From NCBI GenBank assembly GCA_038061835.1, contig JBBTYJ010000015.1, forward strand, positions 3,907 through 67,906: a DNA stretch of 64,000 bases, in the 5' to 3' direction. Made by a program: the position numbers and the translations under genes. The notes under the pieces are model-generated. The model was not told the origin of the DNA and did no database searches. It saw nothing but the letters and a program-made list of their open reading frames with translations. Source of the DNA: Patescibacteria group bacterium (GTDB lineage Bacteria > Patescibacteriota > Minisyncoccia > Phycocordibacterales > Zambryskibacteraceae). Below are positions 1-64,000 of this stretch, piece by piece. How positions within the stretch are numbered: position 1 is the stretch's first letter; each line of letters opens with the position of its first letter.

Positions 1-93
1 GGAAAATGGACAAAGACGTATTGCGTATTACGGGCACTGGGGCAGGACTTGAACCGTTGACTTTGGAAAAACCTTCAGTAGAATAGGCATCCT

Positions 94-489
94 ATGGCCA
101 AGACTCCAACAACAACAAAAACAACCAAAAAGACCGCTCTTAAGGCCATTGCCAAACCCGATAATAAGGCGCTTTATGCCGTCTTTGCCTCCGGTGGCAA
201 ACAGTATCGTGTAGTGGTAGGGGACAAGGTCAAAATTGAAAAACTCAACGATAACCAAAAGGAGGGAGATAAGCTTACTTTTGATAAAGTTCTTTTGGTA
301 GATGACGGGATAAGCGAGGCTACTATTGGTACTCCTTTCATAAAAGGCGCGGAAGTCAAAGCCACCTTAAAAAAAATTGCTCGATATAAAACAATCGATG
401 TTATCAAATATAAACAGAAATCCCGTTATTTCAAAAAATACGGTCATCGTCAACCTTACTTTGAAATTCAAATAGATTCAATTAAATAA
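94..489 (+). CDS. rplU: 50S ribosomal protein L21 with Lys/Thr-rich N-terminal extension
   Basis: Translation contains the L21 core YAVFASGGKQYRV...GDK...; 131 aa. Confidence 0.9.
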   Translation: MAKTPTTTKTTKKTALKAIAKPDNKALYAVFASGGKQYRVVVGDKVKIEKLNDNQKEGDKLTFDKVLLVDDGISEATIGTPFIKGAEVKATLKKIARYKTIDVIKYKQKSRYFKKYGHRQPYFEIQIDSIK

Positions 490-501
490 AAAGTCAGTAG
501 A

Positions 502-1104
502 TTATTTAGTCCGATGCAAGAAAGCGTTTTTGAGAGTTTCTGGGTCAGCATACTCAAGTTCAGCACCAGTTGAGAGTCCCTTACCTAAAGTGGTAAATAT
601 CAAGGGTAGCCCTTGATATTTTTGTTTGATAAATTCAGCGGTATTCTCTCCGTCAAGATTGGCGTTCATAGCTAAAATAATTTCTTTAATACTTTTATCA
701 TTCTTGATCCGTGATTCTAAATTCTTGATTCTTATCCTCTTCTCAGGTTCTTTTTCAAGAATCGGGATAACACCTCCTAAAATAAAATAATATCCTTTAT
801 AGCCGCCGCTTCGTTCCACCGCTTCAAAATCAATATCTCTTGGCACAATCATAAGCATTGAATTATCTCTGGAATTATCGGAGCATATGGCACAAATTTT
901 GGATTCATATCCATTCTTAGCGTAATATCGCATGCATTTCTCACATTGGATAATTTCTTTTTTTATACTTTGAATTGCTTTTATTAATTCACTGGCATAG
1001 TCGCCGTTTCTAGAAAGAAGAAAGTACACGAAACGTTTGGCCTGTCTCGGCCCGATACCCGGAAACCGAGCGAATATTTCCGATAATTTATCTATTGAAT
1101 TCAT
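502..1104 (-). CDS. recR: Recombination protein RecR
   Basis: N-terminal HhH FPGIGPRQAKRF, C4 zinc finger (CEKC...CAIC), Toprim-like C-terminus; 200 aa. Confidence 0.9.
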   Translation of the reverse strand: MNSIDKLSEIFARFPGIGPRQAKRFVYFLLSRNGDYASELIKAIQSIKKEIIQCEKCMRYYAKNGYESKICAICSDNSRDNSMLMIVPRDIDFEAVERSGGYKGYYFILGGVIPILEKEPEKRIRIKNLESRIKNDKSIKEIILAMNANLDGENTAEFIKQKYQGLPLIFTTLGKGLSTGAELEYADPETLKNAFLHRTK

Positions 1105-1108
1105 CCTG

Positions 1109-2527
1109 TTAAAGACTCTCGAATTCCTCTTCCGCTTTACCGTAATTGGAATAATCTATTTCAACAAAAGTATTAAAGCGAGTGTGATAGTCAAGAGTGG
1201 CCACACCAAGAGGACCGTTTCTATGTTTAGCAATGATCAGTTCTTTTCTTTGAACTTCTTTCATTTTCCCGTGCTCATCGCGAATATCATCTTCTCCCGA
1301 ATGAATAAACATCACCAAATCGGCATCCTGTTCAATTGAACCGGAATCTCGCAGGTCAGAAAGCTTTGGTTTACCGCCACGGGTTTCTACCGCGCGGGAA
1401 AGTTGAGAAAGCGCTACCACCGGAATATTGAGTTCGCGAGCCAGATGCTTGAGCGAGCGAGAAATTTCCGTAACTTGCTGAACCATAGAATCGTTGACAC
1501 GCGCAGTCGAAGGCGCCATGAGTTGAAGATAGTCAACAATCAAAAGTTTGAGACCTTTTTCAATTTTTAATTTACGCGCGGCCGAACGCATTTTCATAAT
1601 AGTATTACCGGGTTGATCGTCTATGTAGATAGGAGTGCGCGAGAGATCGTCGAGCGCGTCACGAATATTTTTAAAAACATCATCACGCCAAGTGCCCGTT
1701 TGAACGCGTACCCCCTTGCGAATAATCGAGGAATCTGTACGTGATTGAGCAGCCACAATACGGTCAACAAGTTGATCAGCGCTCATTTCAAGAGAGAAGA
1801 TGCCTACTGGAGTTTGATGCAGGCTGGCGGTTCTTCTGGCGATATCGAGAGCCAGAGCAGTCTTACCAACCGAAGGACGAGCGGCAATAATGATAAGATC
1901 AGAGTTTTGAAAACCGCCTAAAATATCATCGAGAGATTTAAAGCCCGTCGGCACACCTCGTAGTTCGTGTTCCGCCGAAGAAAGTTTTTCAAAACGTTCG
2001 TAAGCCTCGGCCAATAGCGGCACCAGATCTCTAAAACGCGCCGAACCGGCGAAACGTTCGGTAATATCAAACACCTTTTTCTCAGCTTGATCCAAAATTT
2101 CTTCTAGATCACCGGCTTCATTAAAACCTAAATGAGAGAGATGCTCTGAGGCTTCAATGAGTTGACGCATCATATACTTCTTCATCACAATTTCGGCGTA
2201 ATGTTTGGCATTAGCCGAAGATGGTACCGCAGAGGAAAGTTCGGTTAGATATGTCACGCCGCCAATACGTTCGAGCAAATCCTTCTCCTTAAGTCTCGAG
2301 GATAGAGAAAGAATATCTATCGGTTGATGCTTGCTAAAAAGTTCTAGCATCGTCTCAAATATCGTCTTGTGTTTTTCAAAATAGAAAGAGATCGGTGTAA
2401 CAATATCTAAAACATCATAAATAGCATCGGGTCGAAGCATGATCGAACCAAGTAAAGCCATTTCTGCTTCCATACTATGAGGGGGAATGCGCAAGCCCGT
2501 ATTTATTTCTTGAGAAATCGTTTGCAT
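1109..2527 (-). CDS. dnaB: Replicative DNA helicase DnaB
   Basis: PHSMEAEMALLGSIM N-terminal DnaB motif, Walker A ARPSVGKTALAL, RecA-like C-terminal domain; 472 aa. Confidence 0.95.
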   Translation of the reverse strand: MQTISQEINTGLRIPPHSMEAEMALLGSIMLRPDAIYDVLDIVTPISFYFEKHKTIFETMLELFSKHQPIDILSLSSRLKEKDLLERIGGVTYLTELSSAVPSSANAKHYAEIVMKKYMMRQLIEASEHLSHLGFNEAGDLEEILDQAEKKVFDITERFAGSARFRDLVPLLAEAYERFEKLSSAEHELRGVPTGFKSLDDILGGFQNSDLIIIAARPSVGKTALALDIARRTASLHQTPVGIFSLEMSADQLVDRIVAAQSRTDSSIIRKGVRVQTGTWRDDVFKNIRDALDDLSRTPIYIDDQPGNTIMKMRSAARKLKIEKGLKLLIVDYLQLMAPSTARVNDSMVQQVTEISRSLKHLARELNIPVVALSQLSRAVETRGGKPKLSDLRDSGSIEQDADLVMFIHSGEDDIRDEHGKMKEVQRKELIIAKHRNGPLGVATLDYHTRFNTFVEIDYSNYGKAEEEFESL

Positions 2528-2660
2528 AACACTATGCTACCAGTCTGGCTTTCCGCCGCAAACTGGAAAAAGTTGAAAAGTCAGGGTGTAAGTTGGGGAG
2601 AACCTGGTGGTTCGACATTAATCTTATGAGGATTATTTTTTCTGTCTAAATATCCCAAAT

Positions 2661-2679
2661 AGCAAGGTTAAACCTTGCT
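2661..2679. repeat. REP-like palindrome copy 1 (AGCAAGGTT-A-AACCTTGCT, perfect 9-bp arms)
   Basis: Perfect palindrome read directly; same core as the two copies flanking the RAYT gene. Confidence 0.7.
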
Positions 2680-2745
2680 CCACAAAAAGAATGTGGTATT
2701 CTCCTAGCAGGTAGTTCACGAATTAATGTTAAGGAGGAAACGACA

Positions 2746-2916
2746 ATGACAGAAGACACAATTCTTAAGATGTTGGGCGTGATAGGGATTATTTTACTGA
2801 TTGCTTTGGCAATCAAGGGAATCTACCGGCGATACAAGATGAATGGGACGCTAGATGAGAAAGAGGGGAGACAACTCAAAAATAGAAAAACGGTAATATA
2901 TCGACGAGACAATTAG
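2746..2916 (+). CDS. Small hydrophobic protein (56 aa, one predicted TM) with strong SD; not in ORF track (<60 aa)
   Basis: TAAGGAGG 8 nt upstream of ATG; translation MTEDTILKMLGVIGIILLIALAIKGIYRRYKMNGTLDEKEGRQLKNRKTVIYRRDN. Confidence 0.4.
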   Translation: MTEDTILKMLGVIGIILLIALAIKGIYRRYKMNGTLDEKEGRQLKNRKTVIYRRDN

Positions 2917-3013
2917 AGAAAAAGAGGAATTGGGTATTGGTTGATAGAAACAACTTCGACCCTCGGTTTGTCCAAATTTATTTAGGTAAACCGGGGGTTG
3001 TTTTTTATATTTA

Positions 3014-3036
3014 AATATCAAGGTTTAACCTTGCTC
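3014..3036. repeat. REP-like palindrome copy 2 (AATATCAAGGTTTAACCTTGCTC)
   Basis: 23-bp exact direct repeat of copy 3; contains palindrome CAAGGTT-T-AACCTTG; 30 bp upstream of RAYT start. Confidence 0.7.
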
Positions 3037-3065
3037 TAAAGGTCGATTATTGATATAACTTTTGT

Positions 3066-3743
3066 ATGTCCACACGAGTTCCATTTGGCACTGGGGAGTG
3101 GTATCACTGTTACTGTCGTGGCGTTGATAAACGCAAAGTATTTTTAGAATCAAAAGACTATGAAAGATTTATTCTTTCTATGCATGCTGGAAATGGCCCA
3201 TTAGCCGTACATCTCTCAAATATTTTGAGAAATAAAAAATTTAATGAGATTCTTACAACACTTTTTCAGAATGAACATCTGGTTGATATTGGAGCATTTT
3301 GCCTTATGCCAAATCATTTTCACTTACTGCTTAAAGAAGTGGAGGAAGGTGGTATATCGCTTTTTATGCAAAAGGTTTTAACGGGATACACTATGTATTT
3401 TAATGAGAAATATGAGCGGAAGGGTGCCTTATTTGCAAATACCTATAATTCTCGACATATTTTTGATGACAGATACTTTAAGAAAGTTATAGCCTATATA
3501 CATCTGAACCCGGTCGAGTTAGATGAAATAAATTGGAAGGTGGGAAGTGGGGATATTAGAAAAATAGAAAAAAGACTACGTAATTATAAATACTCGAGTC
3601 TCTCTGCCTTTACAGATATCGAAAATCCAAGCAACTCTATTATCTCTGGTTCGGTTTTAGAAATATTTGACTCACTTCCATCAATCAGAGAAATGCTGGC
3701 AGACGCTCAAACTTATTATCAAGAACAAAATATCAAGGTTTAA
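3066..3743 (+). CDS. IS200/IS605-family Y1 (HuH) transposase-like, REP-associated tyrosine transposase (RAYT)-like
   Basis: HuH motif FCLMPNHFHLLL, catalytic-Tyr region YIHLNPV, N-terminal WYHCYCRGVDKRKVF; flanked by REP palindromes; 225 aa. Confidence 0.8.
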   Translation: MSTRVPFGTGEWYHCYCRGVDKRKVFLESKDYERFILSMHAGNGPLAVHLSNILRNKKFNEILTTLFQNEHLVDIGAFCLMPNHFHLLLKEVEEGGISLFMQKVLTGYTMYFNEKYERKGALFANTYNSRHIFDDRYFKKVIAYIHLNPVELDEINWKVGSGDIRKIEKRLRNYKYSSLSAFTDIENPSNSIISGSVLEIFDSLPSIREMLADAQTYYQEQNIKV

Positions 3744-3751
3744 CCTTGCTC
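3729..3751. repeat. REP-like palindrome copy 3 (AATATCAAGGTTTAACCTTGCTC); overlaps RAYT stop codon
   Basis: Exact 23-bp repeat of copy 2; TAA stop of the RAYT gene lies inside the palindrome (GTT TAA CC). Confidence 0.7.
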
Positions 3752-3763
3752 AAAGATGGCTAG

Positions 3764-5179
3764 CTAAAGTTTGGAAATTTGGGGGCCTGAAGCGGTGTCT
3801 TCTATTATAAAACCGAGGTTCTTTATTTTTTCACGGAGCTCGTCAGATTTAACATAGTCACCAGTCGCACGAGCAGATTCGCGATCCTTAAGTAATTGCT
3901 CGATTTCCCTTGGAAGATCTTTTACTTCAAATTCATTATTTTCCAGATTCAAACCGAGCACCTTATCAAAATTCGATAAAGTCATTTTTTTATCAGCTAG
4001 AGAAATAGACTCATCCTTGACTAATTTCCAGACAACAGCTAAAGCCTCCGGAGTATTGAGATCATTTTCAATAGCTTCTGTAAATTCCTTTTTATATTGA
4101 TTGTTTACTTCTCCGTTCTCATATCCAGATGAATTATAAAATTCTTTTAATTTACGATAGGCATTCCCGGCGGCTTCGAGCGCTTCCCAAGAAAAATTAG
4201 TGGGTGTGCGATAATGTGAGTTTAATAAAAAATACCGGAAGGCTAGGGGACTGAAACCTTTTTTAATTATTTCAGAGAGGTAAACGACATTACCTTCGGA
4301 CTTTGCCATCTTTCTTGCCCCTCGGAGCTTCAGCGAAGTGGGGTCTCCGGAAATTTGCAGATGGGCGCGATGGAGCCAATACTTCGCAAACGGAATCCTA
4401 CCAGTAGCCGCTTCGGATTGAGCGATCTCATTGTTGTGGTGTACTGGAATATGTTCAATGCCGCCGGTATGAATATCTATTTGCTCTCCAAGAATTTTAA
4501 TAATCATAGCTGAACATTCGATATGCCAACCCGGGAAACCTTGACCCCATTCGCTCGTAAAACCAAGATTATCGTTGAATTTCCATAGGGCAAAGTCCTT
4601 AGAACTATGTTTCTCAGGATTTATGGAAACTCGCGCCTGGGTATCCGTCGATTCAGAAAGGCCGCCCAACTTGCCGTACTCGGGAAATTTCGACGTATCA
4701 AAATAAATGCCGTCACTTGTCCGATAAGTGAATTCTTTTTCTTCCAGAGTTTTGATCAAGGCAATTTGATCCGAAACATAGTCGCTGGCATAAGGAAAAA
4801 CTGTTCCATTTGTCTTGATGTTTAACTTTCCAATATCATCCAGAAAAATGCCACCATATTTGTGAGCAAGGACCTGCATATTTGCAAGAGTGGGGGAGAG
4901 CCCTTCATTCTTTAAACCTTTAGCCATTTTGTCTTCCCCTTCATCCGCATCAGAAGTCAGGTGTCCAAAATCGGTTATATTAATGACTTGTTTTGTTTTG
5001 AAACCACAATACTCAAGCGTTCGACGCAAGATATCGGTAAATACAAACATGGAAAGATTGCCGATATGCTGAGTACCGTAAGCCGTCGGGCCACAATGAT
5101 ACATTTTGACTTCACTTGCCCTGATTGGTTCGAAGACTTCTAATTTCCCTGTTAGAGTGTTATGCAATTTAATAGCCAC
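3764..5179 (-). CDS. cysS: Cysteine--tRNA ligase
   Basis: HIGH-region MYHCGPTAYGTQHIGN, KMSKS-like KMAKSEGN. The ORF track extends to 5440, but that N-terminus overlaps the divergent ctpA gene; an in-frame GTG at 5179 gives a typical KLHNTLTGK N-terminus (471 aa). Confidence 0.85.
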   Translation of the reverse strand: MAIKLHNTLTGKLEVFEPIRASEVKMYHCGPTAYGTQHIGNLSMFVFTDILRRTLEYCGFKTKQVINITDFGHLTSDADEGEDKMAKGLKNEGLSPTLANMQVLAHKYGGIFLDDIGKLNIKTNGTVFPYASDYVSDQIALIKTLEEKEFTYRTSDGIYFDTSKFPEYGKLGGLSESTDTQARVSINPEKHSSKDFALWKFNDNLGFTSEWGQGFPGWHIECSAMIIKILGEQIDIHTGGIEHIPVHHNNEIAQSEAATGRIPFAKYWLHRAHLQISGDPTSLKLRGARKMAKSEGNVVYLSEIIKKGFSPLAFRYFLLNSHYRTPTNFSWEALEAAGNAYRKLKEFYNSSGYENGEVNNQYKKEFTEAIENDLNTPEALAVVWKLVKDESISLADKKMTLSNFDKVLGLNLENNEFEVKDLPREIEQLLKDRESARATGDYVKSDELREKIKNLGFIIEDTASGPQISKL

Positions 5180-5207
5180 ATATGTATTATATGATACAAT
5201 TCTTGAA

Positions 5208-6428
5208 ATGGAATTTTTAAAAAGACATACTGCCCTCCTGATACTCGGAACAATTATAGCTATCGCCTCGTTTAATCTCGGCTTTAATGCAGGAGAAAAA
5301 AGTCTTTCCACCACAGTAGTCGGAATAGAAAACATGACGGAAGGCGAGCCGTCTAACGTAGACTTTGCCCCCTTTTGGAAAGTGTGGAATCTTATCAATA
5401 CAAAATATGTACCCACCAGCACCACGACCAAAGATGTCAACAGCCAAGAAAAGGTTTGGGGCGCTATTCAGGGTTTGACCAATTCACTCGATGATCCATA
5501 TACAGTTTTCTTTCCTCCTGTAGAATCGGAGCTTTTTGCATCGGATATCCGCGGTAACTTCGAAGGAGTGGGGATGGAAATAGTTGCCAAAGAGGGAGCA
5601 ATTACCGTTGTCGCGCCACTTAAAAATTCCCCGGCAGCCAAGGCCGGCATCATGGCTGGTGACAGAATTATTAAAATAGAAAACAAGGAGACCAGCGGTC
5701 TTTCCACCGAAGAAGCCGTTCAACTCATACGCGGACCAAAGGACACTCGAGTGACCCTAACAATCTTTAGAAACGGTATTAAAGAACCTTTTGAAATAAA
5801 AGTAATACGTGATGTCATAGATGTCCCAACCATTAATACCAAAAAATTGCCGGGAGGAATTTTTGTCATTGAGCTCTATAATTTTTCGGCTCAATCTCCC
5901 AATCTTTTTCGTCTCGCCCTGCGCGAATTTATCCTATTAGGTGATAACAAATTAATCTTGGATCTACGCGGTAATCCGGGCGGATATCTGGAGGCGGCGA
6001 TTGATATGGCCAGTTGGTTCTTGCCTTCGAGCAAAGTGATAGTTAGAGAGGATTTCGGATCATCACGAGAGGAAAAAATCTACCGCAGCAAGGGTTATGA
6101 TATATTCAACGAATCTTTAAAACTTGTCATCCTGGTTGATGGAGGTTCCGCCTCCGCCTCAGAAATATTAGCAGGTGCCTTATCTGAACAGGGTAGGGCG
6201 ATTTTGGTCGGAGACAAGACTTTCGGCAAGGGATCTGTTCAAGAGCTGATAGACATCACGGCAGACACTTCGCTGAAAGTTACTATTGCCAGATGGCTAA
6301 CTCCAAACGGCGTATCTATCTCCAAAAATGGCATCGAACCAGAGTATCTTGTTAAATATACTCTGAAAAATAGAGAGGCCGAACACGATCCACAACTTGA
6401 AAAAGCTATTGAAATTTTAAAACAATAG
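5208..6428 (+). CDS. ctpA: Carboxy-terminal processing protease (S41 family, CtpA-like) with N-terminal TM and PDZ domain
   Basis: PDZ segment GVGMEI..., S41 motifs ILDLRGNPGGYLEAAIDMASWF and TFGKGSVQE; start taken at MEFLKRH (TM helix) because the upstream track extension overlaps cysS. Confidence 0.8.
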   Translation: MEFLKRHTALLILGTIIAIASFNLGFNAGEKSLSTTVVGIENMTEGEPSNVDFAPFWKVWNLINTKYVPTSTTTKDVNSQEKVWGAIQGLTNSLDDPYTVFFPPVESELFASDIRGNFEGVGMEIVAKEGAITVVAPLKNSPAAKAGIMAGDRIIKIENKETSGLSTEEAVQLIRGPKDTRVTLTIFRNGIKEPFEIKVIRDVIDVPTINTKKLPGGIFVIELYNFSAQSPNLFRLALREFILLGDNKLILDLRGNPGGYLEAAIDMASWFLPSSKVIVREDFGSSREEKIYRSKGYDIFNESLKLVILVDGGSASASEILAGALSEQGRAILVGDKTFGKGSVQELIDITADTSLKVTIARWLTPNGVSISKNGIEPEYLVKYTLKNREAEHDPQLEKAIEILKQ

Positions 6429-6447
6429 TTCAATCAATTCACCATAA

Positions 6448-6756
6448 ATGAAAATCATTTTACTCAAAGATATAAAAGGGGTAGGGAAGAGGTTTGAAGA
6501 AAAGTCTGTTTCAAACGGACACGCCATGAATTTTCTCATTCCTAAGAAATTGGCAGTACCTGTCAGTCCAGTATCTTTGAACATGGTAAGACAAATGAAA
6601 GAGCAGAGTGAGAAACAGAGAGCAGAAGAAGAGAAGGAAATAAATGAAAAACTATCGAAGCGACAAGAAAAACACGAGGTACTTGAGAAATTTAGACAGA
6701 CCAGTCTCGCCGAAGCAGAGTCTAGACGGGAACAACGTGCAAAACCTTCTTCTTGA
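6448..6756 (+). CDS. rplI: 50S ribosomal protein L9, N-domain clear, C-terminal half replaced by a charged low-complexity tail
   Basis: [36 protein letters not shown] matches the L9 N-terminal domain; 102 aa versus ~149 typical. Confidence 0.75.
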
Positions 6757-7000
6757 TAATTTTGTTATCGAAATGAATCTTGCGCTTGTAACTAATGGAA
6801 ACTAAACCGTTTCTCACAGCAAATAGAGTGTGATCCTTGCCCATTAAGACATTCTTGCCGGCTAGAAAATTTGAGCCACGTTGACGCACCAAAACAGAGC
6901 CCGCTTGGGCCAGACCGCCGGGCGAGACCTTCACACCGAGATATTTCGGGTTAGAATCGCGGCCGTTTTTAGTTGTACCTGCGGACTTTTTATGTGCCAT
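6722..7000 (-). CDS. rpmA: 50S ribosomal protein L27
   Basis: [24 protein letters not shown]... classic L27 N-terminus; 92 aa. Confidence 0.9.
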
Positions 7001-7011
7001 AATTAAGTTGC

Positions 7012-7455
7012 ATGAGTTTACAGGATATCTGGAATAAAATCAAGCCCCAATCTCAAGTAGAGATCATCAAACTCGATGAGAATGGGGGAGTAGAATCTTT
7101 TCCTCTATTTAAGAAACTCTTCTTATCTACCGTCATAATGTTGGTCGCCTTGTTATCTTTCGGCATTGGACGGTTATCTGTGATGGGGAAGAGAGAACCG
7201 ATCAGAATCGAATATGATTCAGAAATGTCCAATACTCCACTCCAAATTTCAAATGAACAAACGGCCTCGGTCATACAAGGAGTACCGAAATCTAATAATG
7301 AAGTAATTGTGTCCAAGAATGGCGCCCGTTATCATTATTCACATTGTGCAGGCGCCAAGCAGATTAAAGAAGCAAATAAAATCGTCTTTGCCTCACCTGC
7401 AGCGGCCGAAGCCGCGGGTTATACTCTGGCAGCCAATTGTGTGCCCAAACCATAG
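7012..7455 (+). CDS. Membrane-anchored hypothetical protein with C-terminal His/Cys motif (YHYSHC...GY...C)
   Basis: One predicted TM ([18 protein letters not shown]); C-terminal segment [40 protein letters not shown] suggests a small metal-binding domain. Confidence 0.5.
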
Positions 7456-7520
7456 AGGACCAGATAAGCAATATATGGCTTAATTGAGCCATTTTAGAAA
7501 TATTTCACCATTTAAATTGG

Positions 7521-7549
7521 TTGACTTCAAGGGTCAGGTATGATAGTAT
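7521..7549 (+). promoter_or_regulatory. Sigma70-like promoter TTGACT-N17-TAGTAT upstream of lysozyme-like gene (long ~190 nt leader)
   Basis: Hexamers and 17-nt spacer read directly. Confidence 0.45.
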
Positions 7550-7740
7550 GTAGGTAAGTCAGCAGGTGCTGGCTTTTCATTTAGGAGAGCTTGTTCCGCC
7601 ACGATGGAACAAATTACGGAAACAGCCACCTAAAATTAGAAATTTAATTTACTGTTATTTTACAGCTTACGACCATTAGTCTTCTCTTAAGCTTCTCATC
7701 TGGAGCCGCCGCAGTATTACCCGCGATACCATCGCTCGTA

Positions 7741-8148
7741 ATGCCTGTGATTGGCCCGGAGGTAACGGTAGAGCCGGTGCCTAAAGAAGTAAAAGCTGAA
7801 GATTATCAGCCGATTACAGATTCGAAGAATGTCGAGAAATTCATCAATGATTATTTTGCCGATATTCCCGTTCTGGCCCATATTGCCAAATGTGAGTCGC
7901 GCTATCGCCAATTCAACTCGAATGGCGAAGTGTTAAGAGGGGAGAAGAACCGATACGACAGAGGTGTGATGCAGATTAATATCCTGTATCATGAAAGAAC
8001 TGCGGAAGAAATGGGATTAGATATTCACAACATAGATGACAACGTTGCTTATGCTCGTTATCTCTATGAGAAACAGGGCGCTAAGCCTTGGTTATCTTCC
8101 TCAAAGTGTTGGGCAAACTTCACTCAATCTGAAATCGCTAGAGGTTAA
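7741..8148 (+). CDS. Lysozyme-like / lytic transglycosylase-like small protein
   Basis: AKCESRYRQF...GVMQIN resembles the catalytic-Glu region and GLMQI motif of SLT/lysozyme-like folds. The in-frame upstream region encodes a signal-peptide-like hydrophobic stretch but has no canonical start. Confidence 0.55.
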   Translation: MPVIGPEVTVEPVPKEVKAEDYQPITDSKNVEKFINDYFADIPVLAHIAKCESRYRQFNSNGEVLRGEKNRYDRGVMQINILYHERTAEEMGLDIHNIDDNVAYARYLYEKQGAKPWLSSSKCWANFTQSEIARG

Positions 8149-8158
8149 TACCTCAACA

Positions 8159-8190
8159 AACCCCGCCATCACTGGCGGGGTTTGTTTTGT
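8159..8190 (+). terminator. Rho-independent terminator
   Basis: AACCCCGCC-ATCACT-GGCGGGGTT followed by TGTTTTGT. Confidence 0.8.
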
Positions 8191-8240
8191 ATAAATAAAC
8201 GGATTGGATGGAAACTTTTAAATTTAGTACTATCTTAGGA

Positions 8241-8834
8241 ATGAATACAGAGATTGAAGCAAAATTCACTCGTATTGACCCAAGAAACGTAAGAAAACGT
8301 TTAATCGAGTTAGGCGCAAATTTAAAACAACCCGAAAGATTAATGCGAAGGAAAAATTACGATTATGGCGATAATCGGTTAAGAAAGGTCGGGGGTTGGA
8401 TTCGTCTACGAGATGAGATAAATAGAGTGACACTTGCTTATAAACAACTGGATGATCGGACACTTTACGGAACTAAAGAAATTTTAATAACCGTGGAAAA
8501 CTTTGAAGAAACGGCAATTTTTTTGACAACCATAGGTTTACAAATAAAATCCTACCAAGAAACAAAAAGGGAATCGTGGTTGTTAGAAGAAGTAGAAGTG
8601 GAAATTGATACATGGCCCTGGGTTCCGTCATTTGTGGAAATTGAAGGAAAAGATGAAGAGAGTGTTAAAAAAACTGCCAAAATTTTAGGATTCGACTGGG
8701 GGGTGGCAAAACACGGTAGTGTAGAAAATGTTTATCAAGAGATATTTGATGTTACGGAAGAAGAAATAGATGGATGGAAAGAAATTGTTTTCTCGCCAAT
8801 ACCTGCATGGCTAGAAATCAAACGTAGGGGATAG
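8241..8834 (+). CDS. CYTH-domain protein (triphosphate tunnel metalloenzyme / CyaB-like)
   Basis: N-terminal EIEAKF motif typical of CYTH; start taken at MNTEIEAKF (the track ORF starts 11 codons earlier). Confidence 0.7.
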   Translation: MNTEIEAKFTRIDPRNVRKRLIELGANLKQPERLMRRKNYDYGDNRLRKVGGWIRLRDEINRVTLAYKQLDDRTLYGTKEILITVENFEETAIFLTTIGLQIKSYQETKRESWLLEEVEVEIDTWPWVPSFVEIEGKDEESVKKTAKILGFDWGVAKHGSVENVYQEIFDVTEEEIDGWKEIVFSPIPAWLEIKRRG

Positions 8835-9168
8835 AACTCTTGAATTTGATTACATGTCGCACAATATACCTTTTACGACTCTAAGATAGCTTTAAATGAA
8901 CTTCGATTATATTACATTTATAATACGCTATAGCATAAATTAGATGTATTCTCTTTCATGCATCCTCGGATCACAATTTAATTAATTATTAAAATTTTCC
9001 CTGATTAAAGATCGGATAATTAAAAACTAAAAATACAACCTCCCTCTCCCCTATTTTGAAGGATAGATAGGGAAGTTTTAACATTTGATTTTATGAAAAT
9101 TTCTGTTAATATAGCTTCAGAATTAGCAAAGTTCTACGTTACTTTCGGATTGAAAAAGGAGAAAGTCA

Positions 9169-9732
9169 ATGGAACAGACAGAGAGTCTTTATGTTAATAA
9201 GACTAATGTACACCTTGAAACACCTGATTATCGACTGTTTGCAAAACCGTACGGGCCCCTTTATCCAGAAGCCACCGGGAGGATTTTTAGACTTGAGCAC
9301 CATGAATCCTCACCATCAAGTGTTTCCTACATTAAATCGATCGCTCCTATTATCTTTGACTTTAAGATAAGCGAAGAGTTACCAGTCAAAGTATACTACG
9401 AAGCAATGATTGATAATGAAAGAGTACTCATGGTTCGAATCGAGTATGGACAGTATGAACGTCTCATCGACCTTCAGAAAAGGAATGGGAACTGGCTCCT
9501 TTTGTTTCTTTGCACACCAAGATGCCTATTAAGTGAGGGGGCTAAAAGAGCTAAACTCATCATGATCATGCTTGATTCAGAGTATGCTTTCCGAGAAGAC
9601 ATGACGGCGGAAGAAAGGGATGCACTAGATGTTGAACGTCAGTCATTCGCGATGCGAATGGGCTGGACGCAAATGAGTATCCCCGAACTAGAGAAACAGT
9701 GCAAAACACTGACCGACAAGCTGCCATACTAA
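9169..9732 (+). CDS. Hypothetical protein (orphan plus-strand gene with its own SD and terminator)
   Basis: AAGGAGA SD 6 nt upstream; 330-bp AT-rich upstream region; followed by a terminator; no recognisable domain. Confidence 0.5.
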   Translation: MEQTESLYVNKTNVHLETPDYRLFAKPYGPLYPEATGRIFRLEHHESSPSSVSYIKSIAPIIFDFKISEELPVKVYYEAMIDNERVLMVRIEYGQYERLIDLQKRNGNWLLLFLCTPRCLLSEGAKRAKLIMIMLDSEYAFREDMTAEERDALDVERQSFAMRMGWTQMSIPELEKQCKTLTDKLPY

Positions 9733-9752
9733 TAAGTCGTAAGTCTTGAAGG

Positions 9753-9787
9753 GGTCGCTACTATGGGAGGAGTGGCGACCTTTTTTA
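9753..9787 (+). terminator. Rho-independent terminator
   Basis: GGTCGC-loop-GCGACC followed by TTTTTTATTT. Confidence 0.75.
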
Positions 9788-9907
9788 TTTATCCAAAAGG
9801 CCGGTCCACCACTTGAAAGTAAAAGTCATCAATAGATAAGCCGGTAGATAGATAGGTACCAAAATAAAAAACAAGATTAGGCGCACTGTCTTCATGAATA
9901 TTTTCAT
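9785..9907 (-). CDS. 40-aa hydrophobic peptide ORF (not in track) whose ATG abuts MITE copy A
   Basis: Translation MKIFMKTVRLILFFILVPIYLPAYLLMTFTFKWWTGLLDK; speculative. Confidence 0.25.
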   Translation of the reverse strand: MKIFMKTVRLILFFILVPIYLPAYLLMTFTFKWWTGLLDK

Positions 9908-9973
9908 CCCGTTAGAAGTTTACTTCTCATAATATTACCACTATGACTCAAACTTGTTGAACTTCTAACGGGA
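9907..9973. mobile_element. MITE-like element copy A (67 bp; 14-bp TIRs TCCCGTTAGAAGTT/AACTTCTAACGGGA; TSD TTCA)
   Basis: Perfect 14-bp terminal inverted repeats, 39-nt interior, TTCA direct repeat at 9903-9906 and 9974-9977. Confidence 0.7.
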
Positions 9974-9974
9974 T

Positions 9975-10217
9975 TCATACAGATTGCTTAGCTGACCAAA
10001 GTGACATAATCATTCGCCAAATAAACATAACTGCCGGTTTGATATAAAACCAAACTATATTTAACACATCTTTTACATAATTTATGGTATTTTTCCCTTG
10101 TTCCGAGTTGGCTACGTCAATAATAGACCAATTCAAGAAATATTTAAGGAGCGCTAAAGCAATAATGATAAGTATCAGCCAACTGACAAAACCCTTATTT
10201 CTCGGCATATTCTCCAT
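9975..10217 (-). CDS. Small membrane protein (~80 aa, 2 TM)
   Basis: Only the part of track ORF 9975..10415 downstream of the M23 gene stop is non-overlapping; MENMPRNKGFVSWLILIIIALALLKYF... Confidence 0.4.
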   Translation of the reverse strand: MENMPRNKGFVSWLILIIIALALLKYFLNWSIIDVANSEQGKNTINYVKDVLNIVWFYIKPAVMFIWRMIMSLWSAKQSV

Positions 10218-10245
10218 TCTACTCCTCGACAAAGCTCGGAGCAAG

Positions 10246-11529
10246 TTAAAGAACCGGTAAGTAAGCAAGAGGATCGAGATACGCATCTCGTCCTTTCGCA
10301 ATCGGGACAAAGACCTGTTTACATCCGATACTGGTAGTGAATTGTCTAATCTCCACACCTTGTGACGCAAAGAGTCCGACGTGGAGATGCGGACCCTTGG
10401 AATACCCCGAACCATTTACTCCAGGCACCCCGCCTGAATAGCCAATCATCTGCCCCACGCTCACCTCTTGACCTTTTGGCACTAATGAAGCAGATAGATG
10501 GGCGTAAATACTCGTTAGGCCATTATCGTGTTTTATTAGTATCCAGCGACCATACGAATAACAGCCTTTCTGGTTATCCGTATTACCAATACCTTCGATT
10601 ACACCAGCAAGCATTGAACGCACCGGAGTACCCATGGAGGCTCGAAAATCAAGACCATTATGAAAACAGTCAGCGCTGCCATAGATACTGCAATCCGACC
10701 TGCCAAAAAGACCTGTAATAAACACATTATCCAAAGGCCAATCCAAAATGCCGCCCTTGGGTTTAGGAAAAAGAGATGGGTCAAGCGTAATACGTAGTTC
10801 TTGTTCCAAGCGATCAAGATCAGCTTCTGACTCTTTCTGTCGCGCTATGTTTGCTTGGATAAGTTTCTGATATTCCACTTCTTTGTTTTTTGTCTCAGTG
10901 AGAAGTTTTGCCTTTGCCTTCTGATTCTCTTCAACGACCGACTTTTGTCCACTTAACTGTCCACGCAAACTCACTTGTTCCTTTTTTATTTTCTCTTTCT
11001 CCATTTTTTGTTGGTTGAGTATCCTACGAGTCTCGCGTAAGGCGGTAATTTCTTCTTCCAGACGAGCATTCAGACCTGCAAGTTGACTCCCATCCCTCCA
11101 AATATCCGATAATCGGATAGAGGCCAGTATTTGGAGGATTAACGGACTAGAATCGTAATCGGATAAGGAAGTGAGAGTATTGGCAATCGCCGCTCTATGC
11201 GTGATAATCTGTTTCTCTTTCTCGCTCATGGCATTCTCAAGCGAACGGATGGTCAAATCGGCGGAAGTAATTTTCGACTGAGTAATGCTGATATCTTTGG
11301 CAAGCTTCTTTTTGGTCGTATCGAGCGATTTAACAGCGCTGCCGAGAGTCTGACTTTCTTTATTGATTTCATCAAGCTCCACTTGAAGCTTCTTCTGTTC
11401 TTCAACGAGCACTTCTCTATCTCTTCTCACCCGTTCTATTTGTTGTTCCAGTTCGCTTGGATTAGCGGCATTTAGGACAAACGGTATAATCAAAAAGATA
11501 ATAAAAATACTAATGAATCTCTTGTTCAT
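10246..11529 (-). CDS. M23-family (LytM-domain) peptidase with signal peptide and long coiled-coil (EnvC-like)
   Basis: HNGLDFRASMGTPVRSMLAGVI...GPHLHVGLF M23 motifs; N-terminal hydrophobic signal; Q/E/K-rich coiled-coil. Confidence 0.85.
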   Translation of the reverse strand: MNKRFISIFIIFLIIPFVLNAANPSELEQQIERVRRDREVLVEEQKKLQVELDEINKESQTLGSAVKSLDTTKKKLAKDISITQSKITSADLTIRSLENAMSEKEKQIITHRAAIANTLTSLSDYDSSPLILQILASIRLSDIWRDGSQLAGLNARLEEEITALRETRRILNQQKMEKEKIKKEQVSLRGQLSGQKSVVEENQKAKAKLLTETKNKEVEYQKLIQANIARQKESEADLDRLEQELRITLDPSLFPKPKGGILDWPLDNVFITGLFGRSDCSIYGSADCFHNGLDFRASMGTPVRSMLAGVIEGIGNTDNQKGCYSYGRWILIKHDNGLTSIYAHLSASLVPKGQEVSVGQMIGYSGGVPGVNGSGYSKGPHLHVGLFASQGVEIRQFTTSIGCKQVFVPIAKGRDAYLDPLAYLPVL

Positions 11530-11595
11530 CCCGTTAGAAGTTTACTGATAATAAAATCTTTACCAAACTTTATGAGAGCTGAACTTCTAACGGGA
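11529..11595. mobile_element. MITE-like element copy B (67 bp; identical TIRs; TSD TTCA)
   Basis: Same 14-bp TIRs; 39-nt interior about 50% similar to copy A; TTCA at 11525-11528 and 11596-11599; sits exactly between the GluRS-like stop and the M23 start. Confidence 0.7.
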
Positions 11596-11596
11596 T

Positions 11597-12475
11597 TCAT
11601 TTATTTCTGATTTTACCAAGATTGAAATGTTTTCGATTTACCCAAGCTAGTTTTTTTTCGTCGAAAATTGCACCTCCTTTATGAACTTTCGAGAAATCAA
11701 AAACATTTATCAATTCATCAAGAGTAAAAATTTCCTGCTCCGTACCCGGATTCCAACCCAAGAGAGCCAAGTAGTTAATAATAGCCACAGGTAAATATCC
11801 TTTTTGTCTATAATAATCAAGCGAAACTGATTCCCCGTGCTTGCGTTTGGAAAGCTTTGATCTATCCGGAGCCAAAATCAGAGGGAGGTGCGCATAGATT
11901 GGCCGTGGCGCGTCGATTGCCTCCTGAATCAGAATCTGTCTCGGAGTGTTGGAGATGTGGTCCTCGCCGCGGATCACATGTGTAATCTCCGCTTCAAAAT
12001 CATCAACCACAACCGCTAAGTGATAAAGGGGTTCGTTAAGATTTTTTGCAATAATAAAATCTCCAAGTTCGGTGGTATCAAACTCTACCTTACCGCGAAC
12101 CAAATCCTCAAAAACCATTTGTTTATTAGGATTGCGAAAACGCACCACTTCCCTATTCTCACCCTCTGTCTCCGTCGAAATATAGGCCTTATTGATTTGT
12201 ATTAATTTATTCAAGTGAGATTTGTAAATTTCCGTGCGTTCAGACTGATGCCAAAGCTCGCCATCCCTTTCAAAACCGAGCCATTTGAGACTTTCAAGCA
12301 TGCTTTCTTCATATTCCTTCTTGGAGCGCACTCTGTCCGTGTCTTCTATTCTAACTACAAAATCTCCACCATTCTGTCTGGCAAATAGATAGTTGAAAAG
12401 CGCAGTCCTCACGTTACCGATATGCAGCGGTCCTGTCGGCGATGGTGGAAATCGGGTAATAATTTTTTGATTCAT
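11597..12475 (-). CDS. Glutamyl-tRNA synthetase catalytic-domain-only protein (GluQRS/YadB-like length, no anticodon-binding domain)
   Basis: Class-I motifs PSPTGPLHIGN and KLSKR; 292 aa ends right after the catalytic domain (..WVNRKHF). Confidence 0.75.
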   Translation of the reverse strand: MNQKIITRFPPSPTGPLHIGNVRTALFNYLFARQNGGDFVVRIEDTDRVRSKKEYEESMLESLKWLGFERDGELWHQSERTEIYKSHLNKLIQINKAYISTETEGENREVVRFRNPNKQMVFEDLVRGKVEFDTTELGDFIIAKNLNEPLYHLAVVVDDFEAEITHVIRGEDHISNTPRQILIQEAIDAPRPIYAHLPLILAPDRSKLSKRKHGESVSLDYYRQKGYLPVAIINYLALLGWNPGTEQEIFTLDELINVFDFSKVHKGGAIFDEKKLAWVNRKHFNLGKIRNK

Positions 12476-13617
12476 TTCTCTATCTCGTGTTCAAGAGCAA
12501 TTTTAAGAATTTCTTCGGCAATCAAACGCGCGGCGTTTGACTTATAAAATGCTTTGGCTGCTGTTTTCATTTTTTCGCGTTCGATTTCATTTGTAATCAG
12601 CCGTTCAATCTCCGATGCAAGGAGATTAGCCGTAAGATTATTTTCTTCTATTACCTCGCACGCTCCGGCACGAGCGTAGGCAAAGGCGTTCGAATGCTGG
12701 TCATGACTGATTTTTTCATTAATAGGCACGATAATTGACGGTACACTCCAAGACGCGATTTCAAAAATAGTTGAACCAGCGCGCGAAATAACCAAAGAAG
12801 CCACCCCGGCCGCCATGCGCATTGTCAAAACATTAAGATAATCAAGGGCCCTGTATCTCTCTTTATAAAGAGAGTCAAGAAGAACTGCCTCGCTGGTAGC
12901 TCTGACTTCCATAATATTGTTTTTGCCGACCTGATGAATAATTGCGTATTTTTCAACCAAACTCTTAAGATCTTCCAAAATCGTATCATTAATCTTTTGT
13001 GCGCCTTGCGAACCGCCAAGTATTAAAATAACCGGAATATTTTCTTCAATTTTTAAAAATTCGCGGGCGCCTGAAGTGATGGGAAGAGCGATTTCCTTAC
13101 GCACGGGCTGACCGGTATAAGCCACCGCTCCTGCCGGGAAATATCGGACAGCTTCTTTATAAGAAACGGCGACGATCCTGGCAAATTTCCCAGCCCACAA
13201 ATTTGTCTTTCCGGGAATAGTATCGGACTCGTGGATTACCACTGGAATGCGTAAAAGGCGCGCCGCTACCAACGCGGGGAAACTTGCGTAGCCTCCTTTG
13301 CCAAAAACAACATCGGGATAAAGTTTATATACCATGTAGAGCGAGGAAAGAATCCCCCACCCTGTCCTAAATAGATCAACAAAATTAGGGATAAAAATCC
13401 ACCAATGAGCAGAGCGGCGAATTTTGCCTGCACTATTTTTCTTATAGGTAATACCATTTTCAAAGAGTACTCCGGGATTATACGGAGTGGGAGACATATA
13501 AAATAACTCTAGTTCAAGAAGTCTTTTCTCTTTAGTCAGATTATTGAGTTCTTCAGCAATGGAAACTATCGGGTAGAAGTGTCCCCCGGAACCACCACCA
13601 GTAAATAAGATACGCAT
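12472..13617 (-). CDS. murG: UDP-GlcNAc:undecaprenyl-PP-MurNAc-pentapeptide GlcNAc transferase MurG
   Basis: MRILFTGGGSGGHFYP N-terminus, GT28 family pattern; 381 aa. Confidence 0.9.
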   Translation of the reverse strand: MRILFTGGGSGGHFYPIVSIAEELNNLTKEKRLLELELFYMSPTPYNPGVLFENGITYKKNSAGKIRRSAHWWIFIPNFVDLFRTGWGILSSLYMVYKLYPDVVFGKGGYASFPALVAARLLRIPVVIHESDTIPGKTNLWAGKFARIVAVSYKEAVRYFPAGAVAYTGQPVRKEIALPITSGAREFLKIEENIPVILILGGSQGAQKINDTILEDLKSLVEKYAIIHQVGKNNIMEVRATSEAVLLDSLYKERYRALDYLNVLTMRMAAGVASLVISRAGSTIFEIASWSVPSIIVPINEKISHDQHSNAFAYARAGACEVIEENNLTANLLASEIERLITNEIEREKMKTAAKAFYKSNAARLIAEEILKIALEHEIEK

Positions 13618-13694
13618 CCCGTTAGAAGTTAATTTTTATAAACTTGTTGGTAAAAAATATCATGGTAAGTAATTTGAAAAAACTTCTAACGGGA
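13617..13694. mobile_element. MITE-like element copy C (78 bp; identical TIRs; TSD CGCA)
   Basis: Same 14-bp TIRs; 50-nt interior; CGCA direct repeat at 13613-13616 and 13695-13698 (reverse complement TGCG = murG start ATGCG). Confidence 0.7.
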
Positions 13695-13705
13695 CGCATT
13701 GTTGT

Positions 13706-14800
13706 TTATTTGGTTCTAGAAATCGAGAGTATTATACCCACTTCAAGAAGAGTGATAAAAAGAGAAGTACCACCATGGCTCACAAAAGGCAACGTAATGC
13801 CCGATAACGGGACCACTCCAAGCATAGCGCCGATATTGACGAATGCCTGGGATGTAATCATTATAACAATTCCAACAACTGAGAGTCTAGCAAAAATATT
13901 CGTCGTTTCCGAAGCAATTTTAATACCTCGAGTGGCAAAGAGAACGAACATTATCAATAAGAAAACAGAACCCACAAAACCAAATTCTTCGGCCGCCACA
14001 GCAAAAACCGAATCCCCTATTGGCTCGGGAAGATAAGTGAATTTCTGAACACTTTGACCAAAACCACGACCAAAGAGACCACCGGAACCGATCGCGATTA
14101 GAGATTGCTGGACTTGGTAACTTGCTCCTTGGGCATCCACTTGCATATTTAAATAAGTGGTAATGCGTTGCATAATATACGGCCGCATGAAAGCCAGGAG
14201 CCCCAAACCGATAGCGCCACCTAAGATAATCAAAAAGACATAACGCCACTTTCCTCCAGCAGCTATGAACATCGCCATACCAGTAAAAGCAATCATGAGG
14301 AAATTATCGGTATCCGGTTGATTTAAAAGAAGCGCTGCCGAGATAACCAAAAGGATAATAAGTGGCAAGAAACCCCGACGAAAAGTTTTTATTCTATCCT
14401 TGATCCCGGCAAGCCAAGCCGCGAAATAAACAATAAAAGCCAGTTTTAATATCTCGGAAGTCTGGAAGGAAATACCGCCAAACACAATCCAGCGCCGAGC
14501 ACCGGCATGTTCGAAACCAATTTCCGGTACTAACACCAAAATATTGAGAATAATAGCTATGATCAGAAGCCAGAAAGCGGACTTCTTCCAGATTTGAACA
14601 TCCAGACGCGACGCAATTACCATCGCCACAGTACCAGCCAAGAGTCCAAAAATGGTTTGCGAGAAAGCAATACTCGAATAATTTGAATTCTCTTTCGCTA
14701 AAAGAGCAAGCGCTGCCGAGCTAAAAATAAAAAAACCAAATACTATTAAAATAATAGAAATAAATAAAAACGATCTATCGACTTTTCGACCATTTAGCAT
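13706..14800 (-). CDS. ftsW: SEDS-family peptidoglycan glycosyltransferase FtsW/RodA
   Basis: 10-TM protein; conserved GFGQSVQK...LPEPIGDSVFAVAAEEFGF region. Confidence 0.9.
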   Translation of the reverse strand: MLNGRKVDRSFLFISIILIVFGFFIFSSAALALLAKENSNYSSIAFSQTIFGLLAGTVAMVIASRLDVQIWKKSAFWLLIIAIILNILVLVPEIGFEHAGARRWIVFGGISFQTSEILKLAFIVYFAAWLAGIKDRIKTFRRGFLPLIILLVISAALLLNQPDTDNFLMIAFTGMAMFIAAGGKWRYVFLIILGGAIGLGLLAFMRPYIMQRITTYLNMQVDAQGASYQVQQSLIAIGSGGLFGRGFGQSVQKFTYLPEPIGDSVFAVAAEEFGFVGSVFLLIMFVLFATRGIKIASETTNIFARLSVVGIVIMITSQAFVNIGAMLGVVPLSGITLPFVSHGGTSLFITLLEVGIILSISRTK

Positions 14801-14843
14801 AATTGGAAGAATTATAGCATTCCATCCGTCATACGGGACAGCA

Positions 14844-15890
14844 CTAACTAATGAGAGCCAGTATGACCCCGGTGATAGCGCAGATGACAGAAACTATCCA
14901 ATAACGCATAACCACTTTCTCTCTCGGCCAACCCAGCGCTTGGAAGTGATGATGAAGCGGAGCAACTTTAAAAACTCTATATCCGTTGAAAAATTTATAC
15001 ACGTAAATCTGGATAAGATCAGAAGCGGTGGTGGCTGCAAGAGGCAGAGCAACAATGGGTAATAGGAGCACTGAATCCGTGAGAAAAGCGATAACCGAGA
15101 GAGTAACAGTAAGAGCCATCATTCCCGTTTCTCCCATATAAAAACGCGCTGGCGGGACATTAAACCATAAGAAAGCCAGAATAGCGCCGGCTATGGCGCC
15201 GGACAAGGCAGAAATGTCAATCTGATTATTTATGAAAGCAATGATCGCAAAAGCGGTAAAAACGGAAGCGAGCACTCCTCCGGACAAACCATCAATACCA
15301 TCGATAACGGAAGTCGAGAAGGTGGCCAACATTACAACAATAAAGAAGGGTATAAACCAGATTCCCAAATACCAATCCCCATTAAATGGGATGTGAACAA
15401 AATTAAAATCAAGTTTGTAATAGAACCACAAACTGATGACGAGACCAATACCGAGAACGAGAATAGTTTTGACCTTACGATAAACCAACGCATCTTGAGT
15501 AAATCGACTTTGGCCATAGATATGTACCAGATCATCTGCCAAACCTATAAACGCAGCCAGGAAGAACGCTCCTAAGGGTACCAGGGTTTGTGATCGTGAG
15601 AAGAAGTTGAGTTTTAAAGTTAGATCAGATGGTATTGCCAAAGAGAGAAGATAGATGGCACATACGGCAAAAAGTACGGCCACCCAAATTATCACTCCCC
15701 CGACCTTGGGAGTACTCAGTTCGTGTTCGGTATTATGAATATTTTTAAAAGCTTCGGAAGTATTGGCATTCGTCCTCGGCGATCTTTTCCACATCTTGTA
15801 CCGGTAAAAATATCTGGTAAAGAATGGTGTAATAATAATACCAATAAAGAAAGTAAGAACTGTCGGAAAAATAATTTTAAGAATATCCAT
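14844..15890 (-). CDS. mraY: Phospho-N-acetylmuramoyl-pentapeptide transferase MraY
   Basis: DDL, GIDGLSGG and NVPPARFYMGETG motifs. Confidence 0.9.
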   Translation of the reverse strand: MDILKIIFPTVLTFFIGIIITPFFTRYFYRYKMWKRSPRTNANTSEAFKNIHNTEHELSTPKVGGVIIWVAVLFAVCAIYLLSLAIPSDLTLKLNFFSRSQTLVPLGAFFLAAFIGLADDLVHIYGQSRFTQDALVYRKVKTILVLGIGLVISLWFYYKLDFNFVHIPFNGDWYLGIWFIPFFIVVMLATFSTSVIDGIDGLSGGVLASVFTAFAIIAFINNQIDISALSGAIAGAILAFLWFNVPPARFYMGETGMMALTVTLSVIAFLTDSVLLLPIVALPLAATTASDLIQIYVYKFFNGYRVFKVAPLHHHFQALGWPREKVVMRYWIVSVICAITGVILALIS

Positions 15891-17734
15891 TATGGTCTGT
15901 GGCCTACGATAAAGACATTGTACCAGATGGCTAACATCAAAAGGAGATAGATTTTTCTTGAGTTATCACTCTGGCCGGAGATATGATCATCTATAAGATT
16001 TTTAATAAACGAGATATTCATGTGATTCTGGATATATGGATTATCCAAAATAGTATTATAAATACTTTGCCTCTCTTTCGTAAACCAGTTTCTAACGGGT
16101 GTTGGAAAACCAAGTTTCCTTCTCCTGCGCACCGATTCAGGCAAAATTTGTCTAAACGCTTCACGTAAAAGATATTTAGTGATCCCGCGTTTCCATTTAA
16201 ATCGATCTGGAAGACTCGACGCAAGACGCGCCACCTCAATATCTAGAAATGGCACTCTCAATTCGAGTGAATATGCCATAGTCATTTTGTCAGCCTTGGC
16301 CAAAATATCTCCGACAAGCCAAGTATTAATATCAATGTATTGCATTTTGGTCGAATCACTAAAACGAGCAGCTTCCTTGTATAGGTCTCTGATTAAAAAC
16401 TTTTGCTCTGGTTTATCTTTCCAGAGAGATTTAATTTCTGTTCCATTAAAAACAGAGGCGTTGCCAATATACCATTCTTCAAGTTTTTGACTTGCTCTCG
16501 TGGCATAATTTTTACCCCTAAAATCAAAGGGTAATTGGCTAATAAATTTCAAGATAATATTAGGTATCCAAGTAATCCATCGGCGCGCGAAAGGTTCTAA
16601 GTAAATATTATAACCGCCAAAGAGTTCGTCCGAGCCCTCGCCGGAGAGTACTACTTTGACGTGCCGAGCCGCTTCCCGAGCAAGAAAATATAATCCCAGG
16701 GCCGAGGGATCTGCCACTGGTTCATCAAAATGCCATACCGCCTTGGATAAATTTGTAAAATATTCTTCGGCTCCGATAGTAATTTCGCAATGATCAGAAT
16801 CGATCGCTCTAGCGGTCTCCAAGGCTTCTTTGCTCTCGTTTAGAGATTCAAAGCCAACGGTAAATGTTTTAATTTTTTTACTCGCATTGAACGGGATTGG
16901 AGTATTATTTCTAATTTTCTGCATCAGGGTCGCAATGATACTCGAATCTATGCCTCCGGATAAAAAGGATCCAACCGCCACATCGGCTACCATGTGATGA
17001 GCAACAGAATCCTCCATCGTTCTAAGAATTTCTGCGGCCGTTTTTTTCTCATTTAGAGAATTATTCTGTTTGAATTCAAATTGCCAATATTTTTTGATCT
17101 CCGTCGCTCCGGTTTTAACATCTATTTTCATAAAATGGGCAGGCAATAGTTTGAAAACATTTTTAAAAAAAGTTTCCTCAAGAGGATTATATTGGAACGA
17201 CAGATAATTGAAGACTGCTTTGTCATTTACTTCCGATCTAAATTTAGGCAGAGCAAAAAAACTTTTTATTTCTGAAGAAAAAGCGTTGATTTGATTTCCC
17301 TCTTTCCAATAATAAAGTGGCTTGATACCGAAGAAATCGCGTGCCAGAAAGACTTTTTTATCCATGGCATCATAAATGGCAAAGGCAAACATGCCGCGTA
17401 AACGCAGCAATATATTTTCTTCCCACTTTTCGTATCCTGCTAAAATTACCTCGGTATCGCTATTAGTTTTAAACTGATAATCTTTCAGCTCATTTTTAAT
17501 TTCCTTGTAATTATAAATTTCTCCGTTAAAAATAAGCGTGAGTCTGCCATCGTTTGAAGTTATCGGTTGTTTACCTCGGGCAAGATCGATAATCGAGAGA
17601 CGCCTCATGCCAAGCGCTAGATATTCATCAACGAAGAAACCTTCATCGTCCGGCCCGCGATGATGAATTAACTCCGTCATGTTTTTAATGGCGTCTTTTT
17701 CTTTAAAATTAATGATCCCCGCTATACCGCACAT
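15890..17734 (-). CDS. asnB: Asparagine synthase-like glutamine amidotransferase (AsnB family)
   Basis: N-terminal MCGIAGI Ntn nucleophile; PP-loop SGGIDSS; 614 aa. Confidence 0.9.
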   Translation of the reverse strand: MCGIAGIINFKEKDAIKNMTELIHHRGPDDEGFFVDEYLALGMRRLSIIDLARGKQPITSNDGRLTLIFNGEIYNYKEIKNELKDYQFKTNSDTEVILAGYEKWEENILLRLRGMFAFAIYDAMDKKVFLARDFFGIKPLYYWKEGNQINAFSSEIKSFFALPKFRSEVNDKAVFNYLSFQYNPLEETFFKNVFKLLPAHFMKIDVKTGATEIKKYWQFEFKQNNSLNEKKTAAEILRTMEDSVAHHMVADVAVGSFLSGGIDSSIIATLMQKIRNNTPIPFNASKKIKTFTVGFESLNESKEALETARAIDSDHCEITIGAEEYFTNLSKAVWHFDEPVADPSALGLYFLAREAARHVKVVLSGEGSDELFGGYNIYLEPFARRWITWIPNIILKFISQLPFDFRGKNYATRASQKLEEWYIGNASVFNGTEIKSLWKDKPEQKFLIRDLYKEAARFSDSTKMQYIDINTWLVGDILAKADKMTMAYSLELRVPFLDIEVARLASSLPDRFKWKRGITKYLLREAFRQILPESVRRRRKLGFPTPVRNWFTKERQSIYNTILDNPYIQNHMNISFIKNLIDDHISGQSDNSRKIYLLLMLAIWYNVFIVGHRP

Positions 17735-17738
17735 AAAT

Positions 17739-18689
17739 TTAATTGCTACTTATATACCGCATTACGGCGTTAACCAATACACGCGCATCGTCAAAACGAC
17801 CTTCCCCGGCAGAAGCACCGAGGATGGAAACAATAATCGGCCGGCCCAATTCCGGGTCAAAGACAAATGCCAGATTGCCGCCGGCAGTATCGGTAAAACC
17901 AGTCTTAGACGCCATAAGTCCAGGAATTTCCGCGACCAAGCTATTGGTATTTTGGGCGACATGCAGATGATTATCCAATGATTGAAAAGTGGTGGTAGCC
18001 TCTTTGGTTGCATCAAAAAAGGCGGGATGATTCGTGAGTATATATTCCAAAAGAGTACTAATATCTTTAGCCGTGCCATAAGCGCCACCCTTCACATTCG
18101 ACTCATCCAAGCCCGTTTCATTCCAAAAATAAGTGTTCTTAAGATTAAGTTCTCGGGCCTTATCATTCATTTCTCCGACGAAATCATTAATAATTTCCGC
18201 AGACGTTGCATTTGCGCTCGAGAGAGCTCCGAGAGACAGGGCTATCGCCCGCACACCATCATTGGATGACGTTAATAGAGAAAAGTCCAAGAGATCCTTA
18301 AGTTTCCAGTGTTCATTTTTGTATAGACCACTATTGCCTTCCGCGTTTAGGGCTTCCTCAGTTACGATAACCGTGCCATACAAAGGACTTAGATCTTCAG
18401 CAATTAAGGCGGACATGATCTTGGTCAGAGAAGCAAGCGAGAGACGCATGTTTTCGTTTTTAGCAAATAAAACGGTTCGAGTTCTTAAATCATAAACGTA
18501 AACCGCTTTTGCCCCGATTGTTATAGGAGGAAAAGAAACGGCAGCCACCCCGGTAGGAACTGATTTATCTTTCCTTTCCACTTTTGTGTTAAAAATTAAA
18601 GAGACTATAAACAAGCACGAAAGAATAATAGCCAAAACAAGAAAAAATCTTATCTCCGTATGACGTATGGTAGAAAATTGATCATTCAT
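17739..18689 (-). CDS. D-alanyl-D-alanine carboxypeptidase (S11, PBP5-like)
   Basis: SLTK (SxxK), SSNDG (SxN) and KTGFT (KTG) motifs; N-terminal TM/signal. Confidence 0.8.
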   Translation of the reverse strand: MNDQFSTIRHTEIRFFLVLAIILSCLFIVSLIFNTKVERKDKSVPTGVAAVSFPPITIGAKAVYVYDLRTRTVLFAKNENMRLSLASLTKIMSALIAEDLSPLYGTVIVTEEALNAEGNSGLYKNEHWKLKDLLDFSLLTSSNDGVRAIALSLGALSSANATSAEIINDFVGEMNDKARELNLKNTYFWNETGLDESNVKGGAYGTAKDISTLLEYILTNHPAFFDATKEATTTFQSLDNHLHVAQNTNSLVAEIPGLMASKTGFTDTAGGNLAFVFDPELGRPIIVSILGASAGEGRFDDARVLVNAVMRYISSN

Positions 18690-18767
18690 CCCGTTAGAAG
18701 CCGCTACTAGTGACTCGCTGATAATAAATGATATTCATAGTTTTGTATATATGAGCTTCTAACGGGA
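18689..18767. mobile_element. MITE-like element copy D (79 bp; TIRs TCCCGTTAGAAGCC/AGCTTCTAACGGGA, 13/14 match; TSD TTCA)
   Basis: TIRs as in A-C with one mismatch at the inner end; 53-nt interior shares CTGATAATAAA with copy B; TTCA at 18685-18688 and 18768-18771; the scpB stop codon TAG lies inside the TIR. Confidence 0.65.
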
Positions 18768-19337
18768 TTCATTTGATTCTGCGGGCGAAGCTTTTTCAAA
18801 CTCCTCTATTTTTTTAAAAGCAACTCGATATTCCGGTAAATCTTCGCGACAAGTGATCCCTAAATGCTCAAAAAGTTTTAGGGTGGGCTTGTAACTATAG
18901 CTCCTCCCCACTCGAACCGTTTCGTCAGGTGAAGCAAGCGTGTCATCGGGACGTTCAATAAGACCTCGAATAAGAAGCGAGCGGAGAATAAAACTTGAAT
19001 TCACCCCGCGAATATGATCGATCTCGCGGCGGGAAATTGGACCCCTGTAGAGAATAATGGCGAGAGTTTCAAGACTGGCGCGACTAAGCTCGCGAGAAAA
19101 TTCTTCTTTGACTAGACTCTCGATAAGATTACCGGCATCTGGATGAGTACCGAGGCCTGCAAATTCGCCATCGAAAACAATGACAATACCCCTGTTTTTA
19201 TAAAATTCTCCCAATTTTGATAACGTGATTCTTATTTCTTCCGGTTTATTGCCGGTTATTTTCGCCAATTCAGAAACAGAAACCGGTTCGTTCTTGAAAA
19301 AAAGTATTGATTCTATTTTTAATTCTAAATTAAGCAT
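18759..19337 (-). CDS. scpB: Segregation and condensation protein B
   Basis: Winged-helix ScpB pattern ...ISRREIDHIRGVNSSFILRSLLIRGLIE; overlaps scpA by 8 nt. Confidence 0.85.
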   Translation of the reverse strand: MLNLELKIESILFFKNEPVSVSELAKITGNKPEEIRITLSKLGEFYKNRGIVIVFDGEFAGLGTHPDAGNLIESLVKEEFSRELSRASLETLAIILYRGPISRREIDHIRGVNSSFILRSLLIRGLIERPDDTLASPDETVRVGRSYSYKPTLKLFEHLGITCREDLPEYRVAFKKIEEFEKASPAESNESR

Positions 19338-20073
19338 AAATGGGAGTGTTCACTGATTCGCTTTCTATCTCGATATCTTCTCTGCTTTTTTGTGTCACAC
19401 GAATGGCGCCGCGTTTGATCAATTCGAGCATGGCAAGAAAACCAATGATTATAGAGACTTTCTTTTCATAAGTGAGCGCTCCTTTAGTACTATGAAATTC
19501 TTTGAAGCTGAATTTGCTTGTCTTGGTAATGCGTTCCGCCAATTTCCCTATCATCTCTTCGAGACTAATTATCTTTCTGACAATAACTTTAGGTAATGTC
19601 TCTTTCTTCGGTAAAGATTCTATCACCCCCTCGAGAGCAAAGAGAAGATTTTTTGTATCAGTTTTGGAGTCCGGGGAGAAAACTATCGTTTGATTTTTCG
19701 ATGGTGTCTTTTCAAAAATTACCTTCCGACCATAAATCATTTTCAAACCAAGGGTAAGTTCCTTGACTCTGGCATAGACCTTCAAACGATCTTCCAAATC
19801 ATGGATACTTTCTTCTTCTTCGTCTGTCAGTCGAATCATGGGTAGAAGAGATCGAGATTTGATGAGCATCAAGGTTGAGGCGATGACGATAAATTCAGCC
19901 GATTCTTTTAATGGAAATTCTTCGTGCTCATCAATGTATCGTATAAAGTCATCCGTTACTTGAGACAATGACACATCGTTTACGAAAAGTTTCCTTTGAG
20001 TCACTAAATCAAGAAGAAGGTCTAAAGGACCTTCAAAAACCCCCGTTTTTACGGTATATGAGCGCTTTTCCAC
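19330..20073 (-). CDS. scpA: Segregation and condensation protein A
   Basis: Kleisin N-terminal FEGPLDLLLDLVTQRKL; 247 aa. Confidence 0.85.
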   Translation of the reverse strand: MEKRSYTVKTGVFEGPLDLLLDLVTQRKLFVNDVSLSQVTDDFIRYIDEHEEFPLKESAEFIVIASTLMLIKSRSLLPMIRLTDEEEESIHDLEDRLKVYARVKELTLGLKMIYGRKVIFEKTPSKNQTIVFSPDSKTDTKNLLFALEGVIESLPKKETLPKVIVRKIISLEEMIGKLAERITKTSKFSFKEFHSTKGALTYEKKVSIIIGFLAMLELIKRGAIRVTQKSREDIEIESESVNTPIYA

Positions 20074-20097
20074 TTCTCCATCATAGCGTCTTTAGGC

Positions 20098-20679
20098 TTA
20101 ATTTTCAATTAAAATCTCTACTATTTCGTCCCAAGAATAGACTCTGTGAATTGGTGGTTTAATTTCACCCTGATTCCACGGCGCATCAAAGAGTAAAGCA
20201 GGTATGCCAAAGCTTGCAATATCATTCACATTATGTAGAGAATCATCCACAAAAAATTCAACGCCAAGTTCTTTACACACTTCTCCTTTAGTACGTTTGA
20301 GACCCTTTTCTTGATATTGATACTGATTCGTAAAATGAATTCCAGCAAAAGTTTGGGGGAAATGCTTGTCCAACCACTCTAGCGATATATTTTTCAATTC
20401 TTCTGGCTTAGCCGTAATAACATGAAGAATATGATGCTGTTTTAGTTTTTTTATCTTCTCAACCGCTCCATTTATGGGCTCGGCATTACGATGTTCTGAT
20501 GACTGATAAAAACCAAAAACTTTCTTTTTTGATTCTTCCTCCGTACAATTCCACATTTCTGCTAAATTTTCTCTGAACTGGTGACGTTTATAATCTGTTC
20601 CAAAACGATAATTGTGATATCGGTGAAGCGATTCTCGAAAATCAAGCAATACATCATCAAGGTCAAAACCGATGGTCAT
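20098..20679 (-). CDS. HAD-superfamily 5'(3')-deoxyribonucleotidase-like (NT5C family)
   Basis: N-terminal DxDxV motif FDLDDVLLDF; 193 aa. Confidence 0.6.
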   Translation of the reverse strand: MTIGFDLDDVLLDFRESLHRYHNYRFGTDYKRHQFRENLAEMWNCTEEESKKKVFGFYQSSEHRNAEPINGAVEKIKKLKQHHILHVITAKPEELKNISLEWLDKHFPQTFAGIHFTNQYQYQEKGLKRTKGEVCKELGVEFFVDDSLHNVNDIASFGIPALLFDAPWNQGEIKPPIHRVYSWDEIVEILIEN

Positions 20680-21950
20680 GGATTCAGTCTCTTAACATCT
20701 CGCGGTAAATATGTCGCCTCGCGGACATTGGGTAAATCAAGAATTTTCATAATAAAGCGACCCGGGCCAATACCGGCGCCGCCATGCGGCGGACAACCAT
20801 AACGGAAAAAATTCAAATAATCTTTCAGCAACTCGAGATCCATATCCTTCTCTTTGGCTTGTTTTTCAAGAATCTCTGGTCTATGTTCGCGTTGTGCCAG
20901 AGTTGTTACTTCAATACCTCGATAAAGAAGATCCGCCCGACGGCTTCTATCGGAATCTTCGTCTAGACGCATATGATAGAAGGCGCTTTTGGATTTGTGA
21001 TAATCGGTGATAAAAACAAATTCATGTTCATGTTCTTTAAGAATATATTCCGAGATGGTTCGTTCTTCTTCCGGCGAAAGATCGTGCTCCCCGCCCGACT
21101 GAACGATGTCAGTCGTTCGGGCAGGTTCCGGCGAAGAAACACCGAGACTGGATAAAATCTTTTTTGCCTCCACTATTGTCATTCTTGGAAAAGGTCGAGT
21201 CGGCACAGTAATATTCAAATCTGGAAAAACCTTCAATAGTTGCTCGAGGCCGCGAATAATCATCCCCTCTTCTTCGTCCATGACATCGTAGTGGTCCTTA
21301 ATATACGAAACCTCAAAATCCCAACCGGTAAACTCCGTCAGGTGGCGAGTAGTAAAGGAGGGTTCAGCGCGAAACACGGGAGATGTCATAAAAATTTTCT
21401 CAAAACCGGATGCCATGGCCATTTGTTTATAAAACTGAGGAGATTGAGCCAGATACGCTTTCCGATCAAAGTAATTTACCTCAAAGACTTCCGCTCCTGA
21501 TTCCGACGGGGTAGACATAAGGGCCGGCGGGTAAAGCTGGATGAAATTGTTTTCATTCCAATATTTGCGCCAGCCTTTCTCAAATTCCGTCCAAACCTTG
21601 AAAATCTTGGCTTTCTCTGGCTTACGAAGATCAAGCCAGCGATAATCGAAACGTATCGGCGCTTCGGTTTCTTCCCCACTCTTCACCACTACCGGTATCG
21701 GCAATTCCGGCGCGGCCATACTCAACACCTCAATCTTAATCGGATGCATCTCATGACCGCCGGGTGCCTGTGGAGCGTCTATCATTTCTCCGGTCGCTCT
21801 GATGACAGATTCGAGTGTTAAATTCTTGGCCGTCTCGAATTCCGGATTGTCTGTCGTCACTACCAACTGCGTTAAGCCCTTCAAATTGCGCACGATAATA
21901 AAAATTATTTTTGATTGAATGCGCAGAGCATGTACAAATCCCTGAATCAT
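20676..21950 (-). CDS. aspS: Aspartate--tRNA ligase, archaeal/eukaryotic type (class IIb)
   Basis: QSPQFYKQ, motif 2 FRAEPSFTTRHLTEFTGWDFE, motif 3 GCPPHGGAGIGPGRFIM; 424 aa. Confidence 0.8.
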   Translation of the reverse strand: MIQGFVHALRIQSKIIFIIVRNLKGLTQLVVTTDNPEFETAKNLTLESVIRATGEMIDAPQAPGGHEMHPIKIEVLSMAAPELPIPVVVKSGEETEAPIRFDYRWLDLRKPEKAKIFKVWTEFEKGWRKYWNENNFIQLYPPALMSTPSESGAEVFEVNYFDRKAYLAQSPQFYKQMAMASGFEKIFMTSPVFRAEPSFTTRHLTEFTGWDFEVSYIKDHYDVMDEEEGMIIRGLEQLLKVFPDLNITVPTRPFPRMTIVEAKKILSSLGVSSPEPARTTDIVQSGGEHDLSPEEERTISEYILKEHEHEFVFITDYHKSKSAFYHMRLDEDSDRSRRADLLYRGIEVTTLAQREHRPEILEKQAKEKDMDLELLKDYLNFFRYGCPPHGGAGIGPGRFIMKILDLPNVREATYLPRDVKRLNP

Positions 21951-22915
21951 AAAATTTGTAATCCAATTTTTTCTCTAACCTCTTTCATCTTTTTTTCTGC
22001 TCTTTCTCGCGCAACCTGACCGCCTTGGCGCAAGACATTGAGTACCATTTTTTTATCAGTCTCGAGGTCTTGTTTCTTGTCGCGCATCGGTCTTACGAAA
22101 TTTTTTAAATCATCTATCAACACTTCTTTAAGAATTTTGTATTTCCCTTTATTTTCTTCATATAAATTATCGAGAAATTCTTTGTCCTTGAACAAGGCAT
22201 GAATGGCATAAACATTTTCCGGTCTTTCGTTCGAGGAATCAGTCACAATACTCATCACGGATTTTTCTATCTCTTCGTCTGTGGCAAAAAGCGAAATGGT
22301 ATTACCATAACTTTTGGACATTTTCCTGCCATCGATACCCGGTACCGTGGCAACATTTTCCAAAATCAATGATTTCGGTAATCTGAATACTTCTCCAAAT
22401 ATCCGATTAAATTTCTCTGCCGTATCACGCGCAATTTCTACATGTTGTTTCTGATCCTGTCCGACAGGCACAACATCAGCGTCCTGAATAAGGATGTCTG
22501 CGGCCATAAGCAGCGGGTAATCAAAGAGTCCGACGTTAGGTTCTTTACCATTGGTTATTGCATCCTTATAAGCATGCGCACGCATTAGATATGGCACAGT
22601 AGTCAAACAATTAAAAATCCAGGCGAGTTCTGTTACTTGGGGCACATCGGACTGTAGAAATAAAGTAGTTTTGCGTGGATCAAGACCTATGGCGAGATAG
22701 GTGACGGCGATATCAAAAGTATTTTTCTCCAATCCCCTTCTCTGTTCCCCATTATTAGCAACTATGTTGGTTAATGCATGATAATTTGCAATAAAAAAAG
22801 AGCTTTCGTATTTATTCTGAAGCTCAACAAACTGCTTCATTGCGCCAAAATAATTGCCTATGTGCGGTGTGCCGGTCGGTTTGACTCCGGATAGCAGTAT
22901 TTTGCTCTCTGGCAT
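21947..22915 (-). CDS. trpS: Tryptophan--tRNA ligase
   Basis: GVKPTGTPHIGNY HIGH region and KMSKS; 322 aa. Confidence 0.9.
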   Translation of the reverse strand: MPESKILLSGVKPTGTPHIGNYFGAMKQFVELQNKYESSFFIANYHALTNIVANNGEQRRGLEKNTFDIAVTYLAIGLDPRKTTLFLQSDVPQVTELAWIFNCLTTVPYLMRAHAYKDAITNGKEPNVGLFDYPLLMAADILIQDADVVPVGQDQKQHVEIARDTAEKFNRIFGEVFRLPKSLILENVATVPGIDGRKMSKSYGNTISLFATDEEIEKSVMSIVTDSSNERPENVYAIHALFKDKEFLDNLYEENKGKYKILKEVLIDDLKNFVRPMRDKKQDLETDKKMVLNVLRQGGQVARERAEKKMKEVREKIGLQIL

Positions 22916-22929
22916 ATGAACCTATGGTA

Positions 22930-24606
22930 TCAAGAATTGACAGGCAATTCCATAAAAAATGTGGAGCCTCGGCCCGTACCGGCAGATTCTACCCAGACAC
23001 GACCTTTATGCGCCTCCGCCACTTCTTTGACAAAAGAAAGACCAAAACCGGTAGAATTGATATTAACCTTGAGCGAATCCTTGTCTCGTCCACCTTTGGT
23101 AAAAAGCTTCGACTTAAGTTCACTTGAAATACCCACACCCGTATCTTCAATTTTAAACAAGATTTTATCACCATCTTTTGCTTGCCCGTCGAAGCCTTGG
23201 CGTAGTCGAGACATTTGGATTTTGACTTCTCCTTTCGGCGTATAACGGATGGAATTATCAATCAAATTTCTTATAGCTTGTTCCAGCTGGGTCTTGTCAC
23301 CACGCGTATTGTAGTTGCCTTCTTCGATCTGCAATTTAAACGATAGTCCTTTGTCTTCCGCCGTTTCTCTCTGTTTTTCGGCCACGCCCTGAACCAGTTC
23401 TCTCATATCTAACGATTGCATTTCATATTTATAAGTCCCCTTTTCAATATTAGACGCATTAAGAAAATCGGTAACAAAATTGACTCCTTCAGTTACCGAA
23501 TCATAACCCTCCTTAACCAGATGTTGGGCTGACTCTGAAACTGGTCCATAATCCTTGTCGGTCAATAATGCATCAAAAACAAGCCTGGCCTTAGTCATAT
23601 ATCCCTTAATCTGGTGGTTGATGATGTGTATCAAATTCGCCTGCCCCTCGTTGGCAATCTTCAGTTCTCCGGCCAACTTTTCAATTTTCTCGCGCTGTTC
23701 AATTTCCCGCTTAACACTTTTAACCAGCAATAGACCGGAAATAACAGTCAATATGAGAGTAATACCAATTAAAATTCTATTGATATCAGTGGTTACAAAG
23801 AAAAGTTGTGAGCCAATCAATATTATTAGAATAACCAGAAATGCCTGTGTGGCAATTAGTTTAATATTAAAGGCTCGAAATTGTACGATTAAATACATTA
23901 ATATCAGTAAAAAAACAACCATTCCTAAAGGACCCCAGAGATTTATTTCATAAGTTTTGCTCAATTCTGCAAAATAGTTTGAAGCCCAAAAAAAGCCAAG
24001 GAATAGAAGAACACCGATTGGCAATAATATCGATAAAAATTTCTCTTTTCTAGTACTACTTTTAATAAACTTCTCTATCACAATAACTGGTATTATTAGA
24101 AGTATCACTAACTCCAAGATATAAATAATGTCCCATAATCTGCCTACGACGCCTTCACAATTTGATAGATTAAAATACGAAATATTGAGAGTGGTTGGTA
24201 CTAGCAATAAGATTCCTGTATATATTATAAGAAAGATATAATTACACCATGTTGGTACTTCTTTAATAAATAAGAATGAATAACAGAAATAAATACTAAA
24301 GATGTAAATCAATATCTCTGGTATGACTAAGAGCTGCCACGCCAAATATACCACCTCAACATCGGCGGCAATCCATTGAAATAAAATTAAAAAAATCCAA
24401 GCTGCAAAAGCAAAGGAAATATAAGTGAAATATTTAGCATACACCACCTCCTTTCTTTTTTGCCATACCACTATTCCAAATATTATAGAAAGAATCAAAA
24501 TTGGTATATAAGCATAAAACAAAAAAGCGGGGGCAATGGCAACGTCAAATAAATTTAAAAAATTTGGTTGGGCATCCGGACAAAGTGTAAGTGTCATATC
24601 TAACAA
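22930..24606 (-). CDS. Sensor histidine kinase with ~8-TM N-terminal domain (no adjacent response regulator)
   Basis: H-box IINHQIKGYM; N, G1, G2 boxes (NLIDNSIRYT, EDTGVGIS, GFGLSFV). Confidence 0.85.
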   Translation of the reverse strand: MLDMTLTLCPDAQPNFLNLFDVAIAPAFLFYAYIPILILSIIFGIVVWQKRKEVVYAKYFTYISFAFAAWIFLILFQWIAADVEVVYLAWQLLVIPEILIYIFSIYFCYSFLFIKEVPTWCNYIFLIIYTGILLLVPTTLNISYFNLSNCEGVVGRLWDIIYILELVILLIIPVIVIEKFIKSSTRKEKFLSILLPIGVLLFLGFFWASNYFAELSKTYEINLWGPLGMVVFLLILMYLIVQFRAFNIKLIATQAFLVILIILIGSQLFFVTTDINRILIGITLILTVISGLLLVKSVKREIEQREKIEKLAGELKIANEGQANLIHIINHQIKGYMTKARLVFDALLTDKDYGPVSESAQHLVKEGYDSVTEGVNFVTDFLNASNIEKGTYKYEMQSLDMRELVQGVAEKQRETAEDKGLSFKLQIEEGNYNTRGDKTQLEQAIRNLIDNSIRYTPKGEVKIQMSRLRQGFDGQAKDGDKILFKIEDTGVGISSELKSKLFTKGGRDKDSLKVNINSTGFGLSFVKEVAEAHKGRVWVESAGTGRGSTFFMELPVNS

Positions 24607-24760
24607 ATATATTAATCTTTAATCTTGAATTTCAATGATATCAATATGTTTTCTTACAAGAGTATTGTAAGAAGTATAAATGATAATGAAAAAACTTAAT
24701 AAAACAACGAGGATAATAAGACTTGAATTTTTATTCATTGTATGGCAGTTTTAATTATAC

Positions 24761-26059
24761 ATGAGAGTGTTCTTCATTTCCAAAGATCTGATTGCCGGTA
24801 ATTTGGCTTATCTACTTAAAAAAGAGGGACACGATGTGAGACTTTTTATTGATGAAAAGGGCCGCAAGGGTAATTTTACAAATCTTGTTCAGAAAGTTAA
24901 TACCATTAAAGGGGGCGTATCATGGGTTGGTAGAGATGGTTTAATCATTTTTGATGATGTGGGATACGGTAAGATGCAAGATAAATTAAGAAGCATGGGT
25001 TACTTGGTGGTGGGAGGGTCAGAATTAGGAGATAAATTAGAACTAAATAGAGAATTCGGACAAAAGATTTTCGCTGAGCATGGCCTTAAAACAGTACCCT
25101 TAAAGAATTTTGAGGATTTAGATGATGCCGCAGTTTATATAAAAAATAATCCGGCTCCATGGGTTATAAAGAAAAATTCTGGCTCTACCAAATTCATCAG
25201 TTATGTTGGCCAACTTGAAAACGGACAAGATACTTTGGATCTGATAAAAACTTATTTGAATGATAAAACCACAAGTGGCGCCAAGATTTCGTTACAAAAA
25301 AGAGTTGATGGAGTGGAAATAGGAGTGGGAAGATTTTTTAATGGTAACTGTTGGGTTGGTCCGATTGAGTTCAATATTGAGTACACGAGATTTATGCCGG
25401 GCGATATTGGTCCTATCACTAGTGAAATGGGAACCCTGGCATGGTACAGCGAAGATGAGCAGAATAAGCTTTATCAAGAAACTATAGCCAAGCTTGAACC
25501 ATATTTGAAAAAAATTAATTTCAAGGGTGACTTTGAACTTAATTGTATGGTCAATGAATCTGGCGCCTATATTTTAGAGGCAACATCGAGATTCGGATCG
25601 CCAATTGTACATCTACAAACGGAAATACATGAATCCCCTTGGGGTAAATTTCTTTTGGCTTTGGCGAAAGGAGAAAATTATGATTTAAAGTGGAAAAAGG
25701 GTTATGGAATGGTGCTGTGTCTTACGACTCCGCCGTTTCCATATCCAAAGAAATCGAAAGATAATTATTCATACGGAATTAACATACACCTTGAAAATAT
25801 TAATAATGCAGATATGACACACATTCACTTTGAAGAAGTTTCGGCGAGAATGGATAATAGTAAACAGTTATATATTTCAGACAACAGAGGATATATTTTA
25901 TACGTGACTGGTATAGGTAGTTCTGTCATCGAAGCGCAGAAAAAAATATATGAATTGACCAGTAAAATAATTATTCCTAAAGTTATATATAGAAACGATA
26001 TTGGCTCAAGTTTCGCAAACAAGAACGAACAACTTTTAAGAAAGTGGGGATATTTATAG
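24761..26059 (+). CDS. ATP-grasp protein, phosphoribosylamine--glycine ligase (PurD)-like
   Basis: Collinear with PurD; ATP-grasp segment PWVIKKNSGS. Confidence 0.55.
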   Translation: MRVFFISKDLIAGNLAYLLKKEGHDVRLFIDEKGRKGNFTNLVQKVNTIKGGVSWVGRDGLIIFDDVGYGKMQDKLRSMGYLVVGGSELGDKLELNREFGQKIFAEHGLKTVPLKNFEDLDDAAVYIKNNPAPWVIKKNSGSTKFISYVGQLENGQDTLDLIKTYLNDKTTSGAKISLQKRVDGVEIGVGRFFNGNCWVGPIEFNIEYTRFMPGDIGPITSEMGTLAWYSEDEQNKLYQETIAKLEPYLKKINFKGDFELNCMVNESGAYILEATSRFGSPIVHLQTEIHESPWGKFLLALAKGENYDLKWKKGYGMVLCLTTPPFPYPKKSKDNYSYGINIHLENINNADMTHIHFEEVSARMDNSKQLYISDNRGYILYVTGIGSSVIEAQKKIYELTSKIIIPKVIYRNDIGSSFANKNEQLLRKWGYL

Positions 26060-26087
26060 AGAATTTATAGAGAAATCGGCACCCTTT

Positions 26088-26612
26088 TCAGGATGCCGAT
26101 TTGACTGCGCGAATGATCCATTCACTCGCAGTCAGTCCAGAAAAAACCGCAGTTGTCCACCAGGCGTTGGAAATGACAAAAGATATCAAAAAAACTTTCC
26201 AGTCTTTTCTCGTCATCCCATTGTACTGGTGAGCGCCTTGTCTTAAGTAAACGACGCAGACAAACGGATCCCAGTAGACGGAGATGGCTAATACAACCAC
26301 CATGTCCCCTTTTGATAGAATCCATTTGAGAATTCCGTGAAAAATCCCGGTTTCTTCCGCGTCTCTTACTTCTTTTATAGTCTCAATCCCCAACCAGTCC
26401 ACCTTACACCAATCGTAAAACAAAATGGTAAAGTAACAGACCAGTAAAGAAAGCAGCCACATGACTGCCGCTCCCCAGATAAGTCCGAGGAACCATAGGA
26501 CTGATGGGTATAATACGAGATTAAACCCTTTCACCATTAGGAAGTTGGCCGTATGGCCAATTCCCCATAAACCAATGCATCTTTTCCAAGACGAAAGATT
26601 TTGAGAGACCAT
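26088..26612 (-). CDS. Hypothetical polytopic membrane protein
   Basis: Multiple hydrophobic helices, Trp-rich; no recognisable domain. Confidence 0.4.
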   Translation of the reverse strand: MVSQNLSSWKRCIGLWGIGHTANFLMVKGFNLVLYPSVLWFLGLIWGAAVMWLLSLLVCYFTILFYDWCKVDWLGIETIKEVRDAEETGIFHGILKWILSKGDMVVVLAISVYWDPFVCVVYLRQGAHQYNGMTRKDWKVFLISFVISNAWWTTAVFSGLTASEWIIRAVKSAS

Positions 26613-26818
26613 TGTCGACCCCCTTTCCTTTGTTTAAGGTTGATTTTACTGCATACTGTCTGCCACCAATTGTAGCATAAAAAATGCCTACATGTCAATA
26701 GCTGAGAATTATATTTTCTCTTTTCAAATACTCAATAATCCCCTGTCGCACGAACCAAGTAAAATAAGTACTAAAATAGAAAAGCTCATTTTCTCGCCCC
26801 ATACCATCACATTACTTC

Positions 26819-28846
26819 TTAATTTTGATTGAGTTGATCATAAATAAAGGACCATATATCAGCATATTGTTCTACGTATTTATTAATACCATTTGCCCCG
26901 CCATGACCAGCATTTTCTTCAACTCTTAATAAAATTGGGTTAGATGTCTTTGATTTTTTTTGTATTTTTGCTACAAACTTATAAGCATGCATCGGATGCA
27001 CTCTATCATCTTGTTTTGCCGTGAGAACAAGAACGGCCGGGTAAGATATACCTGTATTGATATTATAATAGGGACTAAATTTCAAAAGATTCTTTAAATG
27101 TTTTTTGTTGTTTGGATCGCCATAATCAGAAATCCAATATTTGCCACCGTCAAATAAATGATATCGAATCATATCCAAAACAGGCGCGCCAATAATGGCT
27201 ACCTTACAAATATTTGGATGTTGAGTTATTACACTGCCAATTAAAAGTCCACCATTACTCCATCCAAAGATAGCAAGTTTGTTATAATTGGTATACTTCT
27301 TTTTTACTAGATAATTGAGCCCTGCGGTAAAATCATCAAAACTATTTTGTTTTTTAAATAGTTTTCCATCATCATGCCATTTCTGACCATATTCACCCCC
27401 GCCTCGTATATTGATTTCCACGTATATTCCGCCATCTTCCAAAAAAGGAATGATGTTTGCATGAAAATGCGGAGTTATTGAAAGACCAAACCCACCATAA
27501 CCATAGACCAAAGCAGGATTATTACCATTCTCTTTTAATCCCCTTTTATACACAATAAACATAGGCACTGACGTCCCGTCCTTTGATTTAAAAAATTCTT
27601 GCCTTATCTCTACTTTTTTAAAATTAAAAGGTAATTTAGCTTGAAAAAATATTGTTGGATCTTTTTTCTCAAGAGCAAGATTAAAAATGGCTGCCGGAAA
27701 AGAATACGACGAGAACATAAAGAATAAATGATTACCTTCTTTTTCTCCTCCCATGGTTGATATGGTACCCTTTGTTGGTAGGTTAATTTTCCTCTTAAGC
27801 CTACCTTCCAAATCATAGACATAGAGTCGTGAAGATGCATTCTCCAAGACCTCAACAAAAAGTCTGTCTTTAATAAAACAGATGGACTCTTTTTTATCCT
27901 TATCTTCTCCTAAGATTGTTTTCGGAGCTAATCGACCTAGTTCTAAATTAGAAATTTTTGCTTCTTGCACTTTCCAGTTTGGTGCGCCTTTGTTTGTTAA
28001 AAAATAGACAGAATCACGATGTATATAGGCATAAGAAAGATGGTTTTCCTTTTTTAATATTTCTACTATTTTGTTATTTTTATCACTAGTTTTACCTAAA
28101 AACATTTGCGTTGTTTCTTTTTCTTTTGAAGAATTATAAACAGAAATAATAAAATATTTACCATCTTCTGATATGCTTATCGTAGGCCAATCTGTTTTCT
28201 CAGTTTTGTTTCCCAACAAACACTGATCTTTCTTAAAATTATCTCCGATCTTATGAAAGTATATTTTCATATTTAACTTTTCTTCAGTTTTTGGTGATTT
28301 TAGATTAGAGTGTCTGTACCAAAAACCATTTCCATGGCTGTTCCAACACATAAAATATGGATATATGTAATCAGGTATATGGTTTTTCAAAGTAACTTTA
28401 TTTTTGACATCAAAAGTAAAGATTGAAGTTTTGTCATTACCACTTTTTGATAAAGAGTATGCCAATCTGGTTCCATTCTTATTCGGGATCCAAGATTCTA
28501 AAATATATCCAGATCTTTTGAAAATTGACTCACTATTTATTAGCAGGACTGGTTTTTTTGAACCTTTCTTTATGATGTAGACTGAACCGATTTCCTCACT
28601 TCTCTTTCTCCAACTAAAAAAAGTGTTGCCGTTTTTAATTACAGGAAGAGATTTACTTTCAACATTTTGTAGAAGTTTTATCCTTTTAACTAATGAGCTC
28701 TTGTATTTGTTTTGTAAAAAATACGCATCAGCTTTCTGTTGTTCTAATGTTAGCCACTTTCTTGTTTTTAGTGTATTTTTTTCTAAAAATTGAAAAGGGT
28801 CTGAGTTGTTTTTGTTTTGTTTACTACCTCTCATATTCATAATCAT
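26819..28846 (-). CDS. Prolyl oligopeptidase (S9A family)
   Basis: N-terminal DPFQFLE...W...QN, beta-propeller region, catalytic GWSNGGLL (GxSxGG), C-terminal hydrolase Asp/His region; 675 aa; markedly AT-rich by eye relative to neighbours. Confidence 0.85.
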   Translation of the reverse strand: MIMNMRGSKQNKNNSDPFQFLEKNTLKTRKWLTLEQQKADAYFLQNKYKSSLVKRIKLLQNVESKSLPVIKNGNTFFSWRKRSEEIGSVYIIKKGSKKPVLLINSESIFKRSGYILESWIPNKNGTRLAYSLSKSGNDKTSIFTFDVKNKVTLKNHIPDYIYPYFMCWNSHGNGFWYRHSNLKSPKTEEKLNMKIYFHKIGDNFKKDQCLLGNKTEKTDWPTISISEDGKYFIISVYNSSKEKETTQMFLGKTSDKNNKIVEILKKENHLSYAYIHRDSVYFLTNKGAPNWKVQEAKISNLELGRLAPKTILGEDKDKKESICFIKDRLFVEVLENASSRLYVYDLEGRLKRKINLPTKGTISTMGGEKEGNHLFFMFSSYSFPAAIFNLALEKKDPTIFFQAKLPFNFKKVEIRQEFFKSKDGTSVPMFIVYKRGLKENGNNPALVYGYGGFGLSITPHFHANIIPFLEDGGIYVEINIRGGGEYGQKWHDDGKLFKKQNSFDDFTAGLNYLVKKKYTNYNKLAIFGWSNGGLLIGSVITQHPNICKVAIIGAPVLDMIRYHLFDGGKYWISDYGDPNNKKHLKNLLKFSPYYNINTGISYPAVLVLTAKQDDRVHPMHAYKFVAKIQKKSKTSNPILLRVEENAGHGGANGINKYVEQYADIWSFIYDQLNQN

Positions 28847-28864
28847 GCACTTCTGTGCATTAAA

Positions 28865-28900
28865 AGTGAGTAGCTTCTCGGTTCCGAAAAACTACTCACT
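28865..28900 (-). terminator. Terminator/attenuator-like hairpin in the leader of the prolyl oligopeptidase gene
   Basis: On the minus strand: AGUGAGUAG-18 nt loop-CUACUCACU followed by UUUUAAU, 20 nt before the POP start. Confidence 0.4.
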
Positions 28901-28917
28901 CGTGCCCACGTATCCGA

Positions 28918-28980
28918 CTAATTCGGACGTGGTCGCGGAAGATGCGGCGGTCTTTCCGGCGGTTTTTTATCGTTCCCCAT
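28918..28980 (-). CDS. Candidate proline-rich leader peptide (20 aa) with consensus SD
   Basis: AAGGAGGTG SD then AGGAAA then ATG; translation MGNDKKPPERPPHLPRPRPN; stop lies within a 10-bp hairpin. Confidence 0.4.
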   Translation of the reverse strand: MGNDKKPPERPPHLPRPRPN

Positions 28981-29018
28981 TTTCCTCACCTCCTTTCTAT
29001 ATTAAAGTCTGACCTTAA

Positions 29019-29046
29019 TATAATACAAGTAACACTCTAGTGTCAA
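29019..29046 (-). promoter_or_regulatory. Sigma70-like promoter TTGACA-N17-TTATAT driving leader peptide and prolyl oligopeptidase
   Basis: Hexamers read on the minus strand; spacer 17. Confidence 0.45.
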
Positions 29047-29080
29047 TGGCAACCGCAAATTTCCCACACTGCAGTCTTCT

Positions 29081-29132
29081 TATATAAAAAAGAGGGGCAG
29101 TCACCGTATAAAGCATGTGGTGACTACCCCTC
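29081..29132 (-). terminator. Rho-independent terminator for the upstream minus-strand membrane-protein gene
   Basis: Minus strand GAGGGGTAGTCACC-loop-GGTGACTGCCCCTC followed by TTTTTTATAT. Confidence 0.7.
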
Positions 29133-29145
29133 TGGACCCATGGGA

Positions 29146-29595
29146 TCAGACTGGGCGCTTTCTTAGGCGAAAGTTTTTCATCGAAAGCGTTGATCGCGCC
29201 ATCTTTTTAAGACGCGATATAAATGTGCCGAATCTCCAGGGCCAACTCCTGAAATCCCACTGTTTCAAGTCGGTTGCCATTAAGCAACTGATAATGACGA
29301 GGACAAAGAAAGTTACGCGCAAAGTGATTGTCCAGTCAGGAAAATAACTTCGGGAAAGCGCTAGAACTCCAGAAAGGACAAGCAAAACAGAGACATAACC
29401 AATCCCAAGTGTCCAAGTCATGCTTGGCTTATCCTGTTCGTCATCATCTACATCTGGGATACCGGAGGGGTACAAAGCCCTCGATACACAACCGATGTAG
29501 ACAGCGGTCGAACACAACACGAGAAAAAGTATCCCGAAGATTGACCCGATAAAAACCATAATCCACCGCCACGAAATCAGTGCCAAAATTTCCAT
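29146..29595 (-). CDS. Hypothetical membrane protein (4 TM)
   Basis: Hydrophobic helices; start taken at MEILALISW. Confidence 0.45.
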   Translation of the reverse strand: MEILALISWRWIMVFIGSIFGILFLVLCSTAVYIGCVSRALYPSGIPDVDDDEQDKPSMTWTLGIGYVSVLLVLSGVLALSRSYFPDWTITLRVTFFVLVIISCLMATDLKQWDFRSWPWRFGTFISRLKKMARSTLSMKNFRLRKRPV

Positions 29596-29729
29596 TGTTT
29601 TTTGTCTCCTTTCAAACAAGTATTTGCACTAAAAACAACAATAAAACAAGAACATTACCTTTTATTAATTGTACATAAATTATTCCACAAGTCAATGCGT
29701 CAAAATTTATGGTATGGTAATAGCGTTCA

Positions 29730-29800
29730 GGGCCTATAGTTCAGTGGCAGAACGTAGCATTCGCATTGCTGAAACGGCGGTCCGATTCCGCCTAGGTCCA
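29730..29800 (+). tRNA. tRNA-Ala (anticodon CGC)
   Basis: Acceptor GGGCCTA/TAGGTCC with G3:U70, D-stem GTTC/GAAC, anticodon stem TAGCA/TGCTG with loop TTCGCAT, T-stem GGCGG/CCGCC, discriminator A; CCA not encoded. Confidence 0.8.
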
Positions 29801-29843
29801 CTGCTTCGCCGAGGCTTCGCAGTGCACAGCACTAATTGGTAAG

Positions 29844-30239
29844 TTAATAAATGTTATCCTTTGGATACCTTGTGCCTCTTTTTATAAAATTGGTTTCAAC
29901 ATTTTTCAGAGTAAATTTTTCTTTGAAATACTTGGTCAAAAAATCGGTATCCATACCGTTTCGGCAGCTGTAAACATCAACGCTGACAAAACCGCGCAGA
30001 GGAAAGGTATGAATACTGATATGGCTTTCGGCAATAATGACAAAACCCGTCCAACCGCCGGGATCTTTGTTATCATTACTCGGCGCATTGACCACTTGTG
30101 GCTCTACCAAAACTTCCATACCGAGCAAACTTGGAAGAGTATTAAGAATCTCTAATATAAGATTTTTATTATCTAAAAAAATTTTGTTTCCACCATAACC
30201 GTCGATAGTTAAATGTTCTCCAAAGTGCATTGGGGTCAT
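29844..30239 (-). CDS. speH: S-adenosylmethionine decarboxylase proenzyme (bacterial/archaeal SpeH type)
   Basis: GFVIIAESHISIHTFP self-processing region ES|H; 131 aa. Confidence 0.85.
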   Translation of the reverse strand: MTPMHFGEHLTIDGYGGNKIFLDNKNLILEILNTLPSLLGMEVLVEPQVVNAPSNDNKDPGGWTGFVIIAESHISIHTFPLRGFVSVDVYSCRNGMDTDFLTKYFKEKFTLKNVETNFIKRGTRYPKDNIY

Positions 30240-31102
30240 TATAACCCTAATTTCTTTAATTCTTCAACAATTTTATGAGCTTCTTTAGAAAGTTTTTCCG
30301 GTATTTGAACGGAAATACGAATATATAAATCACCGCGACTCTTGGAACCTGCGCCATGCGGCACTCCCTTACCCTTCACTCGCAGAATACTTCCGTGTTT
30401 AGTACCAACTGGTATCTTCAGAGTAATTTCTCCATCGAGGGTATGAATAACTTTTTCTGCACCAAGAAGCGCTTCGGTCAGCTTAACATCCAAATCCATG
30501 ATCAAGTTATATCCTTCTTTGCGAAGATATGGATGCTTTCTGACATGCACTTTGACATAAAGATCTCCCGGCACTCCCCCGTCCAAAGTTTCTCCCATCC
30601 CTGAGAGTCGGATCATTTGGCCGCTATCAATACCGGGCGGGACATTAATAGACACCTCTTTTTGCTTCACGAATTTGGAATTAATTACCACTTTTCTCTC
30701 CGCGCCGAACACCGACTCTTGGAAAGAAAGTTCGATATCCACTGCGATATCCCGTCCGCGTCTCACACGACGACCGCCAAAAATACTTGAGAGAATGTCT
30801 CCCAGATCCTCCGTATCGAAACCGGTATTTTTAAAACCTGAGAAATCAAACCCTAAACCAGACGAATCAAAACCTGCGCTTCCTTGGAATCCGCCAGTGC
30901 CGGTTGCACCAAAAGCGTCATATTGAGCGCGCTTCTTTTTATCGGAGAGCGTAGCATAAGCCTCGCTTGCTTCCTTAAACTTTGCTTCATCACCGCCAGA
31001 CTTGTCTGGATGATGAACATGCGCCAGTTTACGAAAGGCCCTTTTTATTTCCTCCTCGCTCGCATTCTTATTGACTCCTAGAATTTTATAGTAATCTTTC
31101 AT
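30239..31102 (-). CDS. DnaJ-family co-chaperone lacking Cys-rich zinc-finger domain (CbpA-like)
   Basis: J-domain DYYKILGV...HPDK, G/F-rich linker, C-terminal substrate-binding domains; no CxxCxGxG repeats. Confidence 0.8.
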
Positions 31103-31139
31103 TTATTATTATAATGATATTTATTTGATTCTAGCATAC

Positions 31140-31168
31140 TTGACATAGATTATCAAGTATGCTATCAT
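31140..31168 (+). promoter_or_regulatory. Sigma70 promoter TTGACA-N17-TATCAT
   Basis: Consensus -35, 17-nt spacer, near-consensus -10; downstream AAGGAGG SD and GTG start. Confidence 0.5.
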
Positions 31169-31205
31169 GGTGGGTAGAATTAAATCTCTCGACAAGGAGG
31201 AAACC

Positions 31206-31544
31206 GTGGACAAGTTCTTTGCTGGAGGTGTTATGACCTTGATTGTTCTCGTCGTGGTGGGCTACGTCTATGTAATGACCCCACCGTGGGTGAAGAAGGA
31301 TCTGATGGATAATGCCGCTGTGGCGGTCGGGCGTCAGGTCGTAGAGAAGAGTGATTGTGGTCAGATAGTGAGGGTAAGAGTGTACAAGAGACCAACCTTC
31401 AGCACCTTCCCGCCAGATATACTCTTCACCTCGTACAAACATCATGTTGTACTCGAAGATGGACGAAATAGGACATTCGATAGCTATTCTATCTACCGGG
31501 TCGGTTGGACCCACTGCATCTTCTGGACCGAGTACATCAAGTGA
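31206..31544 (+). CDS. Hypothetical small membrane-anchored protein; GC-elevated; inserted antisense between dnaJ and dnaK
   Basis: AAGGAGG 5 nt before GTG; translation VDKFFAGGVMTLIVLVVVGYVYV... The track ORF start at 31167 lies inside the -10 box, so the GTG start is preferred. Confidence 0.45.
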   Translation: MDKFFAGGVMTLIVLVVVGYVYVMTPPWVKKDLMDNAAVAVGRQVVEKSDCGQIVRVRVYKRPTFSTFPPDILFTSYKHHVVLEDGRNRTFDSYSIYRVGWTHCIFWTEYIK

Positions 31545-31603
31545 TGGTCAAGTCCCGCTTCAAACAAGGCCTCGTGCCTGTTTGGACGGGGCTTTTGTTT
31601 TGT

Positions 31604-33499
31604 CTAAACTTTTGGTTCCGTATCGTCTTTCTTCTCTTCTTTGACTTCCGCATCTTTGACCTCGGGTTCGCCAGATTTTTGACCGGAAGAATCAGCGGGA
31701 GGATTCTTACTCATATACTCACCAATCCTCTGCATTTCCGACGAAAGAGCCCCAGTGGCGGATTTGATAGAGTCCAAAGCGCCGGAATCTTTCTCCTTCT
31801 TTAAAGCAGTTATTTTATCATTGACCGCAATCTTAATATCTTCCGGAACACCGGCGTTATCTTTCAGAGATTTTTCCGCCGTATAAATCAGCTGTTCGGC
31901 AAGATTTTTAGCATCTACCAAATCTTTTTTCTTCTGATCTTCTGTAGCATTAGCTTCTGCATCCCTTTGCATCTTCTCAATCTCATTTTTCGACAAACCG
32001 GAACTTGCTTCTATTCTAATGGACTGCTCCTTGCCAATCGTTTTGTCTTTGGCTTTGACATTTAGAATACCGTTAGCATCTACATCAAAGGTGACTTCTA
32101 TTTGAGGCATACCGCGTGGAGCGGGCGGAATACCGTCAAGAATAAATCGACCGAGAGATTTGTTGTCGGCGGCCATGGCGCGCTCACCTTGCACAATATG
32201 TATTTCGACGGAAGTCTGACTATCAGCCGCGGTTGAGAATATTTGTGATTTTGCGGAAGGAATAGTGGTGTTTTTCTCGATGAGCTTAGTTGCCACCCCA
32301 CCCATCGTTTCAATTCCTAAAGAGAGAGGAATCACATCGAGTAAAAGCACATCTTTGACATCGCCGCGGAGAATTCCTCCTTGGATAGCGGCGCCGAGCG
32401 CCACCACTTCGTCCGGATTTATGGATTTATTCGGTTCTTTCCCAAAAAACTTTTTGACCGCCTCTACGATAGCCGGCATGCGCGTCTGACCTCCAACCAA
32501 AATCACCTCATGTAAATCACCTATTTTGAAAGGAGATGCTCCCATGGCTCGTTTAGTAATATCCATGGCTCGATTGATAAACTCTCCGGACAGTTCTTCA
32601 AGTTTTGCTCTTGAAAGTTTCAGAAGCAAATGTCTTGGACCGGATGCATCGGAAGTGATGAAGGGTATATTAATTTCGGTTTCTGTTGCGGTGGAGAGCT
32701 CAATCTTGGCCTTCTCGGCAGCTTCGTCGAGTCTTTGGAGCGCTAGGGCATCCGTTCTGACATCAATACCGGACTCCTTCTTGAATTCTTCTGCAATATA
32801 ATTGAGAATCTTTTGATCAATATCTTTGCCTCCTAAATGAGAATCGCCATCAGTGGATTTTACTTCGACCACATCATCTCCCACTTCAAGAATGGAAACG
32901 TCAAAGGTGCCGCCCCCAAAGTCAAAGACGGCAATTTTTTCATTCTTCTTTTTGTTAAAACCGTAGGCTAAAGCCGCGGCAGTCGGTTCATTAATGATAC
33001 GCTTAACGTCCAGTCCGGCAATTTGACCTGCATCCTTGGTGGCCTGACGCTGCGAATCGTTAAAATAAGCCGGCACAGTGATAATGGCCTCCGTAATTTT
33101 TTCTCCCAGTTTAGCTTCGGCATCTGTCTTTAATTTTTGAAGAATCATGGCAGAAATTTCCTCCGGACGATAATCCTTATCAGACATTTTCACCAGAACT
33201 CCACCAGTCGAACCGGTCTTCACTTCAAAAGGCACCGTGGCCTTATCTTTCTGTACAGCAGGATCGGAAAAAGTGTGACCGATAAACCGCTTAATGCCAA
33301 AAATTGTATTTTTAGGATTAGTAACTGCCTGACGTTTGGCTAAAAGACCCACCAAGCGATCACTTGTTTTAGAAATAGCAACAATAGAAGGAGTGGTGCG
33401 CGCTCCTTCGGCATTTTCTATAATTCTCGGCTGGCCCGCTTCCATCACCGCTACAGCCGAATTTGTGGTGCCGAGATCAATACCAATTATTTTTGCCAT
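31604..33499 (-). CDS. dnaK: Chaperone DnaK (Hsp70)
   Basis: [22 protein letters not shown], canonical Hsp70 throughout; 631 aa. Confidence 0.95.
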
Positions 33500-33511
33500 A
33501 TATTTTGTAAA

Positions 33512-34033
33512 TTAATTTGTAATAAATTCTCCCACTTTTACCTTTGCCGGACGAATCATTTTACCATTCAATCTATATCCCTTCCGTAAAACCTCGAGTA
33601 CTTTATGGTCTTCTTCACGCTTATCCGTCGGAATCATGGTCAGCGCCTCGTGTTCTTGCGGACTGAAGATCTTGTTGATTGGATCAAGTTCCTCTAGACC
33701 ATTAGCCTTAAGCACCGCCGTCAGTTGATTATATAGGGGCTCAAAATCTTTATGACCCTGAACAAGAGCTATATTAAAACTATCGAGCACAGGAATCAAT
33801 TCCTCAATTAAAGATAAGTTAGCAAACTTGATAAATTCAAGTTTAGATTCTTCATCGCGCCTGCGAAGATTGGTAAAATCCGCTTGCGCCCTCTGCCAAC
33901 CATCCAGATATTCTTTAGCCTTAATTTCAGCCTCTTTTAAACGCATTCGAAGCTTTTTCAACACCTCGGATGAAGCTGTTAAATCCGGATCGTCCTCTAT
34001 TACGATATCGTCATTTTCCTCTTTCATATTCAT
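33512..34033 (-). CDS. grpE: Nucleotide exchange factor GrpE
   Basis: Coiled-coil N-terminus then the GrpE core ...WQRAQADFTNLRRR...; 173 aa. Confidence 0.85.
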   Translation of the reverse strand: MNMKEENDDIVIEDDPDLTASSEVLKKLRMRLKEAEIKAKEYLDGWQRAQADFTNLRRRDEESKLEFIKFANLSLIEELIPVLDSFNIALVQGHKDFEPLYNQLTAVLKANGLEELDPINKIFSPQEHEALTMIPTDKREEDHKVLEVLRKGYRLNGKMIRPAKVKVGEFITN

Positions 34034-34041
34034 TAACCCAT

Positions 34042-34440
34042 TTATCTCTTACTCCACTTCGGAGCCTTACGGGCTTTCTTGAGACCGAATTTTCTACGTT
34101 CTTTAGCGCGAGGATCACGCTTGAGAAAACCTTTAATCTTTAACTTTGTACGTAAATTAGGGTCAAAAGAAACGAGCGCTCTGCCTAAACCATGTCGCAG
34201 GGCATCGGCCTGCGAAGCAATGCCTCCTCCATTTAATTTGGCTGATACCGTAAATTTATCTTCCGTATTATCAAAAATAGATAAAACGGTTTTCTGAAGG
34301 ATAGGGGTGGCAAAATATTTTTCTAATTCTTTTTCATTGACGAAAATAGAGATTTTTGAAGCAGGAGTAATACGCACCCTGGCCACAGAAGTTTTCCTTC
34401 TCCCTACCGCCTCTATATACTTGTCAGTTTTTTCTGCCAT
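34042..34440 (-). CDS. rpsI: 30S ribosomal protein S9
   Basis: GRRKTSVARV ... C-terminal KARKAPKWSKR. Confidence 0.9.
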   Translation of the reverse strand: MAEKTDKYIEAVGRRKTSVARVRITPASKISIFVNEKELEKYFATPILQKTVLSIFDNTEDKFTVSAKLNGGGIASQADALRHGLGRALVSFDPNLRTKLKIKGFLKRDPRAKERRKFGLKKARKAPKWSKR

Positions 34441-34443
34441 ATA

Positions 34444-34818
34444 TTAAGGTTTGATTTTCAAGTTCTTCATCATTTGAGCGCGCAATTTATTTTTTGGAAG
34501 CATACCATAGACAGCTCGACGCAACACTTCTTGGGATCCTTTGTTTTTGATCATATAATCCTGAGAGCGTCTCTTAAGATTTCCAGGAAAACCGGAGTGA
34601 GAAGAATACATTTTGTCTCTTAATTTTTTGGCGCTAAATATCATTTGAGAACTGGAAATTACTTCCACTTCAATATCCGGAATACGATTTCTGGCAAAAT
34701 CCGTTCGATTTTTACCCATGAGAAAACCCGCCACCTCCGTAGCCACTCTGCCCGGCACTCTTCCTTTTGCATCTATAACGTGTTTGTTCATTTGTGGTGA
34801 ATTTATCGGACTATACAA
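34444..34818 (-). CDS. rplM: 50S ribosomal protein L13 (start may be at MNKHVID, 34791)
   Basis: Collinear L13 similarity ...DAKGRVPGRVATEVAGFLMGK... Confidence 0.9.
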   Translation of the reverse strand: MYSPINSPQMNKHVIDAKGRVPGRVATEVAGFLMGKNRTDFARNRIPDIEVEVISSSQMIFSAKKLRDKMYSSHSGFPGNLKRRSQDYMIKNKGSQEVLRRAVYGMLPKNKLRAQMMKNLKIKP

Positions 34819-35158
34819 ATTCTATAATAGCCATCGGGCTCGCATCAGTCATTCGCGACCCCAGCTTGGTGATACGCGTATAACCCCCCGATCTATCTTT
34901 ATATGCTACAGAAAATTTTTCCACAATTTTTTTGGCAGCCTCAGGACCAATCCGACTCTCAAGAATACGACGAGAAGCAATGGTTTGCTTTTTCCCCAAA
35001 GTAACAAGCTTCTCCATATAAGGACGAAGTGACTTGGCCTTAGATTCTGTGGTTTCGATTTTACCCCTTAAGGCAAGTGAGTATGCCAATGACTTGAGAA
35101 GAGCATTTCTCTGATTTTTTTCGCGCCCGAATTTTCTATTGGTATTATGATGTCGCAT
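34811..35158 (-). CDS. rplQ: 50S ribosomal protein L17
   Basis: MRHHNTNRKFGR...GYTRI. Confidence 0.9.
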   Translation of the reverse strand: MRHHNTNRKFGREKNQRNALLKSLAYSLALRGKIETTESKAKSLRPYMEKLVTLGKKQTIASRRILESRIGPEAAKKIVEKFSVAYKDRSGGYTRITKLGSRMTDASPMAIIEFV

Positions 35159-35168
35159 AATTTTTTAA

Positions 35169-36149
35169 TTATTTCAACGTGATACCAAATTCTCCCAAGG
35201 CCTTTTTAATTTCTTGGATACCTTTAGCCCCAAGACCGTCAATTTCAAGCAAGTCCTTCTCTTTTTTGCGTGCCAGACCTCCCACTGTACGAATATTAGC
35301 AAGAGAAAGCGCACTTCGTGTACGGGGAGAGACATCTAGAGATTCTATGCGTGTCTTAAGCACTTCCGGATCCACCGCTGATTTAGTAACTGGATTGCGA
35401 GTTTCCCGAGCGTTTTTTTCTTCAATTACCGGCTTATCTTCTTTGAAACCGACAATGGCCTTCAATTGATCTATCATGATTCCAATAGCGGAAGAGAGAG
35501 CGACAGAAGGAGAAATGGTACCGTCAGTTTCGATAAACATCCTTAGCTTATTGAAATCGGTTCTATCTCCCACACGCATATTTTCTACTTCATAACTGGC
35601 CCGACGAATAGGAGTAAAGATACCATCGAGGGCGATGGTGCCGATATCAACGCGAGACTTCTCAATCATTTCTTTAGGCATAAAACCGAGACCTTTTTCA
35701 GCCTTAATTTCCATCTCAAGCGTCGCATTTTTACCGACAATAGTGGTAATAATCTCATCTGGAGTAAGAATTTCTACTTGGCCAGGAATTTCCAAATCAG
35801 AGGCTCGCACTACTTTCTCCCCTGCCTGTGTCGATGAGCCTTTTACCTTAAGATAAAGAGTCTGGGGCTCGTCGGTAGTAAAACGCATTCGAATTTTTTT
35901 AAGATTTAATAGGATGGTAACAACATCCTCCTTCACACCATCCAAGACAGTAAACTCATGATTAACACCAGCAATCTTAACCGAGGTAATAGCCACTCCG
36001 GGCAGAGAAGAAAGAATGATGCGACGAAGACTGTTTCCAAGAGTGTGGCCGTAACCGGGGTAAAGGCCATCGATTTCGAAAACACCATTCTTTCTCTCTT
36101 CGGAGACAATTTTCGGCTGTGATGGTAAAAGTATCATGTAATCAGTCAT
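35169..36149 (-). CDS. rpoA: DNA-directed RNA polymerase subunit alpha
   Basis: N-terminal dimerisation domain (LGNSLRRIILSSLPG) and C-terminal HhH domain; 326 aa. Confidence 0.9.
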   Translation of the reverse strand: MTDYMILLPSQPKIVSEERKNGVFEIDGLYPGYGHTLGNSLRRIILSSLPGVAITSVKIAGVNHEFTVLDGVKEDVVTILLNLKKIRMRFTTDEPQTLYLKVKGSSTQAGEKVVRASDLEIPGQVEILTPDEIITTIVGKNATLEMEIKAEKGLGFMPKEMIEKSRVDIGTIALDGIFTPIRRASYEVENMRVGDRTDFNKLRMFIETDGTISPSVALSSAIGIMIDQLKAIVGFKEDKPVIEEKNARETRNPVTKSAVDPEVLKTRIESLDVSPRTRSALSLANIRTVGGLARKKEKDLLEIDGLGAKGIQEIKKALGEFGITLK

Positions 36150-36181
36150 AAAATATAAAAATTAAGGTTTAAATTATAACA

Positions 36182-36790
36182 CTATCTATTATAGAATTCA
36201 ATTACCGTTCCGAGATCAAAAACATTTTCTCGAACAATATAAATTGACTGTCCTAAGACGGTTGCCTGCTTACGCTCGGCATCAATTTGAAGCCAAGCAG
36301 GTACCACTATCGTTTTCATTCTCTCCTCGACTTCTCCAAAAAGAGGACTTGAGACGGAACTAGGGCGAAGATTTATGACATCTCCCTCCGAAAGAAGCAT
36401 GGAAGGTATGCTAGCACGTTTGTTATTTACCACGATATGACCATGATTTACCGCCTGCCGAGCCTGGGCGCGTGTTTTGGCCAAGCCAGCCCGATACACA
36501 ATATTATCAAGCCGACTCTCAAGAATCCCAAAAAGTTTCTGAATGGGATCCTTGGTACGAAGAGCTTTGTTGACGTAAATTCTAAACTGCGCCTCGCTAA
36601 GACCGTAACTGTAACGGGCCTTTTGTTTTTCGATAAGTTCATGACCAAATTCGCTTTGAGATTTTCTTCGGCCCCTTTTGTCATTTTTTTCTCTGCGAGC
36701 GAGAGAGAGCGCGTATTTTGGGGTCTGGGTTTTTTCAAAGATTGGCGCGCCCAGACGTCTCGCTATTTTGTATTTAGGTCCTATTTTCAT
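36182..36790 (-). CDS. rpsD: 30S ribosomal protein S4
   Basis: MKIGPKYKIARRLG... with S4 RNA-binding domain. Confidence 0.9.
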   Translation of the reverse strand: MKIGPKYKIARRLGAPIFEKTQTPKYALSLARREKNDKRGRRKSQSEFGHELIEKQKARYSYGLSEAQFRIYVNKALRTKDPIQKLFGILESRLDNIVYRAGLAKTRAQARQAVNHGHIVVNNKRASIPSMLLSEGDVINLRPSSVSSPLFGEVEERMKTIVVPAWLQIDAERKQATVLGQSIYIVRENVFDLGTVIEFYNR

Positions 36791-36816
36791 GGTGTTGATA
36801 TTTAAAATTAGAAAAA

Positions 36817-37257
36817 TTATGTGCGCCTAGGTTTGGGTGGTTTAGGACCATTGTGCGGCACAGCTGTTTTGTCTTGGATTGTAATCAAATTTATACCTTT
36901 AGAAATAAATCCCCGAATGGCAGACTCTCGACCAGAACCGACACCACGAACAATCACTTTTACCTCCTTGACACCTAAGGTTTGCGCCTTGAGCGCCAAA
37001 GCTTCCCCTACCTTTGCGGCCGCAAAGGGTGTTCCTTTTTTCGCTCCTTTAAAACCCAAACTTCCGCTTGAAGACCAAGCAAGAGTGTTACTTTTGTTAT
37101 CCGCGAGCATTAGTTTGGTATTGTTGTATGTGGACTCAATATAAAGAATACCGGAATCAATATGTCTTTTACCAGACCTCTGTTCTTTGACAATTTCTGC
37201 TCCGACGGGTTTTTCTTCTACTTTATCCTCGACTGTGGCTATTTTTTTCTTTCCCAT
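36817..37257 (-). CDS. rpsK: 30S ribosomal protein S11
   Basis: ...GSLGFKGAKKGTPFAAAKVGE... conserved S11 core. Confidence 0.9.
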   Translation of the reverse strand: MGKKKIATVEDKVEEKPVGAEIVKEQRSGKRHIDSGILYIESTYNNTKLMLADNKSNTLAWSSSGSLGFKGAKKGTPFAAAKVGEALALKAQTLGVKEVKVIVRGVGSGRESAIRGFISKGINLITIQDKTAVPHNGPKPPKPRRT

Positions 37258-37292
37258 TTTTATATCTACTGTTTATATTTTTACGTTACTAA

Positions 37293-37670
37293 CTATTTTT
37301 TTTCTGCAACCTTGCGTCCTGTACCCATCGTCTTCCTTACACCTCGCTTCGTGCGAGCATTGGACTTGGTACGTTGGCCATGCACAGGAAGGTTACGCAT
37401 GTGACGCAGTCCTCGATAAGATTTTATTTCTTTGAGCCGTTTGATATTTCCGGTTACTTCCCTTTTCAAATCACCTTCTAGAGTCAGACTTTCAATTACT
37501 GAACGAATTCTATTTTCTTCTTCTATGGTGGTTTCTTTGGGCCTCTTTCCAAAAGGTATACCAGCTTTTGTCAGAATAAATCTGGCTCTGGGACGACCAA
37601 TACCAAAAAGTGTCGTAAGACCGATTTCAAGACGCTTTTCCTCTGGGATGGTGATACCGAGTATTCTCAT
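37293..37670 (-). CDS. rpsM: 30S ribosomal protein S13
   Basis: MRILGITIPEEKRLEIGLTTLFGIG. Confidence 0.9.
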   Translation of the reverse strand: MRILGITIPEEKRLEIGLTTLFGIGRPRARFILTKAGIPFGKRPKETTIEEENRIRSVIESLTLEGDLKREVTGNIKRLKEIKSYRGLRHMRNLPVHGQRTKSNARTKRGVRKTMGTGRKVAEKK

Positions 37671-37787
37671 TTAACCTTGTCTTTGTTTATGTCGCGGATT
37701 GGCTTTACAGGTTACGTAAACATAGCCCCTTCTGCGGACTATTTGACATTTTGCGCATAGTTTCCTGACCGATGCCTTAACTTTCAT
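37671..37787 (-). CDS. rpmJ: 50S ribosomal protein L36 (38 aa; not in ORF track)
   Basis: Minus-strand translation [38 protein letters not shown] with zinc ribbon C..C..C..H; its stop abuts the rpsM ATG. Confidence 0.85.
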
Positions 37788-37816
37788 AACAAGCCTGCAT
37801 TCTAACCCGATTGCAT

Positions 37817-38596
37817 TTATTTGTAAACCACTACCGCTCTATTATTCATAAGTTCCCAATCAGAATTAAATTCTTTCGTATTCATATTAATCAGACCGTA
37901 AATAGGGTCAATGAGAATCACTTTTTTGGGATTATCCGGTTTTCCCACAAAACCTATTAACACTCGTGCATGCTCTCCAGGTTGCACTTCAACGGTCTTA
38001 CCTTCAATAGTCTTCCATGATATCAGTTTCTTTCTTGAAAGCAGGCCCCAGACAATAACTGGATTGCCTGACAGTACCTCTTTTAAAGCTTTGGTTAAAT
38101 TAGCATTTTCAATAATAGCCGCTTTTCTATAATTCAAAGCTAAATCAAGAATGGGTTTTTCATAAACACCAAAACCCGTGCGGTCAAAAATAGAACCGTT
38201 AATATCACCGATAAATCCTTTCTCCGGATCACCCCAAATACCATTCGGGGATATTGGATCTCTGGTATCAAATGCTAATTTATGCACCAATTCCTCTTCC
38301 GAGACATATGTGCCGTGATAAGCAAGGGCTGTTCTTAACGCCGCCACTTCGCAGGTTAGACCGTTTTCTTGTTTGTAATACGGCATCGAAAGAGAAAAGG
38401 ATTCATCTTTTTGCGGTAATACCAGCGCCAAGCCGATGCCCATGGAATAGAGAATTGTTTTCACCAAATATTCCAGACGACTTAATTTGTGATAAGAGGA
38501 ATTTTCGCGAGTAAACAAAAAAATAAGAAGTATCAATAAAATACATGACGCAACCGTTCTAAATTTTTTGTGAGATTTCCTCGAGACCATGAGCAA
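37817..38596 (-). CDS. Membrane-anchored papain-like cysteine peptidase, C39-like (Peptidase_C39_2-type)
   Basis: N-terminal TM; [20 protein letters not shown] (Gln/Cys active-site context) and HARVLIGF (His); 259 aa. Confidence 0.55.
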
Positions 38597-38614
38597 AAAT
38601 GTTAAGAAGACAAC

Positions 38615-38863
38615 TTAAAGCCGTTTGATAATACGGGCCTTGCCGCCATACGGTTCAAGCTCAAGTAGCACTCTATCTCCCACTAAAACTCTAATACGAT
38701 GTAGACGCATTTTTCCGGAAAGATACGAGAGTATTTCTTTTGTTTCATTTGATTCCGCAGTGGAATCGGATTCTTCGTCCAATTTGACACGAAACATAAT
38801 ATTGGGCAGAGATTCGACGACAACTCCCGTTCTTTCTAAATTCGAAGCTTTGCTTTGCGACAT
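38615..38863 (-). CDS. infA: Translation initiation factor IF-1 with ~15-aa acidic insertion
   Basis: GVVVESLPNIMFRVKLD ... ILSYLSGKMRLHRIRVLVGDRVLLELEPY matches IF-1; DEESDSTAESNETKE inserted in the OB fold. Confidence 0.8.
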   Translation of the reverse strand: MSQSKASNLERTGVVVESLPNIMFRVKLDEESDSTAESNETKEILSYLSGKMRLHRIRVLVGDRVLLELEPYGGKARIIKRL

Positions 38864-38866
38864 ATA

Positions 38867-40198
38867 TTACCTAGCGGACAATTTTTTCAGAGATATATTG
38901 GCACCATCTTCAGGGAACGAACTGTTCCAAAAGGGTCTGATCGTGGCAGTGGCTTTTATAATAGTCGGATAGTTATTGAGAATAGAAGGAAGATCTCTTT
39001 TGCTTTTCCCAATTAAATCTGATTTGAGTGCCACTTCGTCTACACGCCATATTGCTATTGCTTCTCCTTGCACGGAAAATCTGATTTCGTCTGAAGGTAT
39101 TGAGTCTGTGGCAGTATTGTTGATGAAAGCAAAGCCGAGTGAATCAAGTTCAACAATATCGACTGACTCGCCAATTGCCAACATAATCTTATCCGCAACC
39201 AAGCGATTGGCCAAATCAACCTTTTTAAATATAATGCCGGACAAATCAGCGTGCATATTTATCATGACACTGTTTTCATTATCGGAATCAGTTTGAGGTA
39301 AATCCCAGAAAGTCACCGAGGAAAGAGAAGATAATAAAATGAAATCTTCCGGCACTTGCGCCTTGGCTTCAGAAATAAGCTCCTCTTTTAACAGTTTTTC
39401 AAGTTGAGATTTTGCCGCAACTTCGTCTTCATTCTTTATGGCTCTTTCCCCGGCAATAGCCCCACCGGACATATTGGTCTTGGAACGAGCATAAACAGAC
39501 GAGAAAAGCGACGTACCCTTAAGACCAGGAAGAATGAAATCAGTAAGACCGATGTTAAATTCTTTTCCTGGACGTTCCGCATACACCACAATTTCCAGAG
39601 TGCCTGGGTTTTCTTTGCCGCCAATCACCTTCTTTTCCGGCACGGTAATAGCATCGGGCACTTGATAAACTTGGCCGTCTGGAGTTTCAAAACGCGTTGT
39701 TGCCCTGAATCTTTGTTCCGTTACACTAGTGTTATAAATAATAATAGTTCCACTGGCTTTTTTCTCCTCGCTGGTTTCTCCAGACGCAGATACTTTCATG
39801 CCTCTTTCTCCGGAAAGTTTAACAACGCTAAAAAGAAGATTGTCTTCGCCGGCTTTATGCGCTGTGTACAAATCGCCATTGAAAGACACTGCTTGAGATT
39901 TTGGAACATAAGCTAAAGTGGCACCATTAAATATAGACATTATGGCAAACACGAGTATTAAAAGAGCTATACCGCCCGCGATCCACTTGCGTCTACCTCT
40001 ACCGCCGATATAAGGAGTTTCCTTCGGTGGAATATTAAAGTTCTCGCGCGGTGAACCATTAAATTGGTTAGTTTCTTTTGGTACAGGCGAAACACCATGC
40101 CTTTCAAATCTGCGGCGTCCTTCCGGGATAGGAATATCTCTAATGCTTCTTTTTCGATCTGAAACAATGATGTCTTCAATATGTTTCGGCATGCTCAA
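38867..40198 (-). CDS. Hypothetical membrane-anchored extracytoplasmic protein
   Basis: Basic cytoplasmic N-terminus, single TM (IAGGIALLILVFAIMSIF), ~340-aa extracellular region; no recognisable domain; 10 nt downstream of alaS fragment. Confidence 0.5.
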   Translation of the reverse strand: MSMPKHIEDIIVSDRKRSIRDIPIPEGRRRFERHGVSPVPKETNQFNGSPRENFNIPPKETPYIGGRGRRKWIAGGIALLILVFAIMSIFNGATLAYVPKSQAVSFNGDLYTAHKAGEDNLLFSVVKLSGERGMKVSASGETSEEKKASGTIIIYNTSVTEQRFRATTRFETPDGQVYQVPDAITVPEKKVIGGKENPGTLEIVVYAERPGKEFNIGLTDFILPGLKGTSLFSSVYARSKTNMSGGAIAGERAIKNEDEVAAKSQLEKLLKEELISEAKAQVPEDFILLSSLSSVTFWDLPQTDSDNENSVMINMHADLSGIIFKKVDLANRLVADKIMLAIGESVDIVELDSLGFAFINNTATDSIPSDEIRFSVQGEAIAIWRVDEVALKSDLIGKSKRDLPSILNNYPTIIKATATIRPFWNSSFPEDGANISLKKLSAR

Positions 40199-40207
40199 AA
40201 TTATAAC

Positions 40208-41503
40208 TTATTTTTTAAATTTATGCTCTCCACTAGAACGCGAGAGAGCTTGATGTTTTCTCATTTCCGCATCAAACACAGCACGATCAATAGACACACC
40301 CTTCTCTTTAGCAAGCTCCTCGGTTAATTCTATCGGGAAACCGTAACTTGTGAAGAGCACAAACGGGTCCACACCTTTATCAAATTGTTTGAGGCCTGAT
40401 TCCAAAGTGTTGCTAAATTTCTCGATTTCCGCCGAAATAATTTTTTTTGTTTCCGGATGAAAAATATAAAGTCCTTGATAACTATTGTGGTGAGTAACAA
40501 CGTCCACCGCAGCATTTATTATTTCGAGACTACTTCCTATTTTGTGCGCGTGAACATAGGCGCGACGAAGAAGTCGCCGTAGAATGTATCCTCTATCGGT
40601 ATTCGACGGCAAGACACCGTCATTTATTATAAACACCGAAGTGCGAATATGATCAGCAATAACTCGTTGGGAATGAGCGTTATCTGAATTCGATTTATCC
40701 AAAATCGCCATGATTGGCAGAAAGAGGTCGGTTTCAAAAATATTATTTTTATTTTGGAGAGCCATAGTTAAACGTTCCAGTCCCGCGCCTGTATCAACAT
40801 TTTTTTGTAAAAGTTTGTTTGTAATTTGACCGTTCTTTTTTTCATACTCCATGAACACATCGTTCCAAATTTCCACCACCTTCTGTTCCGTATCGGCTTT
40901 TTGATATTCCTCTTTAGTTAAATTTCCCAAACCATGAGGGGTGATGTCGTAGAACATCTCGGTATCGGGGCCACAAGGACCGTTTTCTCCCACACCCCAC
41001 CAATTAGATTTTGCTCCCATGAAAAAAATTCGGTTCTCCGGCACGTATTTCTGCCAAATTCTGAATGCTTCTTCGTCTTTAGGAGCATTCTTATCACCTT
41101 CAAATACCGTAATGTAAAGTCGTTTTGGATCAATGCCAAATCCTTTTTCCTTATCCGTCAATAACTCAAAACTCCATTGAATTGCGTCTTCTTTAAAATA
41201 ATCCCCCATAGACCAATTACCCAGCATTTCAAAAAAAGTATCGTGAGTATTGTCGCCAACTTCTTCAATATCTTGCGTACGTACACATTTCTGAATATTA
41301 ACCAAACGTTTACCCAGGGGATGTTTTTGTCCCATAAGATATGGCACCAGAGGTTGCATTCCCGCGGTGGTAAAAAGTACCGAAGAATCATTCTCCGGCA
41401 CAAGCGAAGCCGAAGGGATAACTTTATGTCCCCGCTTTTCAAAAAAGGCCAAGAATCGTCGTCGAATTTCTTCGGAGCGCATATCTGAAACAATATAACA
41501 CAA
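40208..41503 (-). CDS. alaS: Alanine--tRNA ligase N-terminal fragment (aminoacylation + tRNA-recognition domains only; no editing or C-Ala domain)
   Basis: EIRRRFLAFFEKRGHKVIPSASLVP, LFTTAGM, THDTFFEMLGNWSMGDYFK class-II AlaRS motifs; stops at 431 aa and the next gene is unrelated. Confidence 0.8.
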   Translation of the reverse strand: MCYIVSDMRSEEIRRRFLAFFEKRGHKVIPSASLVPENDSSVLFTTAGMQPLVPYLMGQKHPLGKRLVNIQKCVRTQDIEEVGDNTHDTFFEMLGNWSMGDYFKEDAIQWSFELLTDKEKGFGIDPKRLYITVFEGDKNAPKDEEAFRIWQKYVPENRIFFMGAKSNWWGVGENGPCGPDTEMFYDITPHGLGNLTKEEYQKADTEQKVVEIWNDVFMEYEKKNGQITNKLLQKNVDTGAGLERLTMALQNKNNIFETDLFLPIMAILDKSNSDNAHSQRVIADHIRTSVFIINDGVLPSNTDRGYILRRLLRRAYVHAHKIGSSLEIINAAVDVVTHHNSYQGLYIFHPETKKIISAEIEKFSNTLESGLKQFDKGVDPFVLFTSYGFPIELTEELAKEKGVSIDRAVFDAEMRKHQALSRSSGEHKFKK

Positions 41504-42112
41504 TTAGATTAGAGTCTTAAGTACCTTAAAATCTTCTTTAAGGGTATCGAGCAGATGCTGATTGTAAATTGCGGCAGCGGGGTGATAAAGAGGAATGAAT
41601 TTAAAGGTCAGACCTTGAGAATTTATATCTAAGGTCTGACCTTGGAAGACTTTGCCGTGTAATTTACTTATAGAATCCAGTTCCCATTCAAGACCATATC
41701 TCGTCATCACATATTGCATTGAGAATCGACCGAGCGTTGCTACCACTTTCGGTTTAATAATTTCAATCTGACGATCCAAAAACGGCGCATAGATTTCTAT
41801 CTCGTCGGGATACGGATCGCGATTACCTGGTGGACGATCTTTGACAATATTAGTCACGTACACATCCTTCCTGTCTATGCCAACAGAAGTTAAAAGTATG
41901 TCCAAGACCTTTCCTGCCCGCCCGCAAAACGGCTTGCCGGTCTTGGCTTCGTTTTCCCCTGGTGCCTCGCCGATAAACATTATGTCAGCTGAATGATTTC
42001 CTTCTCCTATTACCGGGAAATACTTGTTCTTTACTCGTTCGGCATAAAGCGGTGAGGCCACAAGACCAATAATCTCGTTCTTAATTTTTTTTAATTCTTC
42101 ATCACAATTCAT
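41504..42112 (-). CDS. Uracil-DNA glycosylase, family 4 type
   Basis: GEGNHSADIMFIGEAPG motif and 4Fe-4S-type Cys pattern; 202 aa. Confidence 0.8.
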   Translation of the reverse strand: MNCDEELKKIKNEIIGLVASPLYAERVKNKYFPVIGEGNHSADIMFIGEAPGENEAKTGKPFCGRAGKVLDILLTSVGIDRKDVYVTNIVKDRPPGNRDPYPDEIEIYAPFLDRQIEIIKPKVVATLGRFSMQYVMTRYGLEWELDSISKLHGKVFQGQTLDINSQGLTFKFIPLYHPAAAIYNQHLLDTLKEDFKVLKTLI

Positions 42113-42959
42113 TTATTTCGTTCATGACGGGTTCTGTATTAAAATTTTTGCCGAGAAATTCATTCAATAATTTTGGATTCTTTTTTATGTCTGAGCAAAG
42201 CACAGTTCTGTTTTCCAAAAGTGCTTTTTTGTCGTTGGTTGAGAGCGAAATCAGACAAGTGATCGGGTGAAGCGCCTCGCTTTCAATCATATCCTGCAGA
42301 CTTCCTTTTTCAGGATAATTCCACCCGATCATAGTCAGATTCTGACAGATTCCATAATGAATAGCAGTGCTTGAGAACTTGGTATTGGTCACAAGCCAAC
42401 AGCCAGTAATGTGCCGATTTGAAGCGCCATAATCAAAAACATTGTCGCGCAAATCATCAAATCTTGCCTTAATATAGAGAACTACTTTCAAATCGGATTT
42501 TGTACCCAGATCATTATGAAACTTTGCTTCAATCATTATTAGTTCTTTTTCGTTGTAAGCCACCACGTCAACTTCGTGCGCCACACATTCGCCAAGCACA
42601 GTTTGACGAGTCTGACATTTGTAACCCTTGGCTTCAAGCACTTTGGCAATAAAATCTTCAAACGGAAAACCTGACGGTCCGAGATCCATCACTGCTCGGC
42701 GGAGAGAATAACTTCTAGCAATCGGTTTGCTTATTTTCTGAAGTACAGAAAAGGCGTGTCTGTAAATATCGTTAGTAGTCATTTCGTTGTGAAGCTCTGG
42801 CCAGATATGCGACCTTACTTGTTCTACGGCTTCTTCCGTCGCGCCAGCATGAAAAAGAGAGGCCATGAGCTTCTCTTCATCAAAAATTTCCCGCTCCCCG
42901 TTCGCCTTGAGAACTGTTACTTGTTTGCTTAGTTGTGTCATTTCATCATTATACCTCAC
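42102..42959 (-). CDS. ATP-cone domain fused to PD-(D/E)xK restriction-endonuclease-like (Mrr_cat-type) domain
   Basis: N-terminal ATP-cone (VLKANGEREIFDEEKLMASLFHAG...), then FEDFIAKVLEAKGY...VDVVAY...IMIEAKFH (D...ExK); overlaps the UDG gene by 11 nt. Confidence 0.55.
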   Translation of the reverse strand: MRYNDEMTQLSKQVTVLKANGEREIFDEEKLMASLFHAGATEEAVEQVRSHIWPELHNEMTTNDIYRHAFSVLQKISKPIARSYSLRRAVMDLGPSGFPFEDFIAKVLEAKGYKCQTRQTVLGECVAHEVDVVAYNEKELIMIEAKFHNDLGTKSDLKVVLYIKARFDDLRDNVFDYGASNRHITGCWLVTNTKFSSTAIHYGICQNLTMIGWNYPEKGSLQDMIESEALHPITCLISLSTNDKKALLENRTVLCSDIKKNPKLLNEFLGKNFNTEPVMNEINEL

Positions 42960-43049
42960 AAAACTACTTCAATATTATCCATTAATACAAAAAGAAAGCC
43001 GCCCCAGAGAGAGGTCGGCTCCTTTGTGGCGGCAATGTTCGAGTGATAT

Positions 43050-43574
43050 TTATTTCGTCAAGTCGCGTGACCCGGTTTCCACGCCATCACGGAAATTATG
43101 ACCATCATCTGGCAGTTCACTCTGTTCACACCATCTTTCATGGATTATGAACTCGAGCGTACCCTGGACAACTTTAATACCGTTTTTTTCGAAGACCGGT
43201 TTGAGGAAATCAAATCCTTTGTCAATTATTGGATCAAGGAACACCCATGGCTTATGGGGATGGGCACGGAGGGCTTCCGAGATGCGTTCGGCGGCATTAT
43301 CAATGTTCGCAGTACAGCGAACCCAATCATGTTCATTGACAATGGAAAAAATTTCTAAGTCCTCATGTTCGGCAATATACTTGAGGACTTCATGCACGCT
43401 GGAGGTTGCTGCGGAAGCTAAAGTCCACCCCATATGCATACCCCTCAGTCCGCTTTTTAGAGACGACCGCCAAAAAATGTACCGACCGTCTTCCATTTGT
43501 CCATTTTCACAGACTCTATCGGAGAGGCCAAGCACCAGTACACGAGTGTATTTTTTTATTTCTGAATACCTCAT
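43050..43574 (-). CDS. Hypothetical protein (mildly GC-elevated), own promoter and SD
   Basis: TTAAGGAGG 6 nt upstream of ATG (MRYSEIKKY...); upstream TTTACA-N17-TATTATAAT; the track ORF start at 43667 is probably too long. Confidence 0.45.
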   Translation of the reverse strand: MRYSEIKKYTRVLVLGLSDRVCENGQMEDGRYIFWRSSLKSGLRGMHMGWTLASAATSSVHEVLKYIAEHEDLEIFSIVNEHDWVRCTANIDNAAERISEALRAHPHKPWVFLDPIIDKGFDFLKPVFEKNGIKVVQGTLEFIIHERWCEQSELPDDGHNFRDGVETGSRDLTK

Positions 43575-43669
43575 CACTAACCTCCTTAACAAATTAAGAG
43601 AAATTTGAACGACACATACAATTCTGGCATTATAATAGCATGTGGAAGACATTTTGTAAATGACCAAAT

Positions 43670-44830
43670 CTATTTGATTATACTATCCATCACTCCGCCG
43701 CCGAGACAAGCGCTTGCGCCATCCTTATCAAGATCGCCGTAAAACACTATTGATTGGCCTAGGGACAATCCGCGCACTGGTTCTCTAAACTCCACCTCCA
43801 CCCTGTCAAAAGCTAAGCTTTTGACAGTAACTGGGAGTTTGTTTCCGCGGTATCGTATTCGGGCAAATAGTTGTCGTGTTTTAAATTCATTGATCCAATT
43901 TACACCCTTAACCACAATTCGTGTCGGTGAATGTAATACCATCTCCAGCTCATTATTTGAAACAGTGAGAGTATTCGCCTTCATATCTTTGGATAAAATA
44001 TAAAACGCTCCTTCCTCCGGTGACCTCTTGGTGATTTCGAAACCGTGTCTTTCTCCTATGGTATAAAGCAAGGCGCCCTTGTGAGTACCGATGATATCGC
44101 CGCGAGTATTTAGTACCTTGCCCGGTTTGGTTTTAATAAAATGAGAAAGAAATTCATCCATCGATACATCGCCGATAAAACAAATCCCCTGACTATCTTT
44201 CTTCTCAGAAACCGGCAGATGATACCTACGGGCCAGTTTTCGCACTTCGCCTTTCTCTAAATCACCGATGGGAAAACATGTATGGGATAAATCATTTTGA
44301 TTGAGAGTCCAGAGAAAATAACTTTGATCCTTTCCTCTATCTTTCCCCTCTTTCAGCAAATATCGATACAGAGGTTTAACCTTTGTAGTCCCAAGGTTAA
44401 ACCTCTGTATTTGAGAATAGTGTCCGGTGGCAATAAAATCTGCCCCCATTTCTCGAGCCTTTTTCCAAAACGCGCCAAATTTAATTTCTCTGTTGCAAAG
44501 CACGTCTGGATTCGGTGTCCGGCCGACCTTGTATTCGGCCACCATCTTGTCCGCTACATCCTTTTTATACTCCTTTTCAAAATCAAAAAAGAGAAACGGG
44601 ATATCAAGCGCAATCGCCACTTTCATCGCATCGCGTCTCTCGTCTCTCCAATTGCAAGGCAAAAAATCCGGTTGCCAGACTTTTATAAATACACCCGTGA
44701 CGTTGTAACCGGCTTTCTTCAAAAGCGCGGCGCTGACCGCGGAATCCACACCTCCAGATAAACCTACAAAAATTTTACGATGAGAGGTATTTGGTAATGT
44801 TTTTTTTATGTTCATCGAAAGTCTTGGCAT
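43670..44830 (-). CDS. mnmA: tRNA-specific 2-thiouridylase MnmA
   Basis: PP-loop SGGVDS, catalytic Cys regions, DQSYFLWTL; carries an in-frame ~10-aa insertion encoded by a REP doublet. Confidence 0.85.
   Translation of the reverse strand: MPRLSMNIKKTLPNTSHRKIFVGLSGGVDSAVSAALLKKAGYNVTGVFIKVWQPDFLPCNWRDERRDAMKVAIALDIPFLFFDFEKEYKKDVADKMVAEYKVGRTPNPDVLCNREIKFGAFWKKAREMGADFIATGHYSQIQRFNLGTTKVKPLYRYLLKEGKDRGKDQSYFLWTLNQNDLSHTCFPIGDLEKGEVRKLARRYHLPVSEKKDSQGICFIGDVSMDEFLSHFIKTKPGKVLNTRGDIIGTHKGALLYTIGERHGFEITKRSPEEGAFYILSKDMKANTLTVSNNELEMVLHSPTRIVVKGVNWINEFKTRQLFARIRYRGNKLPVTVKSLAFDRVEVEFREPVRGLSLGQSIVFYGDLDKDGASACLGGGVMDSIIK
44368..44408. repeat. REP-like palindrome doublet inside mnmA coding sequence (ACAGAGGTTTAACC-13 nt-GGTTAAACCTCTGT)
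   Basis: Perfect 14-bp inverted repeat whose cores (GGTTTAACC / GGTTAAACC) match the REP copies flanking the RAYT gene. Confidence 0.65.
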
Positions 44831-45641
44831 AATGCATTTCCCCGTCCTTGCCTGTCAAGAAATACAGATATGGAGTTGGAGTTGGATGAATGGCCGCCTC
44901 AATCGAGACAAGACCGGGATTATTGATGGGACTTTTCGGCAAACCGACATACTTATAAGTGCCGATCTCCGAATCAACTTGCAAGGGCATACCCAGATCA
45001 AATCGTTTCCACAATATGTCGGAGGCCATTTCTCGATCTTCTTTAGTATCTGTTTCTGCTTCGAGAAGTGAGGCCATAATAATAATTTCTTCTAAGGTTC
45101 TGCCTGAAGATTTAATATCTGGCAAAATAGAAGAAATTTGACGAATAAAATTATCATTAAGCAGTTTAATGGTTGAGGATGCGGTTGCAGTGACGGGTAT
45201 AAAATAGGTATCCGGAAATAGATATCCTTCTGGGGCTGAAACTAGAAAACTCTCGCGATTAAAGGATTGGAATTTATTGTCAAAAAGCGAAGCAATCTTT
45301 GTGACAGTAAAACCTTCTGGAATAGTTAGTTTAACTGTCTTTACACCATACTTTCCGTGAAAAAATCTCCAAGCGATAAAAAAAACATTTTCAGGAGCAG
45401 ACATTAAATATTGACCGGCTTTCATATTGCGCCCGCCGCCAAGTATGATGGCAATCGTCCGAAACCAAAACGGGGAGCGGATTACTTTTTCCTCCTTTAA
45501 TTTTTCCGTCAAAGAGTAAAGTCCAATTCCTTCTGGAACAGTAATCATCGCGCCCGAAGGAAATGTAAACGGAGAAGTAGTAAAAAAAGAACCAATTACG
45601 AATAAAATGATACCAATAAAAGAAAGATATATTCTCAACAT
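44775..45641 (-). CDS. mltG: Endolytic murein transglycosylase MltG (YceG-like)
   Basis: N-terminal TM; YceG motifs incl. YKYVGLPKSPINNPG; 288 aa. Confidence 0.8.
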   Translation of the reverse strand: MLRIYLSFIGIILFVIGSFFTTSPFTFPSGAMITVPEGIGLYSLTEKLKEEKVIRSPFWFRTIAIILGGGRNMKAGQYLMSAPENVFFIAWRFFHGKYGVKTVKLTIPEGFTVTKIASLFDNKFQSFNRESFLVSAPEGYLFPDTYFIPVTATASSTIKLLNDNFIRQISSILPDIKSSGRTLEEIIIMASLLEAETDTKEDREMASDILWKRFDLGMPLQVDSEIGTYKYVGLPKSPINNPGLVSIEAAIHPTPTPYLYFLTGKDGEMHYAKTFDEHKKNITKYLSS

Positions 45642-46888
45642 TAGACGGGTAGATTTGCCGGCGCTTCCGTTTTCTTCGACTCCACGCGTATGAGGGTCGG
45701 GGTTGTAACAGTAGCTCCGGGAAAATGAAAGATTGTGGCCAATTCTTCGACTGTTAAGACGTACGGTTTACCAAAAACATTTTTAAACGGCGGATTAAAG
45801 ACCGAGCGTCTCTTGTATGCCTCAAGTAATGTCCTTTGTCTGTATTTTCTTTTTATATCAAAAACGTCTTCCCAGGGATACACGATGCCGGGAAGAAATT
45901 TGTGCGGCCGAATATGGTTTAAAAATGTTCTCGAACCCAACTGGCGCATAGCGCCAATAATTCCGACTGTCCTGCGAACTGCTATTGTTTTGGGGGCGAT
46001 ATAGACCATTCTAAACATGGCATCAAACGCCAATTTGGCCGCATTTCGTTCGATAGAATCGATTGTATCACTTTGAGTTTTAGTGAGATTAAAAAGACTA
46101 TTGGGTTTACCCTTTTCTGTTTCAATAAAACTTTCTTTTTTAATGAACTTGTCTATTTCTTCCTTGATATTTTCCTTCCAATCGGGTTTGGTAAATAATC
46201 GAACATCTTCAAAACCCTCTTTACGATGACCTTGGATCAAAATTTGGATCCATTGATTCTCTCCCGGTTTAAGAGTCCCCAAATATTCTAGAATGGGAGC
46301 GATTGGGTCAATTATTTCTGTCTGTTCTTTGCCTGTCTTATCAAGCCCAAAATCAATATATGTTTTGATTGGATAGATATCTGGTTTGTGCAATCGAGTC
46401 GTTATGCCGGATAGATTCATTGTTTTAGGATCAAAGATAATTTTTGTGGCATAATCTTCCACTTCCACAACCTCGGCGCCGGGATAATGAGTATAAATTC
46501 TAGATTCAATTATGCGTTTCCATTTGGGAAACGCCCAGATAAAAAATTTTACTTGCCCACCAATCGATACTATTTCAAGAGAAAAAACGTCTCTTACCGC
46601 ACCCTCAAAATAAACCTCTGTCAATGTGCCTATGACATCTTCCCAGATACCATCAAGCACCATTTCCATGGCTGCTGGCGACTTTTCGGTATTTTTAGGA
46701 ATTTTTATTTCCAGAAGAATACTGCCAGTTTTTTTCAACCATTCGCGCCTTTTGTAATTGATCCAAGTGTGCATAAACAGCCACAGTAGAAACACCGGCA
46801 ACCAAATGGGCCAAGTGGCAGATACAATCCGCCAAACCTCCCGATAAAAATCAGTTTGAAAAAGGGCGAGAAAGTCACTAATAATCAT
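45641..46888 (-). CDS. Hypothetical protein with N-terminal TM segment
   Basis: No recognisable domain; abuts the mltG start. Confidence 0.45.
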   Translation of the reverse strand: MIISDFLALFQTDFYREVWRIVSATWPIWLPVFLLWLFMHTWINYKRREWLKKTGSILLEIKIPKNTEKSPAAMEMVLDGIWEDVIGTLTEVYFEGAVRDVFSLEIVSIGGQVKFFIWAFPKWKRIIESRIYTHYPGAEVVEVEDYATKIIFDPKTMNLSGITTRLHKPDIYPIKTYIDFGLDKTGKEQTEIIDPIAPILEYLGTLKPGENQWIQILIQGHRKEGFEDVRLFTKPDWKENIKEEIDKFIKKESFIETEKGKPNSLFNLTKTQSDTIDSIERNAAKLAFDAMFRMVYIAPKTIAVRRTVGIIGAMRQLGSRTFLNHIRPHKFLPGIVYPWEDVFDIKRKYRQRTLLEAYKRRSVFNPPFKNVFGKPYVLTVEELATIFHFPGATVTTPTLIRVESKKTEAPANLPV

Positions 46889-46909
46889 GCTCTTAATTCT
46901 ACACGGAAC

Positions 46910-47986
46910 CTAAACGCAATGGTAGCGGCCAGAAGAATCTTTCTTAAAATACTTAGTATTCTGAAGATTTACTAAAATAGTGTTTTCCTTGACGTAGCGT
47001 TCTTTGAGAACTTTCTCTATAATCTTATCTTTCGTCAATGGACCTTCTTTTTCCAAAATCTTTTTAATAACGTCTTTAACCACACCGGACATATATCCCC
47101 ATTCAGAGAGAGCATAGAGACCGCGTCCCACCAAGACAAATCTGGGATCCTTAATCAGTTCATTGTGGGTAGTAGCCACATGCGCCTTTTTATTGAAATA
47201 TTGAGTAATTGCTTTGGCCACTTCTTTGAAATGAATCGGGGAACCATGTTTTCTGATTACCAGAAAGGCGTAATCGCGCATCCCCTTTGCATTAACATTT
47301 GAAGATGATGCTCGACCCCACTCCCCTAAAGGATTTTTGCCAATTTTATGGGAAATGGCGAACCAACGTTTAATCATTTCTTCATTTTTGTACTTTTCGT
47401 TCAAATCCTTTACTTCTTCAAGAAAAGAGCCGATGAGATCGCTCTCTACCACAAGTTCATCATCAGACAGCGAGGAGTATAATTTGCGGAGCGCGGATTT
47501 AATCTTTTCCGCAAGCTCTCTATCTACGTGCCAATGATGCTTGAACTCTTCGTCTGCCTTCTCGCGCTTAAACTCTTCGCCAATAATTAGTAAAAAATAA
47601 AAATGATTTTGGATACTCGGCTCTTTGCTCAAATGTTTAAGAAGATCTTTCTCGGAAATAATACCGCCAAGTGCAAGAATGGTTTCCTTCAATTCGACAA
47701 AAACCGGTTCGAGATCCTTATAGACCTTAGATTTACGAATAGTTAAAAGAGAGTGATTCTCTATTTGGCGCACCCGTTCTCTGGTAATACCATATTTCTT
47801 GCCTATAGCATCCAAGGTAAACTTGATAGCTTTGGATCCCAATCCGTATCGATTAATAAGAATATCCTGTCCACGCTTGGTTAAAACTGATAATAGCCGT
47901 TTGGTGATCTCCTTGGGTTTGAAGTTTAGGGCAATTTTTTCGCTCATGTTTCTCTCATTTGTATCACCTATATAAAGAAGTGTCAA
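46910..47986 (-). CDS. Sigma-70 region-4-like HTH at N-terminus plus C-terminal HARE-HTH-like domain
   Basis: LTKRGQDILINRYGL...YGITRERVRQIENHSLLTIRK resembles sigma70 r4.2; C-terminal AFLVIRKHGSPIHFKEVAKAI...GRGLYALSEWG resembles HARE-HTH. Confidence 0.5.
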   Translation of the reverse strand: MTLLYIGDTNERNMSEKIALNFKPKEITKRLLSVLTKRGQDILINRYGLGSKAIKFTLDAIGKKYGITRERVRQIENHSLLTIRKSKVYKDLEPVFVELKETILALGGIISEKDLLKHLSKEPSIQNHFYFLLIIGEEFKREKADEEFKHHWHVDRELAEKIKSALRKLYSSLSDDELVVESDLIGSFLEEVKDLNEKYKNEEMIKRWFAISHKIGKNPLGEWGRASSSNVNAKGMRDYAFLVIRKHGSPIHFKEVAKAITQYFNKKAHVATTHNELIKDPRFVLVGRGLYALSEWGYMSGVVKDVIKKILEKEGPLTKDKIIEKVLKERYVKENTILVNLQNTKYFKKDSSGRYHCV

Positions 47987-47999
47987 GACAAGTTTCGAA

Positions 48000-50180
48000 T
48001 CAGGTTACAATGCTGACAATTTTCCCAGGTATCATAATAATCTTCTTGGGATTTTTTCCACCAAGCCATTTTTGAACCTCTGACAGAGCCAAGACGTTTA
48101 TTCTTATTTCTTCCTCACTTTGACTGCGAGTAACAAGCAAATTAGCTCTCACCTTACCATCAACTTGCACAGCCAAATTTACTTCATCTTTTACCAATTT
48201 CTTCAAATCGTAAGTCGGCCAACTTTGGACATGAATGGAATCTTTGTGTCCGAGAGATGCCCATAATTCTTCGGTAATATGCGGAGCAAAAGGCGCAAGA
48301 AGTAAAATTAAAGTCTCGAATTCTTTTTGGAAAATTTCTTTTTGCTTATCCAGAGCATTGACGTAGATCATCAGAGCAGACACCGCAGTATTAAATCCCA
48401 TAGACTCTATATCGTCAGATACTTTCTTAATCGTTTGATGCATCAAGGTCTCGCTCTTTAAGGTCAGACCTTTGGAAACTTTGGATTGAAGCCGCCAGAC
48501 CTTCTCCAAAAATCTCCGCGGACCAACAAGCGCATCTTCGCTCCAAGCAATGGCTTGTTCGAATGGACCCATAAACATCTCGTAGAGCCGCAGGGTGTCC
48601 GCACCAAAACGTTCTGCTATAGTGTCGGGATTAATGACATTGCCTTTTGATTTACTCATCTTCTCTCCCCCCTCGGCTAAAATCAGTCCGTGAGAAGTAC
48701 GTTTCTTGTATGGTTCGCTCGTGGGAACAAGTTTCAGATCATAAAGAAATTTGTTCCAAAAACGCGAATATAAAAGATGAAGCACCGTGTGTTCCATACC
48801 GCCGTTATACCAGTCAACCCCGCCATGGCGGGGCAAGTCGCCATCCAGCCAATATTTCAGTTTATCCAGAGATGCAAATTCTCTATCATTAAACGGGTCG
48901 CAATAACGTAGGAAATACCAGGATGATCCGGCCCAATTTGGCATGACGTCAGTTTCCCTTTTGGCTTGTTCATTACAATTTGGACATTTGACATTCACCC
49001 ATTCCGTGATATTAGCAAGCGGAGATTCACCATCCGGTCCAGGTTCATATTTATCCACTTTAGGCAGTTCCACCGGTAAATCTTTTTCCGGTACCGGCAC
49101 AACGCCACACTTGTCACAGTGAATCACCGGAATGGGCTCACCCCAATAACGCTGACGTGAGAAAACCCAATCGCGTAGTTTGTACTTGACGACCCTTTTG
49201 CCAAAATCTTCGAATTTAGCTCTTTGGTATTCCTTAATAATTGCTAAATTATGTTTCTTTGCAAATATCATATCGCGTTCATCATCGGCAGGAACACCCA
49301 TGATAGCGCCGGTACCATAATCAGACATTACATATTCTGCCTCCCAGACCGGAATCTTCTCTTTGGTCGCGGGATTAGTCACGAAGCGACCAGTAAATTT
49401 ATCTTCCTTGCCATTAACCACGACAAAAGTGGCTCCAAAAATCGTATCAGGCCGTGTGGTAAAAATTTCAACATCATCAAATTTAATCAGTACCCCTTCG
49501 CTCCTTCCGATCCAGTTTTTTTGTTGGGTTTTGACTCGTTTCGGATAATCTACGCTGTCTAAATCTTTTTCAAGTCTTTCGGCATATTTAGTAATAGCAA
49601 GCATCCACTGTTCTTTCTCCTTCTGTTCAACAGATGTGCCGCAACGTTCACAACCACCATCAACCACTTCCTCATTGGCCAGACCAATCTTACATTTCGG
49701 ACACCAATTAATTGGAATCTTTGCCTTGTATGCCAAACCTTTTTCAAGAAATTTAAGAAATATCCACTGCGTCCATTTGTAGTATTTGGGATTTGAAGTA
49801 TCAATCTCTCTAGACCAATCAAAAGAGAGGCCTAATCTTTTAAGTTGCGCACGAAAATTGTCTGTATTTTCTTTTGTAATCTCTGCAGGCTGTCTGCCAG
49901 TTTTGATCGCATAATTCTCCGTTGGTAAACCGAATGAATCCCAGCCGATCGGATACAGGACATTAAATCCTTCCATCCATCTTTTACGCGCAATAATATC
50001 CATCGCTGTATAGGCTCTCACGTGACCAAGATGAATCCCCACACCAGATGGATACGGAAACTCTACCAATGCGTAATATTTTGGTTTCTTGGAATTATTG
50101 TTCGCTTGATAGATTCCGGATTTTTCCCACTCTGTTTGCCACTTAGTTTCTATCTCTTTAGGATTATATTCCCTAGCCAT
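48000..50180 (-). CDS. leuS: Leucine--tRNA ligase
   Basis: PYPSGVGIHLGHV HIGH region, CP1 TTRPDT motif, KMSKS; 726 aa. Confidence 0.9.
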   Translation of the reverse strand: MAREYNPKEIETKWQTEWEKSGIYQANNNSKKPKYYALVEFPYPSGVGIHLGHVRAYTAMDIIARKRWMEGFNVLYPIGWDSFGLPTENYAIKTGRQPAEITKENTDNFRAQLKRLGLSFDWSREIDTSNPKYYKWTQWIFLKFLEKGLAYKAKIPINWCPKCKIGLANEEVVDGGCERCGTSVEQKEKEQWMLAITKYAERLEKDLDSVDYPKRVKTQQKNWIGRSEGVLIKFDDVEIFTTRPDTIFGATFVVVNGKEDKFTGRFVTNPATKEKIPVWEAEYVMSDYGTGAIMGVPADDERDMIFAKKHNLAIIKEYQRAKFEDFGKRVVKYKLRDWVFSRQRYWGEPIPVIHCDKCGVVPVPEKDLPVELPKVDKYEPGPDGESPLANITEWVNVKCPNCNEQAKRETDVMPNWAGSSWYFLRYCDPFNDREFASLDKLKYWLDGDLPRHGGVDWYNGGMEHTVLHLLYSRFWNKFLYDLKLVPTSEPYKKRTSHGLILAEGGEKMSKSKGNVINPDTIAERFGADTLRLYEMFMGPFEQAIAWSEDALVGPRRFLEKVWRLQSKVSKGLTLKSETLMHQTIKKVSDDIESMGFNTAVSALMIYVNALDKQKEIFQKEFETLILLLAPFAPHITEELWASLGHKDSIHVQSWPTYDLKKLVKDEVNLAVQVDGKVRANLLVTRSQSEEEIRINVLALSEVQKWLGGKNPKKIIMIPGKIVSIVT

Positions 50181-50204
50181 ATGGGCTAGTATAACAAAAC
50201 TTAT

Positions 50205-51128
50205 TTATTTGAGTCTTACCGGATACAACTCCGGGTCGATAGTGCGAGTAAAACATTGACGTCCCGCTTCATGTTGCCAACTCTCACCAGACTTACCCAT
50301 TGGTTCAGGATAAACTACTCGAGTCGCGGACCCCGAAACATCTTGTGAGATTTTGTTGAATTCCGCGCAAAGATTGAAAGCAAGATTCCCGGTTTTTTTA
50401 TACTCATAAGAATCTCTAGTCTGTGGATCAACCGGAACAACAAAACCAGATATCGGATCTTGCAAATCTTCAAGTGAGGCGGGTAGTACTCCCTTTTGCT
50501 GCCAATAATTTACGATTTGCCACTGGATACTTTGCAGATCAGAAACTTTTTGTACATCATAACGAAGCATGCGTTGATTTTGGGGCGTACCCAAGACGCT
50601 AAAACCAGCTACAATAGAGCCGACCACCAAAATCACTGCCACCACTCTCCAGATATTTCTACGAGAACCGGTTAATCTATCTCTCAAATCATCCATATAG
50701 TAACCAAAAACACAGCCAGCAACCACCAATACCGAGAGAATTTTTAAAAGAAAGGCCGTCGTCATCTCCTGTCCATCAAGAAAATAATAAATAAGAGTGA
50801 CAAGATCCCCCGCAAGCACTCCGCCGGCAAGGAAGATGGTGATGTAGATGAGCCACTTGCGGACCGGATAATCTTTACGACTCGGATCTTCTGCGTATCC
50901 CTTTCGGACAAAATTGGTCAGAAAAAGAAAGAGGGGGAAAACGACGATCAACGTTGCCACCGGTAGGGAGATAGACGTTGAGTCGTAGTAGGAATATTGA
51001 TTAACTTGCGGAAAGGCAACGTTGATAACGCGAAACAAAATATTGAGAAGTGCCACTGTGCCTGTGTATAGAATTGCGATAAGAGCAATGTGTAAAAAGA
51101 AATCCTTGGCTGTTATTTTGGTATTCAT
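50205..51128 (-). CDS. Hypothetical polytopic membrane protein
   Basis: 5-6 hydrophobic helices in the N-terminal half, soluble C-terminal domain; no recognisable motif. Confidence 0.45.
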   Translation of the reverse strand: MNTKITAKDFFLHIALIAILYTGTVALLNILFRVINVAFPQVNQYSYYDSTSISLPVATLIVVFPLFLFLTNFVRKGYAEDPSRKDYPVRKWLIYITIFLAGGVLAGDLVTLIYYFLDGQEMTTAFLLKILSVLVVAGCVFGYYMDDLRDRLTGSRRNIWRVVAVILVVGSIVAGFSVLGTPQNQRMLRYDVQKVSDLQSIQWQIVNYWQQKGVLPASLEDLQDPISGFVVPVDPQTRDSYEYKKTGNLAFNLCAEFNKISQDVSGSATRVVYPEPMGKSGESWQHEAGRQCFTRTIDPELYPVRLK

Positions 51129-51140
51129 GTCTCTATTGTA

Positions 51141-51959
51141 TCAAATCAGAAATTCAATAACATCTCCGTCTTGAACCACATATTCCTTACCTTCGGTTCG
51201 GAGCCAGCCCTTTTCGCGTGCCTTGACGAGAGAACCCGCTTCAATCAACTTGTCATAATGTATCACTTCGGCACGGATAAATTTTTCTTGGAAATCGGAG
51301 TGAATTGATTTACCCGCTTCCGGCGCTTTCGCGCCTCGCCACGTTGTCCAGGCTCGCGACTCATCTTCTCCTGTAGTAAAAAATGTAATCAGATTAAGTA
51401 GTTTGTATGCTTCTACAATCAACTTATCCAAACCTGTGCCAAATACCGGATCAACCTCGAGATACGGTCCGGGAATTTTATTTTTGAAATCTGCCGATAT
51501 TTGGCCTGCAACTTCGGAAATATTTAATACATACAAAGTTGGTTTCCTAACTTCCGCTGCCTCAAGTTCCATATTGATAATTTCAATGTCAAAAAGCGGA
51601 TCCACTTTTTCATGCACATGAATAATATCTGGATCTTCAAAGGTTCGCACCACTTCAATAATGGTGTCCACTTCGCGGATATGAGAGAGAAATTTATTGC
51701 CCAACCCCTCACCCATTGAAGCTCCTTTGACCAATCCGGCGATATCAACAAACTCCACCACCGCCGGAATAGTTTTCTTGGATTGTGACAAAGTTGAAAG
51801 TTTTTCTAATCTCTCATCCGGCACCGGCACAATCCCCACTGACGGATCAATGGTGCAGAAAGGATAATTCTCCGCCGGGACGCTTTTTTTAGTAAGCGCA
51901 TTAAAGAGCGTGCTTTTACCCACGTTTGGTAGACCCACGATACCAATTTTTAACGACAT
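51141..51959 (-). CDS. ychF: Ribosome-binding ATPase YchF (Obg family), shortened
   Basis: GIVGLPNVGKSTLFNALT, G2-G4 motifs, C-terminal TGS-like VVQDGDVIEF; 272 aa versus ~363. Confidence 0.85.
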   Translation of the reverse strand: MSLKIGIVGLPNVGKSTLFNALTKKSVPAENYPFCTIDPSVGIVPVPDERLEKLSTLSQSKKTIPAVVEFVDIAGLVKGASMGEGLGNKFLSHIREVDTIIEVVRTFEDPDIIHVHEKVDPLFDIEIINMELEAAEVRKPTLYVLNISEVAGQISADFKNKIPGPYLEVDPVFGTGLDKLIVEAYKLLNLITFFTTGEDESRAWTTWRGAKAPEAGKSIHSDFQEKFIRAEVIHYDKLIEAGSLVKAREKGWLRTEGKEYVVQDGDVIEFLI

Positions 51960-51998
51960 GGGGTTAGATTATCACAAAATACTTGAGGATTCTTTTGA

Positions 51999-52301
51999 TT
52001 GACATATTCATATTCGAGAGTAAGTTATGCTGTAGAAACAACTGAATTTATAAAAAAGGAGGCAAAGATGTTTCTTGAACAAGTCACTGCGTCCTGGGCC
52101 GGACATCAGACCATGAAGGGTTTTCCGCTCCTGCCTAAAACTCTCCCCACCGAGAGTTCCTACAAACGAGGCGATTCCCAGATTACCAAAACCAGGTGTT
52201 TTAGAACCGTAAGATGGGCTCGTGTATGGCGCAGGGTGGGAAGAAATCCCTCCACAGGCAAAGATATATGGAAATGGAAGGATGCGTACTGGATTGATTA
52301 A
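51999..52301 (+). CDS. Divergent HU/IHF-like small basic protein (possible start at 52068 after AAGGAGG)
   Basis: ...FRTVRWARVWRRVGRNPSTGKDI resembles the HU beta-arm (RxxRxGRNPxTGxxI); GC-elevated; strong SD before the internal ATG. Confidence 0.35.
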   Translation: MTYSYSRVSYAVETTEFIKKEAKMFLEQVTASWAGHQTMKGFPLLPKTLPTESSYKRGDSQITKTRCFRTVRWARVWRRVGRNPSTGKDIWKWKDAYWID

Positions 52302-52323
52302 CTGATAAATGGAGGAAGTTGTG

Positions 52324-52362
52324 AGGGGTCAGGCTAACCACCTGACCCCTTTCGTTTTATTT
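52324..52362 (+). terminator. Rho-independent terminator
   Basis: AGGGGTCAGG-CTAACCA-CCTGACCCCT followed by TTCGTTTTATTT. Confidence 0.8.
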
Positions 52363-52380
52363 ACGGTGGACGTAGTAGAA

Positions 52381-52692
52381 CTACCTTATCGCCACTATTG
52401 CAAACTGCATAAAATATTTTTCTAAATCTTGAAGAGTAGTTTTATATTCCGCACTGCCAAGCACTGCATCGGCAAAAAGCTCTTTGGCTCTATTTATCTC
52501 TAACATACGTTTGATCCAGCGCTTATCTCTTTGAGTAAGATCAAATAGCTCCATGGCTCGTGTCACCGCTCCCCAAAAAGAACTTTCATCTTTCCCCTGC
52601 CATTTGGCCGCACGACCAACCTCGCTACCAATATTCCCAAACTGCTCAGCGAATGATAGAGACCACCATCTTTCTTTTGAAACCAATTGCAT
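52381..52692 (-). CDS. Hypothetical small protein
   Basis: ORF only; 2 nt from the upstream small gene (possible two-gene module). Confidence 0.35.
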   Translation of the reverse strand: MQLVSKERWWSLSFAEQFGNIGSEVGRAAKWQGKDESSFWGAVTRAMELFDLTQRDKRWIKRMLEINRAKELFADAVLGSAEYKTTLQDLEKYFMQFAIVAIR

Positions 52693-52693
52693 A

Positions 52694-53041
52694 TTACTTG
52701 ACTAATTTAACTACAATTTCCCGTATCTCTTTTTGGATCTCGATATCTTCAACTCTACGAGTCTTATTTTCGAAAGCAGGTTTGAGGTTGATCATAGAAT
52801 CAAATTCAATGAAATCCTCTCCTGATTTATCCAAATATAAGTTTATACCCCACGTATCTTGTGATTCAGAATTTTCTTTTTCCATAAGAAGAGATTGAAT
52901 ATCCACGTGTAATTCTCCACCCACACCCATAATACCTCGTCTCACATCAACAACCGCTTTAATGACATCCCCATATTGTTTATGGGCTAGATTTTCTAAC
53001 TCACCCTTAGTAATCTTATCTTTAACGATTATGGTCTCCAT
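52694..53041 (-). CDS. Hypothetical small protein
   Basis: ORF only. Confidence 0.35.
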   Translation of the reverse strand: METIIVKDKITKGELENLAHKQYGDVIKAVVDVRRGIMGVGGELHVDIQSLLMEKENSESQDTWGINLYLDKSGEDFIEFDSMINLKPAFENKTRRVEDIEIQKEIREIVVKLVK

Positions 53042-53096
53042 ATAACAAGTTTATCATATTCCCCCACTTATCTATTACCAAACAACCTCTTAAAAA

Positions 53097-53693
53097 TTAT
53101 TTCGCTTTGCGGCCGAAATTAAAGACCTTGCGCTTAATGCGCTCTCGACGGGCCACACTGCTAAAATGTTTCAGATAACCAAACTTGCGTACATAAATTG
53201 GACCGAACCCGGCAAACCACAAAATTCCCTTCCTCAATTCATTGGTGGTATCGCCAAAGACAATTCTCTGTATAAAAGGAATGGTATCGGATGTGACAAA
53301 CATGGTGGCGCTTCTGCCTTTCAAAAGTTTTTTCCAAGTAAATTCACTTGTAAATTTATAGGCAAAATCGGGAAGCCACACTCTATCAAAGAGACCCTTC
53401 AATATGGCCGGCATAGTTGACCACCATGATGGGTAAAAAATCACAAAGTGATCACACCATCGTATATTATCTTGAAAAGCCATCAGGTCTGGTTCAAGTT
53501 CTTGTTTCAGTCTATATCCATGGTGCAGAATGGGATCAAATTGCATACTTCCAATATTCATACGACGCACTTCACGCATAGATTCTTCTGCTCCCTTCTG
53601 ATAATCGTCGGCCAAAGTACAGTTAAAGCTGTCTTCGTCTGGATGACCAACTAGAATAAAAATTTTTTTCTTCTTTTTTCCAAATACAAACAT
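53097..53693 (-). CDS. Flavodoxin-like-fold NAD(P)H dehydrogenase (quinone) family (KefF/MdaB-like)
   Basis: ILVGHPDEDSFN..., YPSWWSTMPAILKG..DRVWLPDFAY pattern typical of the family. Confidence 0.7.
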   Translation of the reverse strand: MFVFGKKKKKIFILVGHPDEDSFNCTLADDYQKGAEESMREVRRMNIGSMQFDPILHHGYRLKQELEPDLMAFQDNIRWCDHFVIFYPSWWSTMPAILKGLFDRVWLPDFAYKFTSEFTWKKLLKGRSATMFVTSDTIPFIQRIVFGDTTNELRKGILWFAGFGPIYVRKFGYLKHFSSVARRERIKRKVFNFGRKAK

Positions 53694-53694
53694 G

Positions 53695-53925
53695 CTATTT
53701 CATTAATCTTTGCAATTCAGCTTGATGTTCGCGCATAACAACCATAGTGGCCGCCATCTCACTTTGGCCAGTCTTCACCCTTTTTTGCACCTCATCTCCG
53801 ATCTTCTTAAAGAAGTCCGGATATTTTTCCATCAGTCCAAGGATAAGATCGCGCTCTTTTTCCGGCATGTCTTTCATCTTCGCCTTCATGGCTTGCCGAA
53901 GGAAGAAATCTTTAATTTTCCCCAT
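53695..53925 (-). CDS. Hypothetical small protein
   Basis: ORF only, 76 aa. Confidence 0.3.
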   Translation of the reverse strand: MGKIKDFFLRQAMKAKMKDMPEKERDLILGLMEKYPDFFKKIGDEVQKRVKTGQSEMAATMVVMREHQAELQRLMK

Positions 53926-53935
53926 ACCTGATATT

Positions 53936-54343
53936 CTACCAATTCTTGCAGCACTCTACTACTATTTTAAACCAATTCTTTGTCCGACCGTTTCTCGAAA
54001 GAAATATCAATCCAAACAATAACCACGTTACAACCACCTCTAAAATAATTAATATATCAAGAGTCCTGCTCAAAATTGAATAAAACACGATAAAGACAGA
54101 CAGTAAAAATGGAAGTTTAAAAAACTCAAACTTTTCCGGCAATGCGCTGGCCAAATAATACATCAAACCCACCGCAGTACCACCCATCAAAAGCGCCAGA
54201 ATCACCAGATCCAAACCAATCGCTAATCCCACAAGCCATGTACCAGACACGGCAAAACAGATAGCGCAGATTTTTGTAAAAATCTTTTTAAGACCCAAAG
54301 AAAGAACAAAAAATATGATTATAAGTATGGTGGCAATAAACAT
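53936..54343 (-). CDS. Small membrane protein (4 TM), last gene of the copper operon
   Basis: Hydrophobic; abuts the upstream gene. Confidence 0.4.
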   Translation of the reverse strand: MFIATILIIIFFVLSLGLKKIFTKICAICFAVSGTWLVGLAIGLDLVILALLMGGTAVGLMYYLASALPEKFEFFKLPFLLSVFIVFYSILSRTLDILIILEVVVTWLLFGLIFLSRNGRTKNWFKIVVECCKNW

Positions 54344-54859
54344 TTAGGTTGTGATTTGCAGAATTATACCGGCCAAAACAATAAGAATAAAAGTGATGAC
54401 AAGACCCTGGTACGGCAACATTCTTTCATTTCGACTTCTTGTCAGCGCCGTACTTAAATAAGGAGAAATAAAAAGAAGAAGAGCTCCGACAGTCGCGCCA
54501 AAAAGATACAAATTTATAAGATAAGTGTTATGAAACACTGTGCCATATCCGCCCCAAAGAGAAACGTAAAACGATCTGGATTCCTTAATAAACGGCATGA
54601 TGGGAATAATAGTGGAAAAAAAGACAACAAGAGTGACGACCGCATCCTGGCCTTGAAAATATTTTTGCTTAATCATTTTTGCAAGCCACAAACCAAGTGC
54701 CAAAGAGAAAGCGCCAATAAACACACCGACTGATGCGGTGGAGACTCCAAGTGACGCCGCCAGCACGGCAAGCGCTCCCGCGCCAATGGTACAAAGTGGA
54801 CAATGGGCCAGTGTAATTTTAGGAATTAAGACTAGTGTTAAAAGAAAGAATTTTTTCAT
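54344..54859 (-). CDS. Membrane protein with N-proximal HCPLC motif (possible metal-binding)
   Basis: Signal/TM then HCPLCTIGAG; 4-5 TM; in copper operon. Confidence 0.45.
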   Translation of the reverse strand: MKKFFLLTLVLIPKITLAHCPLCTIGAGALAVLAASLGVSTASVGVFIGAFSLALGLWLAKMIKQKYFQGQDAVVTLVVFFSTIIPIMPFIKESRSFYVSLWGGYGTVFHNTYLINLYLFGATVGALLLFISPYLSTALTRSRNERMLPYQGLVITFILIVLAGIILQITT

Positions 54860-54868
54860 AATCTTATG

Positions 54869-55600
54869 TTAGACATTACATCCTCCGCCCTGTTTCTCTC
54901 CTGGTTCATATCCGGGAAACCAGAACGAGTTTAGGACCAGAGCGCTATTATACATTTCTTTTTCAGTGGCTCCTTGCGACGCCGTAAGTTCCAAGAAACC
55001 GAGCATAGCCATACCATGATTACAGTCGGGAAAATACGCCGAGTTGCCACAGCAGGGTCTGTATATACTTTGAGCCACTCTGGCAACCGATTTTTCTTGT
55101 TCGGCAGTCAGATTAATAAATCGATGCGCATTGTAATGGTCCATGACGTCCCCTTTCGCCATTGTCCATCCGGCGGTAGAAGCAAAATTTTGTGGTCCGC
55201 CGTATTTTGGATTAGCCATTTCCCCATCCTCCAATACGGGACTTTTATTCCCCAGCCCTAACGCCCACAATAAATTCAAAACAAATCCCGCATTATCTTT
55301 ATTGATCTCAAGTTGTCCATCATCTTCTCCAAATAACAAGTTGGCATACTCATTGGTAAATTGGCCGCGTCCTTCATATATGGCCTTGAATTTCTCACTG
55401 TCTATCACTCCCGCTCTCACTAATTGAACGCCCATATCATCCCAAGAAACTATCAGGGCCGCTTTGTCGGCTGATGCGGTTTGTTTACCGGTGGCAGTGG
55501 TAGATTTTAATGGTTGCTGATAAAGCACAGCCCCTGCAACAATGAGTCCCGCCACCACAATACTTGCCGGTACGATATTTATGTCGCGTGAACCATTCAT
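54869..55600 (-). CDS. Secreted/anchored Cys-rich protein (CCGNSAYFPDCNHG)
   Basis: N-terminal TM; C-terminal Cys/His cluster; in copper operon. Confidence 0.45.
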   Translation of the reverse strand: MNGSRDINIVPASIVVAGLIVAGAVLYQQPLKSTTATGKQTASADKAALIVSWDDMGVQLVRAGVIDSEKFKAIYEGRGQFTNEYANLLFGEDDGQLEINKDNAGFVLNLLWALGLGNKSPVLEDGEMANPKYGGPQNFASTAGWTMAKGDVMDHYNAHRFINLTAEQEKSVARVAQSIYRPCCGNSAYFPDCNHGMAMLGFLELTASQGATEKEMYNSALVLNSFWFPGYEPGEKQGGGCNV

Positions 55601-56100
55601 AGCGTTACCATTGCCTTGATTTCTAACTGAAGCGCGCCACCCTTTTCATCCACAAGATAAATTTGACGTTCTATGGGCCCTACTCCGAGAGGGCCGTGCG
55701 CGGCCGGGTCAAAAACAACTTCAATAGTTTTCTCCTCACCGGCTTTGATAATTTCATTAGCCCGAGGCACTTCATTACCATGACCGGGCATACCGAACGG
55801 ACCCCGTTTGCCCTGTGCATCCACAATGTAAGCATTTGTGCACATGCACGAAGTCACCACCGTATCAACTCTTAAATCATTTTCAGTTTTATTGGAAACA
55901 ACAAAAGTTGTAGTGACACTACCGTCTTTCATTGAGATTGTACCGAAATCGTAACTGTTTTTCTCCGCGGTAAGAATACTGCCCGAATCTATTTGACTTT
56001 CAGCCGGCAAGACCGCCGTGCCGTTATCACCCTTCCACAGAAACAACGCTATAATACCCAACACAATCAAAACTAAAATAATTAATGTTTTATTTTTCAT
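55597..56100 (-). CDS. DUF1573-like secreted protein
   Basis: YDFGTIS...VVSN and TSCMCT motifs characteristic of DUF1573. Confidence 0.55.
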   Translation of the reverse strand: MKNKTLIILVLIVLGIIALFLWKGDNGTAVLPAESQIDSGSILTAEKNSYDFGTISMKDGSVTTTFVVSNKTENDLRVDTVVTSCMCTNAYIVDAQGKRGPFGMPGHGNEVPRANEIIKAGEEKTIEVVFDPAAHGPLGVGPIERQIYLVDEKGGALQLEIKAMVTL

Positions 56101-58043
56101 AATTTTCTTATAGCTAATAAACTGGCATTTACCGCTACAACCACAGTAGATACCGACATAAGTATCGCCGCAACGGCAGGTTCAAGCACAATGCCTTTCG
56201 AGATAAGCACGCCAGCCGCCAGCGGTATGGCCACCACGTTGTATCCTGTGGCCCAGAAAAGATTCTGAATCATTTTGGAATACGTCATACGCGAAAGACG
56301 AATAATCTTCACGATATCCCGCGGATCGTTCTTAACCAAAATGATGCCGGCGGATTCAATAGCCACATTAGTACCGGCGCCAATAGCAATACCCAGATCG
56401 GCTTGCATCAGCGCCGGCGCGTCGTTTACTCCGTCGCCCACCATCGCCACCTTTAAACCCTTGCTTTGAAGCAATTTGACTTTTTCAATTTTTTCTTCTG
56501 GTTTCACTCTGGCAAAATATTCATTTATACCGAGCTCTGCCGAAACTTCCTTGGCCACTTCTTCGGAATCACCGGTAATCATGATGATATTCAACCTCAT
56601 ATCCTTTAGCGCGTTTAGAGCCTCTCTGGCTTCAACGCGCACGGTATCGGAAACAATGATATTGCCGAGCGCTCGATTATCCGCTTCCACTTTTATATCC
56701 GCGCTGTCTCTGTGCCCAACGAAAATTTTTTTGCCTTCTACCAGAGCTTCCGCGCCAACGCCGGGAATGCGCCGAAAATTTTTAGCTTCTTTAATCTCTA
56801 AGTTTCTCTTGCGTGCTTCAGTCACAATAGCCGAAGCAATCGGATGTTCTGAATGTGCTTCTATAGTGGCAGCAAGACTTAATGTTTCATCCGAACTAAA
56901 TCCTGTCACACTAAATTTTCCCTCCGTGAGCGTACCTGTCTTATCGAAGAGAATAACGTCAACATTTCTTGCTGATTCTAGAGCTAGACGTTGTTTGATC
57001 AAGCAACCGTTCTTGGCCGCTTTAGTGGTGGAAATGGAAGCAACCAGAGGCACCGCAAGTCCAAGCGCGTGCGGACAAGCAATTACCAGCACGGCCACCA
57101 CACGAGCAACAGCAAAGGCCACGGTAGCGCCAACCGTGAGCCACGTGACGAAAGTAATTATTCCTCCGACCACGGCAATACCGGTTAGATACAGAGCGGC
57201 TTTATCCGAAAGTTTCTGCAGTCGAGATTTGGAAACCTGCGCTTCAGCAACCAGCCGCATCACTCCGGACAAGAAGGTGTGTTCGCCTATTTTTGTCACT
57301 TCAACCTTGAGAGCGCCATCGCCATTGGTGGAACCGGCAATAATTTCATCACCTACCGATTTTGAAACGGGTTTAGATTCACCGGTAACGAGAGATTCAT
57401 TTATCTCCGAATTACCTTCAATAATTTTGCCGTCAGCGGGCACCCTTGAACCCGGCTTAACCAGAAGAATATCTCCAACCACCAATTCACCTAAAGATAA
57501 AGTGATTGTTACCTCATCGCCGAGTTTAGACGGACGTATTACTTCCGCTGTATCGGGCAAAAGTCTGGAGAGTTCTTTGAGAGCGCTCTGCGCGCCAGAA
57601 ACAGCGCGCATTTCCATCCAATGACCAAAAAGCATAACAGTAATAAGAGTGGTTAGTTCCCAAAACAATGTTTCCTCTCCTGCAAACACGGCATAAACAC
57701 TCCAAAGGTAAGCGGAAACAATAGCAAGGCCTATAAGCGTCATCATGCCCGGTAATCTTGCCTTCATTTCTTTCCACGCCCCAGTGAGAAAAACCCAACC
57801 CCCATAAAAGAATACTGTTGAACCGAGCGCTAGTGATAAATATTCCGAACCAATAAATATCGGCGGAGACCAATTAAAAATATTTTTCATCACATCGGCA
57901 TAAAGAACGACGGGAATGGTCAAGATGAGAGAAAACCAAAATTTATTTAAAAATGTTTGAGCATCATGTCCTTGGTGTTTATTGTGATCTGTGAGATTAG
58001 CAGACGGACGGTGAGAACTGGATGAATGACAACAATTATCCAT
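56097..58043 (-). CDS. copB: Copper-translocating P1B-type ATPase (CopB-like, His-rich N-terminus, CPH motif)
   Basis: CPH in TM6, DKTGTLT, GDGVNDAPAL, His/Cys-rich N-terminus MDNCCHSSSSH. Confidence 0.9.
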   Translation of the reverse strand: MDNCCHSSSSHRPSANLTDHNKHQGHDAQTFLNKFWFSLILTIPVVLYADVMKNIFNWSPPIFIGSEYLSLALGSTVFFYGGWVFLTGAWKEMKARLPGMMTLIGLAIVSAYLWSVYAVFAGEETLFWELTTLITVMLFGHWMEMRAVSGAQSALKELSRLLPDTAEVIRPSKLGDEVTITLSLGELVVGDILLVKPGSRVPADGKIIEGNSEINESLVTGESKPVSKSVGDEIIAGSTNGDGALKVEVTKIGEHTFLSGVMRLVAEAQVSKSRLQKLSDKAALYLTGIAVVGGIITFVTWLTVGATVAFAVARVVAVLVIACPHALGLAVPLVASISTTKAAKNGCLIKQRLALESARNVDVILFDKTGTLTEGKFSVTGFSSDETLSLAATIEAHSEHPIASAIVTEARKRNLEIKEAKNFRRIPGVGAEALVEGKKIFVGHRDSADIKVEADNRALGNIIVSDTVRVEAREALNALKDMRLNIIMITGDSEEVAKEVSAELGINEYFARVKPEEKIEKVKLLQSKGLKVAMVGDGVNDAPALMQADLGIAIGAGTNVAIESAGIILVKNDPRDIVKIIRLSRMTYSKMIQNLFWATGYNVVAIPLAAGVLISKGIVLEPAVAAILMSVSTVVVAVNASLLAIRKL

Positions 58044-58044
58044 G

Positions 58045-58353
58045 TTATTTTTTCTTTTGCGCTAATTTATACACTTTGAGAATTTCGTCCACGGCTTGCC
58101 TTTCTCGACCGCTCTTCATCTGTTCAAGAACGTGGGTAGAAAGATGATTCTCCAATATGAGATGCTCCACGCCGGAAAGCGCTTCTTTAATAGCGCTAGA
58201 TTGAGTAATAATATCCACGCAATACTTATCATCCTCGACCATACGAATCAGACCGTTAAGTTGGCCTCGGATAACATTCAATCGGCGTAAGGCGGATTTC
58301 TTTATTGATTTTTTCACACTTTCAAGTATACCCCATGGGGGTATTGATGACAA
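58045..58353 (-). CDS. csoR: CsoR/RcnR-family metal-sensing transcriptional repressor
   Basis: RLNVIRGQLNGLIRMVEDDKYCVDIITQSSA matches CsoR (Cys and His ligands). Confidence 0.8.
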   Translation of the reverse strand: MSSIPPWGILESVKKSIKKSALRRLNVIRGQLNGLIRMVEDDKYCVDIITQSSAIKEALSGVEHLILENHLSTHVLEQMKSGRERQAVDEILKVYKLAQKKK

Positions 58354-58362
58354 GTGAACATA

Positions 58363-59277
58363 CTAATCTGTTTTACAAAGCGTTTTTAATGCCGCAAAGT
58401 CGGTTTTTGATAAAACTTTTGTATGACCTTCATTTAACTCATACATTATCGCTTCATGGTCATCTACATGTTCGAGACCAAGCGCATGTCCGAGTTCGTG
58501 TGCCAGCACCTTCACTAATTTATCCCGATTGCTAAATTCATAAACATTTATTTCTTGGACATCTTCAGTAATCTGATAGACTCCTCCCACAAACGTTTCG
58601 CCGCGCAAGGCGCCAATAGTATTGTAAGCTTCCACGTTTAGATTCAACGATTTGACGAGATTATTAAGTAATCCGACCAAATGATTGATTTCATTAACCA
58701 TTTGATTTAACCGCGTCTCCAAGAGTTTCAGCTCCGTTGCCTCGTTCTCAAGCGCCAGTCTTGCCGTCTCCAACTGTTCAAGTTCTGTGTTGGAGGTTCT
58801 CTTTCCCCTATTCCAAACCTTTACCCGTTGCTCATAATCCGAATTCTTTTCATTGAATAATTCAATTTGCGCATTATAAATACTTTTGACATTTTCGTAT
58901 TCTGCTTTTAAGCTAACGTATTTTGAACGAAGTGTCCGATATGCAACTTCATCTTTTGTTACGACATTTTCAAGACTGGAGAGCACGCCTGTCGTTTCTT
59001 GCCTGTAGTCATAAATAAGATTGACCGCTAATTCGTCGCTTTCCGGAGAGTACATAAAAAGCTCTTTTCCGATCGGCTTTTCCAAAATTGCTTCGGCTTC
59101 AGCAAGCGCGCTCAAAAAGGTTTGGTACGAAATGCCAAATCTTCTATCAAAAGTACCAATGCCATATTCAATCGGTCTGTCGCATGCCGATAAAATCTCC
59201 CTAGATTTGGAATAATTCCAGATCGTAAAAAACACCGCAAAAATAAAAGTAGCAGCTATTATGTTTCTAAAACTCAT
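58363..59277 (-). CDS. Metzincin (matrixin-like) zinc metalloprotease with N-terminal TM and coiled-coil
   Basis: HELGHALGLEHV (HExxHxxGxxH) then Met-turn ..AIMY. Confidence 0.7.
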   Translation of the reverse strand: MSFRNIIAATFIFAVFFTIWNYSKSREILSACDRPIEYGIGTFDRRFGISYQTFLSALAEAEAILEKPIGKELFMYSPESDELAVNLIYDYRQETTGVLSSLENVVTKDEVAYRTLRSKYVSLKAEYENVKSIYNAQIELFNEKNSDYEQRVKVWNRGKRTSNTELEQLETARLALENEATELKLLETRLNQMVNEINHLVGLLNNLVKSLNLNVEAYNTIGALRGETFVGGVYQITEDVQEINVYEFSNRDKLVKVLAHELGHALGLEHVDDHEAIMYELNEGHTKVLSKTDFAALKTLCKTD

Positions 59278-59281
59278 AAAG

Positions 59282-59854
59282 CTATTTTACTAAATTTTTC
59301 AATTCCTTATAGCGAAAACATGATTGGATATGATCGTTTATCATACCAACCGCTTGCATATGGGCATAAACAATGGTTGGACCGAGAAATTTGAAACCGC
59401 GTCTTTTCAAATCAGTTGCCAGGGCCACGGACTCCTTGCTGAGAGCCGGTAAATCTTTTTGCTTTTTGCGTTTTCCGTCCATTGGTTTTCCTTTTACAAA
59501 GTTCCACATGTATTTGCTGAAAGTGCCAAATTCTTTTTGTATCTCTAGAAATCTTTGAGCATTGTGAATAGCGGTCTTTATCTTTAATCGATTCCTGACA
59601 ATACTGGGATTTTTGACAAGTCTGGCAATATCTCGAACGCCAAACCGCGCCACTCGGCGCGGTTTGAAATCGGCAAAGGCCTGTTTATAACCATTTCTCT
59701 TCTTCAATATCGTAAGCCACGAGAGTCCGGCTTGCGCGCTCTCAAGCACTAGAAACTCAAAAATTTTTTTATCGTTCGTGACCGGTCTACCCCACTCTTT
59801 ATTATGGTACTTAACCATCAAGGGATCGCCCTTGGGCCACCAACAAGTCCCCAC
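59282..59854 (-). CDS. tag: DNA-3-methyladenine glycosylase I (Tag)
   Basis: CWWPKGDPLMVKYHNKEWG ... LESAQAGLSWLTIL. GTG start proposed because the longer track ORF overlaps the upstream zinc-ribbon ORF. Confidence 0.8.
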   Translation of the reverse strand: MGTCWWPKGDPLMVKYHNKEWGRPVTNDKKIFEFLVLESAQAGLSWLTILKKRNGYKQAFADFKPRRVARFGVRDIARLVKNPSIVRNRLKIKTAIHNAQRFLEIQKEFGTFSKYMWNFVKGKPMDGKRKKQKDLPALSKESVALATDLKRRGFKFLGPTIVYAHMQAVGMINDHIQSCFRYKELKNLVK

Positions 59855-59858
59855 GGAG

Positions 59859-60023
59859 TTATTTCTTCTTCTTGGCAGAAAGGATGCGATACATACCCGT
59901 ACCACAAACAGGGCACTTACCCTTGGCAGCGGGACGGCCAGGTTTTATCTCAACCTTCTGAACATCTTTTATTTCACGCTTTGTTTTGCACTTTACACAA
60001 TATCCAATAACTTTTTCGTCCAT
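59859..60023 (-). CDS. 54-aa zinc-ribbon protein (not in ORF track)
   Basis: MDEKVIGYCVKCKTKREIKDVQKVEIKPGRPAAKGKCPVCGTGMYRILSAKKKK: two CxxC pairs. Confidence 0.45.
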   Translation of the reverse strand: MDEKVIGYCVKCKTKREIKDVQKVEIKPGRPAAKGKCPVCGTGMYRILSAKKKK

Positions 60024-60063
60024 AAATTATATTAAATGATTAAATATCGTACCAACCGCCATT

Positions 60064-60112
60064 GTACCATAGGAAAAGCCCCGTGCCAGCTGATCATAAG
60101 ACTAGCTGGCAA
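60064..60112 (-). terminator. Rho-independent terminator after response-regulator gene
   Basis: Minus strand GCCCCTTGCCAGCT-loop-AGCTGGCACGGGGC followed by TTTTCC. Confidence 0.65.
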
Positions 60113-60134
60113 GGGGCGTGACGAAGCGAGTAAA

Positions 60135-60518
60135 CTAGGAACATCCGGCGTCTTCAAGTAGAGCGACAAGATCGTTTATAGAAAACGGCTTCGCCAAGAA
60201 GGTTGCACCATACTTAGTGCACATCTCCTCCAACTCTTCCTGTGAGGATTGAATACTGCCCCCACTCATGAGAATGAAGGGGATCTCAGCTAGATCCAGC
60301 CGAGGATCGTTGCGAATGTTCAACAACAAACCAATCCCGTTCATCTCTGGCATCTGATAATCCGAGATGATATAGTCGAACCTTTCTCCTTTCTCGAGAA
60401 GTCCCCATGCTTCTCGACCATTGGTAGTTAAAACGACCGAGTGATCGCCATTCTCCTGGAATAAGCACCCTAACATCTCGCGAAGTAAATTATTATCTTC
60501 CGCCAATAGAATCTTCAT
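60135..60518 (-). CDS. Single-domain response regulator (CheY-like receiver)
   Basis: MKILLAEDN...ISDYQMPEMNG...KP receiver-domain pattern (phospho-Asp, Lys). Confidence 0.8.
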   Translation of the reverse strand: MKILLAEDNNLLREMLGCLFQENGDHSVVLTTNGREAWGLLEKGERFDYIISDYQMPEMNGIGLLLNIRNDPRLDLAEIPFILMSGGSIQSSQEELEEMCTKYGATFLAKPFSINDLVALLEDAGCS

Positions 60519-60581
60519 ATGGACTCCTTGGTTGCTAAGCTGTTAGTCTATGTATAGAATTATCATAATTATACTAAAGAG

Positions 60582-61187
60582 TCAAGGGGCAATCTTTTTT
60601 GAATTCTTTCTTTCTTTGAAATATTCCCAAATCGGTGGAATGAAAGATATTATGATAATGATTACCACAATTGGTATCACATACTGATCGGCATTAGGCA
60701 CTCTGTGTCCGAAGACATATCCTAGAACAGTAAGACCGACTGCCCAAAGAAACGCCCCGAGTATGTTGAATTTGGCGAAGATACTGTATTTCATTCCACC
60801 CACTCCGGCCATAATTGGAGCGAAGGTGCGTACTATGGGAACAAAGCGTGCGATGAGAATAGTTTTTGAACCATATTTATCAAAAAATTTAGTGGTTTTA
60901 TCAATATGCGAAGGATGAAAGAAAAAAGATTGAGGTCTAGAAAATAACTTCGGACCAATTTTCTTACCAAATAAATAACCCACGGCATCACCACTAACGG
61001 CTGCAATAAAGAGCAGAATCGTTAGTGGCGCTATTGAGAAATACCCTTGAGAAGACAAAAATCCTGCGGTAAAAAGTAAACTATCGCCCGGAAGAAAGAA
61101 ACCGAAGAATAGTCCCGACTCGGCAAAGACAACAAGAAACAGACCTAGATAACCGCCAATTTGTATTATTGACATAACATCTACCAT
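60582..61187 (-). CDS. dedA: DedA-family (VTT-domain) membrane protein
   Basis: FFLPGDSLLFTAGFL...ARFVPIVRTFAP motifs. Confidence 0.8.
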   Translation of the reverse strand: MVDVMSIIQIGGYLGLFLVVFAESGLFFGFFLPGDSLLFTAGFLSSQGYFSIAPLTILLFIAAVSGDAVGYLFGKKIGPKLFSRPQSFFFHPSHIDKTTKFFDKYGSKTILIARFVPIVRTFAPIMAGVGGMKYSIFAKFNILGAFLWAVGLTVLGYVFGHRVPNADQYVIPIVVIIIIISFIPPIWEYFKERKNSKKIAP

Positions 61188-61235
61188 AATGATGCTATCT
61201 TAACAGATTTGTATCATTTTTTATAAAAAGAAGAC

Positions 61236-61259
61236 GGCGCGACCAAGAGGTCGCGCCGT
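61236..61259 (-). terminator. Rho-independent terminator
   Basis: GGCGCGACC-loop-GGTCGCGCC then, on the minus strand, GTCTTCTTTTTAT. Confidence 0.7.
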
Positions 61260-61292
61260 TAAGTTATGCATTCAGGATATCACCTTCAAAGA

Positions 61293-61889
61293 TCAGCCCG
61301 TCGCCAGCATGGTGGGATGTGCACCCCGAATCTCATCTGCATCGGGTAAACTTTTGATGGCCTTCAAAAGTCGCCCAAGTTGTGCCGAATCTTCATAGAT
61401 TTCCGGCACCCCCACACGGACTCTAAAATGTCCATTGTCTTCCAAATGCACTTGGATCACCCAATCCGGACCATAGACTGAGCGAGTGGATGTTGGCACT
61501 TGAGTAATCAGGTATTTCTCCCGACTACCATCCCATTTGGATTTTGTGAGTTTTAACGCCCAATCAGTGATCACATTCCACAATGGCTCATATTCGAGGA
61601 AATGAAAACGAACAAGACTTTGTGACCACCCTTTCTTGATCAGCGCTTCGCAGATGGGATCGAGAGTCCAATCGACCTTACCCATGGATTGGGCGCACAC
61701 ATTGAGATCATATGCGCCATACCCTCTATATTTGTAATTCACCACTACCAAACCTTCTGCCAAGGCAAGGTACCGGGGAATACTAAACTGGTCCGTACAA
61801 AGCACATATTGTCCGCGGTCCTGTTCTGCCACCATCACAAAACTTCGGTTATGATAGTGTTTATGAATCGTCTTAACATTAATCAACAT
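61293..61889 (-). CDS. Hypothetical protein (mildly GC-elevated) with consensus SD
   Basis: CAAGGAGG 5 nt before ATG (MLINVKTIHKHYH...); the track ORF starts 9 codons earlier. Confidence 0.45.
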   Translation of the reverse strand: MLINVKTIHKHYHNRSFVMVAEQDRGQYVLCTDQFSIPRYLALAEGLVVVNYKYRGYGAYDLNVCAQSMGKVDWTLDPICEALIKKGWSQSLVRFHFLEYEPLWNVITDWALKLTKSKWDGSREKYLITQVPTSTRSVYGPDWVIQVHLEDNGHFRVRVGVPEIYEDSAQLGRLLKAIKSLPDADEIRGAHPTMLATG

Positions 61890-61992
61890 GGAAGCCTCCT
61901 TGGCTTGAGTTAGCACACGCGGTTTGTCTATTCAATCTACGTATGTAATACAACAAAAGCGGATAATTCACAAATCACTATTTACGATCCCA

Positions 61993-63291
61993 TTAAGACG
62001 CAAGATAATCAGTGATGTTCTTAGCAATCGTGTTAACGGTTTTTTTAAAGCGGGTATCATTCTGTTCAAGAAGCAGAAATCTAAACCCATGGAAAGAAGA
62101 ATTGAATCCGGAGGAGAGGGGCACCACACATATACCGGTCGAAGCAAGTAGATAATACACAAAGCGTTTGTCCATTGAGGCGTTTAGCAGAAGTGAATCA
62201 ATATATTTTTTCAAACTATTTTTGACTGGCAAAGTATGATGGTTCTTTAAAGTCCCCTTCTTAAACACACAAGTAAAGTAGAATGCGCCACGCGCTTTAT
62301 GGACAATAATCTCGGAAATTTTGGAGAGAACAGAATATGCATATTCTGAACGTGCTTGGTACCGATGAGTGCGCAGAGCTAAATACGGATAATACCTTTT
62401 GTCCCCCATCACTTTCGGCAAAACCCTCTGCGGAAGTGTGGTCGAACAAACTTCAAGAGTTTTGGAATCAACTATCGAATGTACGTATCGATTGAAATTT
62501 TCATCTTTGTCACGATTATAAAATTCTATCCAGCCGCATCGCGCTCCCGGCCACGGAAATTCTTTGGAAATACCGCGCATGGCAATGCCCGGCACTCCGT
62601 CTATAACCGACGCAAGTTTATACATTCCGCTTCCCCTAAATGCCAGATTTGAATATATCTCATCAGAAATGATAAAGAGTTCGTATTTCTTCGCAAGCGC
62701 TACTATGGCACGAATTGTTTCCTGCGGATAGACAAATCCGGTCGGGTTATCCGGATTTACAATAAGGATACCGCCGATATTTTTGTGTTCGCGAATTTTT
62801 TTCTCCATCTCCGTCAAATCAGGCTTCCATCCATTTTCGGGGTTAAGTTTATAGGTGATATGCGGTTTATCGGAATGTGCCGCTTCAGTGGATGAATGTG
62901 TTGGATACGCTGGGTCAGGCCCGAGTATTCGCGTTCGCGGATTAAGATTTCGATAAATATGCGATATGGCATCGCCAAGCCCATTAAAAAATAAAATGTC
63001 GTCGGGCGTAATCTGAATACCCTTTTCAAAATTTCGTTCACGCGCGATATAAGCGCGGGTTTCATTAAGACCCTTGGTCGGTGAATAAGCAAAAGTTAAA
63101 TCTTCCTTGATAGCATTGGATACTATTTTCTTGATCCATGTTGGCGGCGCTTCCCCTTTTGCTACCGGATCGCCTATATTCTCCCAGACTATAGATATGC
63201 CCTCTTTTGCCACACGCTTGGCGACATCAACAATCCCACGTATTTCGTAACGTAATTTGTCTGCCCCCGGATGTACTAAATTTTGTCTCAT
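61993..63291 (-). CDS. Class I/II PLP-dependent aminotransferase (AlaT/AspC-like)
   Basis: SKEFPWPGARCGW (PLP-Lys region), NPDNPTG; 432 aa. Confidence 0.85.
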   Translation of the reverse strand: MRQNLVHPGADKLRYEIRGIVDVAKRVAKEGISIVWENIGDPVAKGEAPPTWIKKIVSNAIKEDLTFAYSPTKGLNETRAYIARERNFEKGIQITPDDILFFNGLGDAISHIYRNLNPRTRILGPDPAYPTHSSTEAAHSDKPHITYKLNPENGWKPDLTEMEKKIREHKNIGGILIVNPDNPTGFVYPQETIRAIVALAKKYELFIISDEIYSNLAFRGSGMYKLASVIDGVPGIAMRGISKEFPWPGARCGWIEFYNRDKDENFNRYVHSIVDSKTLEVCSTTLPQRVLPKVMGDKRYYPYLALRTHRYQARSEYAYSVLSKISEIIVHKARGAFYFTCVFKKGTLKNHHTLPVKNSLKKYIDSLLLNASMDKRFVYYLLASTGICVVPLSSGFNSSFHGFRFLLLEQNDTRFKKTVNTIAKNITDYLAS

Positions 63292-63472
63292 AAATCAAAT
63301 TTGGTGGTCTACGCTTGAAATAGCTCGAACGTTCGCCGCCCCCACCGGCGGCGAAAACCCCAGCGAGAAATTCGGCGCGGCAAAGCCGCACCGCTAACAA
63401 TATCAAATTTTTCTTTGGCGGACTAGATTCGAGCGCGAAGCGCACAATTTTGTTCTTTATGAAAAACAGAAA

Positions 63473-63520
63473 CCGCTCACCAAGATGAGCTGGTGAGCAG
63501 CTTCTGGTGAGCGGTTGATG
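63473..63520 (-). terminator. Rho-independent terminator after GC-rich gene
   Basis: Minus strand CCGCTCACC-loop-GGTGAGCGG followed by TTTCTGTTTTTCAT. Confidence 0.6.
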
Positions 63521-63525
63521 AACCG

Positions 63526-63855
63526 TTAGCGGGCGATCTTTCCCTCGAGGGCTCCGGTCCAACGCCCGCGATGGTATTGCACAACGATGGAGTCGCCGGT
63601 CCGCAGAAGGTCAAAGACCTTCTTGGAAACGGTGATTCGCATGTCGCCATGCTGCGTCATCACGAAGATGAAGTGCGCCGGAGAGGCGTAGCCCATCGAC
63701 GACGAAGCGCCGTACCCCGTTCCCATAAATGGGAGCGAAACACCTTCCTTCTTGTCGGCGACGGTGGTGCGTTCGACGTGGTTGGCTGTGAAGATGAAGT
63801 CGGTCGGAAGCGGTTGAGGCCGGTCCCAGCCGTATCTGATTGCTGTCGCGTTCAT
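63526..63855 (-). CDS. Hypothetical protein encoded by a high-GC (~58%) gene with strong GC3 bias
   Basis: Codon third positions almost all G/C; CTAAGGAGGG SD 4 nt before ATG (MNATAIRYGW...); consensus promoter upstream; the antisense track ORF 63571..63999 is Arg-rich and judged spurious. Confidence 0.5.
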   Translation of the reverse strand: MNATAIRYGWDRPQPLPTDFIFTANHVERTTVADKKEGVSLPFMGTGYGASSSMGYASPAHFIFVMTQHGDMRITVSKKVFDLLRTGDSIVVQYHRGRWTGALEGKIAR

Positions 63856-63918
63856 TTTGCCCTCCTTAGGCGTTGTGGCCAAAAGGCCGAATCAAAGAAA
63901 CTACCGAATTCTCCTACG

Positions 63919-63948
63919 ATTATACACCCAAGACCACGAGTTTGTCAA
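63919..63948 (-). promoter_or_regulatory. Consensus sigma70 promoter TTGACA-N18-TGTATAAT for the GC-rich gene
   Basis: Perfect -35 and extended -10 hexamers read on the minus strand. Confidence 0.5.
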
Positions 63949-64000
63949 GTGGTCAAGGACAACGACAAAAACGTCATATTTATCAATCCAATTCTTTGAA

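What the first reader, a model, noticed from the sequence alone, without database searches (positions are those of the whole stretch)
44368..44408. REP doublet embedded in frame inside mnmA, encoding a ~10-aa insertion
Inside the mnmA coding region lies a perfect 14-bp inverted repeat, ACAGAGGTTTAACC-13 nt-GGTTAAACCTCTGT. Its cores are the same two REP variants that flank the RAYT gene. It encodes QRFNLGTTKVKPL, in a segment that is ~10 aa longer than the corresponding E. coli MnmA region (between ATGHY and KDQSYFL).

This looks like a REPIN-like insertion into an essential tRNA-modification gene that was tolerated as an in-frame loop. It is a rare, directly visible example of REP-driven protein-sequence innovation.
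Basis: partly seen in the sequence, partly recalled or inferred. Interest (0 to 1): 0.55.

Follow-up and report, generated by a model that had tools for sequence, protein, structure and literature searches.

The report
In-frame REP doublet inside mnmA
A 45-base palindromic mobile repeat sits in frame inside the tRNA-modification gene mnmA of a Parcubacteria genome and lengthens a surface beta-hairpin; it belongs to a transposase-associated repeat family that sits inside many essential genes of these bacteria, a kind of event already known from Rickettsia and other bacteria.

Summary
mnmA (43670..44830, minus strand) contains a perfect 18-nt inverted repeat with a 9-nt loop (44366-44410), exactly 15 codons (IQRFNLGTTKVKPLY).

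Its 12-nt core AGGTTTAACCTT matches the palindromes flanking a Y1 (RAYT-like) transposase gene at 3066..3743. Related units lie in frame in the UDG gene (doublet, 41604-41643) and in leuS (singlet, 48460-48472).

A metagenome scan found at least 120 contigs with doublets of this unit (AAGGTYWRACCTT). Of 125 doublets, 112 are inverted pairs and 54% lie deep inside long ORFs (LepA, TopA, LigA, RecJ, DnaG, ArgRS and others). In at least 8 contigs, RAYT homologues are flanked by the units.

The mnmA copy is not private to this genome. Orthologues about 75% identical carry it with nucleotide-identical arms. The same hairpin tip holds at least 7 other palindromes with co-varying cores in related lineages, while close sisters have the empty 15-aa form.

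Verdict: a REPIN-like element tolerated as a beta-hairpin extension. Intragenic REP dimers and Rickettsia RPEs are known precedents, so this is a new member of a known kind, here in Patescibacteria.

The parts
44366..44410 (-). REPIN-like doublet in frame in mnmA. Arms at 44366-44383 and 44393-44410, loop at 44384-44392. Encodes IQRFNLGTTKVKPLY (residues 141-155).
43670..44830 (-). mnmA (tRNA 2-thiouridine synthase), intact 386-aa ORF hosting the doublet.
3066..3743 (+). Y1/HUH (IS200-like, RAYT-like) transposase gene, 225 aa. HUH motif NHFHLLL and the YIHLNPV tyrosine motif are present. Its TAA stop codon lies inside the downstream REP.
3015..3036 (+). REP unit ATATCAAGGTTTAACCTTGCTC immediately upstream of the transposase gene.
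3730..3751 (+). Identical 22-nt REP unit overlapping the 3' end of the transposase gene.
2662..2678 (-). REP unit GCAAGGTTAAACCTTGC in inverted orientation, about 390 nt upstream of the transposase gene.
41604..41643 (-). Second in-frame doublet (AAGGTCAGACCTT - 14 nt - AAGGTCTGACCTT) in the family-4 UDG gene (41504..42112). Encodes QGQTLDINSQGLTF. Absent from six orthologues.
48460..48472 (-). Single REP unit AAGGTCAGACCTT in frame in the leuS linker (gene 48000..50180). Encodes KGLTL. Orthologues carry 1-3 units at this site.

Best explanation
The 45-nt palindrome is a copy of a REPIN-type element: two inverted copies of a short hairpin-forming REP unit. The element family is associated with, and probably mobilised in trans as single-stranded hairpin DNA by, a RAYT-like Y1/HUH transposase such as the one at 3066..3743. 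These Parcubacteria genomes have almost no intergenic space. Copies therefore persist mainly where an in-frame, stop-free addition of 27-54 nt is structurally harmless. In mnmA that place is the tip of the beta-hairpin between ATGHY and KDQSYFL. The arms encode two antiparallel strands (QRFNL / KVKPL) that lengthen the hairpin by about 13 residues compared with the empty 15-aa form. The mnmA copy was not acquired in this genome. It is shared with orthologues at about 75% aa identity, and its arms are kept strictly Watson-Crick complementary. The site is a recurrent landing or retention spot, occupied in other lineages by other REPIN variants and apparently exchanged between lineages in short recombination patches.

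Shown: the palindrome, its family membership, its dispersal, the association of the unit with transposase genes, the filled/empty polymorphism, and the modelled hairpin location.

Inferred: mobilisation by the RAYT, neutrality of the insert, and the recombination route.
For: Shared core with the transposase-flanking REPs; 8 palindromes of the class against 0.58 expected. In-frame copies in UDG and leuS in the same window.

Metagenome scan for AAGGTYWRACCTT-N3-25-AAGGTYWRACCTT: at least 120 contigs, where I estimate roughly 0.5 by chance (my own calculation, not a tool result). Of 125 doublets, 112 are inverted pairs and 67 lie deep in long ORFs falling into about 28 protein clusters. Ten hosts were confirmed by Pfam: LepA, TopA, ComM-like Mg-chelatase, ArgRS, LigA, RecJ, an HhH-GPD glycosylase, trigger factor, PheRS-beta and DnaG.

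tblastn with the window transposase finds homologues in 14 loci. In L182, L093, L178, L097 and L100 units or doublets lie on both sides of the gene; in L152, L125 and L171 on one side.

mnmA: 47 of 120 homologues have the 15-aa empty form. At least 7 other insert types at the same codon position and frame are DNA palindromes with 14-24 nt arms. 10 of 18 stem pairs change on both sides and 92% of cells are paired; 0 of 500 shuffles reach the observed score. Several of these cores also occur in other genes. The L091 loop GGGAATCGTATT recurs in doublets in unrelated contigs.

Filled/empty sister pairs at 93% and 96.7% nt identity differ by +36 nt.

The AF2 model shows strands 138-148 and 153-161 with the turn at 149-152.
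Against: No transposition event is directly seen. Filled and empty alleles differ by replacement of about 4 codons, with clustered mismatches within about 60-100 nt, not by a clean insertion.

The window transposase scores below the NCBIfam RAYT cut-off (46.6 against 80 bits). In the window it is flanked by single units in direct orientation, as an IS200-like element would be.

The outer stem of the mnmA copy differs from the transposase-flanking units. No other copies of several mnmA core types (ATTAT, GTTCC, CCCTCCC) were found in the DNA available.

The metagenomic loci were selected for containing doublets, so RAYT adjacency is not an unbiased estimate.

The structure model has only moderate confidence (mean pLDDT 67). 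The position of the hairpin tip relative to bound tRNA was not measured.
Confidence: 0.8

Rival explanations
1. One ancient palindromic insertion in mnmA has been inherited vertically and evolved in place. Its two arms are kept complementary by intramolecular template switching (quasipalindrome correction) or by selection for a DNA/RNA hairpin. On this view the different cores in different lineages are co-varying descendants of one event, not separate insertions.
For: All insert types share position, frame and an outer-stem consensus TAC(A/C)(G/A)AGG...CCT(Y)(K)GTA. 10 of 18 pairs change on both sides. The arms have 10/10 identical codons between orthologues whose other conserved codons are only 44-64% identical, and L083's two changes are mutually compensating. 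A second, length-neutral perfect palindrome in mnmA (43803-43827) is unique to this genome and looks like an in-place origin.
Against: Filled and empty alleles are interspersed down to sister pairs at 93-97% nt identity, and the same type occurs in separate clades. The unit, and even whole loops, recur in about 28 unrelated gene families. The TTCGA, TCCGA and L078 cores of mnmA inserts occur in other genes. The window core equals the transposase-flanking REP.
Confidence: 0.12
2. The hairpin is a selected functional element of the host, for example an mRNA structure that slows the ribosome between folding units, or a binding site for a DNA-binding protein. Its resemblance to the REPs would reflect co-option.
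For: Stable fold: RNA -28.4 kcal/mol (z = -4.3) and DNA -18.7 kcal/mol (z = -6.2). The arms are conserved at the nucleotide level. Several intragenic copies lie at domain boundaries: in LepA after the GTPase domain, in ComM between Mg_chelatase and its C-terminal domain, in RecJ before the OB domain.
Against: There are no G-U intermediates in the 14 core pairs; the only G-U cells are in the two outermost pairs, so complementarity is strict Watson-Crick as expected for DNA copies. Close relatives function with the empty allele. Frames and orientations of the unit differ between genes and even at the same leuS site. No Rfam family matches.
Confidence: 0.05
3. The palindrome is coincidental coding sequence with no relation to the repeats near the transposase.
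For: Only 11-12 nt are shared with the transposase-flanking units, and the peptide forms a regular beta-hairpin.
Against: An 18-nt perfect inverted repeat is expected about 3e-5 times per window. The motif class is enriched 8 against 0.58. The unit is dispersed in at least 120 contigs. Empty alleles exist.
Confidence: 0.01

Closest known systems
Intragenic REP dimers (GTAG-/CGTC-tagged REPs; Di Nocera et al. 2013, PMC3733652)
   Same: Short palindromic units, mostly as inverted dimers, found in frame inside known genes. That paper reports dimer or grouped inserts of 20 to 30 aa; the mnmA insert here is shorter (13-15 aa). The host genes are enriched for replication, repair, tRNA synthetase and ligase functions. 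The units are often next to tyrosine transposase genes (REPtrons). Occasional same-site occupancy in orthologues is reported (recB in Xanthomonas).
   Different: No GTAG or CGTC tag in the flanks. The unit is only 13 nt. The host is Patescibacteria rather than Proteobacteria or Verrucomicrobia. About half of the doublets are intragenic, rather than a small minority.
REPIN-RAYT systems (Bertels & Rainey 2011, PMC3116915; Nunvar 2010; Ton-Hoang 2012)
   Same: Two inverted REPs form a longer hairpin. A Y1/HUH transposase gene is flanked by the same REPs. The family is dispersed and has sequence variants.
   Different: Classical REPINs are extragenic and are described mainly in Gammaproteobacteria. 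The transposase here is a distant relative, below the NCBIfam cut-off. Single-copy status and population size could not be assessed.
Rickettsia palindromic elements (RPE; Ogata et al. 2000, as summarised in PMC10969869)
   Same: Selfish palindromic repeats inserted in frame in many unrelated housekeeping genes of a reduced genome, at positions compatible with protein fold.
   Different: RPEs are about 100-150 bp, with no sequence similarity to this family, no associated transposase known, and a different phylum.
IS200/IS605-family insertion sequences
   Same: Y1 transposase flanked by subterminal hairpins in direct orientation; no target-site duplication. This resembles the 737-bp unit at 3015-3751.
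   Different: IS200 elements do not generate dispersed 40-nt inverted doublets. Other contigs show the gene flanked by doublets.

Membership tests
REPIN-RAYT system | Y1/HUH tyrosine transposase (HUH motif plus catalytic Tyr) | tested here: met
   Pfam Y1_Tnp 33.2 bits, above the gathering score of 23. NHFHLLL and YIHLNPV are present in the translation; assigning these as the HUH and Tyr motifs rests on my knowledge of the family.
REPIN-RAYT system | Transposase scores as a RAYT with the curated model (NCBIfam NF047646) | tested here: not met
   46.6 bits against a cut-off of 80. This is the best and only NCBIfam hit, so the protein is a distant relative.
REPIN-RAYT system | Transposase gene flanked by the REP units that are dispersed in the genome | tested here: met
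   In the window, units at 2662-2678, 3015-3036 and 3730-3751. Units or doublets lie on both sides of the homologue in L182, L093, L178, L097 and L100, and on one side in L152, L125 and L171.
REPIN-RAYT system | Repeats occur as inverted doublets able to form a long hairpin | tested here: met
   112 of 125 doublets are inverted pairs. The mnmA stem is 18 bp.
REPIN-RAYT system | RAYT is single-copy per genome with a large REPIN population in the same genome | not testable with these tools
   Only 64 kb of the source genome is available. It holds 1 transposase gene and 8 units.
REPIN-RAYT system | Extragenic location | tested here: not met
   67 of 125 doublets lie deep inside long ORFs. In the window, 5 of 8 units are intragenic.
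GTAG/CGTC-tagged REP superfamilies | Conserved GTAG or CGTC tetranucleotide at one end of the palindrome | tested here: not met
   Flank composition of 125 doublets shows no conserved tag. The mnmA copy ends in ...CTGTAT.
Rickettsia palindromic elements | 100-150 bp element of an RPE family in Rickettsia | tested here: not met
   The element is 45 nt and the host is Parcubacteria. The behaviour is analogous, but it is not a member.
MITE (TIR-type) | Terminal inverted repeats with target-site duplication | tested here: not met
   Filled/empty comparisons show no duplication; about 4 codons are replaced.
Known structured RNA (Rfam) | Match to a curated covariance model | tested here: not met
   The only Rfam hit in the window is a tRNA at 29730-29800.

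The most novel reading that the evidence does not exclude
The MnmA hairpin tip, and likewise the LeuRS linker and the UDG hairpin, is a true integration or replacement hot spot. Successive REPIN variants land on or convert a resident REPIN there. They then spread between Parcubacteria lineages by short-patch homologous recombination, using the highly conserved coding flanks as homing arms. If so, in genomes without intergenic space REPINs would live mainly inside essential genes and continually remodel protein surface loops.
Probability: 0.25. Interest if true: 0.7.

Novelty: new member of a known kind. Interest (0 to 1): 0.5.

Why it matters
REPs and REPINs are by name extragenic. Here a transposase-associated REP family in the ultra-compact genomes of Parcubacteria (CPR) sits about half the time inside essential genes, in frame. 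It repeatedly occupies the same structurally permissive spots: the MnmA hairpin tip, the LeuRS linker and the UDG hairpin.

This extends the Rickettsia RPE and intragenic-REP phenomenon to a new phylum. It offers a natural map of insertion-tolerant sites in conserved enzymes. It may explain part of the lineage-specific insertions seen in CPR proteins. It also provides filled/empty allele pairs with which REPIN gain, loss and recombination can be studied in metagenomes.

It does not reveal a new kind of system.

Tried and rejected
- Chance palindrome: rejected by simulations and motif enrichment.
- Known RNA family: Rfam found only a tRNA.
- Lineage-specific insertion private to this genome: rejected, since L081, L082 and L083 share it.
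- Clean transposition footprint or target-site duplication in filled/empty pairs: not found. Tip codons are replaced and mismatches cluster around the indel.
- Searching each relative's 6-21 kb locus for extra copies of its own mnmA core: mostly empty, apart from the window and L078. Pooling all 2.2 Mb of loci later gave copies for three core types but none for ATTAT, GTTCC or CCCTCCC.
- Conserved flank tag (GTAG/CGTC or a target tetranucleotide): none.
- RNA-level selection as the main cause of pairing: disfavoured, because G-U cells are confined to the two outermost pairs.
- Literature on REPs or MITEs in Patescibacteria: nothing relevant in the held library.
- Not run: a homologue search for the transposase, a fold search of the model against the PDB, and extension of the source contig. 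I judged them not decisive.

Full report
**Observation.** The window carries, on the minus strand, a 386-aa ORF (43670..44830) that is MnmA: Pfam tRNA_Me_trans HUP, PRC-barrel and beta-barrel domains, and E=5e-82 to E. coli MnmA 2DER over residues 16-383. Inside it the reported inverted repeat is present. It is longer than described: perfect 18-nt arms at 44366-44383 and 44393-44410, with a 9-nt loop. That is 45 nt, exactly 15 codons, reading IQRFNLGTTKVKPLY. In Markov-1 simulations of the window, a perfect inverted repeat of at least 14 nt with a loop of at most 30 nt appears 0.013 times per window. The analytic expectation for 18 nt is about 3e-5. The strand folds at -28.4 kcal/mol as RNA (z = -4.3) and -18.7 kcal/mol as DNA (z = -6.2).

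**Link to the transposase.** The ORF at 3066..3743 is a Y1/HUH transposase. It scores 33 bits on Pfam Y1_Tnp, above the gathering score. Its only NCBIfam hit is 'REP-associated tyrosine transposase', at 46.6 bits, below the cut-off of 80. The HUH motif (NHFHLLL) and the YIHLNPV motif are present. The gene is flanked by two identical 22-nt copies of ATATCAAGGTTTAACCTTGCTC (3015-3036 and 3730-3751). The second copy supplies its stop codon. A third copy lies inverted at 2662-2678. The mnmA arms share the 11-12 nt core AGGTTTAACCT(T) with these units, but the outer stem differs. Palindromes of the form AGGxy-n-y'x'CCT occur 8 times in the window against 0.58 expected. Besides the three transposase-flanking copies and the two in mnmA, there are two more sites. 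One is a doublet in frame in the family-4 UDG gene (41604-41643; QGQTLDINSQGLTF). The other is a single unit in frame in leuS (48460-48472; KGLTL). The UDG/leuS core (TCAGA) differs from the transposase-flanking core (TTTAA) by one compensatory pair.

**The family is dispersed and largely intragenic.** I scanned the metagenome collection for AAGGTYWRACCTT-N3-25-AAGGTYWRACCTT. I estimate roughly 0.5 matches by chance; this is my own calculation, not a tool result. Most come from groundwater assemblies.
- In 815 kb there are 125 doublets. Of these, 112 are inverted pairs, the REPIN architecture.
- 67 doublets (54%) lie at least 15 codons inside ORFs of at least 120 aa.
- In the first 80 loci, the 39 such ORFs form about 28 protein clusters.
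- Ten hosts were confirmed with Pfam: LepA, topoisomerase I, a ComM-like Mg-chelatase, ArgRS, NAD-ligase, RecJ, an HhH-GPD glycosylase, trigger factor, PheRS-beta and DnaG primase. The doublets often sit at domain boundaries.
- No GTAG or CGTC tag, or other conserved flank, exists.
- tblastn with the window transposase finds homologues in 14 loci. Units or doublets lie on both sides of the gene in L182, L093, L178, L097 and L100, and on one side in L152, L125 and L171. These loci were selected for having doublets, so this shows association, not frequency.

**History of the mnmA copy.** The host is a Parcubacteria/Paceibacterota (Zambryskibacteria-like) bacterium. Among 120 close MnmA homologues, the segment between ATGHY and KDQSYFL is 15 aa (consensus ARIEKGQLKEGKDKE) in 47. 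In many others it is 19-45 aa. E. coli has 19 aa and the window 28 aa.

Orthologues at 74-80% aa identity (L081, L082, L083) carry the same element at the same codons. In the window, L081 and L082 the arm codons are identical (10/10), whereas other conserved residues use the same codon only 44-64% of the time (pairwise P from 5e-4 to 1e-2). L083's two changes (CAG to CAA, CTG to TTG) compensate each other. L084 has lost the left arm. L082 looks like the 15-aa form plus 18 aa.

Other lineages have different palindromes at the same position and frame. Their cores are ATTAT (L088), GTTCC (L087), TTCGA (L086), TCCGA (L091), CCCTCCC (L085, 24-nt arms) and others (L078, L051, L008). On an alignment of seven of these elements, 10 of 18 stem pairs change on both sides and 92% of cells pair. 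None of 500 shuffles reaches the observed score. The only G-U cells are in the two outermost pairs. That pattern fits complementary DNA copies rather than selection on an RNA fold.

On a neighbour-joining tree with the segment masked, filled and empty alleles are interspersed, and the same type appears in separate clades. Two sister pairs are informative: L088/L089 at 93% nt identity and L091/L090 at 96.7%. Each pair differs by exactly +36 nt. About four tip codons are replaced by sixteen, and mismatches are concentrated within about 60-100 nt of the indel, while neighbouring stretches have 0-1 mismatch per 60 nt. This looks like a short imported patch rather than a clean transposition footprint.

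Three of the mnmA core types also occur in other genes. TTCGA occurs as a doublet in the L089 leuS linker, TCCGA occurs in L144, L175 and L211, and the L078 palindrome has a second copy in another ORF of the same locus. The loop of the L091 insert (GGGAATCGTATT) recurs in doublets on unrelated contigs. The site has therefore been occupied by members of several dispersed families, not by one insert drifting in place.

**The other two genes.** The UDG doublet is present only in the window genome: 28 aa against 19 aa in six orthologues. L084 has a different 9-aa insert at the same hairpin. The leuS linker holds one unit in the window (KGLTL) and in L081 (KGQTL), two in L167, and three in L082, L115 and L119. 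L119 reads part of the element in another frame.

**Structure.** An AlphaFold2 model built from 62 homologues (mean pLDDT 67, moderate confidence) shows residues 138-148 and 153-161 as two long antiparallel strands, with the turn at 149-152. The DNA hairpin thus encodes an extension of a protein beta-hairpin at its tip. I did not measure its position relative to bound tRNA.

**Interpretation.** The best-supported explanation is a REPIN-like element of a Y1-transposase-associated family that persists in frame at a structurally permissive tip. Mobilisation by the transposase is inferred from the association and from what is known of RAYTs. It is not shown here.

Three rivals remain.
- A single ancient insert maintained by template switching. 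This is partly compatible with the data, and a length-neutral palindrome at 43803-43827 that is unique to this genome hints that such processes act here.
- A host-selected hairpin.
- Coincidence, which is excluded.

**Comparison with what is known.** In-frame REP dimers in repair, replication, ligase and tRNA-synthetase genes, next to tyrosine transposases, were described by Di Nocera et al. 2013 (PMC3733652). Rickettsia RPEs are the classic case of in-frame palindromic repeats (PMC10969869). Searches of the held literature gave nothing for Patescibacteria. The finding is therefore a new member of a known kind. Its unusual features are a very high intragenic fraction, an untagged 13-nt unit, and recurrent occupancy of the same site in MnmA.

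Noticed in passing
window 9906-9974, 11528-11596, 13614-13697, 18688-18768: A second, unrelated repeat family: four inverted pairs of ATCCCGTTAGAAGTT with 39-51 nt between the arms. Each fills an intergenic gap between genes. There are 8 matches against 0.16 expected.
   Followed up: partly
window 43803-43827 (inside mnmA): A perfect 12+1+12 palindrome, CTGTCAAAAGCT-A-AGCTTTTGACAG, encoding TVKSLAFDR. It is unique to this genome and replaces an equal-length segment (e.g. VILSLVGSR) in orthologues, so it arose without an insertion. This may be a template-switch product.
   Followed up: partly
window 595-621 (inside recR, ORF 502..1104): The palindrome AAATATCAAGGG-TAG-CCCTTGATATTT shares ATATCAAGG with the transposase-flanking REPs. 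It encodes KYQGLPLIF, with no obvious length change compared with my recollection of the E. coli RecR sequence; this was not checked with a tool.
   Followed up: partly
window 3741-3743 / 3730-3751: The stop codon of the Y1 transposase ORF is the TAA inside the downstream REP unit (AAGGTTTAACC), so the REP supplies the last four codons (NIKV) and the stop.
   Followed up: yes
MnmA homologues P0004-P0009, P0071, P0080, P0098; L092 (LepA ORF): Another in-frame repeat family, AT-rich, encoding peptides such as NSQFPINESISNENS..IENS. It occupies the same MnmA hairpin tip in some lineages and also occurs in a LepA gene.
   Followed up: no
L084 6047-6130 (UDG orthologue): A different, GC-rich 9-aa insert (DINFSAEDGPASGG) at the same UDG hairpin that holds the doublet in the window. 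The UDG site also appears to be occupied recurrently.
   Followed up: no
L140 2543-2579 and 3872-3908: One 571-aa ORF of unknown function carries two separate doublets of the family.
   Followed up: no
window 63471-63516: A 12-nt perfect inverted repeat, AACCGCTCACCA...TGGTGAGCGGTT, with a 22-nt spacer inside an open frame. It is unrelated in sequence to the REP family and was not examined further.
   Followed up: no
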